A stretch of 46,754 nt of DNA from Guillardia theta CCMP2712 (Eukaryota > Protista > Cryptophyta): contig NW_005434671.1 in the NCBI RefSeq assembly GCF_000315625.1, forward strand, positions 1,242,488-1,289,241, written 5' to 3'. The notes beneath the pieces are model-generated. The model was not told where the DNA came from, searched no databases, and was given only the letters and a program-made list of their open reading frames with translations. Shown here piece by piece: positions 1 to 46,754 of the stretch. The translations under genes were made by a program, and so were the position numbers. Numbering within the stretch: position 1 is the stretch's first letter; every line of letters starts with the position of its first letter.

Positions 1-1162
1 CGCACGCACTTGAGCTCTGTGTTGATCTGCAAGCGGAAGCGGCTGATCTGAAATTGCGTCTTCCTCGTCCTCTCCCCCATCTCGTACGTAATCGCCTCCC
101 TCACTGTCGGGATCCTCTCGGGGTACCTGCAAAATGAGTCAGAGAGTCAAGAGGCGGAGACAATTGCAGGACAGAGGAGGATGAGCAACAGGGGAAGGAG
201 GGAGTAAGTAAGTGAGGAGGGAGGGAGTAAGTGAGGAGGGAAGGAGTAAGTGAGGAGGGAGGGAGGGAGGGAAAGCAGGAGGGAGAAGGGGAAAGGTGGA
301 GGATGATGGAGGGAGGAATGGGGAGAGGGAGGGCAAAGATGCCGGTCGGAGGCAGGACAGAAGGAGGAAAGGAAGGAGGGGAGGAAGGGAGGGGAAGGGA
401 TGGAGGGAGGGCAGTGGAGGGAGTGATCCACCTATCGATGTCTGTTAGCACAGCAAACACAGTTGACAGGTCTGCCTCCACATCAACGACGACGAGCCCT
501 GTTCCTATTCTCCCCTCCCTCATCTGCTTCTGAACCCTCTCTCCTCGCCTCAGCGCCCTCATATCGCTCGCTGATAACTCAGGAAGGTTCGGCCGGAAAC
601 TGTTTCTGACGTTTCCTTCCTCCTTCACTCCCTCCTCTTCCTTCTCCTTCACCATCACAGCTGATTGGACTTGCTTCGGCTTCTCCGCTATGGCAGTTGC
701 GAACTGCAGGTTTTTGCTGTCCTCCTCGTTCCGCCAGCTTCTGATCATCTTCGCCAACCTCCTGCTCCACAGCACTCGCTCCTCCTGCTCGCCCTCTCCT
801 CCCTCCCTTCCCACCATCGGCTCGTTCAAAGATCGCAGAGCTCGTGCTGCCCTCCTTGACCCCAAGAACTTCTCCTCCTTCCCGCTCTCCTGCATCCGCA
901 GGCTTGTCAGCATCCCTGTTGTCCCTTCTCTCTGACCATCTCCGCACGATGAAGCAACAGGCACACGGAGAGGGCAGGAGCACGAACCCACATGCTGCTG
1001 CCGAATGTCCATCGGCTTTGACAGCATGAAAGCGCTCTGCTGTACCCCTGGTTTGATGCAGCCGTCCGTCTGACTCAGCACAGCGGCAACGAGGAAGAAG
1101 ATGACGCTGCAACCTCGTTGAGCTCGAGGACAAGAAGAGAAGCAGGAGATGAAACGAATCAT
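1..1162 (-). CDS. SRPBCC/START (polyketide cyclase/COQ10-like) domain protein with probable plastid-targeting presequence; runs off the window start
   Basis: Exon 1162-432, GT-AG intron 431-127, exon 126-1 splice in frame to ...GTGLVVVDVEADLSTVFAVLTDIDR/YPERIPTVREAITYE...TQFQISRFRLQINTELKCV, matching the SRPBCC 'V..VL.D...YP..IP.V' pattern. N-terminus is hydrophobic (IFFLVAAVLS) followed by SAF. Confidence 0.7.
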
Positions 1163-2101
1163 CCTCCTCTTTGACGTGAGCGACACGTTGAAGTTTCAGC
1201 CGAACAAAGGGAAGATTTGCAGGGAGGCGATGTAACAGTACGCACGATGGCGGCAGAGATGAAGGCGAACGCTATGGACGTAGGGGAAGAGAATAGATGA
1301 GATGGAAAAAGGCAGCGATAGAAGGGAAGAGAGATGAGTTTGGGAGAGGGAACAGTTCCAAGCAGGGCAGGGGAGCGTTCACAGCACAGGAGGTACGAGG
1401 TAGGAGGGGAGAAGGTACAGAGAGGAGGAGAGACGAAGAGGAGGAAGGGTCGAAAGAACGAGGAACAAGAAGATGATGCAGTGAGAGGAGGAGGAGGGCA
1501 GGGAGGAGAAGCAGTGGGTCGGGAGGTAGGATATGTCTTTATGCCATGCCCGGGCGGCTCTTGTATGTTCAAGACGGCAAAACAAGTTGGCGGCCTCTTT
1601 GAATGCTTTTGGGAGTCAATTCAACCCTGCTCTAAATAATATTATCTGATTTGAACTTTTGACACGATAATTAAAATTAAAAAATCGCCAACTTCACTTC
1701 GACCTGATAGACTCAATGAGGGGGTGGAAGACTCCTTGTGTGGGGGGTGGAGGGCACTATTGGACGGGTGGTGATCATATTTAGTGGGTACTTGGAAGTT
1801 GAAGTCTTCAAGTACCCCTACCTTTTACTACATTTGACAATACAGTTTTGATCATTATGATTCTGCCAGGGGTATAGATGAATCAAGTGGGGTAGTAGCA
1901 ACATTCAATGTGTTTGTGGGGTAGTAAAAAGATCACACTGTTAATCATCAGATTCAATTATGAGGGTGGGGGTAGGACAAATTATCCATTTTACTAAGTT
2001 TTTCGTAGGGGAATCGGGGGTACTTGGTTTGTTTTCGGTATTTATGGGGGTAGGGTTCGACTGCTGAGGTTAAATTTATCCATGCGACGGAGCGCACTGA
2101 A

Positions 2102-2155
2102 GAGGGAGAGAGGGAGAGGGAGAGGGAGAGGGAGAGGGAGAGGGAGAGGGAGAGG
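2102..2155. repeat. (GAGAGG)n microsatellite
   Basis: Direct reading. Confidence 0.9.
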
Positions 2156-2626
2156 TACATAGAGGGAGGGAGAGAGAAATGACAGTGAGGAGAGGATGGC
2201 AAGACTGTTCTACAGGATAGATAAAGGGACTCAGGAAGAGATACGATGATGAGAGATGCTTGAAGGGGAAATGGGAGATTGCAGCATACGCTGAGAGTGC
2301 AGAAAGGCAGAGGATTGCTGTGAGCAGCGCGAAGTGTCTTTGATTTCGAGTGTACATACTAAGAGAAGGTTTGAGGTAAATTGTCTGTATCAAGAAACGA
2401 CCATATGCGAGACGATCAATTCGCAGTTATGGGCGTCCCTGTATATGTTGTACGTTGTACCAGGATGGGGGAAAATGATGAAATTGTGATATGTGAGTTT
2501 AATATTTCAGCGTAGCATTCAATTACACAGTTCTATTCCAAAACGAACAGAGATCGAAGCTTTCTTCAAAAGTGTTTTTCTAAAACCTTCAGTTGTAGAT
2601 TTCATCGAAGCTGGTTGTAAGTAAGA

Positions 2627-3120
2627 ATGAGCGACAGCGATGACGATGAAACACTCCAGTACAAGGTAGAGTGATGACAAATCTCATGTCTACCCTGAGA
2701 GCCTTGTTCTAGATCATTCTTCTGGGAGATGGGACGGTCGGAAAGACTTCTATAGCGATGAGGTTTACCAACGATGAATTTGGACAGCAATACAAACAGG
2801 TCCACCAAGATGCGCTCCTTTCCCTCGATCTCCTCCTCACCCCTCGCAGACCATCGGAGTTGACTTCATGCTACGGCGTCTGGAGCTGCCGGGAAACACA
2901 AGGGTAGCGCTTCAGATCTGGGACATTGGAGGTCAGAGTATTGGCAGCAAAATGCTCGGCAGCTACATCTTTGGTGGGTTTGAGAAGCAGCATCCTCCTG
3001 TTGAATCGCGAGCACTTGTTGTGAAGTTTCTTGTGATGACGTAGTTTGTGACCTTTTCCATGGAGAGTCTCTCTGTCTCCCTCTTCCTCTTATTGCTGAT
3101 GCCCGTTATCAATTTGCTTC

Positions 3121-3157
<37 letters not shown>

Positions 3158-4172
3158 GTACAAAGTATCAAGATCGACTTCGCTCCCCTCTGGTTTCCTC
3201 TCCCTTGCTCACACAGTCCAGGCTCACAAGCAATCATCATCGTATACGACATCACCAACTATCAATCATTCCAGAACGCAGAAGATTGGCTTGCGCTTGT
3301 ACGTGCCCCTTGTAGTTCTGCTTTCTCCCTCACTGCCCCCAGGTCAAACGGTCTTTCCCCGACGAGAAGGACCTTCCTTACATGGCTCTTGTGGGAAACA
3401 AGGTACAGAGGAGGATGAGAAGGGGGAGGGGCAGTGCTGGAGGTCAGGACGATCGAACGGGATGAGATGTGAAGAATCAGGCGAAGACGATGGCAGGGAG
3501 GAGGAAGAGGAGGGATGAGGGAGGAGGAGGAGGAGGAGAAGGATGAGCACGAGGATGATGAGGAAGATGGCGAGATGTAACGAGGAGGAGGAGTCATGTT
3601 CAGAGCCTGGGGATGTGTGATCTCGGAGCTGCGTATACGAATGTACGATGTCGCATGCTATAACTTCCGCTAGATGTTGTAAAAAGTCATATGCCATGTC
3701 TGTGTAGTTTCTTGGCAAANNNNNNNNNNNNNNNNNNNNNNNNNNNNNNNNNNNNNNNNNNNNNNNNNNNNNNNNNNNNNNNNNNNNNNNNNNNNNNNNN
3801 NNNNNNNNNNNNNNNNNNNNNNNNNNNNNNNNNNNNNNNNNNNNNNNNNNNNNNNNNNNNNNNNNNNNNNNNNNNNNNNNNNNNNNNNNNNNNNNNNNNN
3901 NNNNNNNNNNNNNNNNNNNCTTCCTCCTCCTTTTCTGTGAGCTGTTGGCCGTTGGCTCCTCACTCCTCCCCCCTCCCTCCCTTCTGATCCTCGTCATCTG
4001 CATTCCTCTCTCCTCCTTCCTCCGTCCTCGTCTGATGTGAATGCAGTTGGAGGTGGCGTCCAAGGTAGTGAAGGCGGAGATCATCGAGTACCAGCAGGGC
4101 AAGGGGCGAGAAGCTGCGGTGGAGGGCGAGGAGAGGGAAGTGAAGAAGAACAAGAAGTGCTCTGTACAGTGA
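2627..4172 (+). CDS. RAB28: Rab28 small GTPase (multi-exon; middle lost in gap 3720-3919)
   Basis: Spliced: [26 protein letters not shown]...QYKQ/TIGVDF...[21 protein letters not shown]/...[10 protein letters not shown].../...LVGNK; last exon [15 protein letters not shown]...KKCSVQ*. WDIGGQ G3 variant, acidic N-terminus and single CAAX box are Rab28 hallmarks. Confidence 0.93.
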
Positions 4173-4300
4173 AGGCCAAAGATAACAGACAGGCTGACAT
4201 TGTGAGGGGATAGGGAAGGGATAGCAAGGAGATGGGAAGGGAGGGGAAGGAGATGGGAAGGGAGGGGATGGGAGGGGAGAGGAGGTGAAGGGATCTTCGC

Positions 4301-7300
4301 TCATCCTTGCTTTGTGCCCTCCTGGTGCATTTCGCACAAGCCTCGCACTGCTGGCTGCAGATGGCATGTGAGGACGCGGGGCGAAAGAGCATCGTTGAAG
4401 TACGTCTCCTGCCTGGAGCGAGGAAGGAAGGGACGCAGGAGAGGAGGAGGAGAAAGAGGAGGAGGAGCATGCATGTGTCACAGTTCACCTGGAGAGGAGG
4501 AAGAGGTGCCTCTATCCTGGGCTTCAGCGCGTCCATCAGAGCCACTCCTCGCTTCTCGCCGAGCTCCTGCTGACCATCAAGAGGGGCAGAGAGGAAGCAG
4601 CAGCAGCAAGGGAGGACGAGGGATGGCAGAGAGGAAGCAGCAGCAGCAAGGGAGGACGAGGGATGGCAGAGAGGAAGCAGCAGCAGCAAGGGAGGACGAG
4701 GGATGGCAGAGAGGAAGCAGCAGCAGCAAGGGAGGACGAGGGATGGCAGAGAGGAAGCAGCAGCAGCAAGGGAGGACGAGGGATGGTAGTCTCACTCGAA
4801 ACAGTTGATCAATGTCCTCCTCAAGCTCCTCCTCTCTCGCATCCTCCCGTGCCTCCTCCTCCTCCTCTCCTCGACCAGGATCGTGGAGAGGTGGAAGCTT
4901 GTTCTGGCTGCGGTGGAAGCGAGCAGCGTCGAGGCAGGAGACGTACTTCTTGTCTGACCTCCTCTCTCCTCGCAATGCTGGAGCAGCCGTCAAGATTGAG
5001 GAGGGGAGCCACGAGAGCAGTGAAGGAGGAGACAGAGGACAAGGAAGGGCAAGGGGGGAGAGAATGTGAGAGGCAAAGGAGGAGGACGAAGCGCAAGGGG
5101 GATCAAGAGACGCGGAGGAGGAGGTTGGACGGGGTGGGGTGGGTGGGCAGAGGGAGGGGTTGTCACCCATCTCTGCCGTTTCTCTTGCTAGCGAGCAGCT
5201 CACGGGCATCCCATGGCCGCTGAAGCCTCCGCAAACCCAGACCCTGATACCAGCTTCACCTTCCTCCTCCTCCTCCTCCTCCTCCTTCTCTTCCTCTTCC
5301 TCTTCCTCCTCGTCCTCCTTTCCCTCCCCCATCCCGCTCTGTCCCCCATCTCCCCCCTCTCGTCCTCTTCCTCGTCCTCTTCCACTTCCTACCCTCCCCG
5401 CTCACCTCTTCCTTCCTGGCACAGCTCCAACGACAGGGCGCAAGTCCGGGGTTTCAGCTATCAAACCTATGGAGGGAGTGAATGCCAAGGGAGGGGAAGG
5501 GAAGGGAAGGGAAGGGAAGGGAGGGAGGAGGGAGGGAGGGGGAGGGGGAGGGGGAGGGAGGAGGGAGGAGGAGGGAGGGAGGGNNNNNNNNNNNNNNNNN
5601 NNNNNNNNNNNNNNNNNNNNNNNNNNNNNNNNNNNNNNNNNNNNNNNNNNNNNNNNNNNNNNNNNNNNNNNNNNNNNNNNNNNAGCAGGAATTGGGCTCT
5701 TTCTCACCATGGGACGGGGAAATCCCGGGGCATCTCGGCGACTCATGACTGAAAAGCACTGATCCATTCCACGCCAAAGCGTGTCGTGTAAAGCCTGAGA
5801 GAGATAGCTACGGCTGCAACACTAGACCAGAAGTTGTTCCGTGTCCTTTACTGCATACGTGTCGGATCGATGAACCCCCTGCGTCTGGTGGATGGTATCA
5901 CAGCAGCTTCACATGATCCGGCATTTGCGTACAAAACACCCCATCTACGGTCTCAATCTTCTCCTCACGGCCCCATGTCAGTACCCCCGCCTGCCATTGC
6001 ATTCGCTTCTTTCCTGCATATCCGATTATCGCATCCCTGCCCCTGCTCCCTTTCGTCGCGCCATACCAGGTTATTCCTTCTCTCCCCACCATATGCACCC
6101 GACACCCAGTAGAAACTTTCTTTCATAGTACCAAATTAGCTCCGTCATGTTTTTTCCGGTACACATAGGGGCGGAGCCTCCATGATATCTCCGCCATGCT
6201 GGCTGTCTTCGGCGCCCTCCTGGTCGATGACGATGACGAAGAAAGCCACCTGAGCTAACGACGGAGACGTGGGTCACGGCTGAGGCAGATCAGGGGGTCC
6301 TGGCCCAAAAAGGAGCTGGACGCGGAAGAGGGGTAGAGGCGAGGGGTGGTCGGAGGAGGAGGAGGAGGAGGAGGAGGAGGAGGAGGAGGAGGAGGAGAGC
6401 GATCGATTACCTGTCCATTCGGCCTCGATGTCACTTTCGGACAGGAAGGGAAATTTGCTCATGAAGTCTCTGAGCTGTCTGCTGGCCTGAAACAAATTGG
6501 AGGAGGAGGAGGAAGGGGAGGAGGAGGAGGAGGAGGAGGAGGAGGAGGAGGAGGAGGAGAAGGTAAAGAAGATCAAGGGAAAGACAGGAAACAGAAAGAA
6601 TCAATCTTCTCCATGACCGAAACTTGTGATTCTTACATCTTCGTTTACGTTTCGTTCACTTTCCAAGCTCAAACATTCGCATTCCCTTGATGCTCCCCCG
6701 AGAAATATTCTCCCGTCCTGCATCTGCATCCCGTACCTACAAGTCGACGCTCAACTCCTCCCTCCCCTTGTCTTTCCTCCTCCTCCTCTCACCACTGGTC
6801 ATCGCCTGCAGTGAAGCCGAACTTCCAGGCTGGGGGCAGAGGTCTTGTCATGAGGACAACATCGCATGTCGGTCTGATGATGCTCTCATACTCCGAGAGG
6901 ATCTGAGGAATCCAGGCGTTGCTGCATACGATCACCTTTTCCACCTCGATCGTCTTCATGCACGTGTGGAGCACTACGCGATCGTCCTTCTCCTCTATCC
7001 TCTCAACGACACAGGACGATAAAAGTCTCGCTCCTCTGTCGATGGCATCCTGAAGCAGAGCATCTCGCAGCACCAGCGGCGACACTTTCCCGCCTCCTGC
7101 ATGAAACATCCCCCCTCGGAAACTTCCAGGGCGGCACCCCAGCACCTCCGTGACTTTCTCCTCGTCCCAGAACTCGCCATGTCCACTCCTGATGAGCTCA
7201 AGCTCCTCTTCGTCTATCGCTAGCTCTATGCTTCCTGGAAAGTCCAGGCAGCAAGCCTCAAGTCCGCGAGAACGAACGTACTGACGGATCTCCTCGACCG

Positions 7301-7610
7301 CGTTCATCTCGAACTCTCCTCGTCCATCCGTCGCATCTGTCGCAGGCCACATGTGTCTCCCGCATCGCCCGGTAGCTCCAGGAGGAGGAAACTTACTTGA
7401 CCATCCCCTCTCTCCCTCCGTCTCGTTCACTGTGAACGGGGCGCATGACGCCATAGCGCCGGCTTCTAAGATCCAACACGAGGGCACGCATGGCGCAGAC
7501 GAGCTGCCCAGGCATGTTGGAGCTTCAGCTCTCTTCGTCGCTCCAGCCATCAGCGCAGAAGCAGCGGCAGCCCCAGCCATACCGGCCCCCACGATCGCTA
7601 TCCCCGACAT
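4301..7610 (-). CDS. FAD-dependent oxidoreductase, DAO/glycine-oxidase (PuuB-like) family; multi-exon, gap 5584-5683; 3' end approximate
   Basis: MSGIAIVGAGMAG Rossmann motif; GATGRCGRH; VIVCSNAW; YGMQMQDGRIFLGG; AEWTG; VWVCGGFSGHGMP; CLDAARF. Confidence 0.8.
4585..4786. repeat. 40-bp minisatellite, 5 copies (GGCAGAGAGGAAGCAGCAGCAGCAAGGGAGGACGAGGGAT), inside an oxidoreductase intron
   Basis: Exact 40-bp period visible. Confidence 0.95.
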
Positions 7611-8253
7611 CGGAACAAGGTCGAGAAAATCGGGACCCGGTGGGTTTTGGTTGAAATAGGGGGTGGTAGAGAAGCTAAGGGGTGGTCTACTCACATAAGA
7701 GGGGGTAGGAGTTTCCTCCACAAGAGGGTGGGGTATTTTACAGGAAAGAAGGGGGTAGGGGTATCAAACTCAATTCGAACAACGGAAACGACAAGCGATG
7801 AAGCAGGATGAGGAAAGCAGGGAGGGAGGGAGGGAGGGAGAGAGGGATGGAGGGATGGAGGGAGAAAGATGGAAGATGACGAGAGCAGCAGTAGTAGCGA
7901 AGAATTAAGAGGGTGAAGTCTCAGCAAGGAGAAGAAGTAGATAACAGGAAAAGAAAGAACAGGGTAAGAAGCCAAAAAAAGTATACCGTGACGACATAAA
8001 GCATGTTTGTTGTGACAGAATGTCAAAGATAAATATCAGCCACAGAGGTATATGGCAGATTAGAGACATTTCAACGTTCCAACAGAGCTCATGGGGACAC
8101 AACACACAAAAACTGAGAGACTGACAAAACTGAACCAACAGCACCTGATCCGTTGTGGTGGGCAGGTAGCAAACATCAAGCCTTAGTCGTTTCTTAGAGG
8201 ATGAGAGCTGAGTGAACACTCTGAGAGCTGCTCTTCTTCGCTTCCTTCTCGAC

Positions 8254-9950
8254 ATGTCTTTCGCCAGGCCAAAAGCTTCTCGCCCTGTTTCCCCCTCCCT
8301 CAGCATCCGCGGCTCCCCCGTCGTCTCCAGCAGGGAGAGGCCGCAGACAGCGAGCAAGGAGCAGCTCAACTCTCTTCCTACCGCCGACCTCATCGATCTC
8401 AAGAGATCTATCGATGAGAGGCTCGCAGAGAGGAGGGAGTACCGAGGGACCAGAAGCGACGAACCGTGGGATCGACAAGGTTCTCAAGGTAACTTCCTTC
8501 TCCTTCTCCTTCTCCTTCTCCTTCTCCTTCTCCTTGTGCTTGTCCTTGTTCTTCTCGTCCTCCTGCTCCTGCTCCTGCTCTTGTTTCCCTGCTCCTGCTC
8601 CTCCCGTTCTGACCCCTCGTCTCCAGTGACGATCGAGTATGGCTCGCGCCCTTCCTCTGCCTATCAGCCACGAGCGTCTCCTGTCGTCTCGCGCGCTGGA
8701 TCGCGGCCAGCAACTCCCGATCGCTTCGTGTCGCGTCCTTCCTCTGCCGGCAGTGCTCGGCCCATCTCACCCTACGAGCAGAGGACGAAGAGGCCCATGA
8801 CTCCGACGCTCCGATCCTCCGAGCGACTCGTGGCGGACTTGGACAGGATGGAGCCGACGGGAAGGACAAGGATGGAGCGAGGGAGAGGAGGAGGAGGAGG
8901 AGGAGGCGGGGGGTTCGAGGACGTGGATATCTTCAGCAACGATAGGAAGCCGATGACTACTTTGGGCACGATGATTCGTCCTCATAGCGCCAGAGTCCCC
9001 ACTGTGACGGGCAAGATTGGAGCAGCGAGCTTCGGAATCACTCCTGTCAAGATCATTCCCCGCCCTCCCAAGGCTGGAGCTTTCAAGGTCCCCTCCCTCC
9101 CTCCCTCCCTCCCTCCCTCCCTCCCTTCCTCCNNNNNNNNNNNNNNNNNNNNNNNNNNNNNNNNNNNNNNNNNNNNNNNNNNNNNNNNNNNNNNNNNNNN
9201 NNNNNNNNNNNNNNNNNNNNNNNNNNNNNNNNNNNNNNNNNNNNNNNNNNNNNNNNNNNNNNNNNNNNNNNNNNNNNNNNNNNNNNNNNNNNNNNNNNNN
9301 NNNNNNNNNNNNNNNNNNNNNNNNNNNNNNNNNNNNNNNNNNNNNNNNNNNNNNNNNNNNNNNNNNNNNNNNNNNNNNNNNNNNNNNNNNNNNNNNNNNN
9401 NNNNNNNNNNNNNNNNNNNNNNNNNNNNNNNNNNNNNNNNNNNNNNNNNNNNNNNNNNNNNNGGCCTTCCAGCAAGTAGAACCGAAGAGGGAGAGGGAGG
9501 GAGACGAGGAAGGGAGACAAGGGAGAGGGAGAGGAGGAGAGGGAGAGGAGGGGGGAGGGGGAGGGGGGAGGGGGAGGGGGGGAATCAGCGGAGGGAAGCG
9601 GAGGAGGGGCTGACGAGGATGGTGCAGCTGCTGCCTGTGTTCAACCTGCTCAAGTCGAAGAATAAGAACTCTGGCGATACCATCGACTACTCGCAGAGGA
9701 AAAGAACCAACGTCAGTGCGTGCGGAGGAGAGGAGAGGAGGAGAGGAGGAGAGGAGGAGAGGAGAGGAGAGGAGGAGAGGAGGAAATAAGGGGAGAAAAG
9801 TAAGGAGAGGAGAAGGGGGCACTGACGAGGGTTCAGGTCGGGGAGCTGATCAATGAGACGCTGGAGATGTTGGAGACGCACGGAGGACCGGACGCTTACA
9901 TCAACATCAAGTACATGATCCCTACATACGAGAGCTGCATGGTGGTATAG
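8254..9950 (+). CDS. PACRG: Parkin co-regulated gene protein (axonemal inner-junction protein) with long N-terminal extension; core partly in gap 9133-9462
   Basis: PPKAGAFK before the gap. After it [62 protein letters not shown], matching the conserved PACRG C-terminus. Confidence 0.92.
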
Positions 9951-10376
9951 GAGAGAAGACAAGGAGGATGGGACATGTTAGGTTGTAATAATAATGAATC
10001 AAGATGAAGAAAAAACGGATCTTCCTCTTTCTCCTTTCCTCTTCCTCCTCCTCCTCCTTCCAATTCTTGATTCCTGCGTCGTTTTCCTCCCTCCCCTCTT
10101 CCCTCCTCTTTCTTCGTTGGCTTCCTCCCTCTCCTCCCTCCTCTCTTTCAAACGCAGGAAGCACAAGCTAACGAAGCTGAGCAGCCACCGAGCTCAGTTC
10201 CACACCCTGAGCCTGCACAAGGCGAGTGAGAGGAGAGAAGAGGCAACGCGAAGAGGACAAGCAGGAGGAGCATGATGAGGATGATGATGACGATCACGAT
10301 GATGGTGATGGTGATGGTGATGATGGAGATAATGATGGAGATAGAGATGGAGATGATGATGATGATGATGGATAGG

Positions 10377-13300
10377 TCACAAGAGAGCTGTTCTCACGTC
10401 GGGAGATGAGGGAGGGCTGTTCTTCACGCGCATCACGGTTCCTCCCAGCAGGCCCTCAGTCTCCACCTCCACCGTAGCTGCTCGTCCCCGTCCGTATGCC
10501 GTCCAGTCCGACCGCGATCGCCCCCCCGCGTCACGATGGAGGAAGCGCCCTTGCCCCCGGTCAGTTTAAGACAAAGAGCAGAGAGTGGGGAGGGAGGAAG
10601 GGGAGGGGAAAGAGAGGAGAGGAGAGAGATAGTGGGGGCAGTTGAAGCAGCTGGAGCGAGAAGACAAGACGGGCGGGAGAGAAACGAGGAAAGGAAAATG
10701 CTGAAGCGAGAAGGTGAGAGGGGCGGAAGGGGATGGAGCTTTGGAGCCTCACCGTCTAGCATCTCATCAGCAAGGTCGTCGAGTTCATCCCTGTAGTCTG
10801 ATAGGCACACAAGAAGTCAGAGAGGAAGGGAGAGGCGGCCAAGAGGAGCAAAGGAGGAGAAGGAAGCGGAGGGAGGGAGGGAGGAGGCGGATGGATGGAT
10901 GGATGGATGGATGGATGGATGGATGGATGGATGGATGGATGGATGGAGGAGGAGGAGGAGGAGGAGGAGGAGAAACAAACTTGTCTTGGAGCGCTTGGCA
11001 AACGTGATGAGGTAGACGCCAGAGAAAGTGACGAGACAGCCGGAGACAAAGAAGAGCGTGTAGTGGCAGTCTGGGTTGGTAGGAGGACAATGCTGCAAGA
11101 AACATGAGCGAGAGGAGGAGTAGGAGGGAGGGGGGAAAAGGAGCAGGATAAGTTAGGAAGAAGAGAAAGGAGGAGGTGAGCAGGAAAGAAGATAGAGGGA
11201 GGAAGAGGAGAGCAGTCTTAGGAGGGAGGACGGAGGAGAGACCTGGTGGTACTCCTTGTACAGGACGATCCCAGCCATGATGGAGCAGAAGGTAAAGAGC
11301 ACGTAGTAGACTGGGACGACCTGAGGGATGGGTGGCAATCAGCAGAGAAACGGTGGGGAGGAGAAGGTGGGGAGGAGAAGGTGGGGAGGAGAAGGTGGGG
11401 AGGAGAAGGTGGGGAGGAGAAGGTGGGGAGGAGAAGGTGGGGAGGAGAAGGTGGGGAGGAGAAGGTGGGGAGGAGAAGGTGGGGAGGAGGGGGAAAAGAA
11501 GGTGGGAAATGGAGGGGACAAGCATATATCACCTCCGATGCTCCAAAATGCATCATGGCAAGATTCAAGTACTTGAGCTGTACCAAGTGTGAATGCTGTT
11601 GTTGTTCTTCCTGCTGTCAACCCTCTGCCTCCCCCCCCCCCTCTCTCTTTCTCCTCTGCTCCTGCTCCTTTCTTCTCTCGCTTTCTCTGCCATCTCGATC
11701 CTCCTACTTGTCCTCACCTGAACAATGAGTGTGCCCACGGTAACGGCAACGAGGATCCAAGGAAGGACATTGTAGAACTGCAGCGAGTGAGACAAGCGCT
11801 GATGAAAAGAAGAGGACTGCGAGGAGCGCGCAGAAGGAGAGAGACAGAGAAGAGGACGAAGAGGACGAGAAGGGAAGAGGATGGCGGGGGTGAGGGCGAA
11901 GGGGCAGGACCTGGTTGTTCCCCTGCAAGGTGAGGACAAGCGCCGTCGAGACTCCTTTGACGCACATGACAGTCAAACTCCCCTGAAGAGAACGATCAAC
12001 ATGCGCGGGAGGAGATGAAGCGAGAAGAAGAAGGGCGGAAGGACGACGGGGAGGAAGGAGGAGAGAAAGAGGAGGTGGAGGAGAAATGAATGGGAGAAGG
12101 TCGAACAGACCGTGAGAGAACAGATAAGAGTGTAGATGACGACATATCGCCTAAAGATCTTGTCAGAGAGAAGTAGAAAAGGAGAGGAAAGGAGCAAGAA
12201 AATGTCGCAAAAAGCAAGTCAGGAAAAGAATGTGGTCGGGCGGATGGATCAGAAAAGAAAAAAGAATATGGAGGAAGCAAGGAGAGGAAGAAAGAGGAAG
12301 GGAGTAAGGAGGGTAACTGGCCGTACTTCTTGATGTTGTCCGGAAGTAGGAAGAGGATCAAGATGGCGATGGAGATGGAAATAACAAAGAAGGCAAAGCC
12401 ACTGTCGCTCATGTACTCGATGAGGACCTGGAGGAGAGGACGGAAGTGACAGGACGATGCCAAGGATGGAGGAGGAAGAAGGAGTAGAGAGGAGGAGTGG
12501 AAAGTGAAGAGGAACGGGAAGGGGACAGTGATGGTGGAGGAAGAGAACGAGAAAGTGAGCTCTGAGCAGCAGGTAGAAGGAGGAAATACCTCCATGGTGA
12601 GCTGTTTGTCCGAGGAGGGAGCATAAAGGACGATAAGCACGGACCCTAAAATCGCCATGGCCACCCCAAACAAATTGCGAGGGCCTGGGATGTTGGAAAT
12701 AAGGGACGCAGCAAGGGAGAGCAGGAAATTGAAGGGGCAGGAGCTGGGCAGGACATACCGATATGTTCTCGAAGGATGTAGTGCGCAAGGATAGAGTTGG
12801 AGATAACCGACACTATGCAAGGTTTCAGATGTTTTCAAAGCTTTCCCTTGCCGCCTCTCATTCACCTGCTCCAAGAGGAGCGACGACTGTGGCCGGCGCG
12901 TAAGCATAGGCGAGGAAGTTTCCAGTCTCGCCCATGGCCATGAGGACCATGCCGACCCACCAGAGCTTAAGGCGAATGTAGGGCTGCACCAAGTCAAACA
13001 ACACTAGACAGGGTGCAGGAGGAGCAGAGCACGGAAGGGAAGACAACGGGAGGGGAAGAAGAGGGAAGGAGAGGCCAAAAAGGATAAGTTGATTGATGAT
13101 CGAGCATTACCAGCTTCCCTCCTGACAGAAGCTCGTTCTGATTGTGCGCATATTTCTGAGTATTGAGACTGACCTGTGGCAACCGTGAGGACAGGACAAA
13201 ACGTTTGAAACAGCTCACTGAAATAAGGATGTTCCCACTTAACGCCAACAAGATCCCAATTTGTTCCTGACAAGAGGAGACAAGAAACAAACGTTTACAG

Positions 13301-14046
13301 GCATAACTCCAAGATCAAAGGTCAATGACTACCTGACGAGTGAAAGCAAAACAAGTGCTGTTGGTCCCTCCACAAACCCCACAAACGTCTGTCTTCATTC
13401 CACTGTTAAACTTACCATCGCATCCCACACACTGGGCAACAAGATGTCCTAAAACAAAATTCTCAAAAATAGTCTTGATCTTTCCTTGATCATCAGTCCT
13501 CCGTTCTGCTCCTGCTCCAACTTCTACCCCAGCTCCTATGGCAGCTCCTTACCAACATTTACCTGAAGCGTTCGATGTATATGTGACACAGCGATCTTCG
13601 CTCGCGCACCAAGCGCAAGGCACGTCGACTTCTGAATCCTTCTCGCAGCTCTTCCTATCTCGTCGTAGCTCGCACAGCCCTGGAGGGCCCACGCATGCTG
13701 ACCACTTTCCGCATTCCAACTGCTGTCCTCGTTTTCCGCGCAGGCTTGTCGACTTTGATTTTCGTCGGATGGAGGAGACGGCTCTGACTCCGTCACCATC
13801 CGCATCCTCATTATGCTTTACCATGCACCATGCACACCCGCTTCTTCGCAAGCAGACTCGCTCCGTGTAGGCTTCTGTACAGGCTCCGGATCGAGCTGGC
13901 TCATAGCCCGATGATGCATGGGACATTCCACGATTTTTCGCCATGCTGGGCTGATCATCCACCATCTTCGGAACATCATGCAGTCCAGCACGAACAGCAA
14001 GCAAGAGAGGAAGCAAGAATGTAGTCCTCACCCAAAGCTTGCTCAT
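10377..14046 (-). CDS. NIPA-family Mg2+ transporter with signal peptide and Cys-rich N-terminal ectodomain (many exons; 3' end approximate)
   Basis: [24 protein letters not shown]; [55 protein letters not shown]; [11 protein letters not shown]; [39 protein letters not shown] are all NIPA signatures. Confidence 0.88.
10889..10946. repeat. (GGAT)n microsatellite in intron
   Basis: Direct reading. Confidence 0.95.
11353..11490. repeat. 14-bp tandem repeat (GTGGGGAGGAGAAG)~10 in intron
   Basis: Direct reading. Confidence 0.95.
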
Positions 14047-14469
14047 CGCGCTTTCTCGAATCAAACTTCGAATCAAAGCGCTGGAGTCTTCATTGACGGT
14101 TGTAGGCGTTCAAGGAATCGAGGAGCATCTTTCAGAGTGTCTCTTGCTTGACTGCCAAGAGCTCAGACGACCATCTGTGAGAGCTAGTTTAGTAGCTATC
14201 AAACAAACAACTTTGCAGTAAGAAAGAGTGGACAGCATCAGGTTCGAACGAGTAGAGAGTAGAGAGTCGAGCAGCTCGAAAATGAAGATGAATAGAATAA
14301 GAAGAGAAAGAAAGTCAAGGCGTGATGATGGCAATGTGAATCAGCAACAAAGTGGAAACGAGATCAGGAGGATCGGCAGGTAGACCAGCACAAAGGGGAG
14401 CAGAAACGGCAGGGGTAAGAGGATGATGAGCATTATTGCATTGAGCAAGAAGGGTAGAAGAGAGAGCCG

Positions 14470-14712
14470 TAGGAGCAGGAGGAGCCAGAGGAGCCGGAGG
14501 AGCAGGAGGAGCAGGAGGAGCAGGAGGAGCAGGAGGAGCAGGAGGAGGAGCAGGAGGAGGAGCAGGAGGAGCAGGAGGAGCAGGAGGAGCAGGAGGAGCA
14601 GGAGGAGCAGGAGGAGCAGGAGGAGCAGGAGGAGCAGGAGGAGCAGGAGGAGCAAGAGGAGCAGGAGGATCAGGACGAGCAGGATGAGCAGGAGGAGCAG
14701 GAGGATCAGGAG
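14470..14712. repeat. 9-bp (AGGAGCAGG)n tandem repeat, intergenic
   Basis: Direct reading; gives spurious PPA/RSR/poly-L ORFs. Confidence 0.9.
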
Positions 14713-15324
14713 GCGACGAAGTGAAGGAGAGGGCTTGGCGGGAGCAAGAGGCCCCCGCATGGCAAATTAAGGACGTAACGGCGTGTAACGATACTTCAGC
14801 CAAAAAAAGTCTTCAAATTGGCATTAAACTATGGAAATTTTATGTTTGGAGATTTGCGTTTTTTCATCGAAGAATTAAACTCAATGATGACTATTTGAAA
14901 TAATAGCAAAACATTTTCAACCATGACAATATGGTCATTTATATTCTATCACAACTTCTATTGTTCAAGCAAGCCTGCCCCTCCCACGTGTAGCAAATGT
15001 GTTTATTGTCACACAATAACGCTGGTACAAATATATTGCATTTTAATTGATATTGCAGTTTAATTTTGACTCTGGACGCAGTTTTATTGAGAAATTAAGG
15101 TTTTTGTAGTTTATTTTATGGTGAAATTGTAGCTTCAGGGAGACAGGGGTAGTGCCCTAGCAAAGAAGGCTAACCTGGGGTGGTGTTTAGTTAATAACAG
15201 GAGGGGGTAGTCAAAGGGGGTGATGGATGGAGACAAGCAGGGGTACTTCTTGTCATGTGGTGGGGTAGTAACATGAATACCAGACTCTGGTCAAGGGTAG
15301 GGGTGGAGCGAACGAAGAGTCACG

Positions 15325-16155
15325 ATGCAGGCGACATACGAACAGATCAAAGAGAAGATGACTGGGCCCGGCGAAGAAGGTGGGGAGAGGAGGAGAAGAT
15401 GCTGAGATGAGAGAAGAAGAGGAGAGGAGGCAGGGTGTCGGAAGGAGAGTATGGGAGATAAGTGAGCGATGATATCACAGCTGAGTCCTTGCAGAGGATC
15501 TAGGACTGTGGGAGGAATTGTGCGAATGTGCACATCATCACGAGGGGCGAGGCCTGAGCGTTTGGTGATGTCTTGTTTGCAGGGCAATGGTCTTCAGGTC
15601 TCTGCGATTGCTTCAGTGACTGCAGGTTTGCCAGTCTCTGCCTTGCTTTCGAATGTGTGATGGTGGTTTGTCCCAGACTCTGCATTGTCACGACAATTCC
15701 AGTCGTCAATGGATTGTCACAAGGGCAAGCATATACAGTCGTTGATGGCCATGAAGGCATCATCCAAGAGCCTCTCTGTGGCATAGTCGTTCCTCTTGTT
15801 GGAGAGTTCCTCTGCACGCCCCTCTTGTGCATACAGGTACCCTGACACAGCTCAATAGTTTCGTGGCCTCATTGCGCCTTGCAGCTTGCGATGCTCCGCA
15901 ACAAGTTCCATCAGCCTCCACACAACATTCAGAACTCAACATTCTGCCCTGAAATCGTGGAGGATGTTGTTTGCTCGGTCCTGTGCTGGTGGTGCACCCT
16001 GCAGCAGATACAGCGACACATGCAGGTATTTGTCTAATTCACATTCCTCCCTCCTCACTTTTCTATGGCAGTCTGTCAACGCAGGATACAAGGGACCTGT
16101 GTACCTTTTTGCACCTGACACCACAAATACGATGAATGATGCAAAGGACAGTTAA
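15325..16155 (+). CDS. PLAC8-family Cys-rich protein
   Basis: MQATYEQIKEKMTGPGEE/GQWSSGLCDCFSDC/...LCIQ/LAMLRNKF...EDVVCSVLCWWCTLQQIQRHM; WxxGLxDCxxD and CxxCxLxQ are PLAC8 motifs. Confidence 0.85.
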
Positions 16156-16464
16156 AAACGCTCGTGTCCCCATACCTATATTAGCTTTCTGTATGTTTCT
16201 TTACAATAGTGGAGATTGCCACTTCATTCATGTGTAGTAAGTTTTCGTTTTATGAAAATGTACAATGAAGAGTTCGACAAGCTGGTACCAAGTAGGGAAA
16301 AACTATTGCACTGGAGCGGCGGTCCAAAAACTTAGGCAGCATCTCGATCAGTTCAACAATCGACGACTGGAGAGAGGAAGAAACTTCCTGAGCATATATA
16401 TCCAAAGTCCTTGATGATTTCACAAGTGACATTTCAAGGTCAACAGTCAATAAAGCCTTTTCGC

Positions 16465-17761
16465 TCAGTGTGGAATGGCTTGAGAATATGCAAAAAGCCC
16501 AGCAAACACGATGAACTGCAAACATGTTTAGTCCAAGCAAGGGGAGTTAGATAAGACGACTTACTGTGCCTGCAAGCGCAACTTGAACGTCTTTCCCAGT
16601 CTCATGTTGTCGCATAGACTGATATTACACATGAGCTCTTGAAAGGGCAAAACAAAATGTTGCAATGTGGCATTCATCCTCACCTTAGGTTTCTGTAGCA
16701 TATACCATTCCAACGAATATTTTTCTGGCATCTTTTCGAGCTTCGAGTATTGCAATGCTTTTCCTCCTCCTTTGATGACATCTAGCTCAACGTGTCAGAA
16801 CTCAGACCCAGCCATGTCAGTTTCATCGTACCAATTTTCTCAAGATCAATCCATTGAAAATATTCCTCCCCCAGGTCTAGCTGCGGGGCAGTGTAAATGT
16901 ATTCGAGCCCTTTCGCTACCCTTCGTACGTCCACATCCTCATGTGACATCAATGCTCTGAGGGTTTGGACTGCTTTCCCTCGCTTCGTCAAGTCAGACAG
17001 ACGAAAAAACTCTTATGACATGTTACCTGTCCAGATGCATCAAGGGCTTGACCCAACCAAATTGTGTATTGCCCTCCTTCCCGGCTAGCTGCTCCACCAG
17101 GGGATATTTGAATCGCTTTGGTGAAGGACTCGATTGCTAATCTGTATTGACCATTGTCGAAGCTTTTCACGCCTGATCTGAAGAATTCCTCTGCCTTTGC
17201 AAGTCTGCCCTGGCGCACACGCAACATGCTCTTTGCCTTTTTGAGGTCTCCGTTGCATTCCATCAGTATCTGCTCCATAACCCAATCTGGAACTCTATCT
17301 TCCTCATAAACTTGCAGCCCCTCGCCCCGGCTAGCAACTTTGCTGTCCAATCTGGCACCAAAGACTTTCACCTTTTCCTCCTTTCTAGGCCCTCTATCAA
17401 TCTTGGTCAGCATGGTCATTGACTCTTCGTTGTCTTCCGCGCCTTTGTTAACTGTCTCACCTGCCCTTGGCGACATCTGCGTCTCTATTGATTGTTTTCC
17501 ACGCAGACCGTCGAACTTGCTTTGCGACATTTGCGAGCCCATATTCACTTCGCCTGACATGACAAGCTTCGAGGTTTGGATGTAACTGAGAAGACTTGCT
17601 CCTCGTAAGGCACCTCCCTGCCTCAGCAGAGGTGGGGGCATCAAGAACGCCGGTTGCAGCTTCCAATCTCGGACAACACGGTCCCCGCTTGCAATGGGAG
17701 GATGGAACATTGCAAGCATTACGAAGTAAAATATACTCCGCTTGCATCCCGAGCTACACAT
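16465..17761 (-). CDS. TPR protein, probably plastid-targeted, with C-terminal TM helix (3' end approximate)
   Basis: Signal-like N-terminus then PAF; TPR AEEFFRSGVKSFDNGQYRLAIESFTKAI; GGQYTIWLGQALDASGQ/RGKAVQTLRALMSHEDVDVRRVAKGLEYIYTAPQL resembles the cyanobacterial/plant plastid TPR family (GGE.QIWL..A...H...IRRQA..L.YIL.AP.L); last exon FIVFAGLFAYSQAIPH*. Confidence 0.7.
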
Positions 17762-20529
17762 CTGCAGGAACACGAATCAATGAGAGAAGCATTTGTACAA
17801 GTTGTTATAACGACACGGCTTCCATGTGATGAAGTTAATTGCACGTGATCACTGAACTCTAACTCACTCTATGAATGGCTGTCCCTCCACTCCATAAAAT
17901 TATCTCAAGGAATAAAACATAACAATGTTGGCAACTCCTGGATTTACAACAATCTGCCTGTCTGAGTTTTCCCGTTTAAGGCTTTTTTTGCATACACTGC
18001 CCCATGGCTCCTCTTCACTCAGTCTGCGTGGACAATTTGTCTATCTACTTGAGCAATTTCATTTCTCATACTTTTGTGTGTAAATGGTGCAAACTTCCCC
18101 GAGCATGCAAAACATCATTTCCACTAGGGATCGTCTACAACTATCATCGGCCCTGTTCCTCCTTGTCTACAACTATCATCGGCCCTGTTCCTCCTTGACT
18201 TGATGATCATCATCTTGTTGTTGCATAGGCATCGTCTCTAGCTCAAGATTCGGATCAGCTCCTTGCCCAGCACCTTCACCGCTTCTCTCTGCATCCTTCT
18301 CTCTTCATCGTTTTCTTATCACGCGCTGCCATGGCGGGGATTGAAGGGGAGGCAAGGTGGCTGGAGAGAGTAGTGTTGGGGTTGGGGTCTCTGAATTGAG
18401 GGGGTAGGGGTCAATATCGCATATGGGGTGGGGTTCGAATTCATGGGAAATGAAGGTCTAAGAGTCCTATCAATGGCGGGTGGGTCATGATCATGAGGAG
18501 GTAGGGGTAGTAGGGACGCAAGGAGGAGTTGCAGTCTTGTTGCAGAAATTGAAAAACGGTGGTAGGGTGGGCAGGAAGGTGGGGGTCCAATCTAACTTGA
18601 AGGGGTCAATTAGACTCCGGTTTTCTCTCCATACGTGGGGTGGGTACCATGTAGGGAGGAGAGTATCTCTGATCCAAGGAAGGGGTACATGTTCATGCAT
18701 GTGATAACATGCAGAGAAGGACCCGGGTAGTAAAAAGTAAAAGGGGGGGGGTACTTACCTGTGTGAGGATTTCCGGGAGGGTACCTTTCGTTAGTAAACA
18801 GGGGGGTAGAAGATTAGCGGACGAGGGGTGGTGAGAGAGATTGAATCGGGTTCTTTGCATATAATTTTCAGGATAGCATTATATATAAATATCATAAAAT
18901 TTATAATTGATGAAGAAACAAACAACGGTTCAACTCCATGGACATAAACTTCAAAATTATATATAAATACCCAAATTATATATAATTTTGATGCACTGTT
19001 ATTATAAGTACTTTTTTTTCCCCGTTCAGTCCTCACGCCGGATTTAGAACAGGAAAATGGTGAGTAAGCGAAGCGGCGGCAGTGATGGTTGTGGCTATGC
19101 TTTGCACTACCCCCTTCTATGGCAATCATCATTCTCCTCACTTTGTTACAAATGGATAACTCGTACATCTTTTTGCCCTCCTTCTCTGTTCTTTTGTTTT
19201 CCATTCCTTGAATCTTCACCTCATCGTCAGAAATCCACTTTTGTTGTTCACGCTCATGCTTATCATTTATTTCGACCCTCTTGTCCGTACTCATATCGTC
19301 CTCTTTGCAATGCGATGTAAGTGTCCGAAAAGTCTATGCAGCTGCAAGGCTGTTTGGTGCAACATACTCCTCAGCACACCTACCTGGTTCCTTCAGGAAG
19401 CCTTGGATTACTTGATTCTTTTTTGTTCCTTCTGTTCCTTCTCATCCTCGATCTACACATAGTTTCGATTCCCAACTGATTATATCAAACAATTACTTCG
19501 AAAATAGTCATTGTCGTGGTTGCCTTGATTTCTGGCAGCGATTCGCTTGTATGCCAACTTCCACGAATCGTTTTGTTGTTGGGCACTGTCTGATCGTCTC
19601 AAATCTTGCTTGCTTGTTCCTTTCGTCCTGCATGTCCTACTCAGTAGCACCGCCACATCATTTCTTTATACGAGAGTAGGGTTCTTAATCGCTTTGCTGG
19701 TGAATTCCTTTATTTTCTTACGTATCATCTGGTTGATTTCTCTTCCATGTCTCCCCTGGCTGGATGTCATGATACACGATTATTTTCATTATTGAATCAT
19801 TTTGTACACCTGTCATTCATTCATTTGACACTCCTGGCTCTTTACTGAAACGTGGTTGCAGTTTGAGCTCGCAGTCAAGACTTTCCAGACTGAAATGCTT
19901 TGGGGAGATTCAGACATGGTTGGTGCCGCATTGCTTTGACTAACGATGCTAACCTTCTGTAGGAGAAGAGCTCATACGAGCACGAGGCTTTGAAGGCTTG
20001 CAAGTACCAGGTTCTGACTGCGATGCCTCTGAATGTGCCGCAATAACAAGATGTGCAGGCAAGCTGCAACCTGACCAGACAAGCTCAGGCCAAGAAGTCA
20101 AAGAAATCGTTGCATATCATTCACATCGGAAACATTTGTGAGTTTATTTTGTGTTTTTTACGTCCTTCGATCGCATGCGTCCCGAGCACACACTTGTCAA
20201 TACTGACTCATGCTTGCAGATTGATTTCTAGTATGGTTTGATGTCGTTAGGACTCGAACTTTTCCAACAGCGTTGGCGTTGATGGACTCATGCTGTGTTG
20301 AATTCCTGCAATGACATTGTTTTCGAAATATTTACGATTTTGTAGTAACAACGGATTATGTGTTTTTCGGACTCTTTTGTTTTGTTCCTGTTGTTTTTCT
20401 GCCATCGCGAATGTTGTGTAGGAATTGCTTGTTCACTTCTTCTTTTTGGCCGCTGCCCCTTTCGCATCTTTGCCCTGCAACCCCACATGCCGAGGCATAG
20501 TTCAGTGATTTCACTTCAAAGTTAAAATA

Positions 20530-21107
20530 GTACCTTCGCCGCTTTCCCCTTGTCTCCTTTGGCTGGAGCCGCGCCTCCACCTGCTGCTTCCCACTCAGTT
20601 GCTTTCCTCTCCACCATCTGAAGAAACCTTGTATGCCTCCTCCCGGTCGACACATAGGAGGTTCAGACGGACGAACTTGAGGTCTCCTCCCTATCATTGT
20701 TAAAAATTTGAGGACAAGAAACAAAGGTCACCTGGATAGTCCCAGAATGAACCGAAGTAAACCGGTGGGGCATGAACCTGGGTGATAAGGGAGGGTCAAA
20801 CCGCATGATGAAGGAGCGGAGACATCTCACTCTAGGGTCATAAGGTGGAGGAATGACCTTCAGGACACAGAGTCAGAAGCCAAATCATTGAGAGCTAGCT
20901 TCGGGAAACCTTCACGGGCTCGAGTGGCGGACCGTCGAGTGGTATGGGCAGCTTCGGTCCTTTGGGTTTGTCGGAGGGTGGAGGAGCTGCTCCTCCCTTG
21001 GCTCCCTTTTATCGATCGCGTCATTATCAGATTTTCATGGAGATTCTTGTTACCTTAGCAGCCTTGGCATCTTTTCCCTTGGCTGCTTTCGCGTCCTTGG
21101 GCGGCAT
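20530..21107 (-). CDS. Small Lys/Ala/Pro-rich hypothetical protein (multi-exon; 3' part and phase uncertain)
   Basis: ATG at 21107 gives MPPKDAKAAKGKDAKAAK/GAKGGAAPPPSDKPKGPKLPIPLDGPPLEPVK/VIPPPYDPR with canonical short introns. Confidence 0.55.
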
Positions 21108-22115
21108 TGGGGCCTCAACGGCGTCTAGCCGCGAACTGTTTCTCCTACAGAAACTCTTTTTGTTTACCCTTTAATCGCTTCTCCCCTCCCCAACTTCGAG
21201 CTTTGTGGTTGTATGCAACCCTCGAAGTCTCTGTGGTATACGATCCCTTTGCCTGAAATGTGGTTCAATTCAAACCATCATGGTTTGACAACAGGCATGC
21301 TCGCGAGAATCAGTGACGTGATGATGACGTTATATTCTGAATTCGCGTGTATCCTAGCTCGTTCAGAATGCATCAAACTTCACCCTTCCCTTACTCTCCA
21401 AACCACCTCTAACCGACTCTGCAACGGAATCCCTCTTCTTGCTATGACCCTTCCCACATTTTACACCACCACCCTCGAAGAAATATTTGCCGAAATGTAT
21501 GTCACATTGAGAGATTGTGCCCTAGCCTTATAGTTGGATCCTCTTCCAAGCTACAGTCGTGAGACTATCTCTGCCAAAGATCCTGATCTTCGCCAACCAT
21601 CGATGTCCTCCCAAATTGCTCAGAGCTTTCTCTTGCCCTCGCAGCTGAGTCTTTCTACTTAATTCATCATACTCATTGTAATGGTCCAAGTCGGCATTTC
21701 TTCTTCATCTCCCCGCTTCCTACTTCAATCCTTCCTCTCCTTCCTCCTCGCCATTGATCATCTGCCGACGCGCGCCAACGGTTGAGAGGATGAGGGCGAT
21801 GATTTCAGGGCCTCGGCCAATCACTGGGACTGGGGTAGCAGCACCCGGTGGCCTTGGCAACTTGAACTTTGGCCCTCATACCGCAAGATTCTGCCCCACC
21901 CCCACAGCCCCACCCCCCGATTTTGATGTCGCCATTTATCAAAACTACCACCCCCCACCCCCATGGTTCCCCCTTCTCTCTCGTGGCTTTTTTTTTAGGG
22001 CAGCACGAGCCGGCAGGAGGCAGGCAGCAGGTATGGCAGACGAACGCTTTACATCCCGCGCGCATGTCACGAGAGATGCTAGCTCCTGTTACATACACTG
22101 ATACCAAGAACAGCA

Positions 22116-22326
22116 TATCACGATGATCTTGCTCTTATGTGTAGTCTCGATCAAAATCTTTGTCTCACTCTTTGAATTCGGCACCTTGACATGAGCAATG
22201 TGATTCAGAATCAAGAAATGTGAGGGTTGCGGTTGGGAGTTGCTTTGAATGCAGGATGACACATGGTGGCATGATAGTTACAATCAAGATGTTTTGATCT
22301 TGATCTGTTGTACTGTTTGCTGAAGT
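22116..22326 (+). ncRNA. Candidate intronic box C/D snoRNA cluster in the RPL13 5'-leader intron
   Basis: C-like boxes (CGATGA 22121, GTGATT 22200, GGATGA 22255), D-like boxes (ATGA 22191, GTGA 22220, CTGA 22320), and two elements complementary to remembered rRNA consensus placed just before D-like boxes. Confidence 0.4.
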
Positions 22327-22532
22327 GTTGATGTCTTTTTCTGCACGGAAGATCGATGTCCCGCACGAGCTTTTAGTGTTAAATGTGCAGGCTTATTGTA
22401 TTTGTTTCTTGCCTTGTTTCTTGCATGAAGAAACAAGTAACCGATCTTTCACATGTGTTGCAATTTTGCGCTTTCATGCTTATAGTGAACAGTTTGCATG
22501 ATTTTTGACTGTGATCCGCCAGGTGATTCAGG

Positions 22533-23251
22533 ATGCCCAACTTCCGCCTCCAGATCCCGAATAACCACTTCCACAAGCACTGGCATGACAGTGCTGCCCA
22601 CAAGGGACGCATTGTCACTTGGCACAACCAGGCTGCTCGCAAGCACAGGCGAAGGGAAGCTCGTCTTGCCAAGGCTGTGAGTGTGTTCCCCCGCCCTGTC
22701 AACGGACTCCTCCGCCCAGTTGTCCACTGCCCTACCATCCGCTACAACTCCAAGAAGCGCGCTGGCAAGGGCTTCACTCTGGAGGAGCTGAAGGAGGCTG
22801 GCATTTCCCGCAAGCAGGCCCTCACCATCGGCATCTCTGTTGATTTCCGCAGGAAGAACCGCTCCGAGCAGTCGCTCAAGGAGAACGTGTCGCGTCTTCA
22901 GGAGTACAAGGCGAAGTTGATTGTCTTCCCCAGAAAGACCCGTGGAAAGCCTGTTACTGGGGATTCATCTAAGGAGGAGTGCGCCAAGGCTGAGCAGCTC
23001 ATCGGTGACGTTATGCCCATTGTTAAGCCCAAGCCAAGCATTGTATCATACACTCCCACCAAGGTTAGTTTGCATGGAGCAATGCTCGTCCTACTATCTT
23101 TGTGTGACTTGTCTTGCAGGAGGAGCTTGGAAAGGAAGTATACAAGACGCTGCGCAAGGCAAGAGCAGACGCTGGCCTTGTTGGCAAGCGTGCGGCTCGT
23201 GCCAAGAAGAAGGCAGAGGAGGAAGCGGAGGCGGCGAAGATGAAGGCCTAA
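22533..23251 (+). CDS. RPL13: 60S ribosomal protein L13 (eL13); intron 23064-23119
   Basis: [10 protein letters not shown]...[10 protein letters not shown]...PRP...[28 protein letters not shown]...[12 protein letters not shown]...YKAKLIVFP; last exon [22 protein letters not shown]. Confidence 0.97.
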
Positions 23252-23474
23252 TTTTTTGTCTCATGGAATACAAGAAACAAATCCATTCTCCGTATGTTTA
23301 TTTCTTGGTACTTGCTATGAGAAAAAGAATTTCGATTGTAATACCAACGTCATTCATGTTGCTCAAATTTATCTCCATGGTCGAAAACAATTGTGATCAC
23401 ACTTGCTCAAGGTTTTGCTTGGGAAAATCTTCCGAGAACATCGGTGGTACGTTCACAAATCCTTCACAGCTGTG

Positions 23475-24578
23475 TCATCCTTCGCTGTGAGACTTGTTGG
23501 AGCCTATTGAAGTCCACTTGCCTTGCAAAGGGTCCCACACTTCCTCCTCCTCGTCCTCCCAATCTTCACGGACATCTTTCTTGCAGAGAGGGCACATGGC
23601 TTTGTGCCCTTTCAGCCAGCGGTCTATACACATGTTGTGAAAGCGATGATTGCAAGGAAGTACGCGCTGGGTGTCTCCTACTTTCCACTCCTCCTGACAG
23701 ACGGGGCAGTGACCTTCCTCGCTCTCTTGCAAGCTTCTCAATTCCAAGCAGTTAATGTCGTCATCTTGTGCTGTCTCTGCCTCCTGCTCCGCCTCTCTCC
23801 TCCTCCATCCTCCTGCCGCAACATCTCCAATTTCATCCGCAGAGTCATAGGAATCCTCCAAGTCTTCCTCGTCGTCACTTCCTCCTGAGCCGCCATCCCC
23901 TTGCTCGTTGCCATGCACGCCAAATCTCAGCATGTACGCCATGCTCTCCATCTGCATGCTGTGATCATATGCCGCTTGCATGGCCCTGGCAATGATCTCA
24001 TCCTTGGTTGTGTCTGGACCTTCTCCCTCATTGTTCTTCGCATCGAAGTATGCTCTCAGAACGGCATTCACATCCGCAGTCCCCGTCGAGTCAACTAGGG
24101 ACATGTCCATGCAAAGAAGGAACGCGCGGCAAGCAAACTCTTGAGAGAAGTCAAAGTACTGCTTGAGAGACTCCAGGTCAAGCTCCGGGTGCTTCTGGAA
24201 GTATTTCTCGACTTTGTTCATGTCCGACATGCTCTTACCGTCCTTGGAGATGTAATGAATCACGTACGCGCCCTCTCCATCCAGCTGCACGGCAATCCTC
24301 CATCCAATGGGCAGATATCGTTCTTGCCTGCAGCACATTCAGCTTCCAAAAGGCGAAGGCAAAGTTTTAACGCGTTCCTCCAACCAAGGAAGACAGCGGG
24401 GGGCGAGGATTGAGACAACGGGGAAATGCAGGAGGCGGACAAGCAGGAGGCGGACAAGCAGGAGGGGAAGGAGGACAGACCTTGCTGGCGTCTTCTGATT
24501 GACGTCAACCCAATCGCTCTCATCCTCCCACTCGTCCTCCTCCTCCACGTTGCCGCCCTGCTTGCTCATCCCTTGCAT
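23475..24578 (-). CDS. MBD-like domain + C-terminal RING-H2 protein (putative E3 ligase); one intron ~24480-24328
   Basis: LPIGWR...YVIHYISKDGKSMSDMNKVEKYF...YFDFS (MBD-fold pattern); CPVCQEEW...LPCNHRFHNMCIDRWL...CPLCK (RING-H2). Confidence 0.85.
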
Positions 24579-25539
24579 GCGTTTCAGGGGTCGAGATTGC
24601 GATTTCCGTTGACGGGTCAGTATTATGGGGGGAAATTTGGACCGGGAATTTTAAATATTTTACTTTTACATTCAAGTTTTGAAATTTGATAACACAAGTT
24701 TCGAAAATTTAAGTGAAATTATTCAAATCGGTGGTTGTTCGAGGAAGTTTGGAGCCCCCCGCACGTGCCCACTGCCGCCAAAACATTCAACAGGGAAGAA
24801 CGGAAGATGAAGATGATGAAGGGAAGTTAGAATGCAAAGAGAAGATATGATAGGGAATGGATTGGATGGAGTGATGATGTCACGATGTATGCAGGAAAGT
24901 GGAGGGAGAAGATGGCAGAATGTAAATATGCGCTTGTGCCATGGAGAGATTGCGAAAAGTGGAGCAAGATAAAGTGAAAGAATAAAGAGGAAGTTGGATG
25001 GTGAAGTCAAAGAGGAGAAAGTCAGGCAGAGATCAGATGCAGTTGCAGAGATAGAGGAGAAAGAAAGAATGGAAGCGTGGATCAAGGTTGGGAGTAAGGG
25101 ACGGAGAAAGAAGGGATGGGATCCAAACAAGAAAGTTAACTGAGCAAGTCAGCCCATGCTTGTGAAAATATCGAAGCGGAAGCATTTGTGCAGAGAGAAG
25201 GTGGAAGGTGATGGACAGAGTCAAATGGTATCGAAAGGACGAGTATCAACAATGTTAACATGACAATGAGCAAGTAAAGCAAAAAGAAACTTGAACAGAC
25301 CTCCGACTTTTGCAAAAGATTTTCATTTCAATATGATTTTCAACATATCAATATCCTGAAGATGAGAAGTTGTCTGTAAGAATCCTCTATCGCTCTCCAC
25401 AGCACTTGTGCCATGCCATCACTGTTCGTCTCGACAGCCCAGATAAGGGAGCAACTGAAGGGCCAAGAGGATATTGAGGTTCACTCAGCTCTCCTTGTTC
25501 TCTTTCCTGTAGCCTGCAGTTGCTCAGGCTTGCAAGTCA

Positions 25540-26140
25540 ACAATCAGTTGTTACAGGATGAACATGACGTAATTCACTGCTACCATCATTCTTCATAGTT
25601 GCATCGTCATAGTCATCTACACAATCTACATCTTTCTGTCTGTCCATCCGTTTCTTGACGATTGAAGTGTCTTCACTGATTTTGCTTCCTCGTGGTATGA
25701 GACAAAGAAGCAAGCTCCTCCGCACTCACATAGCACAACCACGTATCATGGTACTCGCTGCCCAGCTTACACAGCGACCTCGCCCCTGGTTTCTCAAACC
25801 TCTGCCCGAGAGCCTGGCGGTACCAGTCACCTGCTCCCACGACCTCTCCTCTTCCATGCTGCACCTGGGCGATGGCTTCATCTTCATCCAGCCACTTCAC
25901 ACACCAGCACCTTGAGCAGGTTCAACGAACAGTGCGGGAAATCATCTCGATCACCCGTGATATCTTCTTGTTAACCTGCCATACTTGCCATAAAACTCCT
26001 TGAGTTGCATCCTGTTGGGATGATTCTCAAACTCCTCTGCTATCTTGACCCAGGCCCCTTCCTTCCATTGCTCGTCTCCTACCTCGCAGCACTTCTCGAT
26101 CAGTCTCCCGTCCAGCTGTCACTTGCTCGTCAGTCTTTCT
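25540..26140 (-). CDS. Hypothetical multi-exon protein (bounds uncertain)
   Basis: Splice-bounded segments reading LDGRLIEKCCEVGDEQWKEGAWVKIAEEF...YGKYGR/CWCVKWLDEDEAIAQV.../ARSLCKLGSEYHDTWLCY; no family recognised. Confidence 0.4.
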
Positions 26141-26489
26141 GCTTGAAATCATCGCAGAGGCGCTCACTGTTCTTCGAGAGCACATGGCAGTTGACGAACT
26201 AACAGGCGTCTCCTCCTCCTGCCTCCTCCAGCCCGTCCTGCTCCTGGACGCCCTCGCCTTGGTTGCTCCTGCTCGTCCTGCTCCTGGACGCCCTCGCCTT
26301 GGTTGCTCTCCTGCCCTCCTATCTCAACGGCTGCTAAGAGCTGAGGCGAACCTGAGAGGATGAATTCATTTCCATGCCAGTACAGCGAGAGGGAAGAGCG
26401 GAGGGAGGGAGGGAGGGAGGGAGGGAGCGGAGGGGAACATGCATAACAGAAGCGACGAAGGTAGGAAGCAAGAAGCTGCAGGAACGGGG

Positions 26490-26653
<164 letters not shown>

Positions 26654-26747
26654 AGCTTCAAGATGCTAGCAGAAGGACGAGAGACAGAAGAGGCGAAGAG
26701 AGTCTACGACGCGCATGAAGCTCCAGCATCACTGAGCCGATGTTCAG

Positions 26748-29700
26748 ATGGGTTACTGCGATACCATCGGCATTGACCTCGGCACAACAAGGTGGTAGCT
26801 TGAGACTGATTGGCAGGTAGCGCTGACGGAAGGGGCAGGTCGTCTGTGGCGGTATGGGACGGGACTCAGGTGCATGGCGCTGGTCTCGTTGGCGGGAGGA
26901 TCATCATGAAGATTCGCAGGTCCACGTCATTGCCAACGAGTCAGGAGACAACACAACTCCTTCCTGGGTGACCTACTGCAGCTCCAACTCTAGACGAGTT
27001 GGTAAAGCAGCGGAACGAGCAGCAGGTGAACGTCTCTTGTCATATTCCCACCTTCCCCCCCCCCCCCTCCGCCCTCTCCCTCCCTCCCTCCTAGCTGCCT
27101 GCTCTCATTTCCTCACAGGCAAGTACATACACGGAACTGTGTATCATGCAAAGAGGCTCATCGGACGTCCTTTCTCTCAAGACTTGATCGTGAGCATGAA
27201 GAGCGGGTTATGTAAACATGACGGGAGGACGGAAGGAGGAGAAGGCAGCCCTGCACTGGCCCTTCAACGTTGTGGACCAGGACGGAAATGCTGCGATAGG
27301 GATCAAGGTAGTTGGGCATCTCCGTTACTCATGCTGAGTCTTGTTGACGTCTCTTGATCAGGTGGAGGATGAGGACAAGATCGTGAGCCCCGAGGAGATT
27401 GCAGCAGCCATTCTCAGCTACCTCAAGAGGTTGTCCACACTATATCGTTCATCTCGCTCCCGCTGAATTTCTGGTAGAATTGCAGAAGAATACATTGGCA
27501 GAGCTGTGGACAAGGCAGTCATTACCGTCCCTGCCTACTTCAGCGATTCTCAAAGACAAGTGAGCCATGTTGACATCATCTTGCATCGAACTCATGTTTC
27601 AAATCATGTTGTATCGACTTGTTTCTTGTAGGACACATGGAATCAAGTGACAATTGACGCTTCTGTCAGGCTACGAGAGACGCAGGGCTCATTGCTGGCC
27701 TTGAGGTTGCTCCCCTCCTCGCTGCTCCTCCTCTGACAGCCCTCAAGGTCCGGAGGATACTCAATGAGCCGACCGCTGCTGCCCTCGCGTTTGGAGTGCT
27801 TGAGGTCTGCTGCTCGCGTCCTGCCCTCTTGTCATCCTCCCTCGCAGCCCGAGCACCCGATCCTCAAGTCGGTCTCTGCTCTTGCCAAGATCGAAACCTC
27901 CACAGAAGCCTCGCCGGCAGCGGAAGAAGCAGCCAGCAACGCTGAGAACACAAACCCTGACACTGCAGACCCTGAAGGCAGCTTGGAGGAGGCGGTAGCC
28001 GAGCACAACATGCTCGTGTTCGACTTCGGAGGAGGGACACTGGACGTGACGATCATGAAGATAAGCGGTATGTCCTCGCGAGCTGACGTCTCGTCGTAAC
28101 TTCGATGCCAATCAGGAATGTCGTTCAAGGTGAGGTCAACCGACGGGGACATGCAAGTTGGCGGTGAGGCTGCAGCTCATTTCCTACGAGTCAAGTAGGA
28201 GGTAACTGGCTCAGCGCAGGTGAAGATATCGACGCTCTTCTCGTGCAGCATTTCGTCAAGGTGTTCCGAGCCAAGACAGGTTCGTCGTCGTGTTTTGCTT
28301 CTCCTCTCTAACAGACCTGGCAGGAGTGGATCTGGAAGGGCATGCAGACGAAGCGAAGCGTCTCAAGGCCTACAAGAAGTTGACTCAGGTGACTTTCATG
28401 AGCACTGAGCGAGGGCGATTGACGGCATGCAGGCGTGTGCGCAACTGAAAGTTGAGCTGTCAAGAGTCATGGAGAGTGACATGTGCATAGATGACATGTT
28501 CGACGGGGTGAGACTCATGCGCACCTGCCGCGTTGCTTGCTCTTCCCCTGCTAATCTTTTTCAGATCGACTTTGAGACGAGTCTGACGCGAAAGGAAGTA
28601 AGACCTCAACGTCGTCTTCTGTGCATCAGCATTGAGCTTTGTCTAGTTCGAGGAGATAGCACAGCCTGTGTTTGCCAAACTCCAGGACCCGGTACGATTG
28701 GAGGTGCAACCTCAGCCCCTTCTGCTGACCTTCTTGTTGCAGATTGATAGAGCGCTGCATAAAGTGCATGGTGGGATTGAGCGAACAGACATCGACAAGG
28801 TTGCAATGACGATGAGCTTTCTTGCTTGACGCCTTTCACCTCAGATTCTGTTGGTCGGGGGATCTTCGCGAATCCCGAGGGTACAGGAGATGCTTCAGGT
28901 AAATGTTCACAGTTCCTCTCTTAAGATTCGAGTAGCTGAGTGCTGTCTGACAGGAAATGTTCCCCGGGACGGAACTTTGTCGGAGAATTAACCCAGTGAG
29001 GCACACGTGTACCAAAGATAATGCCTGATGAAGTTGTCCTAGGATGAGGCAATAGTGATCGGCGCTGCCATTGAGGTTCCGTTTTTCTGCATCCTCGCGT
29101 GACATGATGATTGTTCTTGCCAGGCCTCGAGGACTGTAGACATGATAGACGTTGTTCCACGACCACTGTGCATAGCTACAGCGAATCATCGTGACAGGTA
29201 AAATATCTTCTGAGCCTTGCACCAAGGTGAAACCAATTAGGTCGAGGTCATTTGCGACGCCGGTGATCAATGCTTGTACTCCGATCCCTCCAGGTCTTGT
29301 TGTCCGGCTTCTCAAGTCTCTCACTCAGTAGCTCAGAGGGCGTCTCCTACACCGAGTGCTTTGCAAACTCCAGGGACGACCAGACGTGCATCACGTTGCG
29401 AATATGCGAAGGTAGCCATGCCACATCTGCCCTCGTTCCTTATGGTTGGGACAGGCGAGGCTGAGTTCTTCGACGACAATGTCAAGCTTGGAGTCTTCGA
29501 AGTCACCGACATTCCACCGCGTCCACGGGGGCAGGTGACTCAGATCCTGACCTGTTGGCCTGCTGAAAGAAGAGCAGGTCACGATCAAAGTGAACATGAA
29601 GGTGGACAGCAACGGAATTCTCAGCGTGGCTGCGAAAGTGGACCAAACGGGGCAAGAGATGGAAGTTACTGGTATGAGTCATGCACTGTTGTGCATCGAA

Positions 29701-29860
29701 TTCATGGCTTGGGGCAGTGACATCGAACAAGGGAAGAATGACACCTGATCAAATTTTGGTAGGATTTCGTTTACACCTTGTTTCTAGAAATATTGATCCA
29801 GAAGTATTTCAGGAAAAGCAAGCTGAGAACCAGAGATATGAGGCGAACTCTCAATCATGA
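26748..29860 (+). CDS. Atypical Hsp70-family chaperone (many short introns; no helical lid or EEVD)
   Basis: GIDLGTT; TTPSWV; AKRLIGRPF; [43 protein letters not shown]; [11 protein letters not shown]; [12 protein letters not shown]; [20 protein letters not shown]; ends ...[15 protein letters not shown]. Confidence 0.9.
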
Positions 29861-30039
29861 CAAGCTCCGGGTGCTCACAGGAGTCTCGTTTGTTGCTTCG
29901 GGATGATTCTAATCATAAAGACGCATTGTGAAGGGAACCTTCACAAAGCTCTGACAAGCCATCATTCAACAGGGTTCATGCTGCCCTCGTCTTGTACGCA
30001 AGGAATATCTTACTCAGCAGCGAATTAGAACGCCACAAC

Positions 30040-30790
30040 TCAAACATCAACACATGCACCTCCTTGTGATTTGAAGCTCATCCATGTTTGATCTGCACGT
30101 TATGTCAACAAGACAACCATTGCCGAAATAATTGACCGAAGTGTGAGATTGCAAGAGAAAGTCGTGATTCTTCTTCATCATTCGCTTGCCTCAGCAGCAC
30201 CAATTGCTCCATCTGATCAGAAAGTCAATTCATGTTTAGATACCCTTGCGACTTTCAACATTTGAGCTCAGTAGTTGGGAATGGCGATCTTGCTTGTCCA
30301 AACTTTCGTGAAAGAATTCTTCGATTTTCTGAAACTGTCATTCTTGGTTTAAAAAGCTAGATTTCTAATCCATGATAAACAAAGTTTAACACCATAGTCT
30401 GGAGCCTGGACTTGATACTTGTAGAGATGGATTGACTGATTTCCTCAAAATTTTTCTTTTCGGTATTGATATCTTCGTAGCCTTGCAGAGATTTTGACGA
30501 AGCAAAGCGTTTTGAAATTACTTACCTGAGGCGCCATACTTTTCATTTTCATTTTCATAAGCATCATCATGTTTATCAGATGAAATTGTGTTTGACTGCA
30601 ACTTTGTCATGAAACTGGAGTTCACAATCGAATCCATAAGAACCTCCTCGATGTCATTTCGAGCATTCCCTTCATCCATCTCTCCTTTCTGTATAACATC
30701 ATTCGCTGACATCTATTGAGAAGAAGAGAGTCAGACTAGATCACGAGAGCTCACTCTCTGCCTATCATTTGCTCTTATTGTCTGCTTCAT
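30040..30790 (-). CDS. Hypothetical charged protein (multi-exon; 3' end uncertain)
   Basis: MKQTIRANDRQR/MSANDVIQKGEMDEG...YGASG/YEDINTEKKNFEEISQSIS with in-phase GT-AG introns. Confidence 0.45.
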
Positions 30791-31306
30791 ATTCACCACG
30801 CCATCGTCTCTCACTCCGCCATAACTGAAGCCACAAACTTCGTTTTGGGCGGTAAAACTCGATCACGGGGTGGGTCCTTGCTAAAACGGGGGTGGTCAGG
30901 GTAGGAATCCGAAGCAAATTCTCATCTAGTAGGCATAACTATATATATTAGCTGTCCTCATAATCTAATAAGTATTCACCTGCGGCGGGCTCGATAGTGC
31001 AATGTTCGGCTGGCCACTATGCGAGACCGAAGGAGTGCCACATCGCTCATTTGAGCTGTCAAGATCATCTTCGTGTTATCAGGATCGTCTTTGGTGTATG
31101 ACCATCAAGATCATCGTTTGTCTCATCAAGACCATCTTCGTCTTATCAAGAGAATCTTCGTCTTAGTCTTTCGTTCGCTGTGCTATTCAGTATCTTGTTC
31201 TTCCCACAAATCTATGGTGAGCAGTGCTCGTTTGAATCCATTCCGCTTGTCTTTGTGCTTTTGGTAGCTTCCGGTGTTGTGGTTGCATTTGCAAATCGAA
31301 AGACAA

Positions 31307-33683
31307 ATGACAGATTTCTTCAAGCCCAAACCGCCACCAGCTCCAAGCAATGTTCAAGTTAAAGACAAGACACCACACTCAATAGAATTCTGTTGGGATG
31401 AACCTCCAAGGCCAAAGGATATGCCCAAGAGTGAGATCTATATTATGGGGTATGAGGTTTTCTATAAGATTGAAGACTCGAAGCCCAAGAGAAGAATAGT
31501 TGACGGATTCACGACATCGATCCTCGTGAAAGGACTGAATCCAGGAACTTTGGTTCATGACTTCACTGTCAAGGGCCGCAGCGAAGGAGGATGGGGGATG
31601 GCCTCGCTGCCACCATTCCAGGCTCGCTCGTTGCCTGCTCCACCAGGACAGGTCGATTGGGCTGAAGTGACCGACTGCACTGATCATTCAGCGGACCTCA
31701 AGTGGTCCAAACCATCTGTTGAGAACGGTGCTGCCGTCAAGAATTACAAGATTCAAGTCTATCAACCAGGGAAAGATGGCTCGACCGTGGAGTTGGAGAC
31801 AGGAAGTGAGGTTTGTAGGTATGTCGTCACTGGACTGAAACCTGGAACTGCCTACATGTTCTCTGTCTGCGCGGAGAATGAGAGTGGCTGGGGCGCATGG
31901 GTGAGCTCACCGGCCTATGGACTTACAAGAGCTGCTCCTCCCACTCGTCCTACGGAAGTCATTGCAGTGAAAACCACAGTTGACTCAGTAACAGTTCGTT
32001 TCCGCACACCATTCTCTAATGGATCTGACCTGACAGGGTATGAATTGATCTACGAAGACGAGGAGAGACAGAAACTAGCTATCAACTTTAAGCTTGACGA
32101 CAGTGGGAATGCGGACACTCATTCAGTATCCAAGGAACTGAGCACGTGAGTGTCGCTGTTTTTCTGTTTCTTTTAGTCGCATTACAACATGTCAGAGCTG
32201 ACTGTGGTTTGCTAGGTGTACAGTGCAAGGGCTTCCCGCAGGATCCATCCTGCATGACGTCAGAGTCCGTGCCAAAAACTTAGCGGGATGGGGCGAGTAT
32301 TCGCTAGAGCCTCTCACGGTGATGACAGCAGGAAAGTTGGTGGCCTGGGGGGACAATGACTTTGGACAGCTTGGGGTGTCAGAACAAATGATGAACCATT
32401 CTCTAACAGATGTGCAGCAGACCTTCGACTTGCGAGTAGAGGACATGGCGTGTGGATCTGCCCATTCTGTGATTCTCTCCGATGGCAAGGTATTCACTTG
32501 GGGACAAAACAAACACGGCCAGCTAGGTCGTTTCACTTCAGAAGTAGATTTTCAACGGGGTGAAGTTGAGCTGTCAGGGTTTTTCTCTATCCAAACAGGT
32601 TCAGCAATTCCAGGGGTGAACGATGAACTGTCAGGAATGATCAGCGTAGAAATTTTGCGGCAAGATGGGCCAAGCGATTATCTTGGTAGTCTTGGTCCTA
32701 CGGCAAAAACAGATGGAAAATGTGTCCAGGTAGCAGCGGGATACAATTTCTCGATGGCTCTTACGGATAGGGGTGAGATCTTTGTGTTCGGGGAGGGAAG
32801 ACATGGAGTTCTGGCTCAAGGCGACGAGCTCTCAAAAAGCAGCCCTCAAGTCATCGACTCGCTCTCGGTACCAGGATATGTTGTGGATAAGATATTCTGC
32901 GGTGAACGACATTGCGCTTGTATCGTTCGATATGGACAGGCACTCACGTGGGGATGCGGCAGCGACGGTCAACTCGGCCATTCTTCTCGCGACGATGAGC
33001 ATTTCCCAAGGAAGGTAGAGCACTTGGCGAATGTTTCTGTTCGAACAATATCCTGTGGTTCAAAGCATACTTGTTTCCTTACTTCAGATAACTCCTTGTA
33101 CACCTGCGGAAACGGAAAAGATGGAAAGCTTGGCCATGGAGATGAAAGATCATATTTATATCCGAAGAAAGTCGAGACGTTGCAAGCAGTCAAAGAGGTT
33201 TCTTGTGGCGACTATCACACTGCCTGCATTGATGGAAAAAGTATTATTTACACGTTTGGAAGTGGAACAAGAGGACAACTAGGGTACAAGTTCGACGAGA
33301 TCAAAGGGTTCAGGACGTATTCCACTCTTGGTTCAAACACTTATGGCACGTGGAAATCGTTATTGCCTAAAGCGGTGATCTCGCTACATCAAAACGAGAT
33401 TGATGGTTTTCGACAACTTCGATGCGGACCCACCTGCACGTTTGCGGTCTCTAACGACAACGGTTTGTGGTGCTGGGGAGAAGGCCCACAAATAGATTCG
33501 ATCTTTGGAGCAAAAATGCATTTGTATGAGCCCAAGAAGGTCACCAAGTTCCATAAATTTCATGTTTCGGAGATCACCGTGGGTAGAAGTCACGTTCTTG
33601 TTATTCTCACGTCATACCCTTGGGGAACTGAGAAGCTGTCTTATGCTGCAACGGCGGATGATAGTGTGACGGACTTGTTCTGA
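31307..33683 (+). CDS. 3x fibronectin type III + RCC1-repeat beta-propeller protein; intron 32146-32215
   Basis: FN3 motifs (PPAP.NV...FCWDEP...GYEVFY...GLNPGT; LKWSKP...GLKPGTAYMFSVCAENESGWG; GLPAGS...VRAKNLAGWG) then RCC1 repeats (WGDNDFGQLG, ACGSAHS, WGQNKHGQLG, SCGSKHT, GNGKDGKLGHG). Confidence 0.9.
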
Positions 33684-33830
33684 TGTAAGAAAGAGTAAAA
33701 TGTTATATTGTTACACCAGTCATCTATTGTGCGCATGGATTTGAAAGGCTTCAACCATCAAGTTTTGCTCCTACATATCTCAATTGATGATCAGTGAGAT
33801 TATGATTTTACTGAGACAGGGAGACAGAGA

Positions 33831-34737
33831 TTACAAACCAAGAGCCTTCCCTCCTTCTCTTTCATCGTCATCTACTGGAACACCGTCGAGCTTTTTCAGC
33901 CATGGGATTCTCCCGGCAACGTTGATCCGATAGTCGTCCGATTTGGTATGCACCTCCCACAATGGGTTTCCTACAAACAGCAATTCTTCGATGTTGGGCA
34001 ACTCTTTCTGCAATCAGGTCAGGGAGGAAAAGAAAGTTCTTTCAACTTACAAACTTATCAAATTCAGTCCACTTTGCAATCAGGTTATTGCTCATGTAGA
34101 CTACTGTCAAATTTGTTAACTTCTCTATGCCATTCAATTTGTCCAAAAGATTATATGAGATCCACAGCTCCTTTAGAGTAGATGCAACGTCATCCAATCC
34201 TTCCAATTTTTTAATCTGATTTCGACCTAAAGACAACACTTCTAGTTGCTCTGCAAAGATGAGAAGATTAGCTCAGAAGAACAGGAGAATCAACTCACCA
34301 AGCCCTTTGAGACCAGCGATCTTTTCAATGCAGTTTGAAGAGAGTGAGAGGTGCTTGCAAGCTTTTAGTGTTCCAAGAGTGTTGTCCATCTTCACGACTG
34401 GAGGCAGTTGCCCATAAAGCAATACTTTGCTTTCCTCACTTGCAACACAGTTCCATTTTGTTTCCTGATCATCAGTTAGCCTTGATAAGGATCCTACTAC
34501 CTTTAACTCACAAAGTTCTTAATAGCATCCTTGATGGAGGTCTGCGGACCAACAGTCATAAAACCATGTCACATCTGTCCTCTTTGATTTCTTTTAAACA
34601 TAGTCCTCCAGTCTTTCTGCTAGCTGCATCATCTCATGCAGCCTTTGTTTGTCGTCTAAGTCGTATCTGAGCTGGATCTCGCGGCTCTGAATCTCCTTAT
34701 CTCCTTCTCCCTCTTCCTTGATACCCACATTCGACAT
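33831..34737 (-). CDS. DNAL1: Axonemal outer-arm dynein light chain 1 (LC1, LRR); start codon tentative
   Basis: [11 protein letters not shown]...[32 protein letters not shown].../[29 protein letters not shown]...YMSNNLI...LFVGNPL...[15 protein letters not shown]. Confidence 0.93.
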
Positions 34738-35280
34738 GAACCATCTGTTTTGGACCCGAAATACCCTGAATCAGTGTAGAAGAAATGAATTCTCATTTTC
34801 CTTTCCTCTTGCTGCATTATTGTGCTCTCTCCCCTGCCTTCCCTGGATCCTCTCACATTTCAATCCTGAAATATCTTCTAGCTATTCAAAATCGGAACTT
34901 CTTTCTCCACTTGTTCAAGTTCGTGTCAGTCCCTTCAAGTACGTCCTATCTTCTTCCCCGCTTCCTTTCTTCGCTCCCTCCCTCCCTCAGTCCGTCCCCA
35001 TCTTTCATCCCGCGCAATCGCTCGTCTCACCATTGCCGCTGAGCCGTTGGCCCTACTCCCGTTGGTTCCGCGGCGCTGACTCGATGTTCTGTGAAAGGGA
35101 CAAAAGTCTGAGGCGGACTCACCAGTCATTTTTGGGGATCGGACTCTGGGAGCCGCCGAGTGCGGTACTGGGGAGTGCGGTATGTATGGAGTCCGATCAC
35201 GATCAGATGAGCTGAGACTGAGTCGAGCCGTCTGATCGCATCGCAGGTCCTGCTCGGAGATTTCACAGGTAGCGAGCTAT

Positions 35281-35804
35281 ACCACTGGCCAACACCACCC
35301 ATCATCGAGTCACATCAAGCTATATGTACCAACCGCACGCACCACCCATCACATCAAGCTATATGTACCAACACCACCGGCATCACATCAAGCTATACCA
35401 ACACCACCCATCACATCAAGCTATATGTACCAATACCACCCATCACATCAAGCTACATGTACCAACACCACCCATCACATCAAGCTATATGTACCAACAC
35501 CACCCATCACATCAAGCTATATGTACCAATACCACCCATCACATCAAGCTATATGTACCAACACCACCGGCATCACATCAAGCTATACCAACACCACCCA
35601 TCACATCAAGCTATATGTACCAATACCACCCATCACATCAAGCTATATGTACCAACACCACCCATCACATCAAGCTATATGTACCAACACCACCGGCATC
35701 ACATCAAGCTATACCAACACCACCGGCATCACATCAAGCTATATGTACCAATACCACCCATCACATCAAGCTATATGTACCAACACCACCGGCATCACAT
35801 CAAG
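35281..35804. repeat. ~32-bp minisatellite (CATCACATCAAGCTATATGTACCAA[C/T]ACCACC) with shorter and longer variants, ~16 units
   Basis: Direct reading; intergenic between divergent DNAL1 and the methyltransferase. Confidence 0.95.
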
Positions 35805-36547
35805 TGCTTAATGAAAGGTCAAAGCACACATACAGCGGCATGATAAGATGGGAGCGAAAGAAGGGCGGCAGATAAACAACCTGCATTTTCATGCCTTCCA
35901 CTTCACTAACGAGCCTCCTCAATTTAGATCAGGAGCGATCAAGGCCACTTCAGCTTTCTCTTCTCAATTTTTCGTGTCGAATTCTATGATTGTAAATCAT
36001 TCTCAATTTATCCAGCGGAATTGTTATGTGCACTTCTTTGGTTGTTGTGTGATATGACGGTCCTGCTTGTTCCTGCTTTCTCCTGCTTGAGGCACTTTTT
36101 CCCTTATGCGAGTAAAACTTATCTCTGGCTCAATGCTGAGGTTCCAAAATACGAGTCGAGGAGTGCGAAGACTTGCGTGACTGATTCGTTGGAGCTCCTG
36201 AGCTGTCAGCTGTGATTCTTACGAAGCCGTAATCAGCGTCTTTGAAATATCATCCAAGTTCGGCAACTTTCATCGTCAACGCCTCATCTATTCTCACTCA
36301 ACGATCTTTGTTCTATCTGGTTCGAATTTCTTCTCCATTGCTACCATTTCATCCTGCTCCACTCCGTCCCCTCGCAGCCATCCTCATCTATTCCTTTGTT
36401 TCTACCGGCTCCCTGGTACTTGCCTCCTAGCCTCCTCTGAGTCACCCTACGCTTCCTTCCCATGTCACATGCTCGCATCGCAAGCTCGTCGATATTTGTG
36501 GGGTGAAAAAAAAACTCCTTCCCCCGATCTGCTGTCGGGTGGCCGCA

Positions 36548-39089
36548 ATGGCACCGAGGAACAGCGGGTCAAGGCGGCTGAAAGCGCGAAGGTGAGCGAG
36601 AGCTTGGAGTAGAAACACGGCCGTTGGCGTAGGTGGTAGGAGTAGGGGATGGAGGGATGGATGGATGGAGGGATGGAGGGAGGGAGGGAGGGAGGGAGGG
36701 AGGGAGGGAGAAACATATGTATCGGTCAGATTGTGGGGTGAAAGCTTGTACTTCCTCTCAGGAGGCAAGGTTGACGATATTGAATTGACACATGAGTTCG
36801 ATCGATGTGTAATGAAAGAGACATTTGCAACTTCAGGACAAGGATTCGACAAAGATACTTTGATCAGATCGTCGAGATTCTTCCAACTCTCGCATCAAAC
36901 TCAACGAGGTTTGCTTTTAGCTGGCATCACGTTGGCTTATACCTTTAAAGAACGCTTGAAGAAGTGGTCTTGCGGAGATTTACCGAGAGCGACGACTTCT
37001 TGGACTGGTCTTCGCTACACGCAGAGCTGGATCCTGGGGTTACAATGCATGGAAGACTTCCAGAAAGCCGAGCGAACAGGAAGAAGATGCAGATAAAGAG
37101 CATGTGGATGCCTGCCATCCGAAATTTCATCTCATGCTTGTTCTCAGCTTGTCTTGGGCAGATGGGCTCTTGCCTCAAGGAGGAGTTGCAGTCGACTTCT
37201 GTGGAGGGTCAGGGCATCTTGGGCTTGTGGGGAGAGAGTGAGCGGGGCTGGCAATTAACATCTTGTACAGGTTCTTGCAACGTTGCGAAGTGATGCGACG
37301 ATATACATCGTTGAGAAGAAGGGGGCGCATTGTGACATTGCCCAGAAACGATCGGATCTGATGGGGTGAATGGCATTGAACTTGGAAGGATTCCTTTCTC
37401 AAGGACATGCAGATTGAAGAATGTGAAAGTCAAGAACCTCGAAGTCTCTGAATTTCATGAAGCTTTTGATGTAGGGCTTGGGTTACATGCTTGCGGTATC
37501 TTTGATCTTGCTTATTGAATGGTCTAAGACTCGTACAAGGGCCTGCTACAGATTTGATTCATTCCAAATGCCTTGCAGCAGGCATGTTTCACGTGTAAAT
37601 GAATGCACTGACTGATGAGTTCTCCAGGTGCAAGCTATGTTCTTGCTCCTTGCTGTTACGGTTTCATCTCTAAGGCACTTGATAAGTGTGCACATGATGT
37701 TTGCTCGTGTTCCTCTGAGCTGGCTGCACAATCAGGTACAAGTTGGAGTATGTCGACAAAAACACGAATGCAGACATGGTAATGCTCACACCTGATGATC
37801 TTCCGCCACAAGACTTGGAGTACGAATTGTCTTCTCTGCCTGCGATTCCTTTTCTTTAACTCAGTGTGTTTCATTGTTTCAACTTCAGTTCAGACTTCCT
37901 GGTAAATGCAGGTGTTTCTTCATTGCGATTCAGTGCTACCTTGCTGATCCTGTTCGCTCTCAAGCGAGCTTGGCCGGCACGCCAGCACTCGGGGGATATT
38001 TCTTTGTACGGGGAAGAGACACGGACCCTCAGAGAATGCTCAAGGTCTTCCTGTCCTTGCGAAATGAAATTTGAAGTTTTGTTCGTATAAGGCAAATGGG
38101 TCAGTAGTGGACCCTTCGCAAGACATGGACGAAGTGGAGGAGAGGGAAAACCAAGAAGAAAGGGTTGCTGCTGCGAAGGCGCGAGAAGATGCTGTGGTCG
38201 TTATGAAAGATCTGTCTCCGCATACCACTGAGACGAGACATGCGTGCTGCAGGTTCGAGCTCGAGTGTATCTGCAGGCAAAGGAGCAGGAGGAAAGAGAG
38301 GTAGTTTCTTGCCGTTGCCGGATTGAACTTAAAAAAGGGTGTGATGCAGATGAAAGCTCCAATGCAGACTTCCGTGAGGCTGCTGGATGAGATCCTTGGA
38401 GATGTGAATCACTACTCTTACTACGCCGTGAATCATAAGTCTGCCTAGATCCGTGCAATAGCTGACAAGAATGATTGTGCTATGTTGGACTTTGACAAGC
38501 AGCGTCTGCTGGAGGTTTCTCTGGTTACTTGATTGATGCGGGGATGATTGTGTTTCAGATCAAGCGATCGACCTGGGGCTGCGGAGTCTCTTTCCCTCGC
38601 AGTCAAACATTCCGCAAGCTTGTCGATGTCTCCCTCTATTCTGCCATTGCTGTTGTTCGAGCATTTCCCTTTATTTCCTGACTGTTCAGCAAGGGATCTG
38701 CTGATGGCACATTTTGGCCAACCGAATACTCCTTCACGGAGCAACGCGAAAATTTTGCGCGTAGGTAAATCTGTGGAGAGCTGAGGAACTTGCAAGCGTT
38801 CTTACATCACGTTTGCAGTTGCATGTTTGCAGTTGATCTAGACAGAAGTCTAGCCGCTGAGGAGGTTAATCTTCGAGCATCGATTTCGATACTTGACTCT
38901 CACAAATCTCAGACGGGATATTTGGCCACTATGACCAGCATGTGTGACGGTGACATCGATGCGGCAGGACAGAAGAATCAGGTGAGAAAGAGGCATCGAT
39001 TCGGCCTATGGATTGACTGGCACAAGCTTCTCATAGGGCGTCCTGGCAACCGAATCGCCCAAATATCAATTGCAGCCATACAGCTCTGA
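36548..39089 (+). CDS. GSTCD-like class I SAM-dependent methyltransferase (Methyltransf_32 type), multi-exon
   Basis: GRLPESRANRK; VDFCGGSGHLGL; IYIVEKK; FDVGLGLHACG/PATDL...ASYVLAPCCYGFI; later FPRSQTF and CMFAVDLDRSLAAEE/TGY, in the same order as the GSTCD C-terminal domain. Confidence 0.82.
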
Positions 39090-39117
39090 GGATTTATTTC
39101 ACCCTTGCAGACAGGTT

Positions 39118-39935
39118 TTAAGCGATGGAGTAGGATCCCCAGGTGTCGGTGGGTCCACCAGTGTATCCTGGAGCAATACCCTGGAGGAAGATCAGGAAGG
39201 AACGACACTAGAATGCGGACTCACAGCATTGACTCCGTTGAAGTAGCCGGGATGGCCAACAGGGTAATCGGGGGTGCCACGAAGAGGAGGATGGCCACCG
39301 GACCAGTTGCTGCGATAGACGTCAGCGACAAGGGATCATAGGCAGATTGAGTACTGACGGGTAGTTGAGCATGGTGGACTCAGGAACAACGGCGAAGAGC
39401 TTTCCTCCGATGGAAACAATCTACAAGCTGTCGTTAGGCAAGGTAGACACATTTACAATTTGACACCAACATGTTCAACCAAGAGGTTCTTAGTTCTTTG
39501 ATGCGATCAGCATACAAACACTACCTCGACAATCAAAAGGCAAACAATCGAACAATTCAACGAATAAACGTGAAAGATTACGATGAGACCAAGAAGCGTG
39601 GCTCGACTTGGTGAAACCAGCAGATGCATGACATCACGCAAGTCGAAAGACAAATAACATAGGAGGAAGAATGCAAAAAGAAGAGATAAAGAATGATGTG
39701 ACTGAGAACATATTTGCCAAGCAATCAAAAAGTAGGAGAAGGTGATAAGAAGGACGTACACTGAATGGAAGCCCGGACGGAACTCAAAACAAGGCAAGCA
39801 AGCACAAAGCAAACAAGTTGGGGAAACTGGCAGCGTGCAGGAAAGAGGGAGAAACTGGAATGGAAAAGAGAGGAGGGAGGATCTTGCAGAGAGCAAGCGG
39901 CGTCATGAAATTGACGAATCACTTACGTTGAGCAT
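39118..39935 (-). CDS. 72-aa Gly/Pro/Tyr-rich microprotein, 4 exons
   Basis: MLN/IVSIGGKLFAVVPESTMLNYP/NWSGGHPPLRGTPDYPVGHPGYFNGVNA/GIAPGYTGGPTDTWGSYSIA*; donors GTAAGT, GTCAGT, GTGAGT, all in phase; C/T-ending codon bias. Confidence 0.7.
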
Positions 39936-40036
39936 GGCGCCTCTGTGAAGAGCCACTCCCAGGGGCCAACACTTTTAAAAAAAAAAAAAGTATAAAGCTA
40001 CCAAAGAGTATTGACTGTACATGCTTATACTTTTGG

Positions 40037-40895
40037 TCGCCGGACGCCGCGTGACCGTGGAGGCTCGGAACCCGGCCGCGCCCGGCCGGGCGGCAGCGGC
40101 GGCCAGGCGCGGCCCTAGTGAGGAGTAACAGTGGCGACAGGCTCGGCCCGGGAAACGTTGATGTTTTTACATTCGCCCGGCGCGGCGCGCCGCGTGACTC
40201 TCAGTGTGCCACCCGGACTCCCGGACTCCGAGGCGGCGGCGGCGGCCGCGCGGCCGGGGGCGGGCGCGGCCGCGCCCGGGCCGGGCCGCGAACCGTGACT
40301 CTCACGGGTCGGACGCTGAGTCACAGAGCCGTCACGCCAGGCTGGTTGAACTTCCTTTACTACTCAAAGTTAAGTTAAAATTGAAACAGTACGACTCAGG
40401 ACAATCCGACAGGAGAGTCCGACCGGGCGAGGAGGCCCAGGCTTGACCCTGACGTGACACTCCGAGGCTCAGTCGCACAGGCCAAACGGCGCGGCCGCGA
40501 GACTCACTGAGAGCCTCCGAACTTAAAAGTCAGCGAGAACCAAACCTATCACTGTTCCTGTCGGAGGCTGCTGTCCCCCAAACTTACTGACACCTTGAAA
40601 GTTGAAAGTTCACTGAACTGCGCGCAGGACTGAACTTCGGAAAACTTGCCAAGTCAGTCCCCGTCGCTGGCGGCGGCGCCGCCGACTCGAAGGAATGAAC
40701 TTCCAGGCCGCCCGGCCGCCGCACTGCCTCAGGGGCCGCCGGGCCAGAAAACGTCTGAGAGTGACACTGGAGTCATTTTCAAGGCTTCCGGCGGACCGGG
40801 CCGGGCCGCACTGCGCACCCGGCCCCCCGTACCGTACGGTGCCACGGCGGCCCGGGGTAAGTTGAGCCCCGGCCCGGCCGTGCCGCGAGCAACGT
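40037..40895. other. CpG/GC-rich non-coding island with TGACTC/GAGTCA and AAGTT/AACTT words
   Basis: Abrupt compositional shift with dense CCGG/GGCC/CGCG; no credible ORF. Confidence 0.7.
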
Positions 40896-40944
40896 GGGAG
40901 AAGCTTTATATGTGTCGTAAGCAGAGGCGTCCTGGTTCATCTTG

Positions 40945-41980
40945 GGGATGTACCCCTATGTATTAGTTGAATGAGGTGGGTGGTGAGGAGGTGGTCTTGG
41001 GCTCAAGAACCGTTTGGCGAGATCTGTCACTGGGTATAGGCTTCTGGGGGAATTCCGAGGATTCCGGGGGGGGTAGGTACAAGATTGCTGTGGTATACTA
41101 CCCCTAATTTCATTGTGGGGTGGTCAGATTCAGCCAGTGGTGTTGGGATGATATAGATCGTGGGCCTAGCATGGGTTGACGAAAACCGGTGTGGACCACC
41201 GGTCAAGTTCCTTGAATGGGGGTGGTAAAAGGATCATAGACCTTGATCAAGGGGTAGGGTGCCTCTCTTTCTTTCTTTCTTTCTTTCTTTCTTCTTTCTT
41301 TCTCTTGGGCGTTCTAGTGACCGCTCCTTCAGCCCGCCGGATTCTGGTAACCCCCACCTCCCTCCTTTGAATCGATAACCCCACCCTCCCTAATCCGTCA
41401 TCTCTTCGGTACCCGCTGCTCTTCAGTATCTGAACTTTGACCCTACCCCCCAACGATGGCAACCATGGCATTCAGCCATTGTTACACTTGAACCCATCAA
41501 CTATCACCGATCTTAATAGGGGAGATAATAAGAATAATCACAGGGATAGTGGGTCAGTGAGCCATCAGCAACATTCGACACTCTTACCCCACCCCAACAG
41601 AGCAAAGTGCTCGTTCGAAAGTTTCTACCTCTACCCCACCTCTATTCCGCGAACATGTACCCCGTCCCTCCGACAAGTTGTCCATTTGATGCACCCACCC
41701 GTTGTGGGATCCAATCCACCCCTTCCATTATACATCCAGGGGTTCTACCCACCTGTTGTCGAATTTTGAACTGGATTAGCACCCACCTTCGAGTCTATGG
41801 ACATTCAAAATTTGTCACCCGTGCTTTCTAGTTCCATGTACCCACCTTTTTCCAAGAATTTTCATAACCCTACCCCCACAGAAAGCTACAGCTCCACCCA
41901 CTGACATACACCTATAAAACACTCTGGTACCCCGTACCCCTGTCAGACAGAGTACCCTACCTATCCATAGTACCCACTGA
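40945..41980. promoter_or_regulatory. GGGGT(A/G)/(T/C)ACCCC motif field upstream of the P450 reductase (largest of several in the window)
   Basis: Repeated ggggta/gggtgg words, then tacccc/cacccc words; function inferred only from position. Confidence 0.4.
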
Positions 41981-42625
41981 TCCTGCATGATCATTACTTC
42001 AGCATTCTCATGCACCTCAGTCCTCCACAGAGACGGTTGATGCTCATGACCCGCCCGTCTTGTGCTCATCGTTGATATTGTGTTTCTCTTCTCTTCTCTT
42101 CTCTTCTCTTTCTCCTCCCTCCCTCCCTCCCTCCCTCCCTCCCTCCCTCCCTCCCTCTCTCTCTGTTATCCCCGCCCCGGTCTCTACCGACCGTCTTCAC
42201 CATCTATTCTTGCTGTTACTGTGCATGGCAACTCTCCCTTTTTGTCTCTCTGAATCAACTTCAAGGGCTATTTCTCTGATACTAATTCCTCGCATTCAAG
42301 TGTCTTCACAATAATTGCTGCAACGCTCCCGCTACAATCACGATCTTTCATTTCATCGCTTGTTTCTTGCCTTCAGTCACATTTAGGCTTCTAGGTGGAG
42401 ATACATCTTGTAAGTTTAGGTTGACGAAGGATTTTTTTTATTAATTGATATTGTTTCCAACATTTTTGTAGATTGATATCTTGCTACTAGGTGTGCAGCG
42501 TTGATCCGACAACATGCAGACTCGTTGAATCCGGATACGGTTATTTTGGATTCTTCGCATAATAGCTGTGCAACGGATCAGCCGCATAGGGAGTTCAACT
42601 TCGCAAACCCGTATCTCTTATACCA

Positions 42626-44839
42626 ATGCTGCCTCACTCGCTTGCACAATTTTTTCATCTTAGACCAGCCGGTCCGGGAGCTTTGTTGACCGCAGCTACG
42701 GGTGCAGTTGGCTTGAGTTTGGTTGCCCTTGTGTATTATCGACGGATAAAAGAAGCATTCTCCAACCCCAATGAGTCGGACAGCTGTAGTGAAGCTAGCA
42801 CAGATCAAACAACAGAACAAGTCAGGATCGATGTCTATTTTGGGAGTCAAACTGGAACCGCGGAGGAATTTGCGTTGACCATCCAAAAAGAGGGCAAGAT
42901 GAACGGGTTCGACGTGAAGGTCATCGACCTTCAGTCTTATGATGTTGACACCTTGGATAGCTCTAACTCAATCTTTGTAACTGCAACATATGGGGAAGGT
43001 GATCCCACCGACAATGCGAAAGAATTCGTTGAATGGCTGGTGCACAAGGCTGATCCAGATTCACTGAAAGGGATGCAATTCGCTGTTTTCGGACTCGGAA
43101 ATTCACAGTATGAAAACTATAACACGGTTGGCAAAACAATTGACAGCCATTGTGAGCGTCTCGGAGCCACAAGGATAATGGAGTTGGGTCTAGGGGATGA
43201 TGACAAGGACATTCAACAGGATTTTGAAGAGTGGAAAGAAAAATTGTGGAGGACCTTGCATGCTCACTTTGATGTCGATAGGGTGAAAGAGAAGTGTAAA
43301 ACGGTAGAGACCGAAATATCTCGCAAGGACATTCGTGAGAAGGAACACAAGTACAAACTCGAGGTGGTGTCAGAAAGGACCGCGATGGAATTTCCACAAT
43401 CTTCTTCTGTGCACTCCCTGGACACAAATCCCATGGTCAACATGACAGTAACGTGCAATGATGAGTTGAATAAGTGCACCGATCGTTCTTGCCGTCACAT
43501 TGAGCTTGCATTGAATAACTCCGGATTGGTATATGAAACTGGTGATCATGTTGCAATCTTACCTGACAACGACCCGCACGATGTGGAAGAGCTCGCGCAG
43601 CGTCTTGGAGTGAGTTTGTCTTCATGGATTTATTTGGTAGACGATGATTCGTCTTCTCCATTTCCTTGTCCATGCACGGTTCAGAAAGCGCTTTGCAACT
43701 ATGTTGACATCAACGGCATGCCTAAAAGAAGTTTCATCGAGCACTTGGCAATGAAAGCTATCGATAGCAATGAAAAGCGACGCTTAGAGACGATAGCTGG
43801 TCGAGACGATGCAAGTGTTTATCAGCAATACATATGTGAGGGAAGAAGGAATGTATTAGACCTGCTTCGTGAGTTTCCCTCTGTGAAGCTATCGCTGCAT
43901 GTAAGATATTTCTTCTGAAGTTTCTTCTTTTTACTGAATTATTTTGGCAGGATTTGCTTGAATCGCTGCCTCGGTTGCAACCAAGGTTCTATTCTATCTC
44001 GTCGGGAAGCAACACTCATCCGGAGTCAGCCCACGTCACCGCTGTAGTAGTAGACGACATTTTGCCTGAGGGCAGGAGGTTCAAGGGAGTATGTACCAAC
44101 TTTCTCAAGCAAACGAAGGTCGGTGGGTCTGTGAAAGCTTTCATAAGGAAACAACATTCAAGCTGCCAAATGATTCAAGGACTCCGGTCATTATGATTGG
44201 AGCAGGAACAGGTCAGTGATACTTGGAGCTTTTGCGTGCGTGAAGCGTGACTGGACACCAGGATTGGCTCCGTTGAGGGGAATGTGCCAGCACCTGGAAA
44301 CTTGCAGTGCACGAGGAGACGAATTGGGCCACAATGTCTTGATCTTCGGTTGCAGGTCGATTGCAAATCTGGAATGAAAATGCTTTCTTACTTTCTTACT
44401 GTGCTGGTCAGGTCTAGCAAGCAGGATTACATCTACGAAGACGAGATCAACCGATGGTGTCAAAACAAAACGATCAGCAGCCTTTTCCTTGCGTTCAGCC
44501 GTGAGAACCCTCAACAAAAGGTTTACGTACAGAACAGGGTCAGGGAAAATTCACAGCTGCTTGTGGACCTGATTGAGAAAGGGGCTTACATTTATGTGTG
44601 TGGGAGCACCTCTATGGCAAAAGAGGTAGGGTGTTTGTCTGCACTTGTACTGCTGTGACAGAGCGTCCACAGGTCAAGAGAGCGTTTGTAGGTTGTTTTC
44701 AAGACACCAGGTATGTTTTCAGTTTTGTCTCTTTTCCTGTGCTAACTTTCCCACAAGGCAAATGTCGACAGTGGAAGCAGAGGATTTGGTTCATTCGCTA
44801 TCTAAAGGTGGCAGATACCTGCAAGATGTTTGGAGTTGA
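42626..44839 (+). CDS. POR: NADPH-cytochrome P450 reductase (FMN/FAD/NADPH), with an apparent 1-bp frameshift at ~44150
   Basis: N-terminal TM anchor; YFGSQTGTAEEFA; ATYGEGDPTDNA; FGLGNSQYENYN; YETGDHV; PRLQPRFYSISS; GVCTNFL; MIGAGT/GLAP; IFGCR; KVYVQ; YIYVCG; RYLQDVWS*. Confidence 0.93.
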
Positions 44840-45069
44840 GCTCTTCTCTTACTTTTTCCTTGGCTACGTCTTATAAGAGGCTCGTGACGTGTTTTAATAT
44901 CATAAAGATTGTAAGAGAAAAGATACAGGAGATCGGCAAACCCTAACCCCACCACAACCAACTAGTCACAGTGCGTGATGTTGATCGGGCTCACTTGTGA
45001 CCTCCCAATTCAGGAGGAAGCTTTGATTTGATTAGTAGAGGACCAGGCAATCAGAGATTAGAACCTGAT

Positions 45070-46520
45070 CTAAAGAAGAGTACTCGCTCTTCTCCACCTC
45101 CCCCTCAGATGCCGCTGGCTTGGCCGCGTAATAAGTGATGGCAAGGATTGCCGAGATCACCTGCAGAAACGTGAATGATATTAACTCATCAGGTCAAAGT
45201 TACGAGCAGGAGACTGAGAGTCGAGCTCCAGGAGAACGAACGCGTGGGTTTGGAAGAGACGACACTGACACACTGGCCTTCCTGTTCCTGATTGACGGTG
45301 AGGACCCAACAGAAAAGGTGCGTCAGCCTTTACCTGCCATGCGCACGCTCCGTAGGCAATGTCAACAAAGCTTGTGATGCACTGAGAGGACGGTATGAGA
45401 TGCTACGGGGTGTCGGATCATAAGGGCACCTGAATGCGTGCTTCCTGCTCCTCTGCAAGATCTTCCCCCGGCTGATCGGAATCGAGCACTTCATCGCACA
45501 TGGCTGTTAGCGGAGCTACCTAGGTTGTGAAGAATGAAAATCAATATTCTTCTTGTGTAGTCGCTGTGTCAAACTTTCGATAGTCTCTGGAGTTCTCCGT
45601 CTTCAATCTTCTGTCTTTCGCCCTATGCACTTGTTCAGTCGCACATGTACAGAAAAAGCAGATCATTTGGAACAAGAATTATATCACCTGAAGAATTTGC
45701 TTCTCCTCTCGGGCTGAGGGATCATCCATGTCATCTCCATGTATTTGTTCCAATCGGTTGTCGATGACCTGGTCGAACGTCAACAAAAGTTTACACAAGC
45801 CGGAAAGAATTGATGACCCATCGACAGCCCACCTGAACTCTGTCGAGGTCGTCGCTCAGCTTCTGCTTCCATGAAAGATCTCCGCTGGAAATCCACGTGC
45901 AATCTTGCTCGCTCTTGAACTTCGGGCACAGCTTCTCGCGACAGCATGCGAGCGCCTTGTCTCCCAGGTCGAGGGTGTCACCGTTCTGAGGCATATTCAT
46001 TGTCCCCAAGAACATGGCGACCTGCGGAACGTCAGCTGCCAACTTCCACTACAGCCATTGCATTACTGTGCAGCATTTGGCTTGATCTGAGGCTGGATGA
46101 AGGTGAGTAATGGTGGAAGTGTGAGGAAGCTGCTGTCTCTGCTTCTCCATGGCAGCCGCATGGATCGCAGCTTTCAGATCCCCAACCTATGCCTTCATTG
46201 TCACACATGATCGATTTGGTTGTAGCGCAACAGAAAAGACTGTTCGAATCAAATATTGAACAAAGATAGCGAGATTAAATGGGGTGAAATATAGACAACT
46301 GCAGACTGCCAGAATGAGTCGTTTACTGACACGTCGTCAGTCCAGAATTGCTTGTGCACGCGGTAACAGTAATGAAGGGAATTTGCATCATCGCGTTGCT
46401 TGAAGTATACATAAATAACGTATTCAAACTTGTGCGGTATCGAGGTGTTGCTGAATTCCCTACCTGGCCGACGACAGGAGCTGCCATGGCCGCCATGGCC
46501 ATCAGCATCAAGCGCATCAT
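45070..46520 (-). CDS. Hypothetical type-I membrane protein (signal peptide, Cys-containing ectodomain, C-terminal TM)
   Basis: MMRLMLMAMAAMAAPVVGQ signal; in-phase exons ...AKCCT/VAMFLG...ACCREKLCPK...RVQ/VIDNRLE.../...STLSLLL/VISAILAITYYAAKPAASEGEVEKRASTLL*. Confidence 0.65.
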
Positions 46521-46573
46521 TTGCCTATTCCTGGTATTCTCTAAAACGTTTTTTACTCATCCCAAAACCTGGC

Positions 46574-46739
46574 TTAGGATTAGGGTTGAGGGTTAGGGTT
46601 TAGGGTTTAGGGTTTTAGGGTTTAGGGTTTTAGGGTTTAGGGTTTAGGGTTTAGGGTTTAGGGTTTAGGGTTTAGGGTTTAGGGTTTAGGGTTTAGGGTT
46701 TAGGGTTTAGGGTTTAGGGTTTAGGGTTTAGGGTTTAGG
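46574..46739 (+). repeat. Telomeric repeat (TTTAGGG)n, Arabidopsis type, with degenerate proximal units
   Basis: About 20 TTTAGGG units, G-strand running toward the window end; proximal variants TTAGGAT, TTGAGGG, TTAGGG, TTTTAGGG. Confidence 0.95.
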
Positions 46740-46754
46740 TGTGTAGCGCAAATT

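What the first reader, a model, noticed from the sequence alone, without database searches (positions are those of the whole stretch)
13266..14046. NIPA Mg2+ transporter fused to a receptor-like ectodomain (PSI-like CxWC repeats + ADAMTS-type Cys module)
Seen: exon 1 (14046-13563) encodes a signal peptide ([21 protein letters not shown]) and two CxxxxxCAWC-type units. It splices in phase 1 to exon 13448-13333, [39 protein letters not shown], then in phase 0 into NIPA TM1 (13266). Known: GCDG...D.CGVCGG..STC is the ADAMTS/papilin Cys-rich motif, CxWC units typify PSI domains, and typical NIPA proteins have only short N-termini. Inference: a transceptor or ligand-gated divalent-cation transporter. 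The basic RRKSK...RGKR linker could be a convertase site that sheds part of the ectodomain. The ORF track misses the ADAMTS-like exon.
Basis: partly seen in the sequence, partly recalled or inferred. Interest (0 to 1): 0.75.

Follow-up and report, generated by a model that had tools for sequence, protein, structure and literature searches.

The report
Cryptophyte NIPA transporter with Cys-rich ectodomain
This Guillardia theta gene really does encode a NIPA-type magnesium transporter carrying a secreted, disulfide-rich N-terminal domain, an undescribed architecture that every named carrier places in cryptophyte algae; what the outer domain does is still unknown.

Summary
Exons 14046-13563, 13448-13333 and 13266-13219 (minus strand) join through GT-AG introns in phases 1 and 0. 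The public protein GUITHDRAFT_160735 (Guillardia theta, "hypothetical") uses the same junctions.

The fusion is not a splicing artefact:
- A paralog on contig C34 encodes signal peptide, two CxWC units, two CGVCGG modules and NIPA helices in one uninterrupted open frame.
- Transcripts from Rhodomonas, Proteomonas, Cryptomonas and Hanusia carry the same architecture.
- All ectodomain-bearing NIPAs form one clade.

Domain calls:
- The CGVCGG exon matches only the last ~28 positions of ADAMTS_CR_3. It is a common protist four-Cys module.
- The CxWC units are PSI-like. They fall below Pfam thresholds, but the predicted fold retrieves almost only plexin, semaphorin, MET and RON PSI domains (Z about 3).
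- The NIPA core keeps all eight Mg-site residues of human NIPA2.

The ectodomain joins TM1 through a short linker whose core is conserved. TM1 is part of NIPA2's moving lid, so a regulatory or docking role is plausible but untested. The proposed convertase site is not conserved. The public model skips a conserved 63-nt exon (13173-13111).

Verdict: a new variant of a known kind, of moderate interest.

The parts
13563..14046 (-). Exon 1: start codon, signal peptide (about residues 1-20), a clade-conserved acidic N-terminal motif, PSI-like unit 1, a non-conserved basic linker and PSI-like unit 2. It ends in phase 1.
   Evidence: Translation. Pfam PSI_integrin E 0.0034 and PSI E 0.01, both under the cut-offs. 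Eleven invariant Cys across five references. Unit 2 is fold-matched to PSI domains. The linker has pLDDT below 50.
13333..13448 (-). Exon 2: the last Cys of unit 2, one four-Cys CGVCGG module and the FAFTRQ linker. Phase 1 in, phase 0 out.
   Evidence: Translation. Pfam ADAMTS_CR_3 E 1.9e-4, 21.9 bits, profile positions 88-115 of 115. The family profile hits ADAMTS5 9rwm at E 7.7e-5 and ADAMTS13 at about 0.004.
13219..13266 (-). Exon 3: end of the linker and the first half of NIPA TM1.
   Evidence: tblastn to the paralog. Splice sites.
13111..13173 (-). Exon 4: 63 nt encoding the conserved SLNxQKYxHN stretch (end of TM1 and the TM1-2 hairpin). The public model P0030 omits it.
   Evidence: tblastn. 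P0030 has a gap in alignment A1 where all orthologs have this stretch. GT-AG, phase 0.
12866..12983 (-). Exon 5: TM2-TM3, with the GETGNF and PLGA motifs (Mg-site residues equivalent to E70, N73 and G89).
   Evidence: Pfam Mg_trans_NIPA E 5.8e-13. Alignment to NIPA2.
12759..12812 (-). Exon 6 (NIPA TM3-4 region).
12590..12684 (-). Exon 7 (NIPA TM4 and the start of the 4-5 loop).
12327..12427 (-). Exon 8 (4-5 loop and TM5).
12111..12150 (-). Exon 9.
11911..11982 (-). Exon 10 (TM6, with T in place of S192 and the equivalent of K197).
11718..11777 (-). Exon 11 (TM7, equivalent of Q232).
11533..11577 (-). Exon 12.
11243..11320 (-). Exon 13 (TM8, VPVYYVLFT, equivalents of Y252, Y253 and F256).
10981..11092 (-). 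Exon 14 (8-9 loop with a conserved CPxxxxxC, and TM9).
10753..10797 (-). Exon 15 (acidic cytosolic tail).
   Evidence: Shared with P0030.
10398..10477 (-). Exon 16: tail with the conserved ETEGLL acidic di-leucine motif. The acceptor is chosen to fit the orthologs. The public model starts this exon further upstream and adds about 22 residues.
   Evidence: The acceptor choice is an inference from orthologs P0028 and P0042.
10168..10212 (-). Exon 17: last 14 codons and the stop, as in the public model.

Best explanation
Shown:
- The gene (G. theta GUITHDRAFT_160735; my model has 17 exons and 551 aa) belongs to a NIPA subfamily of the DMT superfamily. Every named carrier of this subfamily is a cryptophyte.
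- Its members carry, in one polypeptide, a signal peptide and a 110-196-aa ectodomain with an even Cys count in 12 of 13 members tabulated (23 in one), N-glycosylation sequons, and a fixed domain order.
- That order is two six-Cys PSI-like units, then zero to two four-Cys CGVCGG knots. The knots are homologous to the C-terminal tip of the ADAMTS Cys-rich domain.
- The ectodomain joins TM1 through a short linker, 8-17 residues from the last Cys, whose core (aromatic-T-x-x-E/Q) is conserved.
- The transporter core keeps every Mg2+-site residue defined in human NIPA2.

Inferred:
- It works as a NIPA-type passive carrier of Mg2+, and perhaps of nucleotides as NIPA2 does. Its location would be the plasma membrane or a post-Golgi membrane. 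This reading rests on the conserved cytosolic E-x-E-G-L-L acidic di-leucine signal and on an oxidised, glycosylated N-terminus facing outside or into the lumen.
- NIPA2's N-terminus is extracellular, and helices 1-3 form the hinged lid over its cavity. The ectodomain therefore sits directly on the moving gate.
- The ectodomain most likely acts as a built-in accessory module. It would dock an external or luminal partner, or the transporter's own outer face, and so position or modulate lid opening. The partner is unknown.

The confidence of 0.5 is for the whole statement. The architecture alone is about 0.95. NIPA-type transport competence is about 0.75. The accessory or regulatory role of the ectodomain is about 0.4.
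For: Architecture:
- Splice phases and GT-AG sites.
- The public model uses the same junctions.
- The single-ORF paralog L001 has NIPA at 3e-67.
- Intronless contigs L012 and L014 and the Cryptomonas transcript L013.
- Transcriptome orthologs, with taxa checked.
- Only two copies of the PSI-like pair exist in the genome, both 5' of a NIPA.
- One clade holds all ectodomain-bearing NIPAs, SH-aLRT 93.
- The pair profile finds only 30 proteins among 1.84 billion. Those I scanned or read are N-terminal pieces or members of this family, apart from six tandem-repeat proteins.

Modules:
- CGVCGG module.
- PSI-like fold: 12 of 13 Foldseek rows, and 14 of the 17 chains with Z >= 2 out of 48,161 compared, are PSI-bearing proteins, aligned at the stretch just C-terminal of the Sema domain or in an entry titled PSI2.

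Transporter competence:
- NIPA2 hit at 1e-42, with E70, N73, G89, S92, Q232, Y252, Y253 and F256 conserved and S192 replaced by T. Residue roles come from PMC13500462.

Topology and lid:
- PMC13500462.

Other features:
- Even Cys counts in 12 of 13 members, sequons and linker.
- ExEGLL conserved in all eight rows of alignment A1 that have a C-terminal tail.
Against: - There is no expression, localisation or transport data for this protein.
- AF2 confidence for the ectodomain is only about 63-65. Unit 1 is poorly modelled.
- The ectodomain diverges much faster than the core, at about 30-40% against about 70% identity.
- It varies in module number: P0033 has no CGVCGG module, P0027 has a degenerate one, and the window gene has one where most have two. 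That fits a tolerant spacer as well as a specific sensor.
- NIPA2's helix-1 glycine hinge (G25, G26) is S-V here, so lid mechanics may differ.
- No docking geometry could be examined, because the tools return no coordinates or PAE.
Confidence: 0.5

Rival explanations
1. The ectodomain is only a structural or trafficking appendage. It would be a glycosylated, disulfide-locked cap that helps folding, ER exit, dimer stability or protease resistance. It would have no ligand and no effect on gating.
For: - Module number varies between orthologs, and sequence diverges fast while only the Cys scaffold is kept.
- CGVCGG repeats elsewhere look like generic stalk repeats, for example after the VWA domain of the integrin-beta-like P0005. 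They occur in at least 24 places in G. theta.
Against: - The linker to TM1 is short and holds an invariant Thr.
- Motifs between the units (CxxWxxCxGPxxLCELR) are conserved.
- The architecture is retained across at least five named cryptophyte genera and in two ancient paralog clades.
Confidence: 0.3
2. One reading: a transceptor, or a transporter whose ectodomain is shed by a furin/kexin-type convertase at the RRKSK...RGKR linker.
For: The window protein has an R-G-K-R motif in a linker that AF2 predicts to be disordered.
Against: - The basic stretch is absent from Hanusia phi P0075 (69% identical) and from all other orthologs, whose linkers differ in length and charge.
- The cytosolic tail carries only short sorting-type motifs and no signalling domain.
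Confidence: 0.07
3. The signal peptide plus the following segment is a bipartite plastid or periplastid targeting signal, so the protein is a Mg2+ carrier of the complex plastid envelope.
For: - Cryptophyte plastid proteins start with a signal peptide, and plastids have a high Mg2+ demand (general knowledge, not tested here).
- About 35 residues lie between the signal peptide and the first Cys.
Against: - The post-signal segment is acidic. Its K-x-x-x-M-V-D-D-type motif is conserved in the window's clade, unlike transit peptides.
- The first residue after the likely cleavage site is not Phe.
- Sixteen Cys in an even, conserved framework, plus sequons, point to an oxidising, glycosylating compartment.
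- The ortholog is kept in the non-photosynthetic Cryptomonas paramaecium.
- The tail has an acidic di-leucine motif typical of post-Golgi sorting.
Confidence: 0.07
4. Gene-model artefact: the Cys-rich exons belong to a separate upstream secreted-protein gene.
For: The window gene itself has introns between the modules, and I have no RNA data for G. theta.
Against: - The same order of modules sits in single uninterrupted ORFs (L001, L012, L014) and in assembled transcripts of other cryptophytes.
- Exon 2 ends in the conserved FT-x-x-E/Q linker that continues directly into TM1.
Confidence: 0.02

Closest known systems
Human NIPA2 and the NIPA/NIPAL family (Pfam PF05653; PDB 9Z6N, 9Z7R, 9Z7S, 9Z7T; PMC13500462)
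   Same: - The homologous core aligns at E 1e-42 over NIPA2 residues 52-276, and exons 3-4 supply TM1.
- All eight invariant Mg2+-site residues are conserved.
- The N-out/C-in topology of NIPA2 is compatible with a signal peptide plus an ectodomain.
   Different: - NIPA2 has only about 11 residues before TM1. This family has a signal peptide and a 110-196-aa disulfide-rich ectodomain.
- The helix-1 glycine hinge (G25, G26) and the acidic 4-5-loop patch (E133-E135) are not conserved (S-V and S-D-K here).
- The tail has an ExEGLL motif.
PSI (plexin-semaphorin-integrin) domains, PF01437 / PF17205
   Same: - The C...C...C-x-W-C...C core is shared.
- The predicted fold of unit 2 superposes on the PSI domains of RON, plexin A2/A4/C1, Sema4D and MET over 32-37 residues, at Z 2.3-3.2.
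- PSI is also N-terminal in the protist integrin-beta-like P0005, which additionally has CGVCGG repeats.
   Different: - There are six rather than eight Cys per unit.
- Pfam scores are below the gathering thresholds (17.6 against 27, and 16.6 against 23.1).
- The family profile has no PDB sequence hit.
- Only about two thirds of a PSI domain is matched.
C-terminal tip of the ADAMTS/papilin Cys-rich domain (PF19236 ADAMTS_CR_3, positions about 88-115; ADAMTS5 9RWM, ADAMTS13 3GHM)
   Same: GCD-x(n)-D-x-C-G-V-C-G-G-x-N-S-x-C motif with four Cys. The family profile gives E 7.7e-5 to ADAMTS5 and about 0.004 to ADAMTS13.
   Different: - Only the last ~28 of 115 positions are present, with no TSR, spacer or protease context.
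- Here the module is a free-standing, often tandemly repeated protist unit (P0002, P0004, P0008, P0015, P0005), found in at least 24 places in G. theta.
Transporters that depend on a single-pass glycoprotein partner (for example MCT with basigin/embigin, LAT1 with 4F2hc). This is an analogy from general knowledge.
   Same: An extracellular glycosylated, disulfide-bonded domain sits next to a solute carrier and governs its trafficking or activity.
   Different: Those are separate subunits with Ig or glycosidase-like folds. Here the ectodomain is fused in cis to TM1 and has PSI-like and CGVCGG modules. There is no functional evidence here.

Membership tests
NIPA Mg2+ transporter (PF05653, DMT superfamily) | Significant match to the family profile above the gathering score | tested here: met
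   Exon 5 alone: E 5.8e-13, 49.1 bits against a cut-off of 26.2. P0030: 2.7e-66. Six-frame hits along the locus.
NIPA Mg2+ transporter (PF05653, DMT superfamily) | Conserved ion-coordinating residues of NIPA2 (E70, N73, G89, S92, Q232, Y252, Y253, F256) | tested here: met
   All eight are identical in the P0030-NIPA2 alignment, and S192 is replaced by T. Residue list from PMC13500462.
NIPA Mg2+ transporter (PF05653, DMT superfamily) | Nine TM helices with N-out/C-in topology | tested here: inconclusive
   The alignment covers NIPA2 residues 52-276, exons 3-4 supply TM1, and AF2 models TM1 as a helix. No topology predictor or experiment was available. A signal peptide plus a Cys-rich N-terminus is consistent with N-out.
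NIPA Mg2+ transporter (PF05653, DMT superfamily) | Mg2+ transport activity | not testable with these tools
   Needs a liposome flux or complementation assay.
PSI domain (PF01437 / PF17205) | Profile score at or above the Pfam gathering threshold | tested here: not met
   PSI_integrin 17.6 bits (cut-off 27) and PSI 16.6 bits (cut-off 23.1). Orthologs are no better.
PSI domain (PF01437 / PF17205) | Eight-Cys framework including C-x2-C before the C-x-W-C | tested here: not met
   Each unit has six conserved Cys, and the C-x2-C pair is absent.
PSI domain (PF01437 / PF17205) | PSI fold | tested here: inconclusive
   Unit 2: VIA Z 2.3-3.2, 32-37 residues, rmsd 1.7-3.2 A. Fourteen of the 17 chains with Z >= 2 are PSI-bearing proteins. 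Foldseek E >= 1, but 12 of 13 rows are plexins or semaphorins. The model has pLDDT 73-84 there. Unit 1 is too poorly modelled to test.
ADAMTS Cys-rich domain (PF19236 ADAMTS_CR_3) | Match over the whole 115-position domain above the cut-off | tested here: not met
   Only positions 88-115 match. The score is 21.9 bits for the exon alone (cut-off 21) but 14.7 bits within P0030.
ADAMTS Cys-rich domain (PF19236 ADAMTS_CR_3) | Homology of the GCD...CGVCGG..S.C knot to solved ADAMTS proteins | tested here: met
   Family profile A1 hits ADAMTS5 9rwm_A at E 7.7e-5, and ADAMTS13 3vn4, 3ghm and 6qig at E 0.0035-0.0066, all at that motif.
Protist CGVCGG tandem-repeat module (no Pfam family of its own) | A unit of about 25-30 aa, C-x-G-C-D-G-x(n)-D-x-C-G-V-C-G-G, found in secreted or surface proteins | tested here: met
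   The ectodomain aligns at 41-51% identity with the repeats of P0005. Hits P0002, P0004, P0008 and P0015 are arrays of it. It occurs in at least 24 places in G. theta.
Furin/kexin convertase substrate | R-x-K/R-R site conserved among orthologs | tested here: not met
   RGKR is present only in the window protein. It is absent from Hanusia phi P0075 and from all other orthologs.

The most novel reading that the evidence does not exclude
The fused PSI-like/CGVCGG ectodomain is a true sensor. It would bind an external ligand, or respond to redox change through its CxWC pairs, and move TM1. That would gate a NIPA Mg2+ (or nucleotide) carrier. It would be the first DMT-superfamily transporter with a built-in receptor ectodomain, and a natural handle for studying NIPA gating.
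Probability: 0.12. Interest if true: 0.75.

Novelty: new variant of a known kind. Interest (0 to 1): 0.45.

Why it matters
NIPA transporters are medically relevant (NIPA1/SPG6, NIPA2 epilepsy, NIPAL4 ichthyosis), yet how they are regulated is unknown. In the first NIPA2 structures (2026), the N-terminus is extracellular and helices 1-3 form the moving lid.

Cryptophytes have attached a folded, disulfide-rich domain to exactly that helix. The attachment has survived in two ancient paralog clades and at least five named genera. That makes this family a natural experiment on whether the outer face of TM1 can control NIPA transport.

The finding also documents that PSI-like and ADAMTS-CR-like mini-modules are reused as extracellular building blocks in protists. 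In addition, it corrects the public gene model, which omits a conserved exon.

Tried and rejected
- phmmer of exon 1 against PDB sequences: no hit.
- Profile of the PSI-like pair against PDB sequences: no hit at E <= 10.
- VIA second look at the Foldseek hits for the 243-aa ectodomain model: no Z >= 2. The whole-model normalisation swamps a 35-residue domain. The smaller model gave the PSI hits.
- ESM Atlas by features: no usable hit.
- The search of earlier findings by place and by words: empty.
- Literature searches for NIPA with cryptophytes, for the CGVCGG motif or the locus tag, and for Guillardia with ADAMTS or PSI found nothing relevant.
- I looked for the Cys modules next to the other G. 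theta NIPA paralogs (L002-L008). There were none within about 1.5 kb.
- An extra hidden CGVCGG exon in the window gene is rejected. Exon 2 encodes one complete module contiguously, so the single module is real.
- My first 16-exon ending (stop at 10377) is replaced by a 17-exon model, because the last public exon matches the orthologs better.
- I sent no joined translation of my own spliced model to any tool. Exons were searched one by one by reference. The database protein P0030 and the single-exon paralog L001 served as full-length proxies.
Full report
**What is in the window**

On the minus strand, 14046-13563 opens with ATG and encodes 161 residues. These comprise a hydrophobic signal-like N-terminus and two units of the form C-x8-C-x5..9-C-x-W-C-x5-C, separated by a basic linker.

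After a 114-nt GT-AG intron, 13448-13333 encodes one CVGCDG-x-CGVCGG-x-STC module. After a 66-nt intron, 13266-13219 starts NIPA helix 1. The phases are 0->1->0->0 with canonical splice sites.

**Organism and public model**

The genome is 87.1 Mb in 669 contigs. The word search returned P0030, [quoted passage not shown], 554 aa. It is carried on a contig of 1,289,241 bp, the coordinate at which the window's stretch of C3 ends.

Three literature searches found nothing on it.

**Is the fusion real?**

Yes. Four lines of evidence agree:
- A six-frame search of the genome with PF05653 found a paralog on contig C34 (L001). A single open frame there holds signal peptide, two CxWC units, two CGVCGG modules and NIPA positions 4-252 (NIPA E 3e-67).
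- Environmental contigs L012 and L014 carry intronless 598- and 594-aa versions. L013 is a Cryptomonas paramaecium transcript.
- Transcriptome proteins from Rhodomonas abbreviata, R. lens, Proteomonas sulcata and Hanusia phi show the same order of modules (taxa).
- In G. theta the PSI-like pair occurs only twice, each time 5' of a NIPA. Other NIPA paralogs lack it.

A maximum-likelihood tree of NIPA cores supports a single origin. It used 36 rows and left out fragments lacking the GE..NF or VPVYYV-type motif. It puts all ectodomain-bearing sequences in one clade (SH-aLRT 93). The subclades are the C34 type (99) and the window type (97).

**Gene model**

Guided by the paralog and orthologs, I derive 17 exons, 1,656 nt and 551 codons. 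All sites are GT-AG and no exon contains a stop.

The public model skips exon 4 (13173-13111). That exon encodes the SLNxQKYxHN stretch present in every ortholog. The public model also uses an upstream acceptor for exon 16 that inserts about 22 residues absent from orthologs P0028 and P0042.

Exons were searched by reference, and P0030 and L001 served as full-length proxies.

**The CGVCGG module**

Exon 2 alone hits Pfam ADAMTS_CR_3 at E 1.9e-4, but only at profile positions 88-115 of 115. Inside the whole protein the score falls below the cut-off.

A profile of the family hits solved ADAMTS5 (E 7.7e-5) and ADAMTS13 (about 0.004) at that same motif. Homology to the terminal four-Cys knot of the ADAMTS Cys-rich domain is therefore supported. 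Membership of the full domain is not.

The module is a free-standing protist repeat. Arrays of it occur in P0002, P0004, P0008 and P0015. In P0005 they follow a genuine PSI and an integrin-beta VWA domain. It occurs in at least 24 places in G. theta.

Most orthologs have two modules. The window gene has one complete module, P0027 has a degenerate one, and the Cryptomonas protein has none.

**The CxWC units**

By sequence the case for PSI is weak:
- Pfam gives PSI_integrin E 0.0034 and PSI E 0.01, both below threshold.
- The pair profile finds nothing among PDB sequences.
- Each unit has six conserved Cys rather than eight.

Fold evidence is weak in score but specific in content. AF2 models have pLDDT 63-65 overall and 73-84 for unit 2. 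Foldseek returns only E >= 1, yet 12 of 13 rows for the small model are plexins or semaphorins.

An exhaustive VIA comparison with 48,161 chains found 17 with Z >= 2. Fourteen of these are RON, plexin, semaphorin or MET chains, with Z 2.3-3.2 over 32-37 residues. They align at the stretch just C-terminal of the Sema domain or, for 5l74, in an entry titled PSI2-IPT2. I call the units PSI-like, not PSI members. Unit 1 is too poorly modelled to test.

The pair profile finds only 30 proteins at E <= 1e-3 among 1.84 billion representatives. Those I scanned or read are N-terminal fragments or members of this NIPA family, or match only unit 1 many times. The latter are six tandem six-Cys repeat proteins, for example one from Chlamydomonas sp. 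UWO 241.

**The transporter**

P0030 aligns to human NIPA2 (PDB 9Z7S, 9Z6N) at E 1e-42. The residues E70, N73, G89, S92, Q232, Y252, Y253 and F256 are conserved, and S192 is replaced by T. The NIPA2 paper shows that these residues coordinate two hydrated Mg2+ ions and are needed for flux (PMC13500462).

The same paper reports a dimer of nine-helix protomers, an extracellular N-terminus and passive transport of Mg2+ and nucleotides. Helices 1-3 act as a hinged lid (abstract; structure section).

**Mechanistic reading (inference)**

Several features place the N-terminal domain in an oxidising, glycosylating compartment, that is, outside the cell or in a lumen:
- a signal peptide;
- an even Cys count in 12 of the 13 members tabulated (16 in the window protein, 12-24 in eleven others, 23 in P0035);
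- 2-6 N-glycosylation sequons.

This matches NIPA2's N-out topology.

The stretch from the last Cys to TM1 is only 8-17 residues. It holds a conserved aromatic-T-x-x-E/Q core with an invariant Thr. The ectodomain therefore rides on the lid helix.

The cytosolic tail has E-[RT]-E-[GA]-L-L in all eight rows of alignment A1 that reach it. By general knowledge this fits the [DE]xxxL[LI] adaptor-binding signal, which suggests plasma-membrane or endosomal cycling. The C34 clade also ends in S-E-L-COOH.

I therefore favour a working NIPA carrier whose fused ectodomain is a cis accessory module that docks a partner or modulates the lid. A purely structural or trafficking role is the main rival.

Other readings fare worse:
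- The proposed convertase site lies in a disordered, non-conserved linker. It is absent even from Hanusia phi.
- A plastid-targeting reading is disfavoured by the acidic post-signal segment, the disulfide-rich domain and retention in the non-photosynthetic Cryptomonas paramaecium.

**Limits**

- There are no expression, localisation or flux data.
- Most homologs are unnamed environmental sequences. "Cryptophyte-specific" therefore means only that every named carrier is a cryptophyte.
- The tools return neither model coordinates nor PAE, so contacts between the ectodomain and the transporter could not be examined.

Noticed in passing
window 13111-13173 (-): The public protein GUITHDRAFT_160735 (P0030) skips this in-frame 63-nt exon, which encodes the SLNxQKYxHN stretch conserved in all orthologs. 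It also has about 22 extra residues before ETEGLL, from an upstream acceptor. This is probably an annotation error rather than an isoform.
   Followed up: yes
window 11352-11489, 10889-10972, 14471-14713: Perfect microsatellite-like arrays: a 14-nt unit x 9.9 inside intron 12, (GGAT)n and (GGA)n in intron 14, and a 9-nt unit x 27 just upstream of the gene. The last one gives long fake PAPPAPP / LLLL / RRS ORFs in the ORF list.
   Followed up: partly
P0053 (686 aa, environmental): A NIPA protein with a different N-terminal extension of about 220 aa (10 Cys, no Pfam hit) ahead of TM1. It suggests that ectodomain additions to NIPA TM1 happened more than once in protists.
   Followed up: partly
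L014:3001-4785 (8.5-kb JGI metagenome contig): An intronless 594-aa full-length fusion gene sits among several small unannotated ORFs. The origin of the contig (intron-poor cryptophyte or something else) was not examined.
   Followed up: no
G000 contigs C131:87196-92620, C26:15286-15840, C44:180741-181466, C7:722392, C53:393723: Clusters of CGVCGG modules lie inside very long open frames (up to 5,133 aa on C44). G. theta appears to have large surface or secreted proteins built from this repeat.
   Followed up: no
P0077 (Chlamydomonas sp. UWO 241, KAG1655584.1), P0078, P0079, P0085, P0090: These proteins are made of 4-15 tandem copies of a six-Cys unit of about 60-70 aa (C-x8-C-x5-C-x-W-C ... 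LPxxxFxC) that matches unit 1 of the NIPA ectodomain. No Pfam PSI hit was returned at E <= 0.01, so this may be an unnamed repeat family.
   Followed up: partly
P0005 (860 aa, environmental): An integrin-beta-like protein with an N-terminal PSI-type motif, Integrin_beta VWA and SIB-type vWA domains, followed by about ten CGVCGG repeats where animal integrins have I-EGF repeats.
   Followed up: partly
C-termini of P0001, P0003, P0018, P0020-P0023: The C34-type clade ends in a conserved hydrophobic-x-S-E-L-COOH. This resembles a class I PDZ-ligand or sorting signal. The window-type clade lacks it.
   Followed up: no
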